A stretch of DNA of 64,000 bases. It comes from an uncultured Acidobacteriota bacterium (GTDB taxonomy: Bacteria; Actinomycetota; Acidimicrobiia; Spongiisociales; ZC4RG35). Positions 1 through 64,000 of this stretch are shown in pieces. Numbering within the stretch: the stretch's first letter is position 1; the number at the start of each line of letters is the position of its first letter. The stretch covers positions 148,805 through 212,804 of the forward strand of contig CAVZVJ010000004.1 of the NCBI GenBank assembly GCA_963778755.1, in the 5' to 3' direction. Under the pieces are notes generated by a model. It was not told where the DNA came from. It saw only the letters and a list, made by a program, of their open reading frames with translations, and searched no databases. The position numbers were made by a program, and so were the translations under genes.

Positions 1-758
1 GCCAGAACCTGGGTGAAGCCACCGTTGCCGCCCTTGTGAAACGCCCACGCGCCGTAGGCGCCGTCGTGCTCTCCGAACGAGTGATAGAGGAGCACCAGGC
101 CCGAGCCCTGGGAGCGAGGTCCGACCTTGGTTCCGATGATGCCCGATGAGGCATTCAGACCCTGCATGATGTCGGACTCGAAGTAATCCTCGAGGATGTC
201 GGCGGCGCTCCCCGTCAGGAGACGGATGAGGCTGTGGAGGACATCCGGGGGCAAGTCGGCGAGATACGAGCCCATTGCCGCCAAGCGAGCCCGTTCCTCA
301 GGGTCTTTGGAGGTGATGTCGGGCGGGATCGAGTCCATCAGGGGACGGATGGCATGAACCGCCTGTTCCATCATGTGTCCGTAGGCGTCGTAGGCGTCGG
401 CGTCGTGTGGTGAATGCCTGGCTATCTCGTGATGGTTTTCGTTCTTGTCCTGGCCGAGATACAAATAGTCGCCATTCTCCATCGGGGCGAAAGTCGAGGG
501 CATGAGGAGAGGCATGAACCCGTGCTTGGTCAGCTCCAACTCGTGGATGATCTCGGGGCGGAGCAGGCTGAGGGCATACGAGAAGGTGGTGAAGGAGAAC
601 CCGGGGTAGAGCTCCTCGGTGATTGCAGCTCCTCCCACCAGGTGGCGACGCTCCAGGATCACGGTGTCGAGCCCCGCCTTGGCCAGGTAGGACCCGTTGA
701 CCAGGCCGTTGTGGCCACCGCCGATCACGATGGCGTCATATTTCCGTTTTTCAGCCAT
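1..758 (-). CDS. NAD(P)/FAD-dependent oxidoreductase, phytoene desaturase/PYROXD2-like family (partial, runs off window)
   Basis: Manual translation from ATG 758: MAEKRKYDAIVIGGGHNGLVNGSYLAKAGLDTVILERRHLVGGAAITEELYPGF (GxGxxG FAD motif); absent from ORF track because it lacks a stop in the window. Confidence 0.85.
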   Translation of the reverse strand, partial: MAEKRKYDAIVIGGGHNGLVNGSYLAKAGLDTVILERRHLVGGAAITEELYPGFSFTTFSYALSLLRPEIIHELELTKHGFMPLLMPSTFAPMENGDYLYLGQDKNENHHEIARHSPHDADAYDAYGHMMEQAVHAIRPLMDSIPPDITSKDPEERARLAAMGSYLADLPPDVLHSLIRLLTGSAADILEDYFESDIMQGLNASSGIIGTKVGPRSQGSGLVLLYHSFGEHDGAYGAWAFHKGGNGGFTQVL

Positions 759-762
759 CAGG

Positions 763-1962
763 TCACGCTGTCTTTCTCGGGGGGTTGTAGAAGGGCATAC
801 GAGTCACTTCGGCGTTCACCATTTCGTAACGGTGGTCGATCGTCACCTCGAGGCTGACCTTGGTGCCCAGTTTCGAGTGGTCGGGTCGGACCCTGGCGAT
901 CCCGATGTGCCTCTGCATCATCGGGGAGTAGACGAAGCTCGGGGTGTAGCCGATCCGATTGACCTTCTCGTCGTAGAGCATCATCCCGCCATGCTCCGGC
1001 GTGTGGTCCTTCGGCGGCACCAATCCGCGTTCGTTGTAAACCCGGTTCCAATCCTCCCAATCGACCATGACCCCAACGGTTCGCCAACGAGAAGTCCCGT
1101 CTTTTAGCTCTTTCTCGATGGAGCGACGCCCGATGAAGGCCCGGTCATCGGTCTCCAGATCACGCAGCATCCAGTTCATCCCGAGCTCGATCGGCGTGGT
1201 CCGCTGATCGTCATTCCAGGCGTAACGCGACGAGTAGAAGTCGACGTCGATGAGGACCAGCCCGGCCTCGATCCGGCTGATGAGGAGGGCGATTTGCCCG
1301 GCAGGGACCACACCCATGGGGGTGCCGACTTCTTCCACTGCATCCCAGACATCCAAGGCGTCCCCACGGTCGACCCAGATCTCATAGCCGAGGTCACCGG
1401 TGTATCCGGTGCGGGAGATGGTCACCGAGGCGTTCCCGACCTTGGCAGGGGTCAGATGGAAATAGCCGATGCCCTCCATTTCGGGGGCCAGGGTCTTGAG
1501 GATCTCCCTGGCGTACGGCCCCTGTAGGGCAAGAGCCCCGTAGTCGTCGGAGACGTCGGTGATCTCGACCGATTCGTGTCCGATCAGGTCACGGAAATAG
1601 GCGAGGTTTGGCTCAGCCGCCGTGAGCAGGAACTCGTCCTCGGAAAGGCGAAGAATGACACCGTCCTCGATCACGTTGCCGGCGTCGTCACACCAGATCG
1701 TGTAGTGCGCCTGGCCGGGACGGCACTTTCGGATGTCCCGGGCGAGGACACCGGAGAGGAAGTGCTCGGCGTCACGCCCGACGATCCGGTACTTGTAAAG
1801 GGGAGAAGTGTCGATCATCGCCGCCGCGTTGCGGATCCCGAAATACTCGAATTTCTCAGACGTCTGGTACTTCTCGGTCGCCAGATACCCCGACCAGTGA
1901 CTCCACAAACCGGTTTGGTTGGCGGCGCTGGTCCGCGGGTGGAAGGGCGTCTCCCGGATCAA
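763..1962 (-). CDS. Aminomethyltransferase family protein (GcvT-like, THF-dependent)
   Basis: 399 aa; IEDGVILRL, SRTGYTGDLGYEIW, RIEAGL and PFYNP motifs. Confidence 0.9.
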   Translation of the reverse strand: MIRETPFHPRTSAANQTGLWSHWSGYLATEKYQTSEKFEYFGIRNAAAMIDTSPLYKYRIVGRDAEHFLSGVLARDIRKCRPGQAHYTIWCDDAGNVIEDGVILRLSEDEFLLTAAEPNLAYFRDLIGHESVEITDVSDDYGALALQGPYAREILKTLAPEMEGIGYFHLTPAKVGNASVTISRTGYTGDLGYEIWVDRGDALDVWDAVEEVGTPMGVVPAGQIALLISRIEAGLVLIDVDFYSSRYAWNDDQRTTPIELGMNWMLRDLETDDRAFIGRRSIEKELKDGTSRWRTVGVMVDWEDWNRVYNERGLVPPKDHTPEHGGMMLYDEKVNRIGYTPSFVYSPMMQRHIGIARVRPDHSKLGTKVSLEVTIDHRYEMVNAEVTRMPFYNPPRKTA

Positions 1963-2032
1963 TTGCTACCTCGGGTCGGTGGGGCAGGATAACCCGTTGC
2001 CTGATGCCTCCGGCCGGGAATCGAGAGGTTTT

Positions 2033-2048
2033 CTGAACGGCCGTTCAG
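2033..2048. promoter_or_regulatory. Palindromic operator CTGAACGGCCGTTCAG (putative TetR/BetI-like site 1)
   Basis: Perfect 16-bp palindrome in a divergent promoter; related sites at 4937, 12582 and 13280. Confidence 0.7.
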
Positions 2049-2074
2049 GACTCCGCTGCTAGATTCGGTAGACC

Positions 2075-3247
2075 GTGTCGACCTTTTTCACCTCCGCGGA
2101 GCGCCTCCTGCAGACTCGCGCTCGTGAGTTCATCGACGAGTTGATTCCATACGAGGTGGAAGCCGAAATGAACCGAGGAGAGCTTTCTCCGGAGGTGGCG
2201 GAGGCACATCACGAGAAGGCACGAGCGCTCGGGTTTCTCTCGATCAACATGCCGAAGAAGATGGGCGGTCCCGGCTACGGGATGTTGGAGCAGGCCTTGA
2301 TCCAGGAGCAGAGCGGTCGGGTGACCAATGCCCTCGGCTGGGTGGTCTCCACCGGACCGTCCTGGATCGCCGACGTGGTCACCGACTACCAGATGGACCG
2401 CTGGATCCGTCCCACGGTCAACGGTGACATTCATGAGTGTTACGCGATCACCGAGGAGGGGGCAGGCTCGGACGTCGACGGCATCGAAGCTACGGCCCGC
2501 CCGGACGGCAACGACTACGTCCTGAACGGGACCAAGTGGCATGTCACCTCGGCAAACCTCGCTGCTTATGTGTTCTTTCAGGCCAAGCTCACCGATGGTC
2601 CCAACGTAGGGCGGCACGTCCTCTTCTTCGTTGACATGGACGCTCCAGGGGTGGAGTGCGTCCGGGTCCCGGAGTACAGCCACACTTATGGCCACCACCA
2701 CTGGGAGATGAAGTTCACCGACGTCAGGGTCCCCAAAGAGAATCTGGTGGGATCCGAGGGCGACGGAATGAGCTTTTCCCACGCCTGGTTTCGCTACGAG
2801 CGACTGATGATCGCCGCCCGCTGTTGCGGGGCTGCGGAGCGGCTCATCGATGAGGCAACTGCCTTTGCCGAGGAGCGCCAGGCATACGGATCGAGCATTG
2901 CCGAATACCAGGCGATCCAATTCATGCTTGCCGACTCGCTCACCGAGTTGTGGGCTGCCCGCCTGATGACCTACGAGACGGCACGAGGCATTGACGCCGG
3001 AGTGGATCTCAAGGTCCAGCACGCCCAGTGCTCGATGTCCAAGCTCTATGCGTCTGAGATGGCGAACCGGGTGGCGGATCGGGCGGTGCAGATCTTCGGT
3101 GGACGGGGGTTCATGAGGGAGAACGTGGCTGAGCGTTTCTACCGCGAACTGAGGGTGGATCGGATCTGGGAGGGAACCTCCGAGATCCAACGGATCATCA
3201 TTGCCGACCAGCTCCGCAAACGGGGAGCGGCCACGCTGACCTCCTGA
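2075..3247 (+). CDS. Acyl-CoA dehydrogenase family protein
   Basis: AITEEGAGSD, LNGTKWHVT, QIFGGRGF, RIWEGTSEIQR motifs. Confidence 0.95.
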   Translation: MSTFFTSAERLLQTRAREFIDELIPYEVEAEMNRGELSPEVAEAHHEKARALGFLSINMPKKMGGPGYGMLEQALIQEQSGRVTNALGWVVSTGPSWIADVVTDYQMDRWIRPTVNGDIHECYAITEEGAGSDVDGIEATARPDGNDYVLNGTKWHVTSANLAAYVFFQAKLTDGPNVGRHVLFFVDMDAPGVECVRVPEYSHTYGHHHWEMKFTDVRVPKENLVGSEGDGMSFSHAWFRYERLMIAARCCGAAERLIDEATAFAEERQAYGSSIAEYQAIQFMLADSLTELWAARLMTYETARGIDAGVDLKVQHAQCSMSKLYASEMANRVADRAVQIFGGRGFMRENVAERFYRELRVDRIWEGTSEIQRIIIADQLRKRGAATLTS

Positions 3248-3673
3248 TCAGCTGATTTCGCCAAATCGTTTGCCGACCGCGGCCACCGACTTCCGTATCA
3301 GCTTCTCGAGCACGTCTCGATCAATGTCGTCGAGGCGCTTCACGTAGAGACATGACTTGCTGGTGCTGTGTTTCCCCAATTTTGAGAGCAGCGCCTGGTG
3401 TTCGCCGAAACCATCCATGAAGTAGATGGTCATTGTCTTACTGCGTGGGGCGAACCCAACTTGGAACCACTCCATTGGTGGGCCGCTTCTGCCCTGATAG
3501 GGATAGACGCCAAAGCCAACGATGCTGTCTCCCCACATCGTTGCTTTCTCGCCGGTGATCCTTCCCATCAACCCGACGAGCTCTTTGGAATCCCTGCGCT
3601 GGGTTTCGTCCTGGATGCTCTTGATGAATTGGGGGACGCTGGCTGTGGTCCGCTTGGTCTTTAGCTCGGCCAT
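3248..3673 (-). CDS. DUF1801 domain protein
   Basis: MWGDSIVGFG, GFAPR and LGKHSTSKSCLYVKRL signature. Confidence 0.85.
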   Translation of the reverse strand: MAELKTKRTTASVPQFIKSIQDETQRRDSKELVGLMGRITGEKATMWGDSIVGFGVYPYQGRSGPPMEWFQVGFAPRSKTMTIYFMDGFGEHQALLSKLGKHSTSKSCLYVKRLDDIDRDVLEKLIRKSVAAVGKRFGEIS

Positions 3674-3689
3674 CGGCCAAACCTACCGG

Positions 3690-4868
3690 CTAGTGGAGCT
3701 CGCGCTGGGGGACCGTGGGGACAACCATGCCTTCGCCGAGGTAGACACGGGCCATGACCCCCAGGAACTGATAGACGGTTCCCTCCCATCGGCTCAGCGG
3801 TCCAGGGCGATAGCCACGGTTGCGCATCCCACGCTGGACTCCCTCGCAGGCTGACCAGTCCTCACGGTTGGTGATGTCCCAAAAGTCGGTCGCATAGGCC
3901 GAGTCGAAGTCGGGCAGCTCGAAGGCCTCCGGGGGGAAGAGCCAGGAGCATTCGATGAAGGTCCGGTCGACGTCGATCGGGGTCAGGCGATGGGTCATCA
4001 CATAGTCGGGGTGCAGGGACAGCAACAAGTTGGGGGCCACGGTGATGTACCAGATGTGCCGCGCCTGCTCGTCATCCACATTGCGGAAGTTGACCCCCTG
4101 CGAACTGCCATCGAGTGACATGGTCACGGCGTGATCTTTGAGATCCATGGTCCCGCCGAGCCACATTCCGGTGGGTATGTGGTCGAAGCCGCTGTCCGGC
4201 GGGGTCACCTCGCAGAGCTCGGGATGGATGTTGGAACAGTGGTAACACTCGTTGTAGTTCTCGACGATGACCTTCCAGTTGGCCTTCACCTCGTAGGAAT
4301 GGGTGGCAGCGGTCACCAGGCGCTCTGGCTCGTAGTGGGAAATGATGTCGGCGAGGTTGCCGAAGTGCGCGGCCAGGGACGGAGCCGACCCCGAAAGGTC
4401 GACGAAGACCCACCCACCGAGGACGTCGACGCCTATGGAGATCAGAGGGAACTCACTCATGTCGAATGTTGGGCTCTGGGTGAAAGTGGGTGCGGCCCGC
4501 AGACTGCCGTCCAAGCGATACGACCATGCGTGATAGGGGCAACGAATGAGCCTCACGTCGATGGCGTCGCCAACCGGGGCAAGTTCATGGCCACGGTGCC
4601 GGCAGACATTGGAAAATGCGCGCAGGGTGCCATCCTCATCACGAACCAGGAGGACGCTCTCATCGCCAAGTTCGACGGCCCGCACCTGGCGCGGGGCCAC
4701 CAACTCCTCGAGGCGGCCGACGCATACCCAGGTGCTCTGCCACAGGTTCGCCTTCTCCCAATCAAGGATTTCGGAAGAGGTATAGGCAGCAGACGGAAGG
4801 GTGAGGTTTTGCCCGAAATCGTCGATGACCTTGCGAAGCTGTGCCTGGTCTAGCGGTGCGGCATTCAT
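3690..4868 (-). CDS. Rieske non-heme iron oxygenase alpha subunit (GbcA/choline monooxygenase-like)
   Basis: CRHRGH...CPYHAW Rieske motif; NWKVIVENYNECYHCSNIHP mononuclear Fe motif. Confidence 0.9.
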   Translation of the reverse strand: MNAAPLDQAQLRKVIDDFGQNLTLPSAAYTSSEILDWEKANLWQSTWVCVGRLEELVAPRQVRAVELGDESVLLVRDEDGTLRAFSNVCRHRGHELAPVGDAIDVRLIRCPYHAWSYRLDGSLRAAPTFTQSPTFDMSEFPLISIGVDVLGGWVFVDLSGSAPSLAAHFGNLADIISHYEPERLVTAATHSYEVKANWKVIVENYNECYHCSNIHPELCEVTPPDSGFDHIPTGMWLGGTMDLKDHAVTMSLDGSSQGVNFRNVDDEQARHIWYITVAPNLLLSLHPDYVMTHRLTPIDVDRTFIECSWLFPPEAFELPDFDSAYATDFWDITNREDWSACEGVQRGMRNRGYRPGPLSRWEGTVYQFLGVMARVYLGEGMVVPTVPQRELH

Positions 4869-4936
4869 CGATCTTCCCCTTCTCCTGACCCGGTGGATCC
4901 AGAAACCACGGGCAGGCCTGCAGCCCTCAGTGTATC

Positions 4937-4952
4937 CTGAACAGCGAGTCAG
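4937..4952. promoter_or_regulatory. Operator-like site CTGAACAGCGAGTCAG (site 2)
   Basis: Imperfect copy of the 2033 palindrome in the Rieske/aminotransferase divergent promoter. Confidence 0.6.
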
Positions 4953-4975
4953 GTTACCCGAAAGGAAGGTGACTC

Positions 4976-6343
4976 ATGCTCGCCGCCGAGGATCGGATGT
5001 CCACAATTCTGGACGATCTGATCGAAAAAGAAGAGCGGACATTCATCGAGCGAGCCCCCGAAGCCACACGTTTGGACGCTGTGGCAAGACGATCCTTGGC
5101 TGGGGGAGTGACCTCCAGCTGGCAGATCTCACGCCCGCAGCCGATCTGGATCGATCGAGGTCTCGGATCGCGAGTCTGGGACGTCGACGGCAACGAATAC
5201 GTTGATTTCCACGGCGGATACGGCGCGATGTTGGCCGGTCATGCCAACCCCGCTGTCGTGGCCGCCGTATCGGAGCGGGTTCGCAAGGGGACTCATTTCG
5301 CGCAGCCCACCGAAGATGCCATCGTGGTTGCCGAGGAGCTGGCCAGTCGTTATGGCTTACCCTTGTGGCGATTCGGGAACTCGGGCACCGAAGCCACCAT
5401 GGATGCAGTCCATCTCATGCGGGCGATCACCGGACGCGACCTGATCATCAAATTCGAGGGTGCCTATCACGGTCACCACGACTCTGTGATGGTCTCGGTC
5501 TGGAACGAAGACGATCTTGGGCCCGAGAAGCGCCCGGCGAGCATGCCGGCCGGAACCGGCATCCCGAGGGCGATCGTCGACCTGGCTCTGGTGGCCACGT
5601 TCAACGATCTCGACGTCGTTTCCATGCTCTTCGAGGAGCACCCAGGTCAGATCGCCGGTGTGATCGTCGAGCCGATCCTTCAGAACTGTGGTGTTCTCCT
5701 GCCGGAGGACGGTTTCCTCGCCGGTCTCCGAGAGCTGACCCTCAAACATGATGCATTGCTCACCTTCGACGAGGTTAAGACGGGTCTCACGGTGGGCAAG
5801 GGCGGCGCCACCAGGCGCTTCGGGGTCCAGCCCGACATCGTTTGTCTGGCGAAGGCCCTGGGTGGTGGGCTTCCGATATCGGCGATCGGGGGGACCGAAT
5901 ACGTCATGGGTCACATCGTGGACGGAACCTATGACCAGGTGGGAACGTTCAACGGCAACCCGCTGAGCATGGCCGCCGCCAGGGCGATGCTGACCGAAGT
6001 CATGGTCGAGGAGAACTACCGGCATCTCGCTCACATACAGGAGCGGATGGAGAAAGGCGCCAACGAGGTGATCGGTCGTCATCAGCTGCCGGCTCATGTC
6101 GCCACCGCCGGTGCCAAAGGGAGCGTCATCTACTCACCGCAGCCGTTAAGGACCTATCGAGACTTCCTCGATGTCGATGGGCGCTACGCCCAGGCGGCGT
6201 GGCTGTACCAGTACAACCGCGGCGTGTTCCTGCCTCCCTGGGGCAAGGGCGAGCAGTGGCTGGTTTCTGTGGCCCACGACGACGAGGACATCGATCGCTA
6301 TCTCGAGACTCTGGATTCGTTTGCGGCTCTCATCACTCAATGA
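4976..6343 (+). CDS. Class III PLP aminotransferase (HemL-like)
   Basis: NSGTEAT, FDEVKTG, AKALGGG, GTFNGNP; RBS AAGGAAGG upstream. Confidence 0.9.
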   Translation: MLAAEDRMSTILDDLIEKEERTFIERAPEATRLDAVARRSLAGGVTSSWQISRPQPIWIDRGLGSRVWDVDGNEYVDFHGGYGAMLAGHANPAVVAAVSERVRKGTHFAQPTEDAIVVAEELASRYGLPLWRFGNSGTEATMDAVHLMRAITGRDLIIKFEGAYHGHHDSVMVSVWNEDDLGPEKRPASMPAGTGIPRAIVDLALVATFNDLDVVSMLFEEHPGQIAGVIVEPILQNCGVLLPEDGFLAGLRELTLKHDALLTFDEVKTGLTVGKGGATRRFGVQPDIVCLAKALGGGLPISAIGGTEYVMGHIVDGTYDQVGTFNGNPLSMAAARAMLTEVMVEENYRHLAHIQERMEKGANEVIGRHQLPAHVATAGAKGSVIYSPQPLRTYRDFLDVDGRYAQAAWLYQYNRGVFLPPWGKGEQWLVSVAHDDEDIDRYLETLDSFAALITQ

Positions 6344-6367
6344 GCCGGTCGTAGACTCCAACGCCTC

Positions 6368-7462
6368 ATGAGCGGTGTGGTCGAGCTGGTCGATCTCGAG
6401 AAGAAATTCGGAGACGTAGCGGCAGTCGACAGGATCAACCTCAAGATTGCTGATGGGGAGTTCTTCTCATTGCTCGGGCCGTCGGGGTGTGGCAAGACCA
6501 CGACACTTCGCTTGATCGCAGGATTCGAAAGACCGGACGGAGGCGCCATCCTGATCGACGGTGTCGATCAGTCCGGGACCCCACCCCACAAACGCCCGGT
6601 GAACACGGTGTTTCAGAGCTATGCCCTGTTCCCGCACATGGATGTGGCCGCCAATGTCGGCTTCGGCCTCCGGTACCAAAACGTCACCAAGGCGGAACAG
6701 AAGAGGCGTGTCGGAGAGGCCCTCGAGAAGGTGCGGCTGACCGGTATGGAGGTACGAAAGCCGACCCAGCTTTCCGGCGGGCAACAGCAACGAGTGGCCT
6801 TGGCCCGTTCGTTGGTACTCAACCCATCGGTTCTGCTGCTCGACGAGCCGTTGGGGGCCCTCGACGCCAAGTTGAGAAAGGCGCTCCAGGTCGAGTTGAA
6901 GAGCCTCCAGGAGGACCTCGAGATCACATTCATCTATGTGACTCACGACCAGGAAGAAGCACTGACCATGTCGGACCGCATTGCGGTCATGACCGAGGGC
7001 ACGGTCGAGCAGCTCGGGACTCCGTCCGAGGTGTACGAGACCCCGACCTCCAGCTATATCGCAGACTTCCTCGGAATCTCGAATCTCATGTATGCGACTA
7101 CCGCCGGTGATGGGCGGGTGAACCTGGGCGGCCGTCAGTTGGCGTGTGTTTCCAAAGAGGGCGCCAGTGGAGACGTGACGGTCAGCATTCGTCCCGAGCG
7201 AATCGAGCTGCACGCGGCAGATTTCAGCGGAGACAATGTCCTGAAAGGTGAGATCGAGAGAGTGGTGTTTGCCGGTCCATTGCTCAATGTCCTCGTCAAC
7301 ATCGCTGATGTCGGCACCGTCCAGGTGACGGTCCCGAATCAGGGCGCCGCCTTCACCTTTGATTGGCCCGATCCGGTGGCATTGCGTTTCCCGCCCGAGG
7401 CCTTGCGCATCGTCTCGGAGACCGGCACCGCCACTGAGGAGCTCGACGTCGTTCAGGAGTGA
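6368..7462 (+). CDS. potA: Polyamine-type ABC transporter ATP-binding protein (PotA-like)
   Basis: GPSGCGKTT, LSGGQQQRVALA, LLDEP, VNTVFQSYALFPH. Confidence 0.9.
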   Translation: MSGVVELVDLEKKFGDVAAVDRINLKIADGEFFSLLGPSGCGKTTTLRLIAGFERPDGGAILIDGVDQSGTPPHKRPVNTVFQSYALFPHMDVAANVGFGLRYQNVTKAEQKRRVGEALEKVRLTGMEVRKPTQLSGGQQQRVALARSLVLNPSVLLLDEPLGALDAKLRKALQVELKSLQEDLEITFIYVTHDQEEALTMSDRIAVMTEGTVEQLGTPSEVYETPTSSYIADFLGISNLMYATTAGDGRVNLGGRQLACVSKEGASGDVTVSIRPERIELHAADFSGDNVLKGEIERVVFAGPLLNVLVNIADVGTVQVTVPNQGAAFTFDWPDPVALRFPPEALRIVSETGTATEELDVVQE

Positions 7463-8400
7463 GCGGCGACCAGCTTTTCCCCGATCGATCTCAACTCGAC
7501 CGCCAGTTCGTCAGGTTGTTCGACGACGAACTCCCAGGGGAGCCCGAGCAGGTATCGGGCCAGCCAATTGAGGTCGTCGGCTCCGATGATGAGACGGCAA
7601 TGGCCCTCGTCGACGGGTTCTACGACGCCGACCGTGGTTGAAATGAGTTGGCGTGCCCGCTCGGGCGTCGTTTCGAGGAGTATCACCCCACGGTGCGTGT
7701 AGACGTCGATGGCGACACCCCTCGCCACCAATTCCACCGGGTCGGGCTCAGGACGGCGGATTGACCGCATCCCGGTCGCCTTGAGACCTGACGCTCGATC
7801 CAATCGGAAGGTGCGCCAGTCGTCGCGGTCGAGGTCGTAGGCGACGAGATACCAGCGCCGCCCGGTGTGCACGAGGCGGAGCGGCTCGACGTGTCGTTCG
7901 GAGGACCTGCCCTCACTGTCCACGTAGCCGAATCTGAGTCGTTCCCGGGCGCGGGCGGTGGAGGCGGCCACGGCAAGAGCGTTGTGATCGGCTCGCGCCG
8001 AGGATGACGAAACAGTGGAAACCGTGGCCACCGAGATGTCTTCGAGCCGGGTTCGAAGCCGTGGCGGCAGGACATGCTCGAGTTTGGAGAGGGCAGAGAG
8101 CGACGCGTCCTCGAGCCCGCCGACTGCGGTGGCAGTGGCGACCCGCAATCCAAGAGCGACTGCAAGGGCCTCCTCGTCGTCGAGCAGAAGCGGAGGGAGC
8201 TTGCCTCCGGCCCCCAGCCGGTAACCGCCTCCTGGACCGGCCACCGCTTCGACCGGGTAACCGAGATCGCGCAATCTCGAGATGTCACGTCGCACTGTCC
8301 GCGTGGTGACCTCGAGCCTCCGCGCCAGATCGCCAGCCGTCCAGTCGATTCGCCCTTCCAACAGGCCGAGAAGTTTGAGAAGCCGTTCCGCAGTGTCCAT
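7453..8400 (-). CDS. YafY-family HTH-WYL transcriptional regulator
   Basis: HTH RTVRRDISRLRDLGYPV; WYL motif RRWYLVAYDLDRDDWRTFRLDR. Confidence 0.93.
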   Translation of the reverse strand: MDTAERLLKLLGLLEGRIDWTAGDLARRLEVTTRTVRRDISRLRDLGYPVEAVAGPGGGYRLGAGGKLPPLLLDDEEALAVALGLRVATATAVGGLEDASLSALSKLEHVLPPRLRTRLEDISVATVSTVSSSSARADHNALAVAASTARARERLRFGYVDSEGRSSERHVEPLRLVHTGRRWYLVAYDLDRDDWRTFRLDRASGLKATGMRSIRRPEPDPVELVARGVAIDVYTHRGVILLETTPERARQLISTTVGVVEPVDEGHCRLIIGADDLNWLARYLLGLPWEFVVEQPDELAVELRSIGEKLVAAHS

Positions 8401-8421
8401 CTTTAGGTCAGTTTATTGATT

Positions 8422-8444
8422 ATGCGGACAGATACTGTCCGCAT
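8422..8444. promoter_or_regulatory. Inverted repeat ATGCGGACAG-ATA-CTGTCCGCAT, putative WYL-regulator binding site
   Basis: Perfect 10-bp arms in the divergent intergenic region next to the WYL gene. Confidence 0.7.
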
Positions 8445-8486
8445 TGTTTCGTATGCTTGGCCGCAGTCAGAGAGAAGGGAAACAAG

Positions 8487-8675
8487 GTGAGTCCTTTCCT
8501 GAATTACGAGGTTGCGAAGGGCAGAGTCGAGGAGCGTCGAGCTGTCGCCGAGAGGCGAAACAGTTGGCGCCGCGCCGAGAAGGAAGGTGCCCAACCGCTC
8601 CCGTCATGGGACGACGGAGCGATTGAACTGTTGGCTTGTGACAGCAACGATGAGCAGGAAATGGTGGGTGCCTAG
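8487..8675 (+). CDS. Small hypothetical protein (62 aa), likely WYL-regulated
   Basis: GTG start after AGAAGGGA; MSPFLNYEVAKGRVEERRAVAERR. Confidence 0.6.
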   Translation: MSPFLNYEVAKGRVEERRAVAERRNSWRRAEKEGAQPLPSWDDGAIELLACDSNDEQEMVGA

Positions 8676-8686
8676 TGGATTGGTCG

Positions 8687-9949
8687 ATGTCTGTTGAGTT
8701 CGATGGAGGAGAGCTCGTGGCGAGACCGCTGACACCCGATCGGTTCGGTGACATCGAGTCGGTGTTCGGGGAGAAAGGCATCGCCCGGCGTTGCTTCTGC
8801 ATGCATTGGCGTCGCCCCGACGGTGGGTATCAGGACCGTCGCCCGACCAAGGATCGGTTCGCCGACCGAGTCAGTGAGGGGAGGCCACCAGGGCTGATCG
8901 GATACCTGGATGAGGTGCCGGTGGGGTGGGTTCAGATCGGCCCCCGCGATGAGTTCCCGACCCTCCGCCGCTCCCGCATCCTGAAACCTGTCGACGACGC
9001 CGAGACCTGGTCGGTCAATTGTTTCGTCACCCGGGTTGGTTACCGGCGCCGGGGGATCGCGTCGGCCCTGTTGGTAGCGGCCAAGGCCTTTGCCAGGGAC
9101 GAGGGCGCCAACTTGATCGAGGGCTATCCGGTCGATGGAGAGCGAGCATCGGTGGTCGACTACTTCACGGGGACTTTCGGGATGTTCCAGGAGGAAGGCT
9201 TTGTCGAGATCCTGCGCCGGGACCCGACAAGACCGATCGTTCGAATTGGGTTGTCCCCCCTCCCTGAGGGGGATCGCCGGAGCTTTAGCGCCGGCGATGG
9301 GGGGTGTCCAGTGTCAACCCCCCTCGACGCGCTCCCTGCGGTCGCTGGCGTCGGTCCCCCCGCTCCGCAGGGGACAACAGATGTTGCGGCCGGAGGGCCG
9401 CTACATCTCGAAGCCGGCTACCGACTCCAATGCCGAGCCGCTCTCTCCCCGGCGCCTCGCCAGCGATCGGAACAAGAGCCCGGCTGCCGCCACGGCCGCC
9501 ATAGTGATCACCATGAGAACTGTCGCCAGGGCGTTGAGCGACGGTGGTGGGGCCAGCCGGGCTCCCGAATAGAGCTTGACCGGGATGGTCACCGAATCGG
9601 CTCCTCCAACCAGGAATTGGCTGATCACGAAGTCGTCGATCGAGATCGCGAAGACAATCGCGAAGCTGGCCAACAGGGCCGGGGCAAGGAGGGGCAACAG
9701 GACGCGTCGCATCGCCTGGAACTGGGAGGCACCGAGGTCCATAGCGGCCTCCTCGTAGTCCCTGCCAATGGCAAACAGCCTCCCTCGCACGATGATCACC
9801 ACAAAGGAGATCGAAAACGTGACATGGCCCAGAAACTGGGCCCAAGTCCCGAACGGCACGAAGTCGTAGACCTTGTCGAAAACGAGGAACAAAGCCACGC
9901 CCATCACGATCTCCGGTGTGACCAGTGGGATCAGCATCAGGAGATTTGA
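8687..9949 (+). CDS. GNAT N-acetyltransferase; core ends near 9250, ORF then reads through a repeat and antisense into the permease
   Basis: CFCMHWR, WSVNCFVTRVGYRRRGIASALL, IEGYPVD. Confidence 0.75.
   Translation: MSVEFDGGELVARPLTPDRFGDIESVFGEKGIARRCFCMHWRRPDGGYQDRRPTKDRFADRVSEGRPPGLIGYLDEVPVGWVQIGPRDEFPTLRRSRILKPVDDAETWSVNCFVTRVGYRRRGIASALLVAAKAFARDEGANLIEGYPVDGERASVVDYFTGTFGMFQEEGFVEILRRDPTRPIVRIGLSPLPEGDRRSFSAGDGGCPVSTPLDALPAVAGVGPPAPQGTTDVAAGGPLHLEAGYRLQCRAALSPAPRQRSEQEPGCRHGRHSDHHENCRQGVERRWWGQPGSRIELDRDGHRIGSSNQELADHEVVDRDREDNREAGQQGRGKEGQQDASHRLELGGTEVHSGLLVVPANGKQPPSHDDHHKGDRKRDMAQKLGPSPERHEVVDLVENEEQSHAHHDLRCDQWDQHQEI
9250..9378. repeat. Multi-hairpin REPIN-like element, copy A (full)
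   Basis: Terminal IR GTTGTCCCC/GGGGACAAC; internal hairpins ATCGCCGG..CCGGCGAT and CGACGC..GCGTCG; same architecture as the copies at 47358 and 55696. Confidence 0.8.
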
Positions 9950-10297
9950 TGCTCTCACTCCTCGCCCTTTCCATCTCGCCAGGCCGATGGCCAGGGCCAC
10001 CCCGATCGGGGTAGCCACCAACATGGTGAGCACCGCCAGTCGCACGCTCTGGGCCAAGGCGAACCGCAGTGATTGGTCGTAGAGCACCGACTCGGCGGCG
10101 GCTGGGTCACCCACGTACCACCGTGTGGAGAAGCCCTGCCACGTGCTTCGCGATCGACCTGAATTGAATGAGAACAGGACGGCTATGGCCACGGGGATAA
10201 TCGACCAGAGCACATACATCAGGGTCACCAGGGGTAAGAACCTCGACTTTCCCCAGGGGTTGGCGATGGCCGACCTCATTCGGTGGGCCGTGGTCAT
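9401..10297 (-). CDS. ABC transporter permease (PotC-like)
   Basis: ATG 10297 MTTAHRM; EEAAMDLGAS loop; AISIDDFVIS. Confidence 0.9.
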   Translation of the reverse strand: MTTAHRMRSAIANPWGKSRFLPLVTLMYVLWSIIPVAIAVLFSFNSGRSRSTWQGFSTRWYVGDPAAAESVLYDQSLRFALAQSVRLAVLTMLVATPIGVALAIGLARWKGRGVRASNLLMLIPLVTPEIVMGVALFLVFDKVYDFVPFGTWAQFLGHVTFSISFVVIIVRGRLFAIGRDYEEAAMDLGASQFQAMRRVLLPLLAPALLASFAIVFAISIDDFVISQFLVGGADSVTIPVKLYSGARLAPPPSLNALATVLMVITMAAVAAAGLLFRSLARRRGESGSALESVAGFEM

Positions 10298-11238
10298 CGG
10301 CGGGCCTCTTCCGAAGCGCGGTTGATCGACCGCAGGTAATACAGCATCAGGCCTGCGACGAAGATCATGAGGATGATGGTCAGGGAGGCGCCGAGCGCTC
10401 CGCCGCCTGTGGTCTGGTTTATGAACTGGTCGATTGTGTTCCCGTACATTCGGGTTCGTGGCGAGCCCGAAAGCAGGTTCGGCGTGTAGTAGTCGCCGAA
10501 CATCGGGAGCATGATTATCACCAGGCCACCCAGCACCCCGTTCCGGGACAGGGGCAAGGTCACTCTCCAGAACGTCTGTGCACTGTTGGCACCAAGGTCC
10601 CGCGAGGCTTCGAGGGTGGCTTCGTCGATTCGGTCCAGGGCAGCGAACAGCGGGAGGATGAAGAACGGGATGTATCCGTAGACCAGACCCAGGATCACAA
10701 CGAAGTGGTTGCCCGCCAGCCAGTCGGGTGGAACGAAATCGATGGAAAACCATCCGGCGATAGTGGTCAGCCAACGGTTCATCTGACCGTCGGGGCTGAG
10801 CAGGTTGACCCAGGACATCATCCGCATCAGATAGTTGATCCAGAACGGAGCGAGGATCGCCAGCAACCACAGCCAACGCCACCGCCCCGCCTTCCGGGAC
10901 ACGAAATAGGCCACGGGGTATCCGATCAGGACACTGAGAACCGAGGCGATGAAGACGTAAGCGAGGGTTCGCAGTGCGATGACGCCCAACTGACCGCCGA
11001 ACAGGTCGGAGAGGGCCTTGCCAAACACGGTTGGGTCCCAATAGAAGGGATTCCATTCCGGGGTGGCTCGTTGCAGAACCGGGTCCAACTGGCCCATGGC
11101 GACTGCGAACACCGCATAGAAAGGGACCAGAAATAACAACACCAACCAGATCACGCCGGGGAGGGCGAACCCTGGCCAAACCCATCGCTTCTGCCCGACG
11201 GTGTCGTACTCGGCGCCCGAGGCGAGGTTGGTGGGCAC
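10294..11238 (-). CDS. ABC transporter permease (PotB-like)
   Basis: PFWINYLMR, YIPFFILPLF, LEASRDLGA. Confidence 0.92.
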   Translation of the reverse strand: MPTNLASGAEYDTVGQKRWVWPGFALPGVIWLVLLFLVPFYAVFAVAMGQLDPVLQRATPEWNPFYWDPTVFGKALSDLFGGQLGVIALRTLAYVFIASVLSVLIGYPVAYFVSRKAGRWRWLWLLAILAPFWINYLMRMMSWVNLLSPDGQMNRWLTTIAGWFSIDFVPPDWLAGNHFVVILGLVYGYIPFFILPLFAALDRIDEATLEASRDLGANSAQTFWRVTLPLSRNGVLGGLVIIMLPMFGDYYTPNLLSGSPRTRMYGNTIDQFINQTTGGGALGASLTIILMIFVAGLMLYYLRSINRASEEARR

Positions 11239-11257
11239 AGCCGGTCAGGCCATCGGG

Positions 11258-12550
11258 TCAGCCGCCGGCATTGGCCCGATCCCACTGATCGACCCACAGG
11301 GCTTCAGTGGCAGCATCGAGTGGCCCTTGGACCCAGGCGGAATCGAGCTCGAAGTCCTCGGGCGCAACCAGGGCCGGCTCGAGGTGTGGCAACAGCCATC
11401 CATCGCTGATCAGAAGTTCAGCGGTCAGGCCATTCTGCGGAGGCTGATAACCCACGAACTCGAAGTTCTTGAGGGCGTTGTCCTGGTCGAGCATGAAGTT
11501 GAGGAACATGTGAGCCAGCACCGGGCTCTCCGAGCCCTTGAGAACCGTCATAGTGTCGTTCGATATCGCCCCACGAGTTGTCGATCCTTCGCTCTTGGCG
11601 GGCCACAGATACCGTGTGGTTCCCAGGTCGACTCCGCCGGGCCAGTAGTACTGCGAGTTGACGAGGTCACCGGACCAGGCCTGATGGATGGCATACCTTC
11701 CCTCCGGCAGACCCGAATATGAGCCATCGATCCGGTATCGGATATCAACCAAATCGATCAACTCGACCAGGGCGTCCCCGGCAGCAACCAGCTCGGCTTC
11801 GGTGGCGTTTGAGGGGTCGGGACACCGTTGTGGAACAGGGCGACCGGTATGACGTCGGTAAACGAGTCGAGCATTCCGATGATGCCCTTGTACTTCGGGT
11901 TCCAAAAGACGTCCCAAGGATTGGTTTGACCTTCGATGTCAGCGCTGTCGGCGAGGTCGATTCGCCAGCCGATACCCGTTGTGTACGTCACGTAGGGGAC
12001 GGAGTACCTCGAGCCCTTGTCGTAGTAGGGGTCGGCCAGTTGGGGCCACACATTGACGTCGAGATTGCCGAGGTAGTCGTGATTCAGCGGCTGAACGAAT
12101 GAAGCGGCCACCGCAACCGGGATCCGTTGCGAGGTGGGGAACCACACGTCGTACTGGACCTCGCCTGAGGACAGAGTGTGTCAGTGCCTGCTCCTCGTTG
12201 GTGAAGGTCGTCACCGCGATCTCAACGCCCAATGCCTCCTGGGCGAGCGGGATGATCTCGGGATTGATGTATGCATCCCAGTTGTAGAGCAGCAATGGCC
12301 CTTCCTCTGGTGGGAGCCCGGATTCGATAGCAGGGTTGTCATCGAACAGAGGCTGTTGCACTGGGTTCGCAGGGGTTCCGACCACGAGGTCGGCGGTGGC
12401 TCCGCCCTCTCGCTTGGCACAGGCAGCCAAGAAAGAGGGAAGCATGGGAAGGGTGATTCCCAACACAGCCGCACGCTGGAGGAAGTCGCGGCGGGTGAAC
12501 ACCCGTTTCCCGGTCGGTGGGTTCCAGTTCTCCCGTGGGTGGTAAGCCAT
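11258..12550 (-). CDS. PotD/PotF-like substrate-binding lipoprotein with Tat signal; several frameshifts
   Basis: TRRDFLQR Tat motif, LAAC lipobox, YNWDAYI, YSVPYVTYTTGIGW, AHMFLNFML spread over three ORFs. Confidence 0.8.
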
Positions 12551-12581
12551 GATCTATCCCTCGCTCAGCCGGACGTCGATC

Positions 12582-12597
12582 CTAAACCGTCGTTCAG
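12582..12597. promoter_or_regulatory. Operator-like site CTAAACCGTCGTTCAG (site 3)
   Basis: Just upstream of the substrate-binding protein operon; one mismatch to CTGAAC-N4-GTTCAG. Confidence 0.6.
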
Positions 12598-13220
12598 TCA
12601 TGTTGTGTCGGAAACCGGGGTTTTGAGAGCCATGTCGAGGAAGCCATTTGCCAGGTCCCGCATCCGATCGGCATCGACCGTGGGATCGCCGAGCATCACC
12701 TCGATAGCAAGGCCATCGAGCATGGCGGCGAGCTGGATTGCGAACTCGGCTGAGTTCACGCGCGAAATTCGCCGCTGGCGATGCCCTCGTCGACGATGCC
12801 CGCGATCTGCGCCCGCCAGGCCTCGTCCAGCCTGGCTCGTGCCGCTGCCAACGATGGATCATGGCGTGACATCTCCCACGCGGCAGGCCACAGGGTCCAA
12901 CCGTCGGTTGCACCGGTGCTTCGAGAAGGCCGGGGACAGCTGGCTTCGATGAGGATTGCGAACTTCTCCACCGCGGATCGGGCCCGTGCCAGCTCCTCTT
13001 TGACCGATTCGTGAAAGAGACGATCTTGATAGACCAGCGCTTCGGTTAGAAGAACTGCCTTGGAAGGGAAGTAGTAGAGAATCAGGGCGGGGCTGGCGCC
13101 GATGTTGTCGGCTATGTCGGCGATCCGAGTCTCGCAGAGGCCCCGCTCGGCGATGGCGGCACTGGCGGCGGCGAGTATGTCCTGACGGCGGCTCTCGGTA
13201 AGCGACGGTCTCGGGCTCAC
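12598..13220 (-). CDS. TetR family regulator, BetI-like C-terminus (frameshift near 12760)
   Basis: HTH TRIADIADNIGASPALILYYFPSK; continues in another frame as VNSAEFAIQLAAMLDGLAIEVMLGD...PVSDTT*. Confidence 0.85.
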
Positions 13221-13279
13221 GCTGACGATATTGGCACAATGATGTGGTCCGTTGCCACCAAAGCCATGCCCCCGGTACG

Positions 13280-13295
13280 CTGAATCGCCGTTCAG
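13280..13295. promoter_or_regulatory. Operator-like site CTGAATCGCCGTTCAG (site 4, autoregulatory position)
   Basis: Between TetR and the divergent CoA ligase. Confidence 0.65.
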
Positions 13296-13307
13296 GACAA
13301 GTCACCC

Positions 13308-15354
13308 ATGATGTCACTCGATCCGATGCTCCTTGCCCGTTCGGTGGCGATCGTGGGGGCCAGCGAGCGATCTGGCTCAGTGGGTGATCAGGTGGTCCGC
13401 CAGCTGATGTCCGGTGGTTTCAATGGGCCGATCTACCCGGTGAACCCCAGATATGAGACTCTGCACGGGCTGCGGTGCTTTCCCGATCTCGAGAGCATCG
13501 GTGAGCCTGTCGATCTGGCGGTCCTGGCGGTGGCCAACAGCCAACTCGAGGACGGGCTGACCCAGGCCGCGAAGATCGGGGCCGGTTCGGCGGCGATCTT
13601 CGCCAGTTGCCACGGTGAGGCCGCCGACGGCACACCACTGCGAACTCGCCTTCTCCAGATAGCCGAGGATGCGGCTATCCCCATCTGTGGTGGCAACGGG
13701 ATGGGATTTCTCAATGTCGAGGCCGGGCTTCGGGTCTGCGGCTTCTATCAGCCGCACGATTTGGTGCCCGGTGGGGTGACATTTCTCAGCCATTCCGGAT
13801 CGTTGTTCTCCGCCCTACTCCACAACAGGCGCGGCATCCGGTTCAACCTGGTCGTTTCCACCGGTCTCGAGATCAACACTCCGATGGATCGTTACCTGAC
13901 ATGGTCGCTACAGCGTGAGAGCACCCGCGTCATTGCTCTCTTCCTGGAGACGATCCGTGACCCCGACGGATTCCAGGAGGCCCTGAAGGCCGCAGCGGAG
14001 GTCGACGTGCCTGTGGTGGCCCTCAAGGTGGGATCCAGTGCCCGCGGCCAAAAGGCAGTCGCCACCCACAGCGAAGCCCTGGCCGGCGACGACGCTGTTT
14101 ACGAAGCTCTGTTTGATGCTCATGGGGTGCATCGGGTCTGGAGCATGGATGAGATGGCCGACACCCTCGAGTTGTTCTCGACGGGTCGACGAGCAACAGC
14201 AAATGGGTTGGGGGCGGTGCATGACTCGGGTGGGGAGCGGGCGATGTTGATTGACACGGCGGATCGGGTCGGGGTGCCACTGCCTCATCTGGGCCAGGCC
14301 GCCAGTGATCGAATCTCGGCCGTCCTCGACCCCGGGCTGGAGCCCGCCAACCCTGTGGACGCATGGGGCACCGGTCGGGACGCTGAGGAAGTGTTTGCGG
14401 AATGTCTGCAGGCGGTCGCTGCCGACCCGGGGGTGGGGGCTGTGGCCTTTTGCGTCGATCTGACGCCCGAGGAGCAGCCCGACGGCGCCTACTCGCATGC
14501 TGCGTTGGAGGTCTCCAGAACAACCCGAAAGCCGGTGATGGTTCTCGGCAACCTCGCCTCCACCATCGACCCATACCAGTCCAGCCTGCTGCGAGAGGGC
14601 GGGGTGCCAGTCCTCGAAGGCACGGTTACCGGTCTCCAGGCGGTGGGGCATCTCCTCGATCGCTTTCGGCGCAGTTCCCTGCCGAAGCGGGCTCCCAGAT
14701 TGACGAATCCGGCCGACCCTGCACCCGGGATCGAGGGCCAGATCGCCGCTTTCGACATCCTGGCGGGCTACGGCATCCCGACACCGGTTGCGAAGGCGGT
14801 CCAGTTCTGAGGATCAGGCGGCTTCAGTCGCCGCTGAGATCGGCTACCCGGTGGTGCTCAAGACCGGGGCAACGATCGACCACAAGACCGAGGTGGCCGG
14901 CGTCGTCACAGGAGTTGCCGACGAGGCCAGTCTGAGAGATGTCTACCGGGATCTCGCGACGCGGCTCGGACCTGAGGTGATCGTCTCCGAGACCGTGGCG
15001 CCGGGCGTGGAGATCGGGCTGGGCATGGTCACCGATCCCCAGTTCGGCCCGATCGTCATTCTCTCGGCGGGAGGAACCCTGATCGAGATGTTGGCGGATC
15101 GGGTGGCGTTGTTGCCCCCGGTCGACATGCCCCGCGCCTTAGCCGCCCTGTACCGGCTCTCGATGAGCCCGCTCTTGGACGGTATCCGCAATCGACCCCC
15201 GGTGAATATCGCTGCTCTGGCCGAAGTCGTGACCCGCTTCTCCGAATTGGCGCTCGACGCCCGGGACATAGTGTCCTCCATAGACATCAACCCGGTGATC
15301 GCTGGCCCGGATCGGGCGGTCGCGGTGGACGCCCTGTTCAAGGGCCGGACATGA
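13308..15354 (+). CDS. Acetate--CoA ligase (NDP-forming) family protein; frameshift near 14805
   Basis: CoA-binding SVAIVGAS, IYPVNP, phospho-His region ATHSEALAG; ATP-grasp part IGYPVVLK, DPQFGP, IDINPVI in the next frame. Confidence 0.85.
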
Positions 15355-16145
15355 CCGATCTGGTGCTCATCGATGACCGGGGCCCGGTTCGGGTGTTGAC
15401 ATTGAACCGTCCCGAGAAGCTGAACGCTCTTTCTGGCGCCCTCGTCGATGCGCTGTCGGTAGCCCTCACTGATGCGGCCGTCGACGATGGAGTCCGGGTT
15501 GTGGTCCTGGCGGGAGCGGGTCGCTCGTTCTGTGCCGGATACGACCTGGCAGAGGACGTCGGTGACGCAGATGTCGAAGCAGGGCTCGGGCGCAGTCTCG
15601 ACAGGCTTCTCGAGCTGTTCGACCATCCCAAGCCGATCATCGCCCAGGTACACGGGCATTGCCTGGCAGGAGGATGCGATCTGATGATGATGTGCGATCT
15701 CGCGGTCGCCTCTGAAGACGCCGTCTTCGGGCAACCCGAGATCAAGTTCGGCGCCGGGGTGGTCGCCTATGTGATGCCCTGGCTAATCGGTGCCCGGCGG
15801 GCCAAGGAGTTGCTGTTCACCGGTGTCGACAAGCTTCCCGCCGCCGAGGCGGAGCGGATCGGCTTGGTGAACAAGGTGGTTCCAAGAGAGCAGCTCGAAG
15901 AAGAGACCATGCGACTCGCCGACTCCCTTGCCGTGGTGGATCCATTCGCCATGCAGATGACCAAACGGGCTATCAACTGGGCCTGGGAGGCGGCTGGATT
16001 CCGGGATGCGCTGCGGGGCGGTGTCGAGTTGGGGGCGATGATCGAGACGGCACGGGTTCCGGAACGGGAAGAATTCGAGAAAATCGCCGCCGAGCAAGGT
16101 CTGGCAGAAGCGATCCGCTGGCGAGACGAAAGGTTCGAGAAGTGA
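15351..16145 (+). CDS. Enoyl-CoA hydratase/isomerase family protein
   Basis: LNRPEKLNAL, FCAGYDL, HCLAGGC, FGQPEI. Confidence 0.92.
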   Translation: MTDLVLIDDRGPVRVLTLNRPEKLNALSGALVDALSVALTDAAVDDGVRVVVLAGAGRSFCAGYDLAEDVGDADVEAGLGRSLDRLLELFDHPKPIIAQVHGHCLAGGCDLMMMCDLAVASEDAVFGQPEIKFGAGVVAYVMPWLIGARRAKELLFTGVDKLPAAEAERIGLVNKVVPREQLEEETMRLADSLAVVDPFAMQMTKRAINWAWEAAGFRDALRGGVELGAMIETARVPEREEFEKIAAEQGLAEAIRWRDERFEK

Positions 16146-16328
16146 GACGTTATGTGTTGACCTTGAGCTGTCCCGATCGCCCCGGGATCGTCAATGCCGT
16201 CACCGGGGCCCTTCTCGAGATCGATGCCAACATTCTGGAGAGCGCTCAGTTCGGCGATGTCGACGGTCCGCTATCACGCTGAGGAGCGCGTGATCCTCAT
16301 CGGCTCGAAGACGGTCGTCTTCTCCTAG
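16142..16328 (+). pseudogene. purU: Formyltetrahydrofolate deformylase remnant with a large internal deletion
   Basis: N-terminus MRRYVLTLSCPDRPGIVNAVTGALLEIDANILESAQFGD joined out of frame to C-terminus VRYHAEERVILIGSKTVVFS*. Confidence 0.8.
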
Positions 16329-16331
16329 GCC

Positions 16332-17774
16332 CTACCCGTGCTTGACCATCACGTGCTTTGTGATGGTGTAGTCGTGGACCGACTCTAGGGACATGTCCTT
16401 GCCAAACCCCGACTGCTTGAAACCTCCGTGGGGCGCCTCGGACGCCAGTGGGATGTGATCGTTCACCCAAACCGTCCCGAACTCCAACGCTGAGGCCATT
16501 CGCATGGCGCGGCCGATGTCCTTGGTCCACACCGAGGCAGCCAACCCGTAGAGGACGTCGTTGCCCAGGTGGAGGGCCTGCTCCTCACCGTCGAAGGGAA
16601 GGACCACCAGGACCGGTCCGAACACCTCCTGCTGGACGATCTCGGACTTCTGGTCGACGTCGACGATGACCGTCGGTGAGTAGTAGTAGCCCCGGTCCAT
16701 GCCCTCCGGGACGCCTCCTCCAAGCACCACCCGAGCGCCTTCGCTTCGGGCTCTATCTACGAAGCCGGCGACGCGATCCCTTTGCGTCGACGAGATCAGC
16801 GGGCCTAGGAAAGTGTCTTCGTCCCAGGGGTCGCCGATGGTGATTCCCTTGAACGACTCGACCACCGCGTCGACGGTCTCATCGAAGCTGTCCTTGGCGA
16901 CGTAGAGCCGGGTTGCTGCGGTGCAGTCCTGTCCGGTGTTGAAGGTCGCCCCGACCATCGCGGCCTCTGCGAGGGCCTCGGTATCCGCGTCGTCGAACAC
17001 GATGAACGGGGCCTTGCCCCCGAGTTCGAGATGAACCCGCTTCAGGGTGTCGGCGGCCGTCTTCATCACCTTCTTCCCGGTCCCGGTGGAGCCGGTGAGG
17101 GAGACCATCCTCAGGTCCGGGTGCTCGACCAATGTTTGCCCGGCGTCGTTTCCCCCGGTGATCACGTTGAAGACACCGTCGGGGATCCCTGCCTCGGAAG
17201 CCAGCTCGGCGAGCATCAACGCGGTGCGCGGCGTCCCTGGTGCCGGCTTGAGAACCGTGGTGCATCCGGCGGCCAGGGCGGGGCCTACCTTCCAGATGGC
17301 CATCAACAGCGGGTAGTTCCAGGGTGCGATCTGACCCACGGGTCCCACCGGCTCACGCCGCAGCATCGAGGTGTATCCGGCTGCGAAGTCGCCCGCTGCG
17401 GTTCCCGAGATATCGCGGGCGGCGGCGGCGAAGAACCGGAGATTGTCGACCCCGAAGGGGAGGTCTGCACCCAAGGAGCCCTGGGCGTAGGGCTTGCCGG
17501 TGTCCTCGGACTCGACCTTCGCGAAGTCCTCGGCACGGGTCTCGAGAAGGTCAGCGAGCTTGTGGATGACCAGGGCCCTTGCACCAGGAGTCTGTCGTGA
17601 CCAACGGCCATCGAAGAAGGCGTCCCGGGCGGCCTCTACCGCCGTGTTGACATCCTCCCCCGAGGCGTCGACGACCTCGTCAACTATCTCACCCGTTGCC
17701 GGGTTCTCGACCTTGAGCGGCTCGCCACCGCGGCTGGCAGTCCATTTCCCATTGATCCACAGGTCCCAGGCCAT
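16332..17774 (-). CDS. patD: Gamma-aminobutyraldehyde dehydrogenase (PatD/YdcW-like)
   Basis: PWNYPLLMAIWKVGPALAAG, LELGGKAP, GQDCTAATR, HGGFKQSGFGKDMS; last gene of the ydc-like operon. Confidence 0.8.
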   Translation of the reverse strand: MAWDLWINGKWTASRGGEPLKVENPATGEIVDEVVDASGEDVNTAVEAARDAFFDGRWSRQTPGARALVIHKLADLLETRAEDFAKVESEDTGKPYAQGSLGADLPFGVDNLRFFAAAARDISGTAAGDFAAGYTSMLRREPVGPVGQIAPWNYPLLMAIWKVGPALAAGCTTVLKPAPGTPRTALMLAELASEAGIPDGVFNVITGGNDAGQTLVEHPDLRMVSLTGSTGTGKKVMKTAADTLKRVHLELGGKAPFIVFDDADTEALAEAAMVGATFNTGQDCTAATRLYVAKDSFDETVDAVVESFKGITIGDPWDEDTFLGPLISSTQRDRVAGFVDRARSEGARVVLGGGVPEGMDRGYYYSPTVIVDVDQKSEIVQQEVFGPVLVVLPFDGEEQALHLGNDVLYGLAASVWTKDIGRAMRMASALEFGTVWVNDHIPLASEAPHGGFKQSGFGKDMSLESVHDYTITKHVMVKHG

Positions 17775-17790
17775 GAGTACTCCTATCTGC

Positions 17791-18576
17791 TCAGTTTTCC
17801 TCAGCCCGTTGGGCGAACCGCTGAGCGAGGATGATCGGAATAAGGGTGATCAGGACGACGAAGACTGCCACAACATTGGTGACGGGGCGGTTTCGGGGCC
17901 GGACCAACGAGGCGAAGATCCATAAGGGAAGGGTTTGTTGATTGCCGGCGGTGAAGGTGGTCACGATGATCTCGTCGAAGGACAGGGCGAAGGCGAGCAT
18001 CCCTCCGGTCACCATCGCCGGAGCGAGTTGGGGCAGCAGCACGTGGCGGAAGGTCTGCCAGCCGCGGGCGCCGAGGTCCATCGACGCTTCCAGGAGTGAT
18101 CCCGGCGTGCGACGCATCCGGGCTATCACGTTGTTGAAGCACACAGCGACACAGAAAGTCGCATGCCCGATCACCAACGTCCAAAAGGAGAATGTGAGGT
18201 CACCGAGGTTGATAGCCGAGCGAAGGGCGATCCCGGTGATGATCCCGGGAAGGGCGATGGGGAGGATGATGAACAGGCTGAGAGCTTGCTTGCCGTAGAA
18301 CTTGCTCCGCCAGATCGCCGCTGCCACCAGGGTTCCCAGGATGAGGGCGATGACCATCGCAACCAGGGCAACTCGGAGCGAGAGACTGAGTGCGGCTCGA
18401 ATATCGGCGCTCTGCGCAGCCACCCCAAACCATTTAGTCGTGAATGACGGAGGCGGAAAGCGGAATGAGGCTTCCTCGGTAGTGAAGGCATAGAGAAAGA
18501 GAAAGAGGATCGGGATGTGGAGGAATAGCAGCGCCCCGACCGTTGCAGCCTTCAACCAAGGGCCGGCCTTTCTCAT
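17791..18576 (-). CDS. ydcV: ABC permease YdcV/PotC-like
   Basis: [35 protein letters not shown]. Confidence 0.8.
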
Positions 18577-19505
18577 AGTGCCTCAAAGGCCCCGAGCCGT
18601 CGGGCCCCGGTTAGGTACAGCGTCATCACCGCGATCGGGATAAAGGAGAAGGCGGCGGCCAGAGGCAGGTTGCCGGCAACACCTTGATAGGAGTAGATGG
18701 CGAGCCCGATGAAGGGGCTGGAGTCCCCGATGATGGTCGGGATCACGTAGTCACCGAGAGTGAGGGAGAAGGTGAAGATCGATCCGGCGGCGACCCCGGG
18801 GATGGCCAGGGGCCAGATCACCTTGCGGAAGGTCAGAGGAGGCTTGGCGCCGAGGTCGGCTGACGCTTCGAGCAGGGACCTTGGGATACGGTCGAGTGTG
18901 GCGAAGATCGGAAGGATCATGTAGGGCAGCCAGATGTAGACGAAGACCAGGAACTGCCCGATGTACGAGGTGGAGAGTGATGGGCCACCGATCCCCGGGG
19001 TGGCGAGGATGCCGTGGAGAAATGCTTCGATGCGGAGTCGGTCGACGAACCACTTGATGATCCCATCGGCGGCGAGGATCAATTTCCAGGAGTAGACCCG
19101 CACCAGGTAGGAAGACCACAGGGGCACCAGGACCAATAGGACCAGAACGGCCCTTTGTTTGCGGCTGGCGAATCGCGCCATGTAGTAGGCAAGAGGGAAA
19201 GCGATCGCGATGCACGCAATGGTGACCGCACTGGCCATCCCGACCGTTCGCAGGACAACCGTCATGTTGGCGGCAGTGAACAGCTGGCGCCAGGAGTCGA
19301 GGGTTAGTGAGTCGCCAACGGTCCCGCTGAATGGGTCGAGTGCGTAGAAGCTCTGCACCAGCAGCGCTACCAGGCTGCCCCCGTAGATCCCGACCAACAA
19401 GATCACGGGCAGAGCGAGTATCAGAACGACCTTGAGCCACGGTCGCCGGTAGAGAGCCGTAGTCAGGCGATGCCAGAACGAAGGTGTTTCGGTCGTTGCC
19501 GTCAT
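18573..19505 (-). CDS. ydcU: ABC permease YdcU/PotB-like
   Basis: [38 protein letters not shown]. Confidence 0.8.
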
Positions 19506-19515
19506 TGAAGTGAGG

Positions 19516-19544
19516 TCGGAGGGCGGGAGACTCCCGCCCTCCGA
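19516..19544. other. Intercistronic stem-loop after the substrate-binding gene
   Basis: TCGGAGGGCGGGAG-A-CTCCCGCCCTCCGA, perfect 14-bp arms. Confidence 0.7.
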
Positions 19545-19556
19545 TTCCTCGTTAGG

Positions 19557-20741
19557 TCATCGACCGCCGATGACCGCCAGGTAGTCGGTCACCCATCGGT
19601 AGTAGGGGATGCAGGTTCCGGGGTCAGCCGTCCCGTTGCAGTCGTCGGTCGGTGTCTTCCAGAACGAGATCTGGTCGAAACTTTCGGATCCGTTGGCCGC
19701 ACAACCTTCGTCCGTGAGCAGCTCGTTCCCGGTGCATGCGGCGGGGACGGCGGGCACCGATCCGAACCACGACGCCAGGTCACCCTGGAGTTTGGGATCA
19801 AGTGAATGCTCCATCCACTTATAGGCGCAGTTCGGGTGTTGCGCCTGAGCATGCATCATCGTGGTGTCAGCCCAGCCTGTTGCCCCTTCTGAGGGGATCA
19901 CGAAGGCCGCCGGCTCCTCTGCGAACTGCAGGGCGATCACCTGATACGGCCAGCTCGACGACGCAGCGATGTTCTCGTTGGTGAAGTCGTCGATTTGCAC
20001 CGCGGCGTCGTGCCAATAGCGAGCGACCAGCGTTCGCTGCTGACGCAACAGGTCGAGCGAGGCGTCGTACTGGGCCTGATTCAACTGGTACGGATCCTCG
20101 ATCCCGAGCTCGGGATTGTGTGCCTTCAAGTAGAGGGCGGCGTCGGCGATATAGATCGGACCGTCATACGCCTCGACTCGTCCTTCGTTGGATGTGCCGT
20201 CTGGGAGAGTGGTCTTTTCGAAGACGACATTCCACGAATCCGGGGGAGCATCGGCGAAGACGTCGGTGTTGTAGGCCAGCACATTGGCGCCCCAGTCGTA
20301 GGGAACCCCGTAGTGCTTGCCGTCCACCGTGTGCCACCCCCCGTCCTGGAGACGCTCGTCAACGGTGTCATAGCTGGGAATCAGATCCAGGTTGATCTCC
20401 TGGACGGTCCCGCCGGCGATGAGCCGAAGGCTGGCGTCCCCCGAGGCAGTGACCAAGTCGTACTCGTTGGATCCGGTCATTAGCGACACCATCTCGTCCG
20501 AGGTGTTGGCCTGCTTGAACTCGACGGCGCAACCGGTGTCGGCTTCGAACTGGGTTACCCAGTCGTAGTTGGGGTCATTCTCACCGCGCTCGATATAGCC
20601 GGCCCAGGCGACGATGACGACCTTGCCCTCGCCGTCACCGACTTCTGTGGGAAGGGCGGTCCCTTCGCTGCCTCCTGAGCTGGTACACGCCGTCGCCAGG
20701 ACGGCGAGCGCAGCAAGCAGGATCATTGCTCGTGCTCTCAT
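19557..20741 (-). CDS. ydcS: ABC substrate-binding lipoprotein YdcS-like
   Basis: AWAGYIERG...[12 protein letters not shown]...TSDEMVSLM...[15 protein letters not shown]; lipobox ATAC. Confidence 0.85.
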
Positions 20742-21841
20742 TCGAATGTCTCCTCCTCTTGGTTTTCGTTACCGGCCCCGGCCAGAGCCGAAGCCATGCC
20801 CGCATCGACATCTCGAGGGGTGTCCTCGAGTGGCCGACATGAACTCTTTTTCCAGGTCAGACCTACCCTGCGGCCAACCTGCTGGGCGGCTTCGAAGTGG
20901 TCTGCGGCCGCGTTCTGACTGGCGACTTCGAGAGTCGCACCATCCACCTGGACCCGGAATCTTGTGTACATGCCGAGATAGATCGCCTCGGTAACCACGC
21001 CCTCGACTCCGTAGGCATCAGAGGAGAGGACATCGGATGGCTCCCCGATCACGATCTTCTCGGGGCGCACGGTGAACGGATCGCTCGAACCAATGATCTT
21101 CTGGGCCAGAGCCCCGGCGACCACGTTCGACGTGCCAACAAAGCCGGCTACGAAGGCATTGCGTGGGTTCTCGTATACGTCTGATGGCGTCCCCACCTGC
21201 TCCACCTTCCCGTGATTGAAGACGGCGAGGCGATCACTCATGGTCAGGGCTTCCTCCTGATCATGGGTCACGTAGATGAAGGTGATGCCCACTTCCCGTT
21301 GCAGGGTTTTGAGCTCGAGTTGCATGGTCTGACGGAGCTTGAGGTCGAGAGCTCCCAGCGGCTCATCGAGAAGCAGGACCGACGGGCGGTTGATGAGCGC
21401 TCGCGCTAGGGCGACCCGTTGTCTCTGGCCTCCCGAAAGCTGACTTGGCTTGCGTTTGCCGAATTCCTGGAGATGGACCATTGCCAAGGCTTCGTGCACC
21501 CGTGTGGTCTGCTCGGCCTCGTCCACCTTGCGCACCATGGGCCCATATCCCACGTTGTCGGCGACTGTCATATGTGGGAAGAGGGCGTAGTCCTGGAAGA
21601 CGGTGTTGACGTCACGGTCGTAGGGGGGCAAGCCTGAGACGTCGTCACCGTGAAGCAGGACACGACCGCTACTCGGCGTCTCGAACCCAGCAATCATCCT
21701 GAGGCAGGTGGTCTTGCCGCTTCCAGAGGGACCGAGCATCGAGAAGAACTCCCCGTCGGCGATGTCGAGAGTCACACCGTTGACCGCCGGCACATCGCCG
21801 AACAGCTTGGTCACGTTGTCGAGACTCACGGCCACGGCCAA
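20738..21841 (-). CDS. ydcT: ABC ATP-binding protein YdcT/PotA-like
   Basis: [34 protein letters not shown]. Confidence 0.85.
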
Positions 21842-21937
21842 TTAGATCCTGACCTCCCAATGGTCGGAGGAGCCTATCTGGACGAAGTCAGCTCTGCCGA
21901 GGAGTAGGTTCGATGGGTTGGCCGACAAAGGAGCGAT

Positions 21938-22231
21938 ATGGCCAAATTCATCATCCTCGGCAATTACACGGCGCAGGGAATCGGGGCGATCAAAGGCGGC
22001 CCCGCCCGGCTCGATGCAATGCGTGAGGGACTGGCGGCGTTTGGGGTGACCATCGAAGACTTCTATCTGACTTTCGGTGAGTACGACATTGTGAGTGTGG
22101 TCGACGCCCCGGATACCGCCGCGGCGGCGAAAGCGCTCATGACCCTGGGCATGGCGGGCAACGTCAGCACCGTAACGATGGCCGCCCTCACCGAGTCTGA
22201 GTACAGGAAGGTCGTCTCCGAACTGCCCTGA
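21938..22231 (+). CDS. GYD domain protein
   Basis: FYLTFGEYDIVSVVDAPD; RBS AAGGAG. Confidence 0.85.
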   Translation: MAKFIILGNYTAQGIGAIKGGPARLDAMREGLAAFGVTIEDFYLTFGEYDIVSVVDAPDTAAAAKALMTLGMAGNVSTVTMAALTESEYRKVVSELP

Positions 22232-22267
22232 CCGACGGGACAGAACTGAGCACCACCTCTGGATGCA

Positions 22268-22299
22268 AAATGGGCCACCGCCGAGGCGGTGGCCCATTT
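22268..22299. terminator. Bidirectional intrinsic terminator-like hairpin
   Basis: AAATGGGCCACCGC-CGAG-GCGGTGGCCCATTT between convergent genes. Confidence 0.75.
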
Positions 22300-22317
22300 A
22301 CGTGTTCGATCAGAGGT

Positions 22318-23826
22318 TCAGGTCGTGGTGTCGGCCACGGAGGTGGTGCCGTATCCCTCTTCCTCGGGATTGCCGTGCTCACCGAGCGTCATAGCGAATT
22401 CCTCTTCCGGTGACAAGACCAGCTTGTTCCGGCCGGACAACCCGAAGTAGAGGATGCCGAGGACGAACCAGATGGCGACTCCGTACACGCCTGGTAGGTA
22501 GGCGTCGTTGAGGAATAGCGCGACCAGCGAGATCAGGGCGATGACCGCTGCCAATCCGGCGCCAAAAACACCCACCGGGCTTCGATAAGGCCGGTCGATG
22601 TTGGGCATCTTGCTCCGCAAGCGGATGAAGGAGAACATCTGCATCGCATAAGAGATGACTGCTCCAAACACCGCCATACTCAGCAGGGCGGCTCCCGCGG
22701 TGCCCGCAGACTGACTGTCGAGCAGCCAGGCCAACCCATAACCGACGACTCCACCGAGCAGCAGCGCAACATACGGGGTCTTCCGCTTCCCATGGGTGAC
22801 CGACATCCAGTGCGGGAAGTAGCCCGCTCTGGAGAGCGAGTAGATGTTGCGCCCGTAGGCATAGATGATGGTGTGGAAGCTAGCGATCAACCCGGTGAGG
22901 GCAAACAGTCCGAGGATCGCAGCATTGGTGTCACTGCCGAGCACCACCCGGAACCCGTCCAGCAGTGGCTCGCCTGCAGTCCTGATCTCCTCGGCGCCGG
23001 TGACACCGGTGTTGAGGAAGAGGACTCCGATGGCACATATGACCAGGGTCCACAGACCCCACATCGTCCCTCGTGGCACATCCCGCTTTGGATCCATCGA
23101 CTCTTCCGCTGCCAGGGGCAACTCCTCGATGGCCAGGTAGAACCAAATGGCGAAGGGCAAGGCGGCGAAGATCCCGGCCCAACCGAATGGCAGGAACGAA
23201 GTTCCGCCCGCGTCGGCGGCGATGTTGGTGAGCTTCGCGGAGTCGAAATCAGGGATCGCGAAGGCAAAGAACACCGCCAGCACTGCCAGGGAGATGATTG
23301 CGATCGCCACCGAGAATCGCATCGTGGCCTCGATCCCGAGGATGTTGAGCCCAACGAAGATGACATAGAAGATCAGCCACCACCAGCGCTGGGCGATGTC
23401 GACGTTGAACAACTCCTTGAAGACCGGTTCGGCGTAGGCGCCGGCGAACCAGACCACCACGGCCGGGGTGACTACATATTCGATGTTCTCGGCCAGGCCG
23501 GTGACGTATCCGCCCCAGGGGCCCATCGCCGAACGCGCAAACGAATAGGCGCCTCCGGTGTGGGGCATGGCCGGCGACATCTCCGCGATCGAGTAGCAGA
23601 GCCCGATGTACATCAGGGTGATCACCGCCGTGGCGATGAGGAGGCCGCCAAAACCGCCGACATCGAGACCGAAGTTCCAACCGGAGAAGTCACCGGAGAT
23701 GACTGCGGCCACTCCAAGCGCCCACAACATCCAGACTCCGGCGTGCCGTCTCAGGCCGCGCTGCTCGAAGTAGCCCTTGTCGACGTCCCTATAGGTGACC
23801 GAGCCGACCTTTTTTTCGGTCGACAT
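22318..23826 (-). CDS. eat: APC amino acid permease, ethanolamine permease (Eat)-like
   Basis: VISGDFSGWNFGL, MPHTGGAYSFAR, PFAIWFYLAIE, ASFHTIIYAYGR. Confidence 0.75.
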   Translation of the reverse strand: MSTEKKVGSVTYRDVDKGYFEQRGLRRHAGVWMLWALGVAAVISGDFSGWNFGLDVGGFGGLLIATAVITLMYIGLCYSIAEMSPAMPHTGGAYSFARSAMGPWGGYVTGLAENIEYVVTPAVVVWFAGAYAEPVFKELFNVDIAQRWWWLIFYVIFVGLNILGIEATMRFSVAIAIISLAVLAVFFAFAIPDFDSAKLTNIAADAGGTSFLPFGWAGIFAALPFAIWFYLAIEELPLAAEESMDPKRDVPRGTMWGLWTLVICAIGVLFLNTGVTGAEEIRTAGEPLLDGFRVVLGSDTNAAILGLFALTGLIASFHTIIYAYGRNIYSLSRAGYFPHWMSVTHGKRKTPYVALLLGGVVGYGLAWLLDSQSAGTAGAALLSMAVFGAVISYAMQMFSFIRLRSKMPNIDRPYRSPVGVFGAGLAAVIALISLVALFLNDAYLPGVYGVAIWFVLGILYFGLSGRNKLVLSPEEEFAMTLGEHGNPEEEGYGTTSVADTTT

Positions 23827-23981
23827 AAGACGTACCTCCCTTTCGGATACCGGGTGAGACTAGGAATCGGACCTGTGCCGGTGCTGGCTGGTTACCACAT
23901 TTTTCAGCCCTGCCGCAGGGCCGACGTTGAAGGCGCCGGCCTACTCTCTCCGAACCAATCGAGATCCGAGGAGCACGTCCT

Positions 23982-25361
23982 ATGCCAGTCCCGCCAGGCA
24001 TGATCAGCAGTGAGGAGTTGGAGGCCAGTGTCGGGTCCGGCGACATCGACACCGTCGTAGTGGCCTTCACCGACCACTACGGCCGGGTGCACGGGAAACG
24101 GTTCGATGCCAGCCACTTCCTCGAGGAGATCTCGGATCACGGGACCCACGGGTGCGACTACCTCCTGACGGTCGACATGGAGATGGAGCCCATTCCCGGG
24201 TACACCTACGCCAACTGGGAGCTTGGTTACGGGGACTTCCATATGGTTCCCGACCTTTCGACCCTTCGTCTCGCCACCTGGCTGGATCGCACCGCATTCG
24301 TACTCTGCGATCTAGAGGACCCGCGGACCCACGATCTGGTGACCGTGGCGCCGAGAACCATCCTGCGACGTCAGTTGGAGAAGGCCGCAGGTTCTGGTTT
24401 CACCGCGAAGGGCGCCTCCGAGCTCGAGTATTTCCTGTACGAAGACTCTTACCGCGAAGCCGCCGAGAAGAAGTATCTCGGCATGCGCTCGGCTGGTTGG
24501 TACATCGAGGACTACCACCTGCTGCAGGGCACGCGTGAGGAGTTCTACAACGGACAGGTGCGGCGTCACCTTGCGAGTTCCGGGATCCCGGTTGAGAACT
24601 CGAAGGGGGAGTGGGGCCGGGGTCAGCACGAGATGAACATCCGTTACGCCGACCTGTTGACGATGGCCGACCGTCATACCGTGATGAAGCAGGCGATGAA
24701 GGAAATTGCCGACGGCACTGGGGTCTCGATCACTTTCATGGCCAAGCCGGACATGTCGGAGGCCGGTTCTTCTTGCCACCTCCACGTCAGCCTTTGGAAC
24801 GGCGATGGGAGTGCGTTCCCCGGTGACCAGGTCTTCGGGCCGGTGCACGGGTCCGACACCTTCAAGTACTTCCTGGGGGGATGGATGTCACATGTCCCCG
24901 AGTTGATGGTGCTCTTTGCCCCGACCGTCAATTCTTACAAGCGATATCAAGACCTTTCGTGGGCGCCTACCCGACTCGCCTGGAGCTACGACAACCGGAC
25001 TGCCGGCTTCCGGGTGGTCGGCCACGACCAAAGCCTTCGTATCGAGTGCCGTATCCCCGGCGCCGACGCCAACCCATATCTCGCCTATTCGGCTGTCCTT
25101 GCCGCTGGCCTGGACGGAATTGCCAACAAGATCGAGCCACCGGACATATTCGAAGGTGACGTCTATCAGGCCCAGCAATTGCCCCGCGTCCCGTACACGC
25201 TGCGTGATGCCACCGACCTGTTCGAGTCGTCTGACTTCGTCAAGGAAGTGTTCGGCGCAGACGTGCAAGCCCACTACAGCCACTTCTTCCGGACCGAGCA
25301 GAAGGCGTTCGACAACTCGGTCACCGATTGGGAGCGCTGGCGATACTTCGAGCGGATATGA
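23982..25361 (+). CDS. glnA4: Glutamine synthetase-like gamma-glutamylamide synthetase (GlnA4-type)
   Basis: N-terminus GDIDTVVVAFTDHYGRVHGKRF...HGTHGCDYLL resembles Streptomyces GlnA4; GSSCHLHVSL, NRTAGFR, ECRIPGADANPY. Confidence 0.75.
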   Translation: MPVPPGMISSEELEASVGSGDIDTVVVAFTDHYGRVHGKRFDASHFLEEISDHGTHGCDYLLTVDMEMEPIPGYTYANWELGYGDFHMVPDLSTLRLATWLDRTAFVLCDLEDPRTHDLVTVAPRTILRRQLEKAAGSGFTAKGASELEYFLYEDSYREAAEKKYLGMRSAGWYIEDYHLLQGTREEFYNGQVRRHLASSGIPVENSKGEWGRGQHEMNIRYADLLTMADRHTVMKQAMKEIADGTGVSITFMAKPDMSEAGSSCHLHVSLWNGDGSAFPGDQVFGPVHGSDTFKYFLGGWMSHVPELMVLFAPTVNSYKRYQDLSWAPTRLAWSYDNRTAGFRVVGHDQSLRIECRIPGADANPYLAYSAVLAAGLDGIANKIEPPDIFEGDVYQAQQLPRVPYTLRDATDLFESSDFVKEVFGADVQAHYSHFFRTEQKAFDNSVTDWERWRYFERI

Positions 25362-26137
25362 GCGGGCGTCTGCAAGGCAAAGTTGCCCTGATCACCGGGG
25401 CCGGCTCGGGGATAGGTCGCGAGACCTCGCTCCTGTTTGCTTCTGAGGGCGCCTCTGTGCTTGCCGTTGATCTCAACGAGGAGGCGGTGGCCGAGACGGT
25501 GAGGCTCGTCCAGGCGGCGGGCGGTGAGATCTCGGCGCAAAGAGCAGATGTTTCCTCGGCGGAGGACAGCGAGGCGATGGTGGCGGCCGCAGAAGAGCGT
25601 TATGAGCGGCTCGACGTCATGTTCAACAACGCCGGGATCATGCACTCCGCCGATGACGACGCGGTGTCCACCGAGGAGAAGATCTGGGACCTCACCATGG
25701 ACATCAACGCCAAGGGGGTCTTCTTCGGTTGCAAGTACGGGATCCCAGCCCTTCGCCGGGCGGGTGGCGGGTCGATCATCAACACCGCCTCCTTTGTTGC
25801 GTTGCTCGGAGCCGCCACCCCTCAGGTCGCGTATACGGCATCGAAGGGAGCTGTATTGGCGATGACCAGGGAGTTGGCCGTGGTCCACGCCCGGGAGAAC
25901 ATACGGATAAATGCCCTCTGTCCGGGGCCGCTGCGGACTGAGCTCCTGATGAAGTTTCTGGACACCGACGAGAAGAAGCAACGTCGGTTGGTCCACATCC
26001 CCATGGGCCGCTTCGGCGAGGCGGCCGAGATGGCAAAGGCGGCGCTCTGGCTGGCCAGTGACGACTCGTCTTATGTCACTGGCACCGAATTCGTCGTCGA
26101 CGGCGGGATCACCGCTGCCTACGTCACTCCGGAATGA
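25358..26137 (+). CDS. SDR family oxidoreductase
   Basis: TGAGSGIG, NNAG, YTASK; overlaps the glnA4 stop. Confidence 0.92.
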   Translation: MSGRLQGKVALITGAGSGIGRETSLLFASEGASVLAVDLNEEAVAETVRLVQAAGGEISAQRADVSSAEDSEAMVAAAEERYERLDVMFNNAGIMHSADDDAVSTEEKIWDLTMDINAKGVFFGCKYGIPALRRAGGGSIINTASFVALLGAATPQVAYTASKGAVLAMTRELAVVHARENIRINALCPGPLRTELLMKFLDTDEKKQRRLVHIPMGRFGEAAEMAKAALWLASDDSSYVTGTEFVVDGGITAAYVTPE

Positions 26138-27564
26138 GCGAGCACCACCCTTTCGTCGATGGGGCCGCGCGACCCGGCTCGGCAAGCGAGGCATCGATCT
26201 ACAACCCGGCAACCGGCGAGCAGATTGCGAGCGTCAGCCGGGCCAGCGCCGATGACGTCGACCACGCCGTATCGGTGGCTCGTGATCGCTATGAGGAAGG
26301 GGTGTGGCGCCGGGCGACGGTGCGTCAGCGCCGTGATGTCCTGCGTCGAATTGCCGACCTGATTCGCAGAGATCAGGAACGTCTATCAGTTCTGGAGTCG
26401 ACGAACGCTGGAAAGCCGATCGCGGCGGCGCGAGGAGAGATCGGCGCCGTGGCCACCACCTTCGACTTCTACGCCGGGGCGGTGGACAAGATCCACGGTC
26501 AAACGATTCCGGGCAATGCGAATGGGACGTTGATGACCTTCCGCGAGCCGATTGGGGTCTGCGCCACGATCACACCTTGGAACTTCCCGATGCTGATCCT
26601 GAGTTGGAAGACGGCTCCAGCCCTCGCCATGGGCAATTCCGTCGTGGCGAAGCCGGCCGAGGTGACTCCACTGACGGCGCTGGCGCTGGCGGAGCTCGCC
26701 ATCGAGGCCGGGCTGCCCCCCGGTGTGTTCAACGTCGTCACCGGCCGCGGGTCCGAGGCCGGAGAGGCTCTGGTCCGTCATCGCAAGGTGAGCAAGATCT
26801 CGTTTACGGGCTCGACCGAGGTCGGGTCCGGGGTCATGGCTGCGGCCGCTCCCGACATCAAACGGGTTTCGCTCGAACTTGGCGGGAAGTCGGCCAACAT
26901 CGTCTTCTCGGATGCCGACCTCGAGGTTTGTGTCGAGTCCTCGATTTTCGCGGTCTATGACAACGCCGGTCAGGACTGTTGCGCTCGGAGCCGAATCCTG
27001 GTGCAGAAGCAGATTTTCGACGAGTTCAGCGACCGATTCGTCGATCGCGCCACAAGGCTGGTGATCGGCGATACCACCGACGAGGCCACCGAGATGGGTC
27101 CTCTGATCACTCCCGGCCAGCGGGAAAGCGTGGAGTCATACATCGGGATCGGACGCGACGAGGGGGCGACACTGATCTGTGGTGGCGAGCGGGTCGGGGA
27201 GGTCGGCAACTTCCTGTCCCCGGCGGTCTTCACCGGCGCCCGACCGGAGATGCGAATCGTCCAGGAGGAGATCTTCGGCCCGGTGGTGGCGCTGGTTCCT
27301 TTCGACGACGAGCAGGAGGCAATCGGACTGGCCAACGACTCGATGTACGGGCTTTCAGGGTCGATCTGGACCCGCGACATCGGTCGCGCCTTACGGGTGG
27401 CCCGGGGGGTGGAGACCGGGATGCTCTCGATCAACTCGTCATCGAGTGTTCATATCGAGGCCCCGTTTGGGGGCATGAAGGCCTCAGGGATCGGACGGGA
27501 GCAGGGGATGGTGGCCCTGGAGCACTACTCGGAGTACAAGTCGGTCTTCATCGCCAACGACTGA
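26134..27564 (+). CDS. Aldehyde dehydrogenase family protein
   Basis: PWNFP, FTGSTEVG, LELGGKS, GQDCCARSR, EEIFGPV. Confidence 0.93.
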   Translation: MSEHHPFVDGAARPGSASEASIYNPATGEQIASVSRASADDVDHAVSVARDRYEEGVWRRATVRQRRDVLRRIADLIRRDQERLSVLESTNAGKPIAAARGEIGAVATTFDFYAGAVDKIHGQTIPGNANGTLMTFREPIGVCATITPWNFPMLILSWKTAPALAMGNSVVAKPAEVTPLTALALAELAIEAGLPPGVFNVVTGRGSEAGEALVRHRKVSKISFTGSTEVGSGVMAAAAPDIKRVSLELGGKSANIVFSDADLEVCVESSIFAVYDNAGQDCCARSRILVQKQIFDEFSDRFVDRATRLVIGDTTDEATEMGPLITPGQRESVESYIGIGRDEGATLICGGERVGEVGNFLSPAVFTGARPEMRIVQEEIFGPVVALVPFDDEQEAIGLANDSMYGLSGSIWTRDIGRALRVARGVETGMLSINSSSSVHIEAPFGGMKASGIGREQGMVALEHYSEYKSVFIAND

Positions 27565-27566
27565 CC

Positions 27567-27947
27567 TCACCTAGATGTGATCAGGTGCCTGCCACGGGCT
27601 ACTCCGGAAGTGGGAGGGATCAGAAGTGCCAGCAAACCCAACGCGGTGAGCGGCACCATGACCATGATCAGTTGGGTTGGGAGCAATGCGAAGAACATCA
27701 TTCCGCACCATCCGAAGAACCTTCGACCTCGGGTGTGCCAGCGCCTGGGACCGTCGAAGCTGAGAAGAAAGACAACGCTTCCCACCAGCCCCACGACAGC
27801 GACTCCCAAGATCAACCACGGGGTCCAGAGTTGGTCGTAAGCCACTCCGGTCAGGGCGTCCCGCAAGACATTGGCGAAGACCCAGAAGGCGAAGAGGAAC
27901 ACCGTAAGTGCGATGAAACGGGCAAAGGTGGTCGCGACCGTCCGCAC
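27567..27947 (-). CDS. Hypothetical membrane protein
   Basis: 126 aa with about 4 hydrophobic segments; TAGACT -10 six nt before GTG. Confidence 0.65.
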   Translation of the reverse strand: MRTVATTFARFIALTVFLFAFWVFANVLRDALTGVAYDQLWTPWLILGVAVVGLVGSVVFLLSFDGPRRWHTRGRRFFGWCGMMFFALLPTQLIMVMVPLTALGLLALLIPPTSGVARGRHLITSR

Positions 27948-28105
27948 CCGGGCAGTCTAAGTCTCACCCGGTTGTCGTTCTATGGGTGAATCAGAGACGG
28001 GCCAGCAGCGAGCGGGCCCTGTCGATCTCGATCAGCGACCCCAGTCGCTCGAGGATTGGTTGCGCTGAACCTTCCGCATGGGATTTGGTGCATATTGCGA
28101 TCAGA

Positions 28106-28831
28106 ATGATGGAAGTGAGAATCGGTCTACTGGTTTGTGACCATGTGCGTCCCGAGTTCCGCGACATCTCTGGGGACTACGAGGACATGTTCCGCCGGCT
28201 GTTCGCCGACCACGACGATGTCGAAGTGGTGGCCTATGACGCGATCAACGGTGAGCTGCCCGCGAGCCCAAGCGAAGCTGACGCCTGGTTGACCACCGGG
28301 TCCCGACACTCGGTCAACGATGACGAGCCCTGGATCCGGGATCTCGAGAAGTTTGTCCGCGACGTGGCGGCGGCTGGCGTGCCCTTTGTCGGCATCTGCT
28401 TCGGGCATCAACTCATCGCGAAGGCGCTCGGCGGCTCGGTGGTGAAGTCGGACCGGGGCTGGGGTGTCGGCGTCCAAGAGGTGGATCTAAGCGAGGACCT
28501 CGGTTGGGGCGACTCGTATCGCGTCCTAACCAGTTATCAGGATCAAGTCGACTCGCTACCACCTGGAGCGGAGATCCTCGGTTGGAACGATCACTGTCCG
28601 GTCTCGGTGATGGGGGTCGGGTCGACCATTCTCGGGATCCAGGGTCATCCCGAATTCGAGCCTGCCTATTCGCAGGCTCTCATGGAATCCCGGCGGGGAA
28701 CCCTGATCCCTGAGGCGACTGTGGATGCCGGACTCACATCTCTGACGGACGAACCAGACGGCTCACAGTTGGCTGATTGGATCCTCGAGTTCATCGAGAA
28801 GGGTCGGACGACCTCGACTCGCCGTTGGTAA
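28106..28831 (+). CDS. Type 1 glutamine amidotransferase (possible gamma-glutamyl hydrolase)
   Basis: TTGSRHS, GICFGHQ, QGHPE catalytic motifs. Confidence 0.88.
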   Translation: MMEVRIGLLVCDHVRPEFRDISGDYEDMFRRLFADHDDVEVVAYDAINGELPASPSEADAWLTTGSRHSVNDDEPWIRDLEKFVRDVAAAGVPFVGICFGHQLIAKALGGSVVKSDRGWGVGVQEVDLSEDLGWGDSYRVLTSYQDQVDSLPPGAEILGWNDHCPVSVMGVGSTILGIQGHPEFEPAYSQALMESRRGTLIPEATVDAGLTSLTDEPDGSQLADWILEFIEKGRTTSTRRW

Positions 28832-28892
28832 GGGCGCGCCCGCCTATCGCCAGATATGATCCGACGGCCGCTTACAGATGTGGAGGAGTGCC

Positions 28893-29327
28893 TTGGTCAC
28901 CAAGAAGGACAAGCTCGAAAAGCTCGGCTCCGTCCCTCTATTCCATGGGCTGAGTCAGAAGGACCTCGAGAAGATCCTCGACCGGATGAAGGAGACGTTT
29001 CATGTCGCCGGTGAGAATGTCATCGACGAGGGTCGGGCGGGGATTGGCTTTCACCTGATACTCGAGGGTGAGGCTCACGTGCTCCGTCATGCCCGGGTCG
29101 CGGCCCGTCTCGGGCCCGGCGAGTTCTTCGGTGAGATGGCTCTCGTGGACGATGGCCCCCGGTCAGCGACGGTTCTCGCATTTTCGGACCTGACCACGGT
29201 CGTCCTTTCCAAGTGGGAGTTTCGCCCTTTGCTCAAAGATCATCCGGAGATGGCATGGAAGATGATCGAGCATCTGGTAGGCCGTGTTCGCGAGGAGCAA
29301 ACTGGCAGGGACGCCCTCGTCTGCTGA
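28893..29327 (+). CDS. Cyclic nucleotide-binding domain protein
   Basis: LGPGEFFGEMALVDDGPRSATV. Confidence 0.88.
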   Translation: MVTKKDKLEKLGSVPLFHGLSQKDLEKILDRMKETFHVAGENVIDEGRAGIGFHLILEGEAHVLRHARVAARLGPGEFFGEMALVDDGPRSATVLAFSDLTTVVLSKWEFRPLLKDHPEMAWKMIEHLVGRVREEQTGRDALVC

Positions 29328-29825
29328 TCAGTCGTCGTTCCGGATCTCGATCGCCAGTTTTCCATCCCACGACACCCGAACCTCGATGCGTGTGGCTTCG
29401 CTCTCGAACTCGACACGAACCTCAGGTGGCCCCTGCTTTTCGACATCGACGGTGAATCCGGCGGCCGGAGTTGCACCGTCGAGAACGACTTCTCCGGGGC
29501 GGAAACTAACCACGACATTTCCTCCTGCTGTCGGAATCGCCTTGACCTGCCAGTTCGCGGCCGTGCTTGTCGAGGTCGAACCGCCTGGCGTCGTCGGAGA
29601 TGTCGATCCTGAGCCTGGTTGCGTTGTCGAAGTCACCGGGGTCGAGGACGGAGTTGAGGTGGGAAGGGTGGTAGACCCACCCGGGGCGCTTGTCAGCGGG
29701 CTGGCGATCGGTGTCAACGGGCCCGGGCTGACCTGCTCGCCAGCGGCGGCGACTATCTGCCACGCGAGGACGGTTGTTAGGGCTGTTGCGGCCACCCAGA
29801 TGGCGACGAGCCCGAAGCGGTTCAT
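29328..29825 (-). CDS. Exported Ser/Thr-rich hypothetical protein
   Basis: N-terminal hydrophobic helix, S/T linker, C-terminal beta domain resembling that of 31882..32478. Confidence 0.7.
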   Translation of the reverse strand: MNRFGLVAIWVAATALTTVLAWQIVAAAGEQVSPGPLTPIASPLTSAPGGSTTLPTSTPSSTPVTSTTQPGSGSTSPTTPGGSTSTSTAANWQVKAIPTAGGNVVVSFRPGEVVLDGATPAAGFTVDVEKQGPPEVRVEFESEATRIEVRVSWDGKLAIEIRNDD

Positions 29826-29860
29826 GTCCGCATTCTCCCAGCGGAATCACACCGTGGAGA

Positions 29861-29888
29861 TCAAAGGGATATCAAGGTTTTCTCAAGG
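29861..29888. promoter_or_regulatory. Three TCAA(A/G)G direct repeats at 11-bp period (OmpR-type boxes)
   Basis: TCAAAG 29861, TCAAGG 29872, TCAAGG 29883. Confidence 0.65.
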
Positions 29889-29926
29889 CGTAGGCCTGGC
29901 GACCACTTCACCGATACCCTGACCGA

Positions 29927-30610
29927 ATGGCGCAAATCATCCTCATCGAGGACGACGTGGAGATCAGACGACTGGTTGCCGGTGCTCTCGCCAAGGAGGG
30001 TCACGACGTCGAGACCGCAGCCACAGCCATGAGCGGTCTGGAACTCGGAATCCAAAACAATCCAGACCTGGTGATCATGGACCTGGGCCTTCCGGATCTC
30101 GATGGCATCGAACTGCTCCGAATGATTCGGGCGATCAGCGCCGTCCCGGTGATGGTCATCACCGCCAGAGGGGCCGACGAGGCGGTGGTGCGCACTCTCG
30201 ACGCCGGCGCCGACGACTACCTCATCAAGCCGTTCTCGGTGGCCCAACTCCTGGCCCGGGTTCGGGCATTGTTGCGACGCGGCGGTCTTGCCGACGGGTC
30301 AGATCGGATCGCAGTTGGGGGTCTGGTCATCGATGTCTCGGCGCGAGAGGCAGTCCTGGACGGAGTGGCTCTCGATCTCAGCCCGAAGGAATTCGATCTC
30401 CTGCGGTCCCTGGCCGAGCGCCAGGGCGAGGTGCTCACCAAACGTGAGCTACTGGCCGAGGTATGGCGCGAGCCGTATGGCGGTAGTGAGCGAACGGTGG
30501 ACGTTCATCTCTCCTGGCTGCGAAAGAAGCTCGGCGAGACCGCATCCGAGCCCAAGTATTTGAGAACTGTCCACGGGGTTGGCATCAAGCTGGTTCTGCC
30601 GGACACATGA
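29927..30610 (+). CDS. OmpR-family response regulator
   Basis: IEDD, MDLGLPD, ADDYLIKPF, VDVHLSWLRKKL, TVHGVG. Confidence 0.95.
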   Translation: MAQIILIEDDVEIRRLVAGALAKEGHDVETAATAMSGLELGIQNNPDLVIMDLGLPDLDGIELLRMIRAISAVPVMVITARGADEAVVRTLDAGADDYLIKPFSVAQLLARVRALLRRGGLADGSDRIAVGGLVIDVSAREAVLDGVALDLSPKEFDLLRSLAERQGEVLTKRELLAEVWREPYGGSERTVDVHLSWLRKKLGETASEPKYLRTVHGVGIKLVLPDT

Positions 30611-31878
30611 GACGGCGGTTGGGCCTCTGGAGCCTGGCAATAACCACCCTCGTTGGCATCTCCCTGACGATTCCGCTCGCCTTGCTCGTGCGACGTCAGG
30701 CCGTCGAACGAGCACAGGTCGAGGCCGAATTGAGCGCACAGTCCACTGCCTCGTTGGTTGCCCTTGCTGCAGCCCTCGGAGACGCGGTGGATCCGACCGT
30801 GATTGCCGACTCCGTTGGGCCCCTTCCGCCGGGCCAGATAGTGATCCTGCCCGATGGAACGGTGCTCGGTGAGCCCGGAGATATCCCACGCGTGTTGCCC
30901 GAGGAGGTTGCGGAGACAGGCCGTTCCGCAGCTGAGTTCGTTGACGGTGGATGGGAACTGGCGGTGCCGGTGGTGATGCGTGAGGGAACGGTGGTGGTCT
31001 CTACGTTCGTCAGCGATGAAGAACTGACCGCCGGGGTGTGGCAAGCATGGGTCTTGTTGGGCCTGTTGGGAGTGATAACGGTCGCGGCCGCGCTTGTGGT
31101 GGCGGACCGGCTGGCGAGACGTCTCGTCGAGCCCCTGACCTCCCTGGCCGATACGGCAACCAGGCTGGGCGAGGGGGACATGACTGCACGGGTCGAAGTC
31201 AGCCCTCCACGAGAGATTGAGGAGTTGGGGCGCACGTTCAACTGGTTGGCCGATCGTCTCGATCAGCTCCTGGCAGAGGAGCGAGAGGCCGCAGCCGACC
31301 TGTCACATCGGTTGCGAACTCCACTGACCAGCCTCCGCCTTCAGGCCGAAGGGATTTCAGACGCAGAGGAGCGGGCCGCCCTGGTCGCTCAAGTTGGGCG
31401 CGTCGAACAAGCAGTGGATGAATTGATCCATGAGGCGAGAAAGGATCGTTCCCGGGCGCCCGGCAAATGTGACCTCGGATTGGTTGTCGCCAATCGGGCT
31501 GCCTTCTGGCGAGTCCTGGCCGAGGAACAGAATCGAGAGTTCGAAGTCGAGATCGCCTCGGGTCATCTCGAGGTAGGGCTCGGGGAGGACGCGCTTGCGG
31601 CGGTGGTGGACACTCTCATCGAGAACGTCTTCACCCACACACCCGAAGGCACCGGCTTCGGGATCCGGGTGAGCTCGATTTCAAGGCCGACTCTCGAGGT
31701 GTCCGATCGTGGCCCGGGGTTCTCTTCGGCGGCGGCGGTTGCCAGGGGCGTCAGCGGGATTGGATCAACGGGCCTCGGGCTCGACATTGCGAGACGCGCC
31801 GCCGAGTTGAGCGGCGGCGGCCTGGAACTGAGCGACCGCCCCGGTGGCGGGGCGGTCGTCAGGGTCTGGTTCGGTTAG
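30607..31878 (+). CDS. HAMP-domain sensor histidine kinase
   Basis: Two TM helices, HAMP, DLSHRLRTPLT H-box, DRGPG, GLGLDIA. Confidence 0.93.
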   Translation: MRRRLGLWSLAITTLVGISLTIPLALLVRRQAVERAQVEAELSAQSTASLVALAAALGDAVDPTVIADSVGPLPPGQIVILPDGTVLGEPGDIPRVLPEEVAETGRSAAEFVDGGWELAVPVVMREGTVVVSTFVSDEELTAGVWQAWVLLGLLGVITVAAALVVADRLARRLVEPLTSLADTATRLGEGDMTARVEVSPPREIEELGRTFNWLADRLDQLLAEEREAAADLSHRLRTPLTSLRLQAEGISDAEERAALVAQVGRVEQAVDELIHEARKDRSRAPGKCDLGLVVANRAAFWRVLAEEQNREFEVEIASGHLEVGLGEDALAAVVDTLIENVFTHTPEGTGFGIRVSSISRPTLEVSDRGPGFSSAAAVARGVSGIGSTGLGLDIARRAAELSGGGLELSDRPGGGAVVRVWFG

Positions 31879-31881
31879 AGG

Positions 31882-32478
31882 TCAGTCGCCCTGTTCGATA
31901 TTGACCGTGATTCCGCCGTGCTCGATCTCGGCTTCGAACTCGGCCTCGCTCTCGCCGTTGCGAAACTTGACCTTGACTCGATCAGAGCGAGCCTTGTCTA
32001 CTTCGCTGGTCCATCCGCTGTTTGGTTGGACGTCTGTCAGTACGAGCACTCCGTTCGTGACGTTGATCGTGACGCTTCCGGCACCTGCGACTTGATAGGT
32101 GTGAGTTCCATCGGAGACGGCAACGGCGGTGTCGTCGTCGCCTCCGGGACGACCCTCGGCCTCGTTCTGGTCATCGTCGCCCTTGTCCCGGTCATCGTTG
32201 AGATCCTCGTCGTCAACGGTCGAAGAAGTGGTGTCGTCGTCATCGATCGTGGATGACGTGTTGTTCTCGATGGTGGTTGACGTGACCCCGCCGAGGCTGG
32301 TCGATGACGAATTGCCAGCGACGCTGCTCGAGGACCCGTTGTCATCCAGGCTGGTGGATGTGCTTGGAGTCGTGGAGCCGGGGGAAGAGTCATCTGACCC
32401 GCTGGCCCATGCGATCCCTGCAATGAGCAGCGTCGCCGCCAAAACACCACCGATCGTGGCCAATGTCCTCTTGTGCAT
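31882..32478 (-). CDS. Secreted Ser/Thr/Asp-rich hypothetical protein
   Basis: Signal peptide ending AWA, low-complexity linker, C-terminal GSVTINV...PNSGWTSEV...RVKVKF domain; RBS AGGAGG. Confidence 0.75.
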   Translation of the reverse strand: MHKRTLATIGGVLAATLLIAGIAWASGSDDSSPGSTTPSTSTSLDDNGSSSSVAGNSSSTSLGGVTSTTIENNTSSTIDDDDTTSSTVDDEDLNDDRDKGDDDQNEAEGRPGGDDDTAVAVSDGTHTYQVAGAGSVTINVTNGVLVLTDVQPNSGWTSEVDKARSDRVKVKFRNGESEAEFEAEIEHGGITVNIEQGD

Positions 32479-32538
32479 GATGAACCTCCTTGGTTTCAGG
32501 ACAGGTCAGAGCATGCGGGATAGACCATTATCGGGTCC

Positions 32539-32566
32539 TCACGGGACCGTCAAGGAACTCCTAAGG
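32539..32566. promoter_or_regulatory. Direct repeats TCACGG/TCAAGG/CTAAGG at 11-bp period
   Basis: Positions 32539, 32550, 32561; same motif and orientation as at 29861. Confidence 0.6.
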
Positions 32567-32572
32567 GGGTGG

Positions 32573-33279
32573 TCACCCGGTGAAAATGTGGGTGGTCCAG
32601 AGATTGCCTGACCCGTCCACCCAAACACCGACTCCAAAATGGGTGTAGCCGCCAAGCATGTTTGCCCTGTGCCCGGGGCTGGCTTTGAGGGCATCGAAGA
32701 GGGACGAGACCGAGCCGCCCATTCCGACATTTTCGCCTGCCGCGGACCACGGGGGGAGGAAGCGGCCGAGGTCGGAATGTGACAGGCTGCCCTGTCCTGC
32801 CATCCGCTTAGCCCAGGCCCTTGCTTCGCCGTCGAGTGATCCGTCTCTGGTCAAGCCACCCAATCCCTGGGACGAGCGGAAACTGTTGATCGCGGAGGCG
32901 AAGTCTGATTCGTATCCGGCATTGAATCCCGCTGCGGAGGTGCGGGTGGGGGCGCCGGCGGTGGTGTGGACGCTTTTGGCTGGGTAGTGGCCGGCCTGGG
33001 GGCGGCGGTGGTGGTCGGGGCGACTGTGGTTGTTGTTGTCGCGATGGTTGTGGTCGTCGTAGTGGTCAGAAGGTCGTTCTGGTCCCCATCGTGTTCGACG
33101 AAGGGGACGGTGGTCGTCGCCACCGTCGATGGAGGACTGTAGGAATTGCCCGTGACGAGTTCAGGATTCTCGACCGATGCCGCCGCAACCTCGTCCAACC
33201 TGTGGCCGCCGATGACTCCCGACAGCGCGACGGCGATGGCGGTGACAATGATTAATCCGTAGAAATATGAGCGATACAT
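32573..33279 (-). CDS. CAP (SCP-like) domain exported protein; frameshifted
   Basis: TM plus Thr/Pro linker, then ARAWAKRMA..LSHS..AGENVG..SPGHRANML..HFGVGV in another frame. Confidence 0.75.
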
Positions 33280-33319
33280 TTTGGGGAGCGCAGCGACGTT
33301 CCGTTCGGGGCGATGGAAC

Positions 33320-34402
33320 CTACCCAAGCTGCGCAGCGCGCATACCCCCAGATCGCGATTTTCTTCCGAGGTGCCCCCACCGCTCGAGATCCGTCATGGC
33401 GTCGAGCAATGTCTGGTCCGGATCTCTGAACTCGATGCCGAGGTCATTTCGCACCTTCGAATTGTCGAATCTGATCTCACGTCCAACGTGAGTCTTCAGA
33501 TAGGAGCGGGTGCCCGGCTTCTGAAAGTTGGCTCCGAGTCGAACGAGTGAATTCCCGAGTGAGTTGTCGAGGCCAATGCTTGGTAGGCGGTACCGCTCGG
33601 CCCAACCGTTGGCTCGGAGCAGGGCTATCACTTCACGCAAGGATCGGACCCCGGAGGCCGTCAGATACCTTCCCGATGCGGCCTCAGTCTCCACTGCCAG
33701 ACGATGGGCCACGGCTAGATCTCGGACGTCGACGATCGCCCATTGCACTGAGACGATTCCAGGCCAAACCCCGTTGGTGACACCCGCCAGGGCACGTGCA
33801 CTCTCGTTCAGCCCGGGAATCAGCGACGGGCCGAGCACCAGTGGAGGGTTGAGGACGACGAGATCGAAGCCTGGCGCGGTTTCCTCGATGTACTTCCAGG
33901 CGGCTCGCTCGGCCTCCGCCTTTGCCAGGAAGTAGGGGTTTCTGGTGAGAGTCGAGGTGGTGTTCCAGTCCGCCTCGGTGAGTACCCGTCCGTCGGGATC
34001 GTCGTGGACGGCGGCAAAGGACGAGGTGAGTACGACGCGCTTCACGTGGCCTGCGGCACGGCACGCCTCGAGCACGGACAGCGTCCCTTGCACGGCGGGG
34101 TCGACCAGGTCACGTTGCGGGTCTTTCGCATCGGTCAAATATGGAGAGGCGGTGTGAATGACGTACTCACAACCGGCGACCGCGTTGTTGAAAGCGCCCG
34201 GCGTCATCAGGTCGGCCGAAACCAGCTCGAGCCGCTCCTTGGCACCGGGGAGGCCGGTCACATAGCCCTCACGCCAGGCTCGCTCCGGGTCCCGGGTGGT
34301 GCCCCGAACCGAGTAGCCGTTTTCCAGTAGCACTTGGACGATCGCCCCAGCCACGAAGCCGGTGGCGCCGGTGACGCAGACCGGGGCAGTGGTCACGGGC
34401 AT
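33320..34402 (-). CDS. NAD-dependent epimerase/dehydratase (aldehyde reductase/DFR-like extended SDR)
   Basis: VTGATGFVAG, HTASP, YFLAK, VDVRDLA. Confidence 0.9.
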   Translation of the reverse strand: MPVTTAPVCVTGATGFVAGAIVQVLLENGYSVRGTTRDPERAWREGYVTGLPGAKERLELVSADLMTPGAFNNAVAGCEYVIHTASPYLTDAKDPQRDLVDPAVQGTLSVLEACRAAGHVKRVVLTSSFAAVHDDPDGRVLTEADWNTTSTLTRNPYFLAKAEAERAAWKYIEETAPGFDLVVLNPPLVLGPSLIPGLNESARALAGVTNGVWPGIVSVQWAIVDVRDLAVAHRLAVETEAASGRYLTASGVRSLREVIALLRANGWAERYRLPSIGLDNSLGNSLVRLGANFQKPGTRSYLKTHVGREIRFDNSKVRNDLGIEFRDPDQTLLDAMTDLERWGHLGRKSRSGGMRAAQLG

Positions 34403-34444
34403 ATTCCGAGACTATCCGCCGGCTCGAAAGCCATAATTCGCCAC

Positions 34445-35260
34445 ATGCCTCTTGATGAGTATCGGATTGCCAACCGTGCCAACTGGGATTCGCGCGTAGA
34501 TATACATTTCGGGTCCAACGGCTATCGCGTCGACCGTTTTACTGACCCCGCCCATCTCAGTCAGGTGGTCACTTTCGATAAGGACAAGCTGGGCGATGTT
34601 CGGGGAAAGAGGCTGATCCATCTCCAGTGTCACATCGGGACCGACACCATCTCCTGGGCTCGCCTTGGGGCAGAGGTGACCGGCATCGACCTCTCGGGAA
34701 AGTCGATCGCTGCGGCCCAGGAGCTGAGCCGGATGGCGGCTACGCCTGCACGGTTCGTCGTGTCCGAGCTCTACGACTCGCCGACTGTTGTGCCTGAGAA
34801 GTTCGACATCGTCTATACCGGGGTCGGGGCGATCTGTTGGCTTCCAGACATCAAGGGTTGGGCCCAGGTCGTTGCTTCCTTCCTCGAGCCTGGGGGGCGC
34901 TTCTACATGCGTGAAGGCCATCCCATGATGTGGGCCATCGATTGGGAGGACACCAAGCGGCTGTCGGTGACGATGTCCTACTTCGAGACGGTCACACCTT
35001 TCGCCGAGATCGAGGAAGAGACCTATGCGGGTGAAGGTGTGGTGACCAGCCCACTCACCTATTCATGGAATCACGGGATCGCAGAGACTCTGACCGCGCT
35101 GATCGACGCTGGTCTTCGCATCGACGCGGTCGAGGAGTACGACACCTGTGAATGGCAAGCGCTGGACCAGATGGTGGAGGGTGAGGACGGCTATTGGCGG
35201 CTGCCCGAGGGACAAGAACGCCTCCCGATGATGTGGTCCGTGCTCGCCACTCGGGTCTGA
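34445..35260 (+). CDS. Class I SAM-dependent methyltransferase
   Basis: HLQCHIGTDT, GIDLS, FDIVYTGVGAICWLPD. Confidence 0.9.
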   Translation: MPLDEYRIANRANWDSRVDIHFGSNGYRVDRFTDPAHLSQVVTFDKDKLGDVRGKRLIHLQCHIGTDTISWARLGAEVTGIDLSGKSIAAAQELSRMAATPARFVVSELYDSPTVVPEKFDIVYTGVGAICWLPDIKGWAQVVASFLEPGGRFYMREGHPMMWAIDWEDTKRLSVTMSYFETVTPFAEIEEETYAGEGVVTSPLTYSWNHGIAETLTALIDAGLRIDAVEEYDTCEWQALDQMVEGEDGYWRLPEGQERLPMMWSVLATRV

Positions 35261-35347
35261 ACTGACCGTTCAGATTTGGAGACTGCTGGTCGATAACTAG
35301 GGCAGGGTCTTCGACCAATTGCCGGGGACTCCTCCTCCTCCATCATG

Positions 35348-35376
35348 AGAGAGGCCACCTCTTCGGTGGCCTCTCT
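35348..35376. terminator. Hairpin terminator between convergent genes
   Basis: AGAGAGGCCACC-TCTTC-GGTGGCCTCTCT. Confidence 0.65.
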
Positions 35377-35387
35377 TGCGTATGTGG

Positions 35388-36237
35388 CTAATGAGTGATG
35401 ACTGAGACGATCTCGTTTACCGGATACGTCACCGAAGTCGTGGTGTTGGGGACGTCGAGTAACTGCCAGGGCTCGCCCACGAGTCGCCAGCGCGCCGTCC
35501 AGTCATAGGAGACGGTCAACCCGTATCCAATGCCTTTCGTTTCGTAGACATGCCTGGCGATGCCGTCGGGGTAGCCCGCCATCGCAGTCGGCGAGGCAGG
35601 GAAGGTTTGGGCTCGACCGTCCCCCCAGTCGACGATGACACCGCTCACTTCGATCTCGATGTCGACGCTCACACCACCGGCAGCCAGCTGGGTCGCGTGA
35701 TCGGCCGGGATCGGCACCCCAACGAACGTGATCAAACCGGTGACCCCGTTTCCCGCCTCCGGATTCAGGTCGGGAGCAGGCGGGGGATGGATGTATTGGG
35801 TGACGTATTCCCAGACTGCAACCGATGGATCGACCACCGTTCCGGGCTCTGATGTGCATCTGGGGACACGACCGGTCGCGAAGATGATGGCTTCGGGATG
35901 GTCGGGATCTGGGAGCCAACCGAGGGTGGCGTCGCCGTTGATGTAGAGACCGAGATAGATCCATTGGCCCTCGGTCGAGGTGAGATACCAGCAGTCACCA
36001 CCGAGATCGACCCCGGCGCTCGGGTAAAGCCGTGAGGGCACCGAGTCATCACTGGCGTAATCGACGATGTCGCCACCCGCTATCCGACACCGGGTGACTT
36101 GGTCCGTCCGCCCAAGTGCGTACCGTCTGAGTTGCAACCCAACATGAGGCAAAGTCCGCGGCGACTGCCTGGAGAGCGGGCATTGTGATCAGGATTAGGA
36201 GAATGGCTCCAATACCGCGTCGCAATCGGCCTCCCAC
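35388..36237 (-). CDS. Secreted Cys-containing protein with PKD-like C-terminal domain; frameshifted
   Basis: Signal peptide in ORF 36049..36237; PPAPDLNP..GVTGL..VDWGDG..HVYE..YDWTARW. Confidence 0.65.
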
Positions 36238-36782
36238 AGGTCATTCTTGAATGCCCACACGCTGGTGCGAGTCGCCAGCCGCCATCAGTCCAGCGAATGA
36301 CGTCGACACCATCCCTGGTCATGTCTGGACCACGGATGGCGGATAAGTCCGCCGAAGTCCAGATGACAAGGCAGTCGTTCATCGACCAAGAAGATTTCGG
36401 TGTTTGCGAAAACAGATGTCGTTGGGGTTGGGCTTCTGTGACCAATTCAATGAGCACCAAAGGCAGCACGTGCGTCGTCGAGCAGGGCTTGCGTGGCCAC
36501 CACCTCTTTGATCCGTTCCTCGTCCTGGTTGTAGATCCCCTCGAACCAACCGAACCAGAGTTGACGCAGGATCTGCTCCGCCTCTTCGACCGTGGTCACC
36601 ACATGGGTCGCCACGATGCTCGAACTGGTGGTGCGAGTGGCGACCTTGGTCGAAGTGCTGCTGGCGACGGCGTGGACCGTGGTGGTAGGTGGCGGAGCGG
36701 GCTCTTCGCGGGGCCAGAGCACCCAAATTCCAATCGCGAGACCGACCACCACCAGGCCGGCGATCACCCGGGGGAACATCAA
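36195..36782 (-). CDS. Membrane-anchored hypothetical protein; frameshifted
   Basis: TM plus Thr-rich linker; continues in other frames (CLVIWTSADL..RWTDGGWRL..NDLWEADCDAVLEPFS*). Confidence 0.55.
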
Positions 36783-36887
36783 AATCCGAACTTACGCCCC
36801 CGACCACCCTCCGTGAAGGGGTTTACCCACGAAGCGCGAAAACCTCTGCTTCTGAGGCACGTGTAGGGTTCTGCTTGGAGGTGAAGC

Positions 36888-37352
36888 GTGAGTAACGAAG
36901 AACAAGAACGGCACCCGTTCCGTTCCCTGATGAAGTTCCTCATCATTGCTGGATTGCTGGCAGCGATCGCAAGGATGTTGGCTTCGAAGAGGGCGGAATT
37001 CGTCGGTCTCAGCGACGCTGAGGCGAAGGCGAAATTCGAGGAGAAACTCGGTCCCTGGATTGGAGACGAGAAGGCCTCGGAGCTTGCCGATCAGGTCGTG
37101 CCCAAGATGAAGGACGCCGGGCTGTTCGATGCCAACGCCACTGAGAAGGCGATGGACAACGTCAAGGAAGCCGCAGGCAAAACGGCTGACGCGGTAAAGG
37201 AAACCGCCAAGAAGGCGAGCAAGACCGCCAAGGACCTCGGAGAGAAGGCAAGTGACAAGGTGGTGGATGTCACCGACTCAGCATCCGACGCCATCGGGAA
37301 CGCCGTCGGCGAAGTTGTAGACAAGATCGAGGAAGTCACCAAGAAGTCCTGA
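36888..37352 (+). CDS. Hypothetical membrane-anchored coiled-coil protein (YtxH/LEA-like)
   Basis: RBS GGAGG; N-terminal TM; K/A/D-rich amphipathic repeats. Confidence 0.7.
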   Translation: MSNEEQERHPFRSLMKFLIIAGLLAAIARMLASKRAEFVGLSDAEAKAKFEEKLGPWIGDEKASELADQVVPKMKDAGLFDANATEKAMDNVKEAAGKTADAVKETAKKASKTAKDLGEKASDKVVDVTDSASDAIGNAVGEVVDKIEEVTKKS

Positions 37353-37359
37353 CGCAGCA

Positions 37360-37416
37360 CCCCCCTCGCCCGACCCGGAGGGTCGGGCGGTCCCCCCGCT
37401 TTCGCAGGGGGACAAC
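37360..37416. repeat. REPIN-like element copy B (single unit, right half)
   Basis: CCCCCCTCGCCCGACCC-GGA-GGGTCGGGCGGTCCCCCCGCTTTCGCAGGGGGACAAC, nearly identical to the right half of copy E. Confidence 0.85.
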
Positions 37417-37443
37417 GCTGCGCAGTGTTAGCCTGCCGCCGGC

Positions 37444-37578
37444 GTGACCAACGAAGCTGAGATCGCGGCCTCCGCGAAACGAGTGATGATCGTGCTGGTG
37501 ATCCTCTTCATCGTGCTGGTTGCCATCTGGGCAACATCGAGCATCGATTCGATCGTCGCTAATTCATCCGCACCCTGA
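37444..37578 (+). CDS. Small single-pass membrane protein (44 aa)
   Basis: MTNEAEIAASAKRVMIVLVILFIVLVAIWATSSIDSIVANSSAP*; TGTTAGCCT extended -10 upstream. Confidence 0.5.
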   Translation: MTNEAEIAASAKRVMIVLVILFIVLVAIWATSSIDSIVANSSAP

Positions 37579-37605
37579 CGGTCGAATTTCTAGCCTCGAT
37601 GCGTC

Positions 37606-38631
37606 ATGTCTCCCCGCCTCGAATACGTCGACGCCCGCAGCGCGCCCGAGGGCGTGCTTGCTGCGATGCATGACCTCTACCTCGAAATCGACGACGAGGA
37701 GCTTCCCGGCGACCCACCCAAGCCCTACGAACAGCGGCTACTCGACTGGCGTCATGTGCCTGAGAAGGAGTTGTTGGCCCACTGGGTTCTCTGGGACGAC
37801 GACGCTCTCGTGGCGACATCGGGCACTTGGATGAACCTCGAGCAGAATCTGGACAATGCCTTCGGATGGGTCCACGTCCGGAATGGTCATCGCGGCCGCG
37901 GCTACGGCCGGTTGGTTGCCGCTCCGATGCTCGACATGGTCGAGGAACAAAAGCGCACCAGGTTTGCCTGCGCCATCCCGCGGGGCTTCGAGGCGGCCGC
38001 ATTGGCGGAGCGAGCCGGGATGAAGAACGCTTTCCATGCTCAGCGGAGCAGGCTTGTCCTCGCCGACGTGGATTGGGACATGGTCGATGGGTGGGTGGCC
38101 CGAGCACCGGAGCGAGCGTCCGACTACGACGTTCTCTTTTTGCCACCTCCGATTGCAGATGAGCACTTGCAGGCGTATTGCGACCTTCACGACGTGATGA
38201 ACACCGCCCCCTTGGAGGACTTTGAGCGGGATCCTGAGGTGGTCACGCCGGAGTTGTGGCGAGGTCTCGAGGAGATTGATCGCGAACGTCAAACCGAGTT
38301 CTTGGTGTATGTGGCGCGTCACAAAGCCTCAGGCACCTTCGTCGGGCTGACCGAGTTGATCTATCAGCGGCTCAATCCGGCACAGGCCTGGCAGGCGGAC
38401 ACCGGGGTCGAATCAGCCCATCGCGAGAAGGGTCTCGGTCGATGGCTCAAGGCGGCCATGTTGCAGAAGATTCGCTCCGACTATCCCCTGGTCGAGAGGA
38501 TCGACACCGACAACGCAGGCTCCAACGAGCCCATGCTCAATATCAACATCACCCTTGGTTTCAGACCGATCGTGATGAACCACATCTGGCAGGGCGACGT
38601 GGCAACGATTAGGGAACGACTGGGGGTCTAG
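37606..38631 (+). CDS. Tandem GNAT N-acetyltransferase
   Basis: HRGRGYG and TGVESAHREKGLGRWLKAAM..TDNAGSNEPMLNIN..LGF. Confidence 0.88.
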   Translation: MSPRLEYVDARSAPEGVLAAMHDLYLEIDDEELPGDPPKPYEQRLLDWRHVPEKELLAHWVLWDDDALVATSGTWMNLEQNLDNAFGWVHVRNGHRGRGYGRLVAAPMLDMVEEQKRTRFACAIPRGFEAAALAERAGMKNAFHAQRSRLVLADVDWDMVDGWVARAPERASDYDVLFLPPPIADEHLQAYCDLHDVMNTAPLEDFERDPEVVTPELWRGLEEIDRERQTEFLVYVARHKASGTFVGLTELIYQRLNPAQAWQADTGVESAHREKGLGRWLKAAMLQKIRSDYPLVERIDTDNAGSNEPMLNINITLGFRPIVMNHIWQGDVATIRERLGV

Positions 38632-38643
38632 GCCGCGCCGGCG

Positions 38644-39321
38644 CTAGACGTCGTCCCAGCTTTCGGCTGGCTCGGCATTTTCGTGTTCACCGGCGATCCT
38701 CGCGACGTAGGCGGCTGCCTCGCTGCGACGACTCATCCCCATCTTGGCGAGGAGGTTCGACACGTAGTTCTTGACGGTCTTCTCGGCGAGGAACATCTCT
38801 TCTGCGATCTGGCGGTTGGTCATCCCGTCGGCGATGTACTCGACGATGGTTCTCTCCTGTTTCGAGAGCTTGGACAACAAGGGATCGTCCTTCGGACCGC
38901 TGCGGAGCCGCTCGAACAGTCGCTCGGTCATTTCAGGGTCGAGTAGAGACTCACCGGCCCCAACTTTGCGGATGCTCTCGACGAGATCCGTCGTCTTCAC
39001 CCGTTTCAGGACGTAACCGGAGGCTCCCGCCAGGATGGCCGCCATCAAGGCCTCCTCGTCGGCGAAGGAGGTGAGAATCAGCACCTTCACTTCGGGAAAT
39101 CGGGAGCGAATGTCGCGGCAGGCCTCCACACCACTGCGATCGGGGAGCCGAACGTCGAGGACTACGACATCGGGTTGGTCGAAGCCGACCCGTCTCAGTC
39201 CTGCTTCGGCGGTTCCAGCTTCACCAACCACTTCCATGTCGTCCTGAGCGTCGACGAGCCCCTTGAGCCCGGCGCGAACCACCTCATGGTCATCAACCAG
39301 CAACACGCGCAACTTTGACAT
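38644..39321 (-). CDS. devR: NarL-family response regulator, DevR/DosR-like
   Basis: VDDHEVVR, LDVRLPD, MTNRQIAEEMFLAEKTVKNYVSNLLAKMGM matches the DosR recognition helix. Confidence 0.8.
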   Translation of the reverse strand: MSKLRVLLVDDHEVVRAGLKGLVDAQDDMEVVGEAGTAEAGLRRVGFDQPDVVVLDVRLPDRSGVEACRDIRSRFPEVKVLILTSFADEEALMAAILAGASGYVLKRVKTTDLVESIRKVGAGESLLDPEMTERLFERLRSGPKDDPLLSKLSKQERTIVEYIADGMTNRQIAEEMFLAEKTVKNYVSNLLAKMGMSRRSEAAAYVARIAGEHENAEPAESWDDV

Positions 39322-39358
39322 GGGTCTGGACGCTAGCCCTTGGTTAACGTCATTGGCT

Positions 39359-40471
39359 ATGCCGCAGCGTGACTTGCTCAGCCGGCTTCCGGCTCTTATC
39401 GAGGCTGCGGCATCGGTAATCGAAGCCGGAGATCTGCAACAGCTGTTGGGGCGCCTGGTCACCGAGGCCCGGCTTGCAACTGGTGCCCCCTATTGCGCCC
39501 TCGGGGTCATCGGGGAACATGGCGTACTGGTCGAATTCATCCACGAGGGGATGGACGCCGACACAGTTGCAAGGATCGGCACCCTCCCAAAGGGCCTCGG
39601 CGTGCTCGGCACTGTGGTCCGGGAGAAGAGGACGATTCGCCTCGATTCGATCGGGGATCATCCCGACTCCTACGGGTTTCCTCCGAACCATCCCCCAATG
39701 AGCTCCTTTCTGGGTGTGCCCGTCATCGCGGGCGGGCGGGCCTTTGGCAACCTCTACCTCGCCGACAAAGAGGGAGGATTCACCGACTCCGACGTGGCAA
39801 CCATCGAGGCATTGAGCCGGATCGCCGGATCGGCACTAACCAACGCTCGCCTCCATGAAAGGCTGCGGAGTGTCGCTGTTATCGAAGACAGGGAACGGAT
39901 CGCCCGCGACCTGCATGACTCGGTGATCCAGGACCTGTTTGCCGTGGGACTGGGACTGCAAGGAGTTTCGGGCCGGATCACCGATGAGACTGCGGCCGCA
40001 ACTCTTGAGAATGCCGTGGACCGGCTCGACGCAGCGGTCGAGACGTTGCGCAGCTATGTGGCTCAGTTGCGAGGGGGCCCCAGGCTTCCTTTCCAGTTCG
40101 ACGATCGACTCCAAGAACTGGTGTCGCGTATGGGGTCGGCGTATCCGAGCAAGGTCCGCCTCGAGCTGGCGATTACCCGGGCGGGAAGCGAGGTCCTTTA
40201 TGACGAGATCTTCTTACTGGTGGCAGAAGCGCTGAGCAATGCCCTCCGTCATTCGGAGGCAGCTCACGTGAATGTGCTGGTCGAATCGGACTCGTCAGGA
40301 TGGCGGTTGAGGGTGCAAGACGACGGCAGAGGTTTCGACACGAGTGCGGAGAAAAAGGGGATGGGGCTCGGCAATCTGAGAGCGAGAGCGGCGAGCCTGG
40401 GCGGGACGGCGGTCATCACCAGCAGCGCAGACGTTGGCACGATCGTCGAAATCAAGATCCCAATCAGCTGA
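39359..40471 (+). CDS. devS: GAF-domain (heme) histidine kinase, DevS/DosS/DosT-like
   Basis: LPKGLGVLG..HPDSYGFPPNHPPMSSFLGVP GAF-A; RIARDLHDSVIQ H-box; DDGRGF. Confidence 0.8.
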   Translation: MPQRDLLSRLPALIEAAASVIEAGDLQQLLGRLVTEARLATGAPYCALGVIGEHGVLVEFIHEGMDADTVARIGTLPKGLGVLGTVVREKRTIRLDSIGDHPDSYGFPPNHPPMSSFLGVPVIAGGRAFGNLYLADKEGGFTDSDVATIEALSRIAGSALTNARLHERLRSVAVIEDRERIARDLHDSVIQDLFAVGLGLQGVSGRITDETAAATLENAVDRLDAAVETLRSYVAQLRGGPRLPFQFDDRLQELVSRMGSAYPSKVRLELAITRAGSEVLYDEIFLLVAEALSNALRHSEAAHVNVLVESDSSGWRLRVQDDGRGFDTSAEKKGMGLGNLRARAASLGGTAVITSSADVGTIVEIKIPIS

Positions 40472-40919
40472 TTGGGTCCGCGGCCAGAGCCTGCGCGAGT
40501 CGATCGACCCAGTCCTGCACCGTCGACTCGGCAAATCGGCGAAGGGCGACACGGTCGATCGCCTTGCCCAAAGGCCCCATCGGGGGCTCGTAAGTTCCTT
40601 CGAAGCTGATTCGGGTTCCAATCGAGCCGGCGTGAGAAAGGACCAGATCCGCCGTCATCGTCGGGAACAGGGAACTCGCCCCGGTGGCGACCCACGTGAT
40701 CGGATAGACAAGCCCCTTGCGTTGAACCTCGTGGGGGCCGATCTCCAACCTGACCTCCTTGGCAAGCCCGTCGCCGCGGGGGCCGACTCGAGTCCGCAGC
40801 GACTCCCCCTCCCGATACGCGATGCCCGCCCACTCGTAGAGGTCGGCGTTCAGAGCGTCGAGACGTTGTTCAACAGTCCCCAGCGGGACATGTACGAAAG
40901 CGGCGTAGTGGACGAACAT
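40464..40919 (-). CDS. Hypothetical protein (possible SRPBCC-like fold)
   Basis: 151 aa; YEPPMGPLGKAIDR; cotranscribed with the CBS and PNPOx-like genes. Confidence 0.65.
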   Translation of the reverse strand: MFVHYAAFVHVPLGTVEQRLDALNADLYEWAGIAYREGESLRTRVGPRGDGLAKEVRLEIGPHEVQRKGLVYPITWVATGASSLFPTMTADLVLSHAGSIGTRISFEGTYEPPMGPLGKAIDRVALRRFAESTVQDWVDRLAQALAADPIS

Positions 40920-41381
40920 TTACAGACGACCAGGCCGGGTACGGATTGACAGCCCGCGTCCCGACACCATGCCGGTGATCTCGTCGATCGATACCTCCAC
41001 GACGTGAGGAAAGCTCGCCATCGCCTGAAATCCGCTGCTGCTCAACGGGGAGCCCATGTACTTCACGTACTTGTCATAAAGCATCTCAACGGTGTGGGTG
41101 GTGGTCGTCGGATCGGTCCGCTCCACAGCCGTTCCCTTGACGATGACACTGATCCAGTCGCCGGTCTCCTCATCGAATCGACAGGCCTCAATCGAGACCC
41201 TGGGGTTTGCGATCAGGGCTTCAAACCGCTTACCGGGTTTGGTTCGGAACAGGACCCGATTTCCATCGACGACGAACGACACCGGGCTCACGTAAGGATC
41301 GCCGTTGGAGACGACACCAATGTGGGCCACCATCGCTCCGGAGAAGAATTGCCGGGCCTCTGCTTCAGTGATCGAGTCCAC
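40920..41381 (-). CDS. Pyridoxamine 5'-phosphate oxidase family protein
   Basis: PYVSPVSF, FRTKPGK, WISVIVKG. Confidence 0.85.
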   Translation of the reverse strand: MDSITEAEARQFFSGAMVAHIGVVSNGDPYVSPVSFVVDGNRVLFRTKPGKRFEALIANPRVSIEACRFDEETGDWISVIVKGTAVERTDPTTTTHTVEMLYDKYVKYMGSPLSSSGFQAMASFPHVVEVSIDEITGMVSGRGLSIRTRPGRL

Positions 41382-41384
41382 GGG

Positions 41385-41765
41385 TCAGACCGTGGTCGGC
41401 TCGGTCATCGCCCACAGGACGTCTTTGATCGAGATCATGCCGAGGATGAAGGTTCCGTCGACCACGGGGATGTGCCTGTAACCGCTGGCAAGCATCCACT
41501 CCGCAGCCTCCGCCACTGGCATGTCCGGGTCGATCGAGTCCGGGTACGCGGTCATCCACTCATCCACTTTTGCCACGTCGAGGTCGGCGCCATCTGCGAC
41601 TGCGTCGAGGACGTCACGCTCGGTAAGGATTCCCTCGAGCGCTCCATCGACCTCAACGGCCACAGAGCCCACGCCGTTGCTCTTCATGCTGACTGCGGCG
41701 CTGCGCACTGGGGCGTCGGGCGCCACCCAGATGACCTCGCCACCTACCAACTCACGGACTGTCAT
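41385..41765 (-). CDS. CBS domain protein (Hrp1-like)
   Basis: GILTERD, WMT, RHIPVVD, GMISIKD. Confidence 0.9.
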   Translation of the reverse strand: MTVRELVGGEVIWVAPDAPVRSAAVSMKSNGVGSVAVEVDGALEGILTERDVLDAVADGADLDVAKVDEWMTAYPDSIDPDMPVAEAAEWMLASGYRHIPVVDGTFILGMISIKDVLWAMTEPTTV

Positions 41766-41819
41766 CAGCTCCCTTTCGTCTGCTCCCAGTCATCATCGGC
41801 CGGATAGGGCAGAAGCGGG

Positions 41820-41859
41820 GAGCGGCTTTGGTCCCAAGTTGAAGGGACCTATGCGCCTA
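41820..41859. promoter_or_regulatory. Two tandem DosR-box-like sites
   Basis: GAGCGGCTTTGGTCCCAA (41820-37) and AAGGGACCTATGCGCCTA (41842-59) resemble the GGGAC-N4-GTCCC Dos box; 22-bp spacing. Confidence 0.55.
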
Positions 41860-41892
41860 GGGCGACACACCAGCCCTTCTTACGTTGGCCGG

Positions 41893-43269
41893 ATGACGCC
41901 ACGATTTCAACAACCCGAAGACCCGTCGACCAAAATGGTCCTCGACCGCCTGCTGATCCTGGTGGCCGTGATGGGGGCGGCCTTCGCGATCATGGCGGCC
42001 GTGGTCGCCATTCGGGGTGGGGACACGGCGACCGCGGCCTCAACCGATGGCCAGCAGACAGGTGAACTGAGTCTCAGCGAGTTTTCGATCGATGGCGACC
42101 TCGAATTTGCACCGGGCAACTTGGTTCTGCAGGTGTCGAACGACGGGTCACAGGCGCACAACCTGACAGTTGAGGGAGGCACGGCCACGCCGAATATCAA
42201 CGCGGGTGAATCCGCCACTCTCGATGTGGGGGATCTGAGCGAAGGGTCCCACGTGGTCTTCTGCTCGATCCCGGGCCATCGCGAGGCCGGGATGGAGGCC
42301 ACCTTGGTGGTCGGCAACGGGGCCATGCCAGGAGAGCATGACGGCACCGAGGGCACCGCCGCCGATTGGGCGGCGCTGGATCAGGCGATGACCGATTCAA
42401 TGCTGGCGTTCCCGGCCGCCACCGAGGGAAAAGGGAATCAGCTCCTCGAACCAAAGATTCTCGCCGACGGGACCAAGGAGTTTCATCTCACGGCAGCCAT
42501 CACCAAGTGGGAGGTGGCTCCGGGGAAAGTGGTCGATGCCTGGACCTACAACGGCATGGTGCCCGCGCCGATGATCAGGGTCGATGTTGGTGATCGGGTG
42601 AGGGTTGTCCTCGACAACCAACTCCCGATGGGGACCGACATCCACTGGCATGGAGTCAAGGTTCCCAACGACATGGACGGGGTATCTCCCCTCACCCAGC
42701 CCCTGGTCAAGTCCGGGGAGACCTTTGTCTACGAATTCGTCGCCAGAGAGCCGGCGATCGCGATGTACCACGCCCACCATCACGCCCAGATGCAGGTTCC
42801 GAACGGATTGTTTGGCACTTTCATCGTTGGGGAGACTCCGGTCCCAAGGGGTGAGACCGTTTCTGGGGTCGAGATTCCCGCAGACCTCGAGATCGCCCAG
42901 GAGATCCCGATGGTGCTCAACGACGCCGGGGTGATCGGGCTCAGTCTCAACGCGAAGTCCTTTCCCGCCACTGAGCCATACACAGGAAAGGTCGGGGACT
43001 GGATCGTCGTGCACTACTTCAACGAGGGCATGCAGATACACCCGATGCATCAACACCAGTTCCCACAACTGGTGTTTGCGAAGGACGGGATCCCTCTCGA
43101 TCACCCCTACTGGGCCGACACGGTGGCGATTGCCCCAGGAGAGCGCTACTCGGTCTTGTTCCAGCTTTCCGACCCCGGGGTCTGGGTCTGGCATTGCCAC
43201 ATCCTCAACCATGTCGAAAGCGATGCCGGGATGTTCGGAATGGTCACCGTGTGGATCGTCGAGGAGTGA
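41893..43269 (+). CDS. Membrane-anchored two-domain multicopper oxidase with an extra N-terminal cupredoxin
   Basis: TM; HNL..CSIPGHREAGM; IHWHG, YHAH; HPMHQH, WHCHILNH..M. Confidence 0.85.
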   Translation: MTPRFQQPEDPSTKMVLDRLLILVAVMGAAFAIMAAVVAIRGGDTATAASTDGQQTGELSLSEFSIDGDLEFAPGNLVLQVSNDGSQAHNLTVEGGTATPNINAGESATLDVGDLSEGSHVVFCSIPGHREAGMEATLVVGNGAMPGEHDGTEGTAADWAALDQAMTDSMLAFPAATEGKGNQLLEPKILADGTKEFHLTAAITKWEVAPGKVVDAWTYNGMVPAPMIRVDVGDRVRVVLDNQLPMGTDIHWHGVKVPNDMDGVSPLTQPLVKSGETFVYEFVAREPAIAMYHAHHHAQMQVPNGLFGTFIVGETPVPRGETVSGVEIPADLEIAQEIPMVLNDAGVIGLSLNAKSFPATEPYTGKVGDWIVVHYFNEGMQIHPMHQHQFPQLVFAKDGIPLDHPYWADTVAIAPGERYSVLFQLSDPGVWVWHCHILNHVESDAGMFGMVTVWIVEE

Positions 43270-43288
43270 TCGCTACCTTTCGTAGCCG

Positions 43289-44029
43289 ATGTTCACCAAC
43301 CTCTATCCGGAGACCGGAGTCGTGGACGACCTCCTGGGCCTGGTCCTCGGGTCTGACCGCGCCATCACTGGACGTCCCTGGGTTTTGGTGAACATGGTGG
43401 CTTCCATTGACGGAGCCACAACGGTCGAAGGCCGGTCTCGCGGGCTCGGAGACGACGATGACCTCGCAATGTTCAAGGCCCTCAGGGCAGTTCCCGACGT
43501 CATCCTGGTCGGTGCGGGGACGGCGCGGGCCGACAACTACGGGCCGATCCGTCTCGACGACGAGCGGGTGGCGCGACGTCGGGAGGTGGGCAAGCATGAC
43601 CTGCCGAGGCTTGCGATCATGAGTGGCCATCTCAATCTCGATCCCGCGGCCAGGCTGTTTTCGAATCCGGATATGCTCCCAATCATCCTGACGGGGGCTG
43701 GCGCAGACCCCGAACGTCTACAAGCCCTTGAACCATTGGCCGAGGTGGTCGTGCTCGAGGATCTGAATGTGCAGGCGGTGTTGGATCACTTCAAATCCGG
43801 CATCATTCTCTGCGAGGGAGGGCCCGGTCTCAACTCACAATTGGCGGCAGCCGGCGTGATTGACGAGTTGAACCTGACCATTGCGCCTCTGATCGTGGGA
43901 GGGGGGTCGAAGCGAATTGTTCAAGGGATGCCGACCGACGCAGCGGTGCACATGGATCTCGACCGGATTGTGCTCGGCGATCACTCTCTATTCTTCCGCT
44001 ACCTAGCAGCAGGGACAGGTGGGACATGA
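43289..44029 (+). CDS. RibD C-terminal/pyrimidine reductase family protein
   Basis: NMVASIDG, VILVGAGT, LCEGGPGL, IDELNLTIAP. Confidence 0.9.
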   Translation: MFTNLYPETGVVDDLLGLVLGSDRAITGRPWVLVNMVASIDGATTVEGRSRGLGDDDDLAMFKALRAVPDVILVGAGTARADNYGPIRLDDERVARRREVGKHDLPRLAIMSGHLNLDPAARLFSNPDMLPIILTGAGADPERLQALEPLAEVVVLEDLNVQAVLDHFKSGIILCEGGPGLNSQLAAAGVIDELNLTIAPLIVGGGSKRIVQGMPTDAAVHMDLDRIVLGDHSLFFRYLAAGTGGT

Positions 44030-46019
44030 GTACGGCCAGCGACGTCATCCAACGGATCGCCCGGTGGATCAACCCGGTCATCGGGTCGCCAGCGGGACCC
44101 CTCGAGACCACCGTGTTCGTCGACTCGTTCGGCCCGTCGCTGATGCCCAGGACCTCGGTTCACCAGGGGGTGGCCACGGGGCTCAGTGTCCTCGCCGCGC
44201 GCGGGCCGTCACCAAGGTCGCTGATGTGCCGTTCGCAGTCATGGTCCCCGACGACGCCGGCTTGACGCGTCGCCTGGCGATGCGTGGCGTGATGGGTGGA
44301 ATCGGAGAAAGCCTGGCGGGCATTCCCGAAGTCGAAGGCGAAACCATGTGGCGCTCGGGCACCCGTACCTCGGGGCGCCTGATTCGGGCAGCGGCGATAG
44401 GTGGTGCCATCTACGACGCCGGCATCTGGTTACGCGATCGAAACCAGTCGCGGCCGGCACTGACACCGGTATTGGTTACTGCCGCGACTGCTGGTGGCGT
44501 CCTGTATTGGGCCCAACGCCGGCTGGCGATCAGAGAGTCCGAAGTCGGGAAATGGCCCATTCCCCAGACCGAGACCATTCCGACGGCCCTGGGTACCGCC
44601 GTAGTGGTCACCGCTGCCGGATCCGCGATTTCACGGGGATTTCGAATGAGCCGGGACGGTTGGATCAACTATCTCGGCCCGGGATGGTCGAAGAACGTCA
44701 TGGCCCGAGTGCTCAACGCCGCTATCTGGACTGGAGGAGCGGTTGCGTTGTACAACGCCGGAGTTGGCTACCTCACCAAGTCAAACGACAAGGTGGAGCC
44801 TGGCTACTCCACCGCTCCGACGGCGCCCGAAGTCTCGGGGAGCCCAGAGAGCGTCTCCACTTTCGAGGAGTTGGGGCTGCAGGGGCGCCGTTACGTCGTG
44901 GATGTGCTCACTCCGGAGGTGATCGAGGAGACTCTCGGTGAGCCGGCCAAGGCGCAGCCGATACGGACCTTCATCGGCTTCAACACCGAGCCCCTCTACT
45001 CGACGGGCCGGGCCGAACTTGCACTCGAGGAGCTCGATCGGACGGGTGCATTCGATCGGTCGTTCCTGTTGCTGGTGTCTCCCACAGGGACCGGATGGGT
45101 TGACCACACCATGATCGAGGCGGCGGAGCTCTTGACCAGGGGTGACATCGCCACCTGCTGCATCCAATACGGCCGGTCGCCGTCCTTTCTTGCCGTTCAG
45201 AAAGTCGCCCTGGGAAGGGCCCAGTTCCGGCTGTTGCTGTGGGGTATCCAAGAGCGCCTTCGTGAACGACCGCCCGAGAAGCGGCCCAAGGTCTTGGTGT
45301 TTGGCGAGAGCCTGGGGGCCTGGACCTCCTCGGACGTTGTCATGCACCAGGGGATCTCCGGGTTCGATCACTATGGGATCGACCGTGCCCTTTGGTTCGG
45401 TCTGCCATGGCTGGCCAAGTGGTCCCGATCGGGGATGGCGCGAGGAGCCTCCGACACCGTTCCCGCGGGCACGGTCGGCGTCTTCGACCGACATGAGCAA
45501 TTTGCGGCGTTGACTGACGAGGAACGTGATCGGATGCGGGCAGTGATGCTGTCCCATGACAACGACCCGATCGCCCGGTTCGGCCCTGACATGTTGGTTC
45601 GCAAGCCGGAGTGGGTCGATGAGGAAGGCCTGCGCGGGGTGGCCCCGTCCATCGAGTGGATCCCGCTCGTTACGTTTTGCCAGACTGCCCTGGACGTGGC
45701 AAATGCCATGGTCACTGTTCCCGGGGTGTTCGAGTCGTTCGGTCATGACTACCGCGCCGACACAGCCCGCTTCGTTCGAGACGCCTACCACCTGCCTTCC
45801 GTCACCGAGGAGCAGATGGAGCGGATCGAGGCCGCTCTTCGTTCGCTCGAGCTGGAACGGTCCGAGCGGATCAAGGCAGCCAACACCGCGGCCGCGCCTC
45901 CCGCCCCGGCCGAGCGTGAGGACGGTGGGCGCGCGGTGAGTGCCGGTGTCCCCCTGAGGACGGGACAGACCAAGGGGGCCAACTGGCGAAGGAGCTTGCG
46001 AGGACGACGCCACACCTGA
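44026..46019 (+). CDS. Membrane alpha/beta hydrolase family protein (Abhydrolase_9-like); frameshift near 44200
   Basis: PTGTGWV, QYGRSPSF, VFGESLGA nucleophile, HDNDPI, FGHDY. Confidence 0.8.
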
Positions 46020-46063
46020 GTTTCAGGTGTGGGAGAGGACGGCGCTCGGTAACCTCGCGCTCG

Positions 46064-47348
46064 ATGGGAAAGCACGCCGAGCTCTACGAGAGACACCAAA
46101 AGGTTCTGCCCGGTTGGGCGCCCCTCTATTACCAGCAGCCGATCTCGATCGTCGATGGTGACGGGCGGCATGTCAGTCGACGCCGAGGGCAACCGATACC
46201 TCGACTTTTTTGGAGGGATCCTGGTCACCATGACGGGATACCGGGTCCCGGAAGTGATCGAGGCCATCAAACGCCAGGCCGATCGGATGCTGCACACTTC
46301 GACCCTTTACCTGATCGAATCCCAGATAGAGCTTGCCGAAAAGGTCGCCGAGCTTTCGGGGATCCCCGACGCAAAGGTCTTCTTCACCAACTCCGGCACC
46401 GAGGCCAACGATGCGGCCCTCATGCTGGCGACCACTTACCGCAAGTCCAACCAGGTGTTGGCGATCCGAGGCAGCTACCACGGGAAGTCGCACTCGACTA
46501 TTGCCATCACAGGGCTGAAGGCGTGGTCGGGGACCAGTTTCTCCCCGTTCCAGGTGACCTATGTGCACGGTGGCTACAAGCTGCGCAGCCCATTCGGGCA
46601 CCTCTCCGACGCCGACTTCATCGCTGCTTGCGTCGCCGATCTCGAGGATCTGCTCCGGGTGGCCAGCGCCGGCGAGCCTGCGGCGATGATCGCCGAGCCG
46701 ATTCAGGGTGTCGGCGGCTTTGTAACCCCTCCCGACGGGTTCTTTGGGGCCATGAAAGAAGTGCTCGACGCCCATGGAATCCTGTTCATCTCCGACGAGG
46801 TACAGACGGGTTGGGGACGGACAGGCGAGCATTTCTGGGGCTATCAGGCGCACGGGATCACTCCGGATCTACTCACCTTCGCCAAGGGACTGGGCAATGG
46901 ACTGAGCATCGGCGGCGTGGTGGCGCCGGCCGAGATCATGGAGGCCTATCCGGCGCTTGGGATCTCGACGTTCGGAGGGAACCCTTTGGCGACGGCAGGC
47001 GCTCTCGCCAACCTGGAAGTCCTTCTCGGCCAGGACATGCAGACCAACGCTCTGAAAGTGGGGAATCGGCTGATGCAGAACCTGATCCCACTCTCCGAGG
47101 AGTTGGAGGTGATCGGTGAGGTCAGGGGCAAGGGTCTCATGATCGGGCTCGAGCTGGTGGGACCCAATGGGGAGCCGGCGCCGGAGAAGGCGGCGGCCGC
47201 CCTCGAGGCGGCCCGCGAGGAGGGCCTGCTCATCGGTAAGGGCGGGCTTTATGGGAACTCGTTGCGAATCGCCCCTGCCCTTTCACTGACTGAGGAAGAG
47301 GCGGACGAGGGGTTTGAGCGTCTGGAAAGGGCCCTGAGACGGATCTAG
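46064..47348 (+). CDS. Class III aminotransferase (AGXT2/beta-alanine type); frameshift near 46175
   Basis: YYQQPISIV then YLDFFGG, NSGTEAND, DEVQTGWGRTG, TFAKGLGNG. Confidence 0.88.
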
Positions 47349-47357
47349 CCGTCCCAG

Positions 47358-47500
47358 GTTGTCCCCCCTTTCAAGGGGGGACCGGCGCAGCCACTGGCTG
47401 CGCCGATGGGGGGTTTGATGGTTGTCAGGTGCTGCGGGTTAGCCCCCCTCGCCCAACCCCTTGGGGGTCGGGCGGTCCCTCCGCTCCGCAGGGGGACAAC
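47358..47500. repeat. REPIN-like element copy C (full), overlapping the DUF559 3' end
   Basis: GTTGTCCCCCCTTTCAAGGGGGGACCGGCGCAGCCACTGGCTGCGCCGATGGGGGG...CCCCCCTCGCCC..GGGCGGTCCCTCCGCTCCGCAGGGGGACAAC. Confidence 0.88.
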
Positions 47501-47829
47501 GCGTCCGCAGACAGTCGGCTATCACGGCGAGGACCCCTTCCAGGTTCTCGACAACATCCCATGCCCAGACCCGGAGAACCACCCACCCTCGTGACTTCAT
47601 GTAACGGTCGCGATCCGTGTGAGCGCGAGTTCCGGTGTTGAGATCCGTCGACCTCAACTACGACCCTGTGACTCGGGGCGAAGTCTGCGATGTATGGACC
47701 GATGGGTTGTTGTCTTCGGAATCTGACTCCGAGCCGGTTGTGGCGCAGGTGGCTCCAAACCAGACGCTCGGCGTCGCTCATCGACTGACGATTGACCCTC
47801 GCGTATCGAACCAGCCTGCGGTCTCTCAC
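47439..47829 (-). CDS. DUF559 (Vsr-like) endonuclease; frameshift near 47625
   Basis: SDAERLVWSHLR..GVRFRRQQPIGPYIADF..VVVEVDGSQH, then DRDRYMKSRGWVVLRVW..V..NLEGVLAVI; stop lies inside repeat C. Confidence 0.85.
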
Positions 47830-47967
47830 ACGGGGACTGTGGCTCGGGCGGTGGTGGAGGCAATGGGGGTGTTCCCCCAGGGGGTGATCCCCCTGCAACT
47901 CCTACCCGGATCACAGCACCATTGGGGGCATGAGCAAACAACCACGAATCGCGAAGCGCGGTGTGTC

Positions 47968-48180
47968 ATGAACCTCGCAGTCGGCATTCCCTGTCCTGGA
48001 TGTGGTCACGACGTGGCGAACCTTCTCGAGTTCGTCAAGGACGACTCCCAGGTCCTGGTTGCCCATCGTCTTCAGTGTGTGCGGTGTGAGACCGTCTACT
48101 TGGAGGCGAGGGAGCCGGCCGATTATGAGGAAGACTTTCGTTTGGAGTTGGTCCTCGACGAGGCCATCACGCGGAGCTAG
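47968..48180 (+). CDS. Small zinc-ribbon protein (70 aa)
   Basis: CPGC...CVRC pairs and an acidic tail. Confidence 0.6.
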   Translation: MNLAVGIPCPGCGHDVANLLEFVKDDSQVLVAHRLQCVRCETVYLEAREPADYEEDFRLELVLDEAITRS

Positions 48181-48185
48181 CCGGA

Positions 48186-48221
48186 GACCGACGCAGCCAC
48201 TGGCTGCGTCGATGCGGGGTT
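48186..48221. repeat. REPIN-like element fragment D
   Basis: GACCGACGCAGCCACTGGCTGCGTCGATGCGGGGTT; hairpin identical to copy E. Confidence 0.8.
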
Positions 48222-48225
48222 GGCC

Positions 48226-49176
48226 CTAGAGCAGCGCCTGCAAGTCGATGTCGCAGCTGGGGTGACGCAGCTTGGCCAGGCCCCTCGCCTCGATCTGACG
48301 GACCCGCTCCCGCGTGGAGTTGATGACCTTGCCCACATCCGAGAGCGTCCACGGCTCGTCACCGTCCAGACCGAAACGGAGCCAGAGCACCTGCTGCTCT
48401 TCGAGATCAAGGATCTGCAACGCTTTGATCAGCCGCTCCCGTCGCCACGCCGAAGCCGCGCGGTCCTCGGGGTTGGCCGCACCGGTGTCCTCGACAAAAT
48501 CCTGAAGCGAGGCGTCTCCGTCCTCGCCGACCGGACGGTCCAACGAAACCGTCTCCGCAGGTGCCTCCAGCGCCGCCAGCACTCGCTCGGTGTCCAGACC
48601 GGACGCCTCCGAAATCTCCTCGAGGGTGGGGGCTCGGTGGTATTTGTCGTGCAGGCTCTGCTTGGTGTCCTGGACAGTTCGCACCACGTCGACCATGTGA
48701 ACCGGGAGTCGGATCGTCCGCCCGTTGTTGCCGAGCCCGCGGGTGATCGCTTGTCGGATCCACCAGGTGGCGTAGGTGGAGAACTTGAATCCCTTGCGCC
48801 AGTCGAACTTTTCCACAGCTCGGATCAGCCCCAGGTTGCCCTCCTGGATCAGGTCGAGGAGATCGAGGCCTCGGCCCGTGTAACGCTTGGCGATCGAGAT
48901 GACCAACCGCAAATTGGAGCGGATGAAGGTCATCTTTGCCTCTTCGCCCTCGGCGATGAGACGCATCAGTTGCGGGCGTTCCGCAGCCTGGAAATCTCCC
49001 GTTTCGAGCAGGGATTTTGCCTTCTTGCCCCGCTCCATCGAACGGGCCAGATGGACCTCGTCCTCAGCCGTCAGGAGGAGGTGGGCAGATACTTCATCCA
49101 GATATAGGCCAACGGTGTCACCGGGGCCTGAGCCCCGCTCCGGTCTCGCATCACTGGCCCTGATGGGCTTCCCCAA
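48226..49176 (-). CDS. RNA polymerase sigma-70 factor, group 2 (SigB/HrdD-like)
   Basis: NLRLVISIAKRY, DLIQEGNLGLIRAVEKFD, FSTYATWWIRQAITR, TRERVRQIE; no long region 1.1. Confidence 0.92.
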   Translation of the reverse strand: MGKPIRASDARPERGSGPGDTVGLYLDEVSAHLLLTAEDEVHLARSMERGKKAKSLLETGDFQAAERPQLMRLIAEGEEAKMTFIRSNLRLVISIAKRYTGRGLDLLDLIQEGNLGLIRAVEKFDWRKGFKFSTYATWWIRQAITRGLGNNGRTIRLPVHMVDVVRTVQDTKQSLHDKYHRAPTLEEISEASGLDTERVLAALEAPAETVSLDRPVGEDGDASLQDFVEDTGAANPEDRAASAWRRERLIKALQILDLEEQQVLWLRFGLDGDEPWTLSDVGKVINSTRERVRQIEARGLAKLRHPSCDIDLQALL

Positions 49177-49280
49177 TCTGACCTCCTCAACAACCCCTGT
49201 TGAAAACTAACCCTCCTGGCTGAATCTGGCAAACCAAAATCGCGGCTTACCGATTTGCCCTGGGTAACCTTGATTTCTCA

Positions 49281-50744
49281 GTGTCTCGCCGATCCCAGTT
49301 CCGTTTGCTGGTGGCGTTCACAATCGTCTGGGCAGTGTGGGCTGGCTGGTCACTGCTCGGTCGAGCCACTCCCTACACCCTGCGTGTTCTCGACGACTCG
49401 GGTGCGCCCGTCGCATCGGCTTTTGTCGAGGTGAATGGGAGTCAGGTCGGCACCAGTGCCGACGATGGTTTGATCGAGATGGACTGGAATTCGTCGAAGT
49501 CTGTCCTTGAGGTGAGCGCTCCCGGTCATGTCCCGTTGACCGTCACCCTTACCGATCGTCCGGAGGGGGTGGTCGATGCCGTGCTCAAGGCGCGAATTCT
49601 CCGCGGGAAGGTAGTCGACGGTTCAGGAGTGCCCGTCGAGGAAGTCCAGGTGGTCGCGGGCCCTGCAAGTGCGCTGAGCGACGATCAGGGAGAGTTCACC
49701 GTCCGTGGCGCCGAGCCCGGCCCGGTTGAGGTGACCCGACCCGCCTGGGTTGAGACCAGCTTCGATTGGGATGGCGGCCCCGGCGAGGCCAGCGTCGAAT
49801 TGCTGCCCTTCGCCGCCCGGGCGGTGCATATCACGGGGGAAGCCACAGCCGAGAACCTGGACCACTACATCGAGATGGCGGAGGCGACCGAGCTCAATGC
49901 ACTCATGGTCGATCTCAAAGACGAGACAGGGCTCGTCTGGTACAACAGCCAGGACCCCCTTGCCGAGGAGGTCCAGGCCGTCAGGGCGCTCTACGACCTC
50001 AATGACGTCTCGATGCGGGCTCATGCCGCCGGTCTGTATCTGATCGGTCGCCTGGTCATCTTCAACGATCCCACGGCTGCGATTCGGAAGCCCTCGATGG
50101 CGGTCTGGGACACGGCGACGGACGCCCCCTTCGAGTCCAACAATCAGTACTTTCTCGACCCGACCGATCCCGATGCCCGCGCCTACGCCCTGTCGCTCGC
50201 CGTCGAGGCGTGCTCGATGGGTGTGGACGAGATCCAGTTCGATTATGTGCGTTTTCCCGATCAGCGGTCCGAGACAACGGTTTTCGACGGGGGCGTCACC
50301 CAGGAAGTGAGAATCGAGGCGATCAGCTCGTTTTTCAATGAGGCCATCGCTGCGCTCCATCCCATGGGATGTGCGGTCGGAGCCGACGTTTTCGGCTTCA
50401 CCACCAAGGCAGAGGACGATGGAGGCATCGGGCAACGCTGGCCCGACATCCTGCAGATCGTGGACGTCGCCTCACCCATGGTCTACCCGTCGCACTACAG
50501 CACCGGTTGGTATGGATTCGATGTCCCCAATGATCACCCTGCCGACATGGTGACCAACGCCCTCGAAGACGGAATGGCCAGGATGCCCCGAAATGTCGTG
50601 ATCCGGCCATGGCTCCAGGATTTCGGGTACAACTCCGACCAGGTCCGGGCGCAGATCGACTCCGCCGAGCAGTATGGGCTGGGCTGGATGTTGTGGAATG
50701 CCAAGTCGAACGTCACGACTGATGCGTTAGGCCCGGCCGAATAA
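49281..50744 (+). CDS. Putative glycoside hydrolase (DUF4015-like) with N-terminal carboxypeptidase-regulatory-like domains
   Basis: VDLKDETG, DEIQFDYVRFP, PMVYPSHY, RPWLQDF, GWMLWN. Confidence 0.85.
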   Translation: MSRRSQFRLLVAFTIVWAVWAGWSLLGRATPYTLRVLDDSGAPVASAFVEVNGSQVGTSADDGLIEMDWNSSKSVLEVSAPGHVPLTVTLTDRPEGVVDAVLKARILRGKVVDGSGVPVEEVQVVAGPASALSDDQGEFTVRGAEPGPVEVTRPAWVETSFDWDGGPGEASVELLPFAARAVHITGEATAENLDHYIEMAEATELNALMVDLKDETGLVWYNSQDPLAEEVQAVRALYDLNDVSMRAHAAGLYLIGRLVIFNDPTAAIRKPSMAVWDTATDAPFESNNQYFLDPTDPDARAYALSLAVEACSMGVDEIQFDYVRFPDQRSETTVFDGGVTQEVRIEAISSFFNEAIAALHPMGCAVGADVFGFTTKAEDDGGIGQRWPDILQIVDVASPMVYPSHYSTGWYGFDVPNDHPADMVTNALEDGMARMPRNVVIRPWLQDFGYNSDQVRAQIDSAEQYGLGWMLWNAKSNVTTDALGPAE

Positions 50745-50799
50745 TTGGCACTATCGCCATAGGTGAAATACGATCGGGGGGTCCCGCCCGGAGAGGTTT

Positions 50800-52062
50800 T
50801 TGCCCTCGTTCGACTCCGAGAATCTCGAGAAGCTGATCGCCGTCGCCCCACCGTGGCGACGGGAGCCGATGCTTGCTGCCCATCGCGTCTTCGAATCTCT
50901 CGAAGAGCCGACCGGGGCAGAGGAGGACTGGCGATACGTCGAGTTCGAGACACCGTTCTCCAGCCTGGTCACGATCGACGAGCCGGGGTCTGCATTGGGC
51001 GCCGGCCCGTTCCTCGAATCGGTAGGCCAGACTTCGGGCCGTGTGCTCATCGTTGACGGCGCGGTGCTCGAGGCGTCCGCGGATGCCGACTTGGTTCGGC
51101 GGTTCGCCGAATTGGAGGAAGCACCGGCTCCCGCAGGGCTCGTGCCCGTCGACCACAACAAGCTCGCAGCGGCTCACGCCTCGTTTGCGACTGATGGAGT
51201 GCTGATCGAGATTCCCAAGGGATCGGTGATGACAAATCCCTTGGTGGTTGAGGTCCAGGCCGTTACCCCCGAGTCGGCGTCATTTCCTCATGTCGTCGTT
51301 CGGGTCGGCGAGAACGCCGAGGCGAGCGTCCTGGTCGTCTACCGGTCCGCCGACGATGTCAGGCTGCTCATGGTTCCCGAGATCGACCTCGAGGTGGCCG
51401 CGGGTGGGCGGCTCCGTTACCTGGCTGTTCAGGGTCTCGATCATGCCGCAACCTCGGTGGTCCATCAGCGGGTAACCCTGGGCCGGGATGCCACCGCTCG
51501 GATCGGTGAGGTCGGGCTGGGCGCCAGGCTGGGGCGTCTCGATCTGGGGATCAGGCTCATCGGGGACGGCTCTTCGTCGGAGGTGGTTGGCTTGTACTTC
51601 GGGGAAGGCGAGCAGACCCTCGATTACCGCATGCTCATCATTCACGAGGGCCGGAGCACGACTTCGGATGTCTTTCTCAAGGGGGCAGTCGAGGACGACG
51701 CACAGAGTGTGTTCACCGGCCTACTGCGAATCGAGAAGGACGCGAGGGGCACCTCCACCTTCGAGACCAACAGGAATCTGGTCCTCTCCGAAAACGCGAA
51801 AGCTCAATCAGTGCCCAATCTGGAGATCCTCTGCAATGACGTGGTTTGTGGTCATGCTTCATCGGTCGGACCGCTCGAGGGGGAGCACCTCTATTACCTG
51901 CAGAGTCGTGGCCTCAGCCGGGTCCGCGCCGAGCGTCTACTGATCAGGGGGTTTTTCCAGGAAGTCATCGATCGCCTGCCGATCGAGGCCGTTGGGGGCC
52001 CCGTCTCCGAAGAAGTCTTCCGAAGATTCGTCTCGGCACAGGAAGAGGGTCGAGTCGCATGA
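50800..52062 (+). CDS. sufD: Fe-S cluster assembly protein SufD
   Basis: EEDWRY, VFTGLLRI, NRNLVLS, PNLEI..DVVCGHASSVG..LYYLQSRG. Confidence 0.88.
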   Translation: MPSFDSENLEKLIAVAPPWRREPMLAAHRVFESLEEPTGAEEDWRYVEFETPFSSLVTIDEPGSALGAGPFLESVGQTSGRVLIVDGAVLEASADADLVRRFAELEEAPAPAGLVPVDHNKLAAAHASFATDGVLIEIPKGSVMTNPLVVEVQAVTPESASFPHVVVRVGENAEASVLVVYRSADDVRLLMVPEIDLEVAAGGRLRYLAVQGLDHAATSVVHQRVTLGRDATARIGEVGLGARLGRLDLGIRLIGDGSSSEVVGLYFGEGEQTLDYRMLIIHEGRSTTSDVFLKGAVEDDAQSVFTGLLRIEKDARGTSTFETNRNLVLSENAKAQSVPNLEILCNDVVCGHASSVGPLEGEHLYYLQSRGLSRVRAERLLIRGFFQEVIDRLPIEAVGGPVSEEVFRRFVSAQEEGRVA

Positions 52063-52370
52063 AGATCGAGCTCGGCGCCCTCGAGACCCTTCCCCGTGAC
52101 CGGGGGATCAGAGTGACGGTCGGCGAAACCAGGGTCGCCGTTTTCCGGGTGGCCGACGAGGTGTTTGCCATCGGCGATCGCTGCTCGCACGCAGAAGCTT
52201 CATTGGCCGAAGGGGAGGTCTATGGCACCGATGTCGAGTGCCCCCGCCACGGCTCCGAATTCGATTTGCGGACCGGTGAGCCGGTCTCCTTGCCGGCCAC
52301 CCAGCCAGTCCCGGTCTACGAAGTGACGATCGAAGACGGGAACGTCTATCTCCTCCTGGAGCAGCCATGA
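52059..52370 (+). CDS. Rieske-type ferredoxin (SUF-associated)
   Basis: CSHAEASLAEG..ECPRHGSEFDLRTG. Confidence 0.9.
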   Translation: MKIELGALETLPRDRGIRVTVGETRVAVFRVADEVFAIGDRCSHAEASLAEGEVYGTDVECPRHGSEFDLRTGEPVSLPATQPVPVYEVTIEDGNVYLLLEQP

Positions 52371-53167
52371 CCGCTGCATTGAAGGTCAAAGGCTTGTCCG
52401 CCTCGGTGTCGAGCAAACAGATCCTCCAGGACCTCGATCTCGAGGTTCCCTACGGGGAGATCCACGCAATCATGGGCCCCAACGGATCGGGCAAGTCGAC
52501 GTTGTGTCATGTGTTGACCGGTAAGGCGGGCTACGAGGTCCAAGGGGAGGCCACGCTCGACGATGTCGATCTGTTCTCGTTGAGTGTCGACGAGCGATCC
52601 CGCCTCGGGCTCCTGCAGAGCTTTCAATATCCGACCCAGGTGCCAGGGGTTCGGCTCAGAGAGTTCCTGCTCGAGGCGGCGGATGAGCGTGGCATCGGCG
52701 CCGAGGAAGCCGCCGCCCGAATCGAGGACGAGGCCGAGCGTTTCGACACGACCCGCTTTCTCGATCGTTCCCTCAACAACGACCTGTCGGGTGGGGAGAA
52801 GAAGCGCTCGGAGATCTTTCAGATGGCCGTGCTTCGACCCAAGCTGGCCTTGCTCGACGAAATCGACTCGGGCCTTGATATCGACGCAGTCCGCCAGGTG
52901 TCCGAGGCCGTTGAGACCATGCGCTCACCTGACTTAGGGGTGGTGATGATCACCCACTACAGCCGGATTCTTCGTTATCTGATGCCCGATCGGATTCATG
53001 TGATGATCGATGGCCGGATCGTCGCCTCGGGTGGGGCCGAGCTTGCCGAAGAGCTGGACACCGGGGGTTACGACTCGGTTCGGGAACGTCTCGGGTTGCA
53101 GCGAGCCTCAGGCGAACCGGTGCGCAAGGCATCGGATTTCTTCACCGACACCCCGTTCGACGTCTAA
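52367..53167 (+). CDS. sufC: Fe-S assembly ATPase SufC (copy 1)
   Basis: MGPNGSGKST, FQYP, LSGGEKKRSE, DEIDSGLDIDA, ITHY. Confidence 0.9.
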   Translation: MTAALKVKGLSASVSSKQILQDLDLEVPYGEIHAIMGPNGSGKSTLCHVLTGKAGYEVQGEATLDDVDLFSLSVDERSRLGLLQSFQYPTQVPGVRLREFLLEAADERGIGAEEAAARIEDEAERFDTTRFLDRSLNNDLSGGEKKRSEIFQMAVLRPKLALLDEIDSGLDIDAVRQVSEAVETMRSPDLGVVMITHYSRILRYLMPDRIHVMIDGRIVASGGAELAEELDTGGYDSVRERLGLQRASGEPVRKASDFFTDTPFDV

Positions 53168-53171
53168 GCCG

Positions 53172-54263
53172 ATGGCCGATCGGTCGACCACCGAGCGTTG
53201 GCTTGCGGCTCTCACCAATCTTCCGACGGCATCCGGGCATGAGGACTCCGTCATCAGTTGGGTCCGGGCATGGGTGCACAGGCGTGGTGATCTCAGGATC
53301 CGGAACGATGCCGGCGGCAACCTCCTGATCACACAGAAAGGACGCCATAGCCGGCCACCGGTGGTGGCGGTCGCCCATATGGATCATCCGGCCTTTGTGA
53401 TCACCTCGGTGCAGGGTCGTGAAGCCGAATACGAGTTCCGGGGCGGGGTTCGACCCGAGTACTTCGCGAACGCCCGGGTGGCATTCACCTCTGGCGCAGC
53501 CCGAGGGGTGGTTGCCAGCCATGACCCGAAGAACGGTACCGGGGTGATCCGGGTCAACAGCGACGGGCAGGTACAACCCGAAGATGTCGCCACCTGGGCA
53601 TTCGTCAAGCGCCAACCGAGAGCCGGGCAATTCTCGGCGCCCGCCTGTGACGACCTCGCCGGGTGTGCGGCCGCACTTGCCGCCCTCGACCGGGCCCGGG
53701 AGACGCCAGCCCTTCGCCACTTCGGGGTTCTGCTGACCAGGGCCGAGGAGGTTGGCTTCGTCGGGGCGATCCATGCCGCAAAGACCGAAACCGTGTCCCG
53801 GGACACCCGGTTGCTCTCCATCGAGGCCTCCCGGGCCTCAACCCATGCTCCGGTTGGAGAGGGACCGGTGATCAGGGTGGGGGACGCCTCGACAGTGTTC
53901 GACCAGGAGATGACCAACCAGATCAGTTGGGCTGCTTCGCGCCGGGGTTTGATCCATCAGCGAAAGCTGATGGCAGGTGGATCTTGTGAGGCCACCGCCT
54001 TTGGGGTGTACGGATATCGGGCCGCCGGGTTGTGCCTCCCGCTCGGGAACTATCACAACATGGGCAACCTGGACGAGGTCGAGGCTGGGTCAGGAAAGGC
54101 GATTCCGATGCTGGAAACTGTTGCCCTCGACGACTTCCACGGGTTGGTCGACCTGCTGTTGCTCGCCGCCACGGCAGTTGACGACGACGGTGGTCTCAAG
54201 TCGAGACTCGACCACCTCTACGAGGGCACCCGGCACCTGCTGGGGCGGAGACCGTTACCGTAA
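53172..54263 (+). CDS. M20/M42-like metallopeptidase
   Basis: AHMDH, DDLAG, AEEVG, NYHNM metal ligands. Confidence 0.75.
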
Positions 54264-54294
54264 GGTCGACCCTCGACTGGGAGCGACGACAGGC

Positions 54295-55680
54295 GTGGAA
54301 CACAGAATCGAACATGACTCGATGGGGGATGTCGAGGTTCCCGCCGACGCCTATTACGCCGCCTCCACCCAACGTGCGGTCGACAACTTCCCAATCTCCG
54401 GGCTTCGTTTCGGGCGCCGCTTCGTTTGGGCACTCGGGTTGCTCAAAGGGTCAGCAGCCACCGTCGCCGCCCAACTAGGTCATCTGGATGCTGAACGTGG
54501 GGCCGCGATCCGCAAGGCGGCGGATGAGGTCATGGAGGGCTCGCTCGACGCGCACTTCGTTCTCGACATCTTCCAGACCGGGTCGGGAACGTCCACCAAC
54601 ACCAACGCCAACGAGGTGATTGCCGCCCGCGCCACCGAGTTGCTGGCTTCTGGCGCTGATCCGGTTCATCCCAACGATCAGGTCAACTTCGGCCAATCGT
54701 CGAACGACGTGATCCCGGCTGCGATTCACATCGCCGCAGTGGCTGCGCTCCGTGAGCAATTGATCCCGGCATTGGATCGGTTGAGCACATCGCTCGAGGT
54801 GAAGGCAAGAGAGTTCGCCGATGTGGTCAAGTCGGGAAGAACTCATCTGATGGACGCCACTCCGGTGACGCTCGGCCAAGAGTTCGGGGGTTGGGCAACT
54901 CAGGTCGCCAAGGGGTCGGAGCGTCTCGCCAAGGTCCTGCCCGAGTTGGAGGAGTTGGCCCTGGGAGGAACGGCGGTGGGAACCGGTATTAACGCTCCCG
55001 CGGGGTTTGCGCCCGCAGTGATCGCACTCATGGCCGACCGCACCGGCTATCCATTCCGCGAGGCGGACAACCACTTCGAGGCGCAAGGCTCCAAGGATGC
55101 GGCGGTGATGGCATCCGGGGCTCTAAAGACCGTTGCGGTCTCGTTGTCCAAGATCGCAAATGACATTCGCTTCCTGGGATCAGGGCCCAGTTCGGGGCTG
55201 GCAGAGATCAAGATCCCCGAGCTGCAGCCGGGCTCGTCGATCATGCCGGGCAAGGTCAACCCGGTCATGTCCGAGATGGTTATGCAGGTTGCGGCTCAGG
55301 TGATCGGGAACGACGCCACCATCACCTGGGGTGGGGCAAACGGCAATTTCGAGCTGAATCTGATGATGCCGGTGATCGCCCACAATCTGCTGGAGTCGAT
55401 CGAGATCCTGGCCAATGCGGCCGAGGCCTTCCGGGCCAAGTGTGTCGAGGGCATCGAGGCCGACCGGGAACGGGCTCTGGCCCTGTTGGAGAGGAACGCG
55501 ATCATCGTCACCGCCCTCAACCCGCATATCGGCTACGACAACGGCGCCAGGATCGCCAAAGAGTCTCTGGCGACCGGGCGTTCCATCCGGGAGCTGGTGT
55601 TGGAGTCAGGCCTGATGACGGCCGAGGAACTGGACAAGGCCCTGGATCTGAAGAAGCTGACCGAAGGCGGGATCGCATAG
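54295..55680 (+). CDS. fumC: Class II fumarate hydratase
   Basis: [38 protein letters not shown]. Confidence 0.95.
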
Positions 55681-55695
55681 GCGCACCCCCTTTGG

Positions 55696-55815
55696 GTTGT
55701 CCCCCCTTTTAAGGGGGGACCGACGCAGCCACTGGCTGCGTCGACGGGGGGTTTGACTTGTCCCCCCTCGCCCGACCTGCGGTCGGGCGGTCCCCCCGCT
55801 TCGCAGGGGGACAAC
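55696..55815. repeat. REPIN-like element copy E (full)
   Basis: GTTGTCCCCCCTTTTAAGGGGGGACCGACGCAGCCACTGGCTGCGTCGACGGGGGG..CCCCCCTCGCCCGACCTGCGGTCGGGCGGTCCCCCCGCTTCGCAGGGGGACAAC between convergent fumC and sufU. Confidence 0.9.
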
Positions 55816-55825
55816 CCGGAGGGGG

Positions 55826-56269
55826 TTAGCCCGCCAGTGCCTCTGCCAACACGTTCCAGGCCAGGCTGGCGCACTTGATCCGGACCGGGTACTGGCGCAC
55901 CCCTTCCAGAGCCTCGAGGTCTCCGAGGGCGGCCCCCGGGTGATCGTGGTCGACACCGGGGTCGATCCCGTCGTCGAGTGACATCAGGCCACGAAACTTG
56001 GCCGTCAACTCCTCGATCTCGGCGCGGCTCTTGCCCTTGATCGCCTCACTCATCATCGACGCCGACGACAGGCTGATCGAGCACCCCTGGCCGTCGATCG
56101 CCACCGACTCGACCTTGTCCCCGTCATACATGAGCTCGATCGTGATGTCGTCGCCACACAGCGGGTTGATCCCCTGCGCCTTGGCATCCGGCGAGTCGAG
56201 ATGGCCCTTGTTGCGGGGAGTTCGATAGTGATCGAGGATCACCTCGCGATAGAGGTCTTCGAGGCTCAT
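55826..56269 (-). CDS. sufU: SUF system NifU-family protein SufU
   Basis: LYREVILDHY, NPLCGD, GCSISLSSASMM, RIKCASLAW. Confidence 0.93.
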   Translation of the reverse strand: MSLEDLYREVILDHYRTPRNKGHLDSPDAKAQGINPLCGDDITIELMYDGDKVESVAIDGQGCSISLSSASMMSEAIKGKSRAEIEELTAKFRGLMSLDDGIDPGVDHDHPGAALGDLEALEGVRQYPVRIKCASLAWNVLAEALAG

Positions 56270-57483
56270 CTGCCAACTCCGAACAAGTCACGGGCGTGGC
56301 GCAAGGCAACCACGAGGGCGTCGATGTCCTCCTCGGTGTTGTAGACGTAGAAGCTGGCCCTAGCGGTCGCGGCCACGCCCAGCCTTTGCATCAGAGGCCG
56401 GGCGCAGTGATGACCCGATCGAACGGATACCCCTTCCTCATCGAGGATGGTGGCAAGGTCGTGGGCGTGGACCTCGTCCATAGTCATCGACAGCACGCCG
56501 CCGCGGTCGATCGTGTTTGGAGGTCCCTGGATCTTCAGCCCGGGCACATCACCGAGGCGGTCGAGGGCCACTTCGGTGAGGGCGCGATCGTGCTCAAAGA
56601 TCTTGTCCATTCCGATCGAGTCGAGATAATCGATGGCGGCGTGGAGGCCGACGGCTTCGATGATCGGAGGCGTTCCCGCCTCGAATCGATGCGGGATCTC
56701 TGCCCAGGTGGAGTGCTGGAGGGTGACTTCGGAGATCATCTCCCCTCCATACTCGAAAGGCTCGGCTTCCTGGAGGGCGTCCATCTTTCCCCAGAGGACG
56801 CCGATTCCGGTCGGGCCCAACATCTTGTGGGAAGAAAAGGCCACAAAGTCGGCGCCGAGATCGTCGACATTGACTGGCGCGTGTGGGATCAGCTGAGCGG
56901 CGTCGACCACCACCCTCGCCCCGTGGGCGTGGGCCAGATCTGCGATCTCACGGACCGGTGGCATCGTGCCCAGGACGTTCGACATCCCGGTCACCGCCAC
57001 GATCTTCACGTCCGGGCCCATCTTCTGCCTATACACATCCATGTCGAGGCGAAAGTCGTCGGTCACCGGGATGTGGTCGAGAGTGGCTCCGGTGCGCTTG
57101 GCCACGATCTGCCACGGAACCAGGTTGGCGTGGTGCTCCATCTCGGTGGACAGAATCCGGTCGCCCTCCTTCAGGTTCTCCAATCCCCAGCCGAAGGCGA
57201 CCGTGTTGAGCGAAGTGGTGGCACCCCGGGTGAAGATGATCTCCCGTGAGTCCTTGACCCCAAGGAACTCGGCCACGCGGTTGCGGGCGGCCTCGTAGGC
57301 GTCGGTGGAGGCCACGGAGAGCTTGTAGGCGCCGCGGTGGACATTGGCGTAGGAGGTCCGGGCGAACCGATCCATTGCTTCGAGAACGGGGATCGGCTTC
57401 TGGGAGGAGGCGCCCGAATCGAGGAAGTGGACCCCGTCACCGAGGACCGGGAAGTCGGCTTTGAGATGCGATAGATCGATCAC
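56266..57483 (-). CDS. sufS: SufS cysteine desulfurase
   Basis: ANVHRG, MEHHAN, FSSHKMLGPTG, RSGHHCARP. Confidence 0.95.
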   Translation of the reverse strand: MIDLSHLKADFPVLGDGVHFLDSGASSQKPIPVLEAMDRFARTSYANVHRGAYKLSVASTDAYEAARNRVAEFLGVKDSREIIFTRGATTSLNTVAFGWGLENLKEGDRILSTEMEHHANLVPWQIVAKRTGATLDHIPVTDDFRLDMDVYRQKMGPDVKIVAVTGMSNVLGTMPPVREIADLAHAHGARVVVDAAQLIPHAPVNVDDLGADFVAFSSHKMLGPTGIGVLWGKMDALQEAEPFEYGGEMISEVTLQHSTWAEIPHRFEAGTPPIIEAVGLHAAIDYLDSIGMDKIFEHDRALTEVALDRLGDVPGLKIQGPPNTIDRGGVLSMTMDEVHAHDLATILDEEGVSVRSGHHCARPLMQRLGVAATARASFYVYNTEEDIDALVVALRHARDLFGVGR

Positions 57484-57485
57484 AA

Positions 57486-58241
57486 CTAGGTCAACACACT
57501 CCGGAACGAATCGTATCCCTCCTCTTCGAGACGAGCCGCCAACTCGGGGCCGCCGCTCTCGAGGATTTGGCCGTCCATGAAGATGTGGACCTGGTCGGGC
57601 GTGACATAGTCGAGAAGGCGCTGGTAGTGGGTGATGATCAGGAACCCTCGCTCCGGGCCGGTCAGCTTGTTCACACCGTTGGCAACGGTCCGCAGTGCGT
57701 CGATGTCGAGCCCGGAGTCGGTCTCATCCATGATCGCCAGATCCGGCTCGAGCACCGCCATCTGCAGGACTTCGTTGCGCTTGCGCTCTCCGCCTGAGAA
57801 CCCCTCGTTGAGGTAGCGGTCGGCGAAGGACGACTCCATGCCGAGCTCCTTCATCGCGTCCATCACCTTGAGGCGAAGCTCGAGGACGGTGAGATCAACA
57901 CCGGTTCGGTTGGACAACGCCTGTCGGAGGAACTGGATCACCGAAACGCCGGGTATCGCTTCCGGATGCTGGAAGGCGAGGAACATGCCGGCGGCGCCAC
58001 GCTGATAGGCGGGGGCGGCAGTGATGTCCTCACCCCGATAGAGGATTCGGCCCTTGGTGACCTTGTATCCGGGATGTCCCATCAACACCGATGCCAGGGT
58101 CGACTTCCCCGAGCCGTTTGGCCCCATCAAGGCATGAATCTCACCCCGATCGACGGTCAGATCCACGCCGCGCAGGATCTTCACGTCCTTCGCCGAGGCA
58201 TGCAGATTCTCGATCTGAAGAAGGGGGGCGGAGTCGCTCAC
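57486..58241 (-). CDS. sufC: Fe-S assembly ATPase SufC (copy 2)
   Basis: MGPNGSGKST, NEGFSGGERKRNE, DETDSGLDIDA, ITHYQRLLDY. Confidence 0.95.
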   Translation of the reverse strand: MSDSAPLLQIENLHASAKDVKILRGVDLTVDRGEIHALMGPNGSGKSTLASVLMGHPGYKVTKGRILYRGEDITAAPAYQRGAAGMFLAFQHPEAIPGVSVIQFLRQALSNRTGVDLTVLELRLKVMDAMKELGMESSFADRYLNEGFSGGERKRNEVLQMAVLEPDLAIMDETDSGLDIDALRTVANGVNKLTGPERGFLIITHYQRLLDYVTPDQVHIFMDGQILESGGPELAARLEEEGYDSFRSVLT

Positions 58242-58280
58242 AAGCTCAATGGTATTTGCACTACGGGTGTAGGGGAAACT

Positions 58281-58317
58281 CGTATTACGTGATACGTATT
58301 ACGTACTACGTATCACG
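58281..58317. repeat. Heptamer tandem repeat forming a 30-bp near-perfect palindrome
   Basis: CGTATTA CGTGATA CGTATTA CGTACTA CGTATCA CG; 58288-58317 is self-complementary with one mismatch. Confidence 0.75.
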
Positions 58318-58790
58318 ATGTTGGCCCACATGGGATTGGGCCAGGCGGTCCAGGTCCTCGATTGAGATCGGAAACACGGTCGTCGGGGTGCCGGCGGCGG
58401 CCCAGACCGGGTCATGGCGGCGCAGGGCGGGGTCGGCGAACACCCGAAGCGGAGTGATGTGCCCGAATGGGGGAGTGCCCCCCGCCGAGTAACCGGTCGC
58501 CGCGCGCACCTCCTCCAAAGACGCCCTCCGCGATTTCACTGCTCCCGCGGTCGACGCCAGAGCGTCAGTGTCCAATCTGAGATCTCCGGGGACCAGGGCG
58601 ACCACGGGTTCTTCGCCCCCCTTGTCGTCGATCACCACGAATACGAGAGACTTGACGATGGCTGCCACCGGGCATCCGATTGCGGTGGCCGCGTCTTCGG
58701 CAGTCTTGGTCCCCTCAGGGAAGAACTTGACCTTCTCGCAAAGTCCCGATGGCCAGCCATCAGACGTTGGCTTGCCTCGGGAAGATCCAT
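58306..58790 (-). CDS. YbaK/EbsC family (aminoacyl-tRNA deacylase-like) protein; frameshifted
   Basis: TKTAEDAA..IVKSLVF..ATGYSAGGTPPFGH..WAAAG; N-terminus MDLPEASQRL in another frame. Confidence 0.8.
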
Positions 58791-59707
58791 CAGCTGACAG
58801 ACCAGATCGACAGTTTCCGCCAACCCGTCGAAGTCGGCCAGATCGAGCCATTGCAAGTAGATGCGCTCGACACCTGCAGCCTCGAGGGCAGCCACTTTCT
58901 CCGCCGCCTGATCGGGAACGCCGAATATCACTCCCGAGCTGTCCCACTCCTCCTCCAACTCGGCCGGCGTGCTCCCGCCGCCGAACCGCTCGGCGAAGGC
59001 GCTCGAGCCGTCGTCGATACTCGGCCTCGGTGGGTCCCGACGATCGCGGGGCCCATCACCGTCGCCTCGACGTGGCGATCAGCGGCGGCCTCCCTCATGA
59101 CTTCGATCTTGGCTCGGGACTCCTCAGGTGAACAGATGAAGAAGTTGTATTCGTCGGCCCGGGAGCCGGCGAGACGAGGCGTCCGGTTCTTACCGTCTCC
59201 GCCGATCACGAGTCGGATGCCGACCGGCTTCGGCTTCACCTCGGCGTCGAGTCGGTAGTACTGACCTTCGAAAACTGCCCGGCCGGGCCCGAACGCTGCC
59301 AACAGGTAGTCGAGAGCCTCTTCGAATCGAGCCCAGCGCTCTGCGGAGCCGGGAAACGGCAGCCCAAGGGACTCATGCTCGAATTCCATCCAGCCGGTGC
59401 CGACACCGAGGTCGAATCGCCCTCCTGACATCTGATCGACAGTGGCTGCGTTCTTGGCGATGACCGCCGGGTGGCGAAAGGTGATCGGTGTCACCAAGAC
59501 ACAGAGGCGAATCGTCGAGGTCTCCCGGGCGAGCCCGGCCAGGGTGGCGAAGGCGTCGGTGGCGTCCGGGGTCGGTTCTCGTCTCGACAGGTAGTGGTCG
59601 CAGCGGGCAAATGACACCAGGCCTTTGGACTCGGCGAGTCGTGCCGCGGCCAGCATCTGCTCGTAGGTCCCACCGAGGTGGGGCTCGGTCATGATCGAAT
59701 ACTTCAC
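58790..59707 (-). CDS. LLM-class flavin (F420)-dependent oxidoreductase; frameshifted
   Basis: RCDHY, LVTPITFRHP, DQMSGGRFDLGVGTGW; C-terminus AGVERIYLQWLD in a second frame. Confidence 0.8.
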
Positions 59708-60729
59708 GTCTGCTCCTCGACTTCGAATCCCTCCCGTGCCAGTGCAGCCCTGAGAGGCTCCACCTCGCCCGGTCGCACCGAGATGGTGAGGATTCCACCA
59801 CCACCGTGCACGGCGTGGCGGAGCTGGAGGTCACGGACATCGACCCGGCTCTCCCGGAGCGCTTGACCGACCCTCCCGATCTCACCGGGACGATCGGAGA
59901 GGATCACTTCAACACCAGCGACCGGCGGAGCCATCTCCGCCCTCCTCAACCGTGCCCGGTCGAGACTCCGTGCGACGGACTCGAGGTCTCCCCGGTCGAT
60001 CTCGCCGCGCAGCTCTTGAAGATTGGAAATCAGGGCGTCGAGGGATCCGCTCACCGCGACCGAGTTCGCCGCCAGCACCTCTGGCCACCAGTTCGATTCG
60101 GCCGAGGCCACCCTGGTGAGATCACGAAAGCTGCCTGACACCAGGTCGGCCGTGTCCGGATTCCCGGCTACCAGATCGACCAGGGCTACGGCCAGGAGGT
60201 GGGGGAGATGGGAGATCGCAGCGACGACCCGGTCGTGATGGTCGGCAGACATGACCACCGGGTTGGCCCCAATCGAGCTCACGATCTGGCGCATCTGGGC
60301 CAGGTCCTCGGCCGTCGCCTGATCGTCGCAAAGGATCCATGCGGCGCCACGGAACAGCGATCCAGAGGATGCGCCGGGGCCGGCGTGCTCACGTCCCGCC
60401 ATCGGGTGCCCGCCGACAAATCGGAGATGGGAGGGCGCAGCGTCGATCATTGGCTGTTTGACGCTGGTCACGTCGGTGACCAGGGCATTGGTCACCAAGC
60501 CACCCAACGTTTCGAGGTTGGCTGAGAGTGGCCCCGCGAGGATCACCAAGTCGGCGCCATCGATCGCGTCGTCGATCGAATCGGCGGCATCGACAGCACC
60601 GCGTTCGGCGGCTACCGCGATCGCCTCGGTGGCGGGATCCCATCCTTTGGTGCCCCACCCTTGGTCGCGGAAGGCCAAGCCGATGGAAGCTCCGATCAGC
60701 CCGGTCCCGATGATCGCTGCCTGTGACAT
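59704..60729 (-). CDS. tyrA: Prephenate dehydrogenase with C-terminal ACT domain
   Basis: GTGLIGASIG, TDVTSVK, GGHPMAGRE, ISHLPH, FRDLTRVA, DRPGEIG. Confidence 0.9.
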   Translation of the reverse strand: MSQAAIIGTGLIGASIGLAFRDQGWGTKGWDPATEAIAVAAERGAVDAADSIDDAIDGADLVILAGPLSANLETLGGLVTNALVTDVTSVKQPMIDAAPSHLRFVGGHPMAGREHAGPGASSGSLFRGAAWILCDDQATAEDLAQMRQIVSSIGANPVVMSADHHDRVVAAISHLPHLLAVALVDLVAGNPDTADLVSGSFRDLTRVASAESNWWPEVLAANSVAVSGSLDALISNLQELRGEIDRGDLESVARSLDRARLRRAEMAPPVAGVEVILSDRPGEIGRVGQALRESRVDVRDLQLRHAVHGGGGILTISVRPGEVEPLRAALAREGFEVEEQT

Positions 60730-60735
60730 GACCGA

Positions 60736-61650
60736 TCAGCTTTGGTACGCGTCGAACACGGTGTCGAGAACATCGAGGTCAGGCATGAAGATCTGCATGT
60801 AAAACCGTTGGCAGCCCGCCTCGCCGAGAGCGGCCAGCATCTCGGCCGGTTTGGAGCCTGACCCGTGCGGATACCCCCGTTCGCTGTAAACGGTCTCGAT
60901 CCGCTCAGGGGTGGACTTGGTCTTTGCGGCCTGCTTTTCGAGGAGGCGGCGGTAGTCACTTTCGGTGCGCGCCGCCACCGCCGGCCCGGCCATGGACAGG
61001 AAGATCGAGCCCGGGTCACGGTCGGCGTCGATTGCAGCGGCGTGGGCCGTGGCCGCCCGCTGCGCGTACTCGTCGGGATGGCAGGCGTAGATGTTGAACT
61101 CGTCCGCGTAGAGACCGGCAAGCCGTGGCGTCTTCTTCTGCCCACCTCCTCCCACCAGCAACCTGACGTTGGTGTGGTGAGGGTGCGGGTCAAACTCGGC
61201 CAACTGGTAGTGAAACCCCTTGAAGGACCTGGCTTCAGGCGTGAGTGCTGCCCGCAGATAGGCGAGACACTCCTCGAGCATCTCGTAACGGACCTTTCGC
61301 TCCGGGTAGTCGATCCCATACAGCTCGAATTCCTCATTGAGCCAGCCCACGCCGACTCCCATGGTGAATCGGCCACCTGAGATCTCGTCGAGGGTGACCG
61401 CCATCTTGTAGAGCACGGCTGGGTGGCGAAACGTGACGGGGGACAACAGCGAAACCAGCTGCAGGCTCGTTGTCTCCCTGGCGAGAGCGGCGAGATGGAC
61501 GAGGTGGTCGTAGGCAGGATGGTTGGGGTCGTCACCTCGCTCTAGGTAGTGGTCAGGGAGGGCGATCGCCGCCAGTCCACGCTCTTCCGCCCATCGGGCC
61601 GTGGCCAGGATCAGGTCCCAGGACCCTCGATTCTGTATGGCGAATTCCAT
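60736..61650 (-). CDS. LLM-class flavin (F420)-dependent oxidoreductase
   Basis: LPDHY, SPVTFRHP, SGGRFTMGVGVGW, ADEFNIY. Confidence 0.88.
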   Translation of the reverse strand: MEFAIQNRGSWDLILATARWAEERGLAAIALPDHYLERGDDPNHPAYDHLVHLAALARETTSLQLVSLLSPVTFRHPAVLYKMAVTLDEISGGRFTMGVGVGWLNEEFELYGIDYPERKVRYEMLEECLAYLRAALTPEARSFKGFHYQLAEFDPHPHHTNVRLLVGGGGQKKTPRLAGLYADEFNIYACHPDEYAQRAATAHAAAIDADRDPGSIFLSMAGPAVAARTESDYRRLLEKQAAKTKSTPERIETVYSERGYPHGSGSKPAEMLAALGEAGCQRFYMQIFMPDLDVLDTVFDAYQS

Positions 61651-61683
61651 CGGGAGGCGAGACTAGGGGTTTCCCCCCGCCCT

Positions 61684-62247
61684 TCAGCCGACGGCGGCGG
61701 CGTCTTCGAGAAGCGCCCGAGCATGGGCCGCCACATCGAAGTTGGGGTCGAGCACCCGGTGAAGGGCGATGCCGTTGAGAGCGAGGACCAGCGTCTCCGC
61801 CCGGCGGGTCGCATGCTCTTCGGGCATCTCCGGGGCTTGACGTTGGATTGCAGAGGCAAAACGGCGGACTCGCCCCTCGTGATGTCTCAGCAATCGGCCC
61901 CGCAACTCGGGATTGGTGGCCGCGCCCGAAACCGCGATCCGGATGTACACCCTGGCCAGCGCCGGCTGCTCCACGAGGAATCGCTCATAGGCGTCGACCA
62001 GCTCGTCGAGCGTGTCGGTGCCCTGTCCTTCGGGGTCGGGGTCGACAGCATCGATCGCCTCACGGACGACGGTGAGCACGGCTTGCTCCTTCGAGTCGAA
62101 CAGGTTGTAGAAGCTGCCGGGGAGGACGCCCGCCTCGTCGCAGATCGCCTTGATCGTGGTCCCCTCGAGACCCTTGCCCGCGATCAGCGATCGTGTGGCG
62201 TCCAGGATCCGATCACTGGTCTCCAGACCCGCCTTGTACCGCATCAC
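61684..62247 (-). CDS. TetR family transcriptional regulator
   Basis: GTTIKAICDEAGVLPGSFYNLFDSK HTH. Confidence 0.9.
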   Translation of the reverse strand: MMRYKAGLETSDRILDATRSLIAGKGLEGTTIKAICDEAGVLPGSFYNLFDSKEQAVLTVVREAIDAVDPDPEGQGTDTLDELVDAYERFLVEQPALARVYIRIAVSGAATNPELRGRLLRHHEGRVRRFASAIQRQAPEMPEEHATRRAETLVLALNGIALHRVLDPNFDVAAHARALLEDAAAVG

Positions 62248-62273
62248 CGAAACGGTAGCCCTCAGGTCTTACA

Positions 62274-62307
62274 TTGAGTGTTCACACAAATTAGAGTTAT
62301 CACTCAA
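62274..62307. promoter_or_regulatory. Two tandem imperfect palindromes (TTGAGTG-NN-CACTCAA), putative TetR operators
   Basis: TTGAGTGTTCACACAA 62274-89 and TAGAGTTATCACTCAA 62292-307 in a divergent promoter. Confidence 0.6.
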
Positions 62308-62325
62308 ATAGTGGGAGATAGTCGG

Positions 62326-64000
62326 TTGAGTCACTACAAGTCGAATCTCCGGGACATCGAGTTCAACCTCTTCGAGGTGCTCCACATTCAGGACCACCTT
62401 GGTGTGGGGGAGTGGTCCGGTCTCGACTTCGACACCGCCCGAGACGTCCTCCACGAAATCGAGCGGCTTGCTCGTGAGGACTTCGCCGCCTCCTATGTCG
62501 ACCAGGATCGGATCCCCCTCGAGTTGAAGGACGGGAGCGTCACCCTGCCCGACTCGGTGAAGGCAGGGGTGAAGGCTTACAAGGACGGGGGGTGGGACCG
62601 TTTCGGGACCCGCGCCGAGCTTGGCGGGATGCCCGTTCCTCCGACTCTCCTCTGGGCGACCCAGGAGATGCTCCTGGCCTCGAACACGACGGTCGCCTGG
62701 TACGCCGGAGGATCGCTGTTCGCCGGGGTCTTGTTCGAGGAGGGGACCGATGAGCAGAAAGCTCTGGCCCAACTCTGGATGGACCGCCAGTGGTCGGGAA
62801 GCATGATTCTCACCGAGCCCGATGCCGGCTCCGACGTTGGCGCCAGCACGACCAAGGCCATCGACATGGGTGACGGCACCTGGCATCTCGAGGGCGTCAA
62901 GCGCTTCATCACCGGGGGCGAGCACGACGCCACCGAGAACATCATCCATCTCGTGCTTGCCCGCCCCGAGGGAGCAATCGCCGGCACCAAGGGCCTGTCT
63001 CTCTTCGTGGTGCCCAAGTACTTGATCAACTCGGATGGCAGCCTCGGTGAGCGCAACGGTGTCGTCGCCACTCACATCGAGAAGAAGATGGGCCTCAAGG
63101 GCTCGACCACCTGTGAGATGACTTTTGGCGCCGAGAAGCCGGCCATCGGGACTCTGGTCGGGGATGTCCACGATGGCATCCGTCAGATGTTCCGCGTCAT
63201 CGAGGGGGCCCGCATGATGATCGGCACCAAGGCGATGGGAACCCTGAGCACGGGGTACCTCAACGCACTCGAATACGCCAAGGAGCGGCGTCAGGGTGCG
63301 GATCTCAGCAAAGCCGGCGACAAGACGGCGCCACGGGTCCCGATCATCAGCCATCCCGACGTTCGAAGGATGCTGATGACTCTGAAGGCAAACTCAGAGG
63401 GGCTGCGCGCCCTTGTGATGTACACCGCATGGGTCCAGGACCAGTCACGACTCCACCCAGACGACGACCGCTGGGAGCGGCGCTCTGATTTCCTCCTGCC
63501 ACTGGTCAAGGGATATGCGTCCGAGACGGCGTACCACCAACTCGCCGACGCCCTGCAGGTGCTCGGTGGCTCCGGCTACACCCAGGACTATCCGCTGGAG
63601 CAGTACATCCGGGACACCAAAATCGACACGATCTACGAGGGGACCACCGGGATCCAGGCTCTCGACCTCTTTTTCCGGAAGATCTCGCGGGACCAGGGGA
63701 ACACGGTGGCGGCCCTTGCATCGGAGATCACCGAGTTCGTCAAGGGGGGACGTGGAGACGACCCGCTTGCTCCGGAGCGAGAGCAGCTGGGAGTCATGCT
63801 CGACGATGCCCAAGCCCAACTGGGGTCGATGGTCGAGGACCTCCTCGAATCGTTCACCGGCGACTCGACCGAGATCTACAAGGTCGGCCTTCACACCAAT
63901 TCGCTGCTGGCCTCGTTCGCTGAGGTGATCATCGCCTGGCAGCTTCTCCGTCATGCCGAGATTGCGATCACCAAGGTCGAGGAAGACCCTTTCTACGCGG
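62326..64000 (+). CDS. Long acyl-CoA dehydrogenase, FadE5-like (partial)
   Basis: TTG start MSHYKSNLRDIEFNLFEV; MILTEPDAGSDVG, GVKRFITGG, IDTIYEGTTGIQ; open to the window end. Confidence 0.9.
   Translation, partial: MSHYKSNLRDIEFNLFEVLHIQDHLGVGEWSGLDFDTARDVLHEIERLAREDFAASYVDQDRIPLELKDGSVTLPDSVKAGVKAYKDGGWDRFGTRAELGGMPVPPTLLWATQEMLLASNTTVAWYAGGSLFAGVLFEEGTDEQKALAQLWMDRQWSGSMILTEPDAGSDVGASTTKAIDMGDGTWHLEGVKRFITGGEHDATENIIHLVLARPEGAIAGTKGLSLFVVPKYLINSDGSLGERNGVVATHIEKKMGLKGSTTCEMTFGAEKPAIGTLVGDVHDGIRQMFRVIEGARMMIGTKAMGTLSTGYLNALEYAKERRQGADLSKAGDKTAPRVPIISHPDVRRMLMTLKANSEGLRALVMYTAWVQDQSRLHPDDDRWERRSDFLLPLVKGYASETAYHQLADALQVLGGSGYTQDYPLEQYIRDTKIDTIYEGTTGIQALDLFFRKISRDQGNTVAALASEITEFVKGGRGDDPLAPEREQLGVMLDDAQAQLGSMVEDLLESFTGDSTEIYKVGLHTNSLLASFAEVIIAWQLLRHAEIAITKVEEDPFYA

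What the first reader, a model, noticed from the sequence alone, without database searches (positions are those of the whole stretch)
47358..48221. DUF559 (Vsr-like) endonuclease fused to a dispersed structured repeat: candidate non-RAYT REPIN-like mobile system
Seen: a stand-alone DUF559 gene of about 130 aa (47829->47439) runs into, and stops inside, a full copy of a 120-145 bp multi-hairpin repeat; its C-terminal RCPPAERRDRPTPKGLGEGG* is repeat-encoded. A repeat fragment lies about 360 bp beyond its start (48186). The same repeat occurs without the gene at 9250, 37360 and 55696. Known: REPINs are inverted REP pairs dispersed by an adjacent HUH-family RAYT; alphaproteobacterial RIME/CIR repeats have a similar C-run/G-run double-hairpin design; DUF559 is a Vsr-like nuclease fold with no established function. 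Inference: gene plus repeat is the autonomous locus and the lone repeats are non-autonomous copies spread by a nicking nuclease. I know of no characterised system of this type, but could not search the literature.
Basis: partly seen in the sequence, partly recalled or inferred. Interest (0 to 1): 0.9.

Follow-up and report, generated by a model that had tools for sequence, protein, structure and literature searches.

The report
Small nuclease gene bracketed by repeats
A broken copy of a small Vsr-like (DUF559) nuclease gene lies inside a family of short G/C-run hairpin repeats, and in many other bacteria such genes are likewise bracketed by this kind of repeat, which points to a gene-plus-repeat system that I could not find described.

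Summary
A DUF559 gene (47829->47439, minus strand) is broken by a 2-nt deletion and reads into a repeat. That repeat is a pair of ~55-nt units: C-run, loop, G-run, variable GC hairpin, G-run. The MAG holds about 58 such units. They are restricted to one Acidimicrobiia genus, favour gene 3' ends, and come and go at orthologous sites. No RAYT was found in 14 genus genomes.

The adjacency in the window is one ancestral event at a syntenic locus. However, a second DUF559 paralogue at another locus is bracketed by a second, sister repeat family, and a third copy elsewhere abuts that family too.

Across 77 DUF559 loci from many phyla, 47 carry a repeat shared between their two flanks (36 inverted). 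None of 102 small control ORFs do. Most arms have the BoxC/PIT/"TM_ECO" triplex-motif design. That is an orphan E. coli repeat whose describers found no mobility gene. E. coli ycjD (DUF559) itself abuts BoxC.

Cleavage and mobilisation are untested. Repeat-rich genomes without DUF559 exist, such as E. coli Sakai. Eight library searches found no prior description.

The parts
47439..47829 (-). DUF559 (Vsr-like PD-(D/E)XK) gene, type A. Pseudogene: 2-nt deletion near 47621/47622. Its 3' end is encoded by the repeat unit.
   Evidence: Pfam hits on both frames. Alignment to intact orthologues in G006 and G007. The profile of A/B/C proteins matches PDB 3hrl at E 2e-29.
47359..47412 (+). Family-1 repeat unit, T2 type (T-rich first loop). 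It starts 11 nt after the aminotransferase stop.
   Evidence: nhmmer E 1.2e-10; covariance model hit.
47443..47499 (-). Family-1 repeat unit, T1 type. It holds the last ~20 codons and the stop of the DUF559 frame.
48186..48221 (+). Remnant of a T2 unit (second hairpin plus G-run), just before the sigma-factor stop. G001 and G007 have a whole unit here.
   Evidence: weak nhmmer hit at L006 2079-2113
47968..48180 (+). Small CxxC...CxxC ORF (70 aa) between the DUF559 gene and the unit remnant. It is a neighbour, not part of the repeat system.
   Evidence: Same ORF at the same locus in G001, G009 and G010; no Pfam hit for the longer ORF 47635..48180.
9251..9377 (.). Gene-less tail-to-tail pair of family-1 units: 9251-9303 (+, T2-like) and 9318-9377 (-, T3).
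37360..37415 (-). Single family-1 unit (T1), 8 nt after a gene's stop.
55697..55814 (.). Gene-less tail-to-tail pair between convergent genes: 55697-55750 (+, T2) and 55762-55814 (-, T1). The orthologous site is empty or differently filled in other genus members.

Best explanation
The window holds a decayed member of a gene-plus-repeat pairing. A small stand-alone DUF559 nuclease (Vsr-like PD-(D/E)XK fold) is tied to a family of ~55-nt structured repeats with the order C-run, loop, G-run, GC hairpin, G-run. This is the BoxC/PIT triplex-motif design, here with a hairpin in the second loop.

I propose that the nuclease recognises the folded or mismatched form of its own repeat family and nicks it. 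Host repair or recombination then copies, moves or deletes repeats. The gene would sit between two inverted repeats much as a RAYT sits between REPs.

In this MAG the type-A gene is dead (frameshift), so the ~58 family-1 units would now be orphans that persist at gene 3' ends.

Shown: the anatomy, the census, the genus restriction, presence/absence at orthologous sites, and the cross-phylum bracket. Inferred: recognition, nicking, and any role in spread.
For: (1) Within the genus, small DUF559 genes occur at three places, each abutting repeats at the 3' end. Type A (aminotransferase|sigma locus) goes with family 1. Type B (after a pafA/dop-like gene) has family-2 pairs on both sides in G001, G005 and G007. 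Type C (G003, elsewhere) has a family-2 pair at its 3' end. Overall 8 of 9 small-gene loci have units within 1.5 kb, against 0 of 19 large-ORF DUF559-domain loci.

(2) Baseline in G000: 51 of 1620 crude genes have a unit within 60 nt of the 3' end, 20 of 1620 at the 5' end, and 0 of 1620 at both.

(3) Locus B shows graded states: empty in 5 genomes, one pair without a gene in G003 and G004, pair-gene-pair in 3, and a broken gene in G010.

(4) In 77 of 80 evaluable DUF559 loci from many phyla, 47 carry a flank-to-flank repeat of at least 40 bits (36 inverted, 11 direct). None of 102 small control ORFs in the same loci do. With ORF-bounded flanks the figures are 28 of 71 against 3 of 284, Fisher p = 5e-19.

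(5) 35 of 47 arms have the C-run/loop/G-run plus G-rich-run design, against 4 of 633 random segments.

(6) I chose ten genomes because their DUF559 locus showed flank repeats. In those, further gene-less copies of the same motif number from 0 to about 23, and reversed-pattern controls give 0. No other (+)...(-) pair spaced 300-600 nt appears in the listings.

(7) E. coli K-12 has 21 motifs and one DUF559 gene, ycjD. Its annotated end reads into a motif-like hairpin and a canonical BoxC lies about 165 nt beyond it. CFT073 and UTI89 have 2 motifs each and no DUF559.

(8) No RAYT (PF01797) was found in 0 of 14 genus genomes.

(9) A classical Vsr role is poorly supported. A C5-methyltransferase (PF00145) was found in 1 of 14 genus genomes, and in none of the 80 loci.

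(10) The repeats turn over. The orthologous site of the 55697 pair is empty in three genomes and holds family 1, family 2 or other repeats in others.
Against: No cleavage, binding or transposition has been observed, and no target-site duplication or sharp element ends were found.

The window's adjacency is a single ancestral event, since the loci in G000, G006, G007, G008 and G005 are orthologous.

Repeat numbers do not track an intact gene. G000 has the most family-1 units (58) with a broken gene. No small DUF559 was found in G011 (31 family 1 / 23 family 2), G009 (13/13), G012 (9/25) or G004 (2/58). G008 (30/30) has only a fragment, and G010 (18/64) only a broken type B. G007 has an intact type B but only 15 family-2 units. 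E. coli Sakai has 16 motifs and no DUF559.

30 of 77 wide loci show no flank repeat of 40 bits or more.

Geometry is not uniform. In type A the unit heads face the gene. In type B and the proteobacterial loci the tails face it.

A ~110-125-aa nuclease has no strand-transfer domain. Holder et al. saw no stable triplex in vivo, and earlier work found no promoter or terminator activity (passages).

Technical limits: these are MAGs (G000 is 58% complete), related genomes are not independent, control genes are crude ORF calls, and covariance-model counts score only 150 candidates per genome.
Confidence: 0.5

Rival explanations
1. The gene is the mobile part. On this view DUF559 is a free-standing homing-type nuclease gene. 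It cuts within or between pre-existing inverted repeat pairs and is copied into them by break repair. The repeats are landing pads spread by some other means.
For: The gene sits in the spacer of a repeat pair in most bracketed loci. The Vsr fold includes a proven homing endonuclease, I-Bth0305I (abstract and passages of PMC3239194). Locus B shows a pair without a gene next to pair-gene-pair states. In E. coli, ycjD is found where the eef operon is absent (passages of PMC12817139). One genome (G042) holds 9 DUF559 matches.
Against: The gene is usually single-copy while gene-less pairs are many: K-12 has 1 gene to 21 motifs, G044 1 to 23, G043 1 to 11. It leaves unexplained what spreads near-identical motifs across alpha-, beta-, gamma- and deltaproteobacteria. 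These ~110-125-aa proteins lack the extra DNA-binding domain of I-Bth0305I.
Confidence: 0.2
2. There is no functional link. On this view the repeats are REP-like, terminator-like elements that pile up in permissive spacers between convergent genes. DUF559 is an ordinary Vsr-type repair gene or decaying accessory gene that happens to lie in such spacers.
For: Units favour gene ends: 17 convergent, 9 tandem and 3 divergent spacers, against a background of 331, 949 and 329. The same spacer is colonised by several unrelated repeat families in different species. The unrelated Zn-ribbon ORF also sits next to a unit. The gene decays repeatedly, in G000, G008, G005 and G010. Caulobacter VsrA, a DUF559 protein, is functionally linked to a C5-methyltransferase (passages of PMC12907096).
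Against: 47 of 77 loci against 0 of 102 controls across phyla. 0 of 1620 genes in G000 are flanked on both sides. There is paralogue-to-family specificity. A C5-methyltransferase is present in only 1 of 14 genus genomes and in none of the 80 loci.
Confidence: 0.12
3. DUF559 is a host caretaker. On this view it is a structure-specific nuclease that removes or resolves hairpin or triplex structures formed by these repeats at stalled forks. It is kept next to a repeat pair for regulation, and it does not spread the repeats.
For: TM/BoxC loci are more rearranged than control sites, and PIT elements block polymerase in vitro (abstract and passages of PMC4666352). Caulobacter vsrA is induced by DNA damage. 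Genomes with almost no motifs also lack the gene (CFT073, UTI89).
Against: Repeat-rich genomes do without the gene (Sakai, and several genus members). A caretaker need not be bracketed by its substrate in unrelated phyla.
Confidence: 0.1

Closest known systems
REPIN / RAYT (REPtron)
   Same: A usually single-copy gene is bracketed by inverted copies of a short structured repeat. That repeat is dispersed elsewhere as singles and inverted pairs, is mostly intergenic, and is vertically inherited with lineage-specific families (abstracts).
   Different: The enzyme has a Vsr-like PD-(D/E)XK fold, not a HUH/Y1 transposase fold; PF01797 was found in 0 of 14 genus genomes. There is no GTAG tag. The repeat has three runs (C, G, G), not a simple palindrome. 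No transposition chemistry is known for such a nuclease.
BoxC / PIT / TM_ECO intrastrand-triplex repeats (Bergler 1992; Hoyne and Maher 2000, 2002; Holder et al. 2015, PMC4666352)
   Same: Same block order: pyrimidine run, loop, purine run, loop, purine run. G/C-rich, intergenic, and occurring as singles and inverted pairs that always join two subtypes. In E. coli 5 of 5 pairs are type A plus type B (section 18 of the paper). In G000 12 of 12 inverted pairs are T2 plus T1/T3 (my reading of the listing). The arms bracketing proteobacterial DUF559 genes carry the TM_ECO core itself.
   Different: In the window's families the second loop is a 20-30-nt GC hairpin with compensatory changes, and the run sequences differ. 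The authors report no linked mobility gene. Their main text has 0 mentions of endonuclease, ycjD or Vsr; their supplements could not be read.
Vsr and Vsr-like DUF559 repair nucleases (E. coli Vsr; Caulobacter VsrA, PMC12907096)
   Same: Same fold family (Pfam DUF559; PDB 3hrl at E 2e-29). Several acidic residues and a His are invariant across the six A/B/C proteins (D49, E60, H66 in the numbering).
   Different: A partner C5-methyltransferase was found in only 1 of 14 genus genomes and in none of the 80 loci. The genes are bracketed by repeats.
I-Bth0305I (EDxHD homing endonuclease, PMC3239194)
   Same: A Vsr-fold nuclease used by a selfish element. Free-standing genes of that family exist.
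   Different: It has an N-terminal NUMOD/HTH DNA-binding region and lies in a group I intron. The proteins here are a single domain of ~110-125 aa.
CGTC-tagged REPs and MITEs without a dedicated transposase (Di Nocera et al. 2013, PMC3733652)
   Same: Abundant small palindromic repeats whose mobilising enzyme is unknown.
   Different: No CGTC tag is general in these units. No terminal-inverted-repeat plus target-duplication structure was found.

Membership tests
REPIN/RAYT system | Associated HUH Y1 transposase (RAYT, PF01797) flanked by the repeats | tested here: not met
   PF01797: 0 of 14 genus genomes, 7 of them at least 90% complete; the control rings in 6 of 14 reference genomes.
REPIN/RAYT system | REP unit with a conserved GTAG tetranucleotide next to a palindrome | tested here: not met
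   The units begin GGTTGTCCCCC. No GTAG appears in the 32-sequence alignment consensus.
REPIN/RAYT system | Units occur as inverted pairs as well as singles, and the gene is bracketed by inverted units | tested here: met
   There are 12 inverted pairs in G000. The G007 gene lies between a (-) and a (+) unit. 36 of 47 wide brackets are inverted.
BoxC/PIT/TM_ECO triplex-motif repeats | Three consecutive blocks (pyrimidine run, complementary purine run, second purine run) separated by two short loops | tested here: inconclusive
   The three runs are present and nearly invariant. However, loop 2 is a 20-30-nt hairpin, outside the 1-6-nt loops of the ITxF definition (passage). Triplex formation cannot be tested here.
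BoxC/PIT/TM_ECO triplex-motif repeats | Sequence identity to the TM_ECO core | tested here: not met
   The window's units carry different runs. The core is found in the arms of proteobacterial DUF559 loci.
DUF559 / Vsr-like PD-(D/E)XK nucleases | Match to PF04480 above the curated cut-off, over the whole domain | tested here: met
   In the window the match is split over two frames: 66.8 and 20.9 bits against a cut-off of 20.6. Intact orthologues score 113 and 110 bits.
DUF559 / Vsr-like PD-(D/E)XK nucleases | Intact reading frame with conserved acidic and His residues | tested here: not met
   The window gene has a 2-nt deletion. The residues are invariant in the six intact A/B/C proteins.
Vsr very-short-patch repair | A cognate C5-cytosine methyltransferase in the genome or next to the gene | tested here: not met
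   PF00145 was found in 1 of 14 genus genomes (G005 only). There was no tblastn hit in the 80 loci (576 kb) using one methyltransferase query, so sensitivity is limited.
MITE | Terminal inverted repeats, target-site duplication, and a matching autonomous IS | tested here: inconclusive
   Pairs have inverted ends, but no duplication is visible in the flanks. I made no systematic search for an IS with matching ends.

The most novel reading that the evidence does not exclude
BoxC/PIT-type triplex-motif repeats have been orphan elements in E. coli for about thirty years. Together with their relatives, including this Acidimicrobiia double-hairpin variant, they may be the non-autonomous partners of YcjD/DUF559-family nucleases. 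That would be a second, HUH-independent class of REPIN-like intragenomic replicators.

Pairs always join two subtypes, so a snap-back or cruciform of a pair would carry mismatches. In E. coli the TTA loop opposite CCG would give T:G and A:C mispairs. A Vsr-fold mismatch nickase could read these as its cue.
Probability: 0.35. Interest if true: 0.95.

Novelty: new variant of a known kind. Interest (0 to 1): 0.85.

Why it matters
Two long-standing orphans would explain each other. DUF559 is a very common nuclease family with almost no assigned biology. BoxC/PIT/TM repeats are reported in more than 260 genomes and linked to genome instability, with no known origin or mobiliser.

The link is directly testable in E. 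coli K-12 using ycjD and its 21 BoxC copies. If it holds, the RAYT-REPIN concept of vertically inherited gene-repeat partnerships would extend to a second enzyme fold. It would also give a candidate structure- or mismatch-specific nickase.

For this window alone the yield is smaller: a dead gene and its probably orphaned repeats.

Tried and rejected
Rfam: no family matches anywhere in the window at gathering score.

RAYT as mobiliser: none found.

Recurrent association at the window's locus: rejected, because the loci are orthologous.

My own first reading was that the G007 gene stops outside the repeat (note). It was wrong and I corrected it.

Target-site duplications: none seen in the 8-nt flanks of 54 units or at filled and empty sites.

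E. coli-wide copy number by megablast: ycjD plus BoxC is at least 80% covered in 3377 of 5426 genomes. Megablast sees only 1-7 places per genome, against 21 by pattern in K-12, so copy number versus ycjD status could not be measured. This is inconclusive.

Covariance-model counts score only 150 candidates per genome and are lower bounds.

The C5-methyltransferase search of the 80 loci used a single protein query.

Not done: co-phylogeny of DUF559 clades with arm sequence; structure prediction; reads and RNA evidence; a search for an IS with matching ends.

Literature. Of my eight searches, these bore on a possible description of DUF559 or Vsr bracketed by repeats, and found none: DUF559+repeat, DUF559 alone (25 papers), Vsr/inverted repeats/mobile, motif words, intrastrand triplex/ycjD/TMECO, and 'very short patch'+'repetitive extragenic' (0 papers). 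Subscription journals are not covered and supplements were closed. Supplementary Table S2 of Holder et al., which lists the genes flanking each TM_ECO, may name ycjD.

Claims resting on unpublished genomes. G011: counts of 17 (pattern), 31 and 23 (models), and the 83-nt spacer at locus A. G044 (locus L092): 23 motifs, 1 DUF559, and its bracket.
Full report
WHAT IS IN THE WINDOW

The window is G000:C4:148805-212804, from a 1.80-Mb MAG with 63% G+C and 58% completeness. The nearest named loci, L087 and L088, are titled 'Acidimicrobiia bacterium'.

The region lies between a class-III aminotransferase (46155-47348, +) and a sigma-70 gene (48226-49176, -). A DUF559 gene sits there on the minus strand, split over two frames. 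Against its intact orthologues it has three changes: a 2-nt deletion near 47621/47622, a 3-nt in-frame deletion, and a 4-nt insertion that removes the stop the orthologues use. It is therefore a pseudogene.

Its last ~20 codons are encoded by a repeat unit. The intact genes of G006 and G007 also end inside that unit, at a TGA in a hairpin loop.

THE REPEAT

The '120-145 bp repeat' is a pair of ~55-nt units. Each unit reads GGTTGTCCCCC, loop, GGGGGGAC, a GC hairpin of variable sequence, then GA-GGGGGG.
- 8 of the 16 consensus pairs keep pairing through changes on both sides.
- Three subtypes are visible in the listing: T1 and T3 (first loop TGCGAAGC) and T2 (T-rich loop).
- By my reading of that listing, all 12 inverted pairs in G000 join a T2 unit with a T1 or T3 unit.

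Iterated nhmmer finds 54 units in 38 clusters, and a covariance model finds 58. With crude ORF-based genes, 17 clusters lie between convergent genes, 9 between tandem genes and 3 between divergent genes. A further 9 fall inside a crude ORF. The background is 331, 949 and 329 spacers. Most units lie within 20 nt of a stop codon. No Rfam family matches.

DISTRIBUTION AND TURNOVER

A strict pattern hits 11 of 13 other genomes of the genus and 0 of 27 genomes of other genera. The reversed control gives 0.

A sister family (family 2) has the same architecture with a TTTCTCCCCCC-type head. G000 has 15 units and G001 has 83.

Model counts for family 1 / family 2 are lower bounds, and G011 is unpublished:

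| Genome | Family 1 | Family 2 |
|---|---|---|
| G000 | 58 | 15 |
| G001 | 26 | 83 |
| G002 | 0 | 1 |
| G003 | 8 | 30 |
| G004 | 2 | 58 |
| G005 | 3 | 57 |
| G006 | 41 | 14 |
| G007 | 25 | 15 |
| G008 | 30 | 30 |
| G009 | 13 | 13 |
| G010 | 18 | 64 |
| G011 | 31 | 23 |
| G012 | 9 | 25 |
| G013 | 3 | 2 |

I followed the orthologous spacer of the window's 55697 pair across the genus:
- nearly empty in G002, G004 and G013;
- a plain hairpin in G003;
- one family-1 unit in G009, and remnants in G001 and G006;
- family 2 in G012 and in a second G010 copy;
- both families in G008;
- unrelated repeats in G007 and G005.

These elements therefore come and go on the time scale of species. No RAYT was found in any of the 14 genomes.

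THE DUF559 GENES OF THE GENUS

PF04480 gives 28 places in 12 of 14 genomes. Nineteen are C-terminal domains of large ORFs, and none of these has a unit within 1.5 kb. Of the nine small-gene loci, eight do.

Type A loci are orthologous. The gene is intact in G006 and G007, frameshifted in G000, a central fragment in G008, and a 27-residue remnant in G005. The same spacer is empty in G003 and G013. The adjacency seen in the window is thus one inherited event.

Type B is 35% identical to type A and lies after a pafA/dop-like gene. It has family-2 pairs on both sides in G001, G005 and G007. It is broken in G010. G003 and G004 have one pair and no gene at that site, and five genomes have neither.

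Type C is 60% identical to type B by tblastx and sits elsewhere in G003. It too has a family-2 pair at its 3' end.

In G000 only 51 of 1620 crude genes have a unit within 60 nt of the 3' end, and none has units at both ends.

BEYOND THE GENUS

A scan of one genome per species with the A/B/C alignment returned 80 loci, mostly Proteobacteria. Dehalococcoidia, Nitrospirota, Planctomycetes, Bacteroidota and others were also represented.

I compared 350 nt upstream with 350 nt downstream of each match.
- 47 of 77 evaluable loci share a repeat of at least 40 bits (36 inverted, 11 direct).
- 0 of 102 small (80-200 aa) control ORFs in the same loci do.
- An earlier version with ORF-bounded flanks gave 28 of 71 against 3 of 284.
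- 35 of the 47 arms have the C-run/loop/G-run plus G-rich-run design, against 4 of 633 random segments.
- In 11 of 47 the DUF559 frame stops inside the downstream arm, as it does in the window.

Many arms carry the core GGGAGAGGGTTAGGGTGAGGG.

I then chose ten genomes because their locus had such arms, so the bracket itself is not new evidence for them. The motif occurs in 2 to 27 copies against 1 to 9 DUF559 matches, and reversed-pattern controls give 0. Gene-less inverted pairs 40-125 nt apart are present. In the listings no other (+)...(-) pair spaced 300-600 nt appears apart from the ones around DUF559. The bracket is seen in 9 of 10 genomes and on one side only in G047. G044 is unpublished.

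THE LINK TO A KNOWN ORPHAN REPEAT

That core is the 'TM_ECO' intrastrand-triplex motif of Holder et al. 2015 (PMC4666352; I read the abstract, section 18 and passages). It was formerly called BoxC, first seen in the envM (fabI) paper, and PIT.

According to that paper:
- there are 23 copies in E. coli MG1655 and the motif occurs in more than 260 genomes;
- it is always intergenic;
- there are five inverted pairs, always type A with type B;
- earlier work found no promoter or terminator activity;

Its main text has no mention of endonuclease, ycjD or Vsr. I could not read its supplements.

In K-12, ycjD (DUF559) lies next to fabI. Its annotated end (...RRSPSP*) reads into a motif-like hairpin. 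A canonical BoxC lies about 165 nt beyond it, and a 39-nt duplicate of the gene's 3' end lies between them.

Pattern and PF04480 counts in four E. coli genomes:

| Strain | Motifs | DUF559 |
|---|---|---|
| K-12 | 21 | 1 |
| Sakai | 16 | 0 |
| CFT073 | 2 | 0 |
| UTI89 | 2 | 0 |

A 2026 paper notes that ycjD occupies the site where the eef operon is absent (passages of PMC12817139).

WHAT THE NUCLEASE IS LIKELY NOT DOING

A DUF559 protein of Caulobacter, VsrA, is functionally tied to a solitary C5-methyltransferase (passages of PMC12907096). Here PF00145 is found in 1 of 14 genus genomes. It is absent from G006, G007, G001 and G003, which carry intact genes. No methyltransferase-like hit lies in the 80 loci (one query, so limited sensitivity).

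HOW IT MOST LIKELY WORKS

Shown: a specific, phylum-crossing bracket of small DUF559 genes by BoxC-type repeats; paralogue-specific repeat families within one genus; dispersed gene-less copies; turnover at orthologous sites; no RAYT.

Inferred: the nuclease recognises a folded or mismatched form of its repeat and nicks it, and host repair then copies or deletes repeats.

The constant pairing of two subtypes suggests a concrete cue. A snap-back of such a pair would carry mismatches, which is what Vsr-fold enzymes read. This is a hypothesis only.

The main rival is that the gene homes into repeat pairs, which fits the same anatomy. A caretaker role and plain coincidence are less likely but not excluded.

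AGAINST, AND LIMITS
- Nothing enzymatic is shown.
- Repeat-rich genomes without an intact small DUF559 are common in the genus. Sakai is one in E. coli.
- G000 has the most family-1 units with a dead gene.
- 30 of 77 loci lack a clear bracket.
- Orientation of the units relative to the gene differs between type A and the other loci.
- No element ends or duplications were found.
- MAG incompleteness, relatedness of the genomes, crude control genes and capped model counts weaken the correlations.

NOVELTY

Eight library searches in all, six of them on this question, found no paper linking DUF559 or Vsr-like genes with BoxC/PIT/TM or REP-like repeats. Di Nocera et al. 2013 state that CGTC-type REPs lack a dedicated transposase.

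I file this as a REPtron-like arrangement with a different enzyme fold, not as a member of the REPIN/RAYT family. Its defining enzyme and GTAG tag were both tested and not met.

Noticed in passing
window 47968-48180 (+): A 70-aa ORF with two CxxC pairs (Zn-ribbon-like). It is conserved at the same aminotransferase|sigma spacer in G001, G009 and G010, where DUF559 is absent. It has no Pfam match.
   Followed up: partly
L007 575-905 (G008 locus A); G007 site: A third, unrelated repeat family built of CCGTAA/CGGAT-type short periods with an inverted partner. It replaces both ends of the DUF559 fragment in G008 and fills the G007 orthologue of the window's 55697 site.
   Followed up: no
E. coli records W01-W04: BoxC/TM_ECO core counts differ tenfold within the species: K-12 has 21, Sakai 16, CFT073 2 and UTI89 2. 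Only K-12 of these four has a DUF559 gene.
   Followed up: partly
H1 (E. coli strain ETEC6): The annotation under the match lists an IS1 transposase and DUF559 twice. This suggests that ycjD is split by an IS1 insertion.
   Followed up: no
G000 listing; window pairs at 9251/9318, 47359/47443 and 55697/55762: All 12 inverted family-1 pairs join a T2-type unit with a T1/T3-type unit. The only same-type neighbours are direct tandems (C10:24840/24915 and C10:122190/122255). This mirrors the type A plus type B rule reported for E. coli.
   Followed up: partly
window 59390-59623 and 61342-61578: Two stretches about 71% alike, 1.95 kb apart in direct orientation (D2 and D13). They are probably tandem paralogous genes.
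   Followed up: no
L012 1059-1410 (G010): The type-B DUF559 in G010 is broken, with the N-terminal and C-terminal parts in different frames. This is a second independent decay of a small DUF559 gene in the genus.
   Followed up: partly
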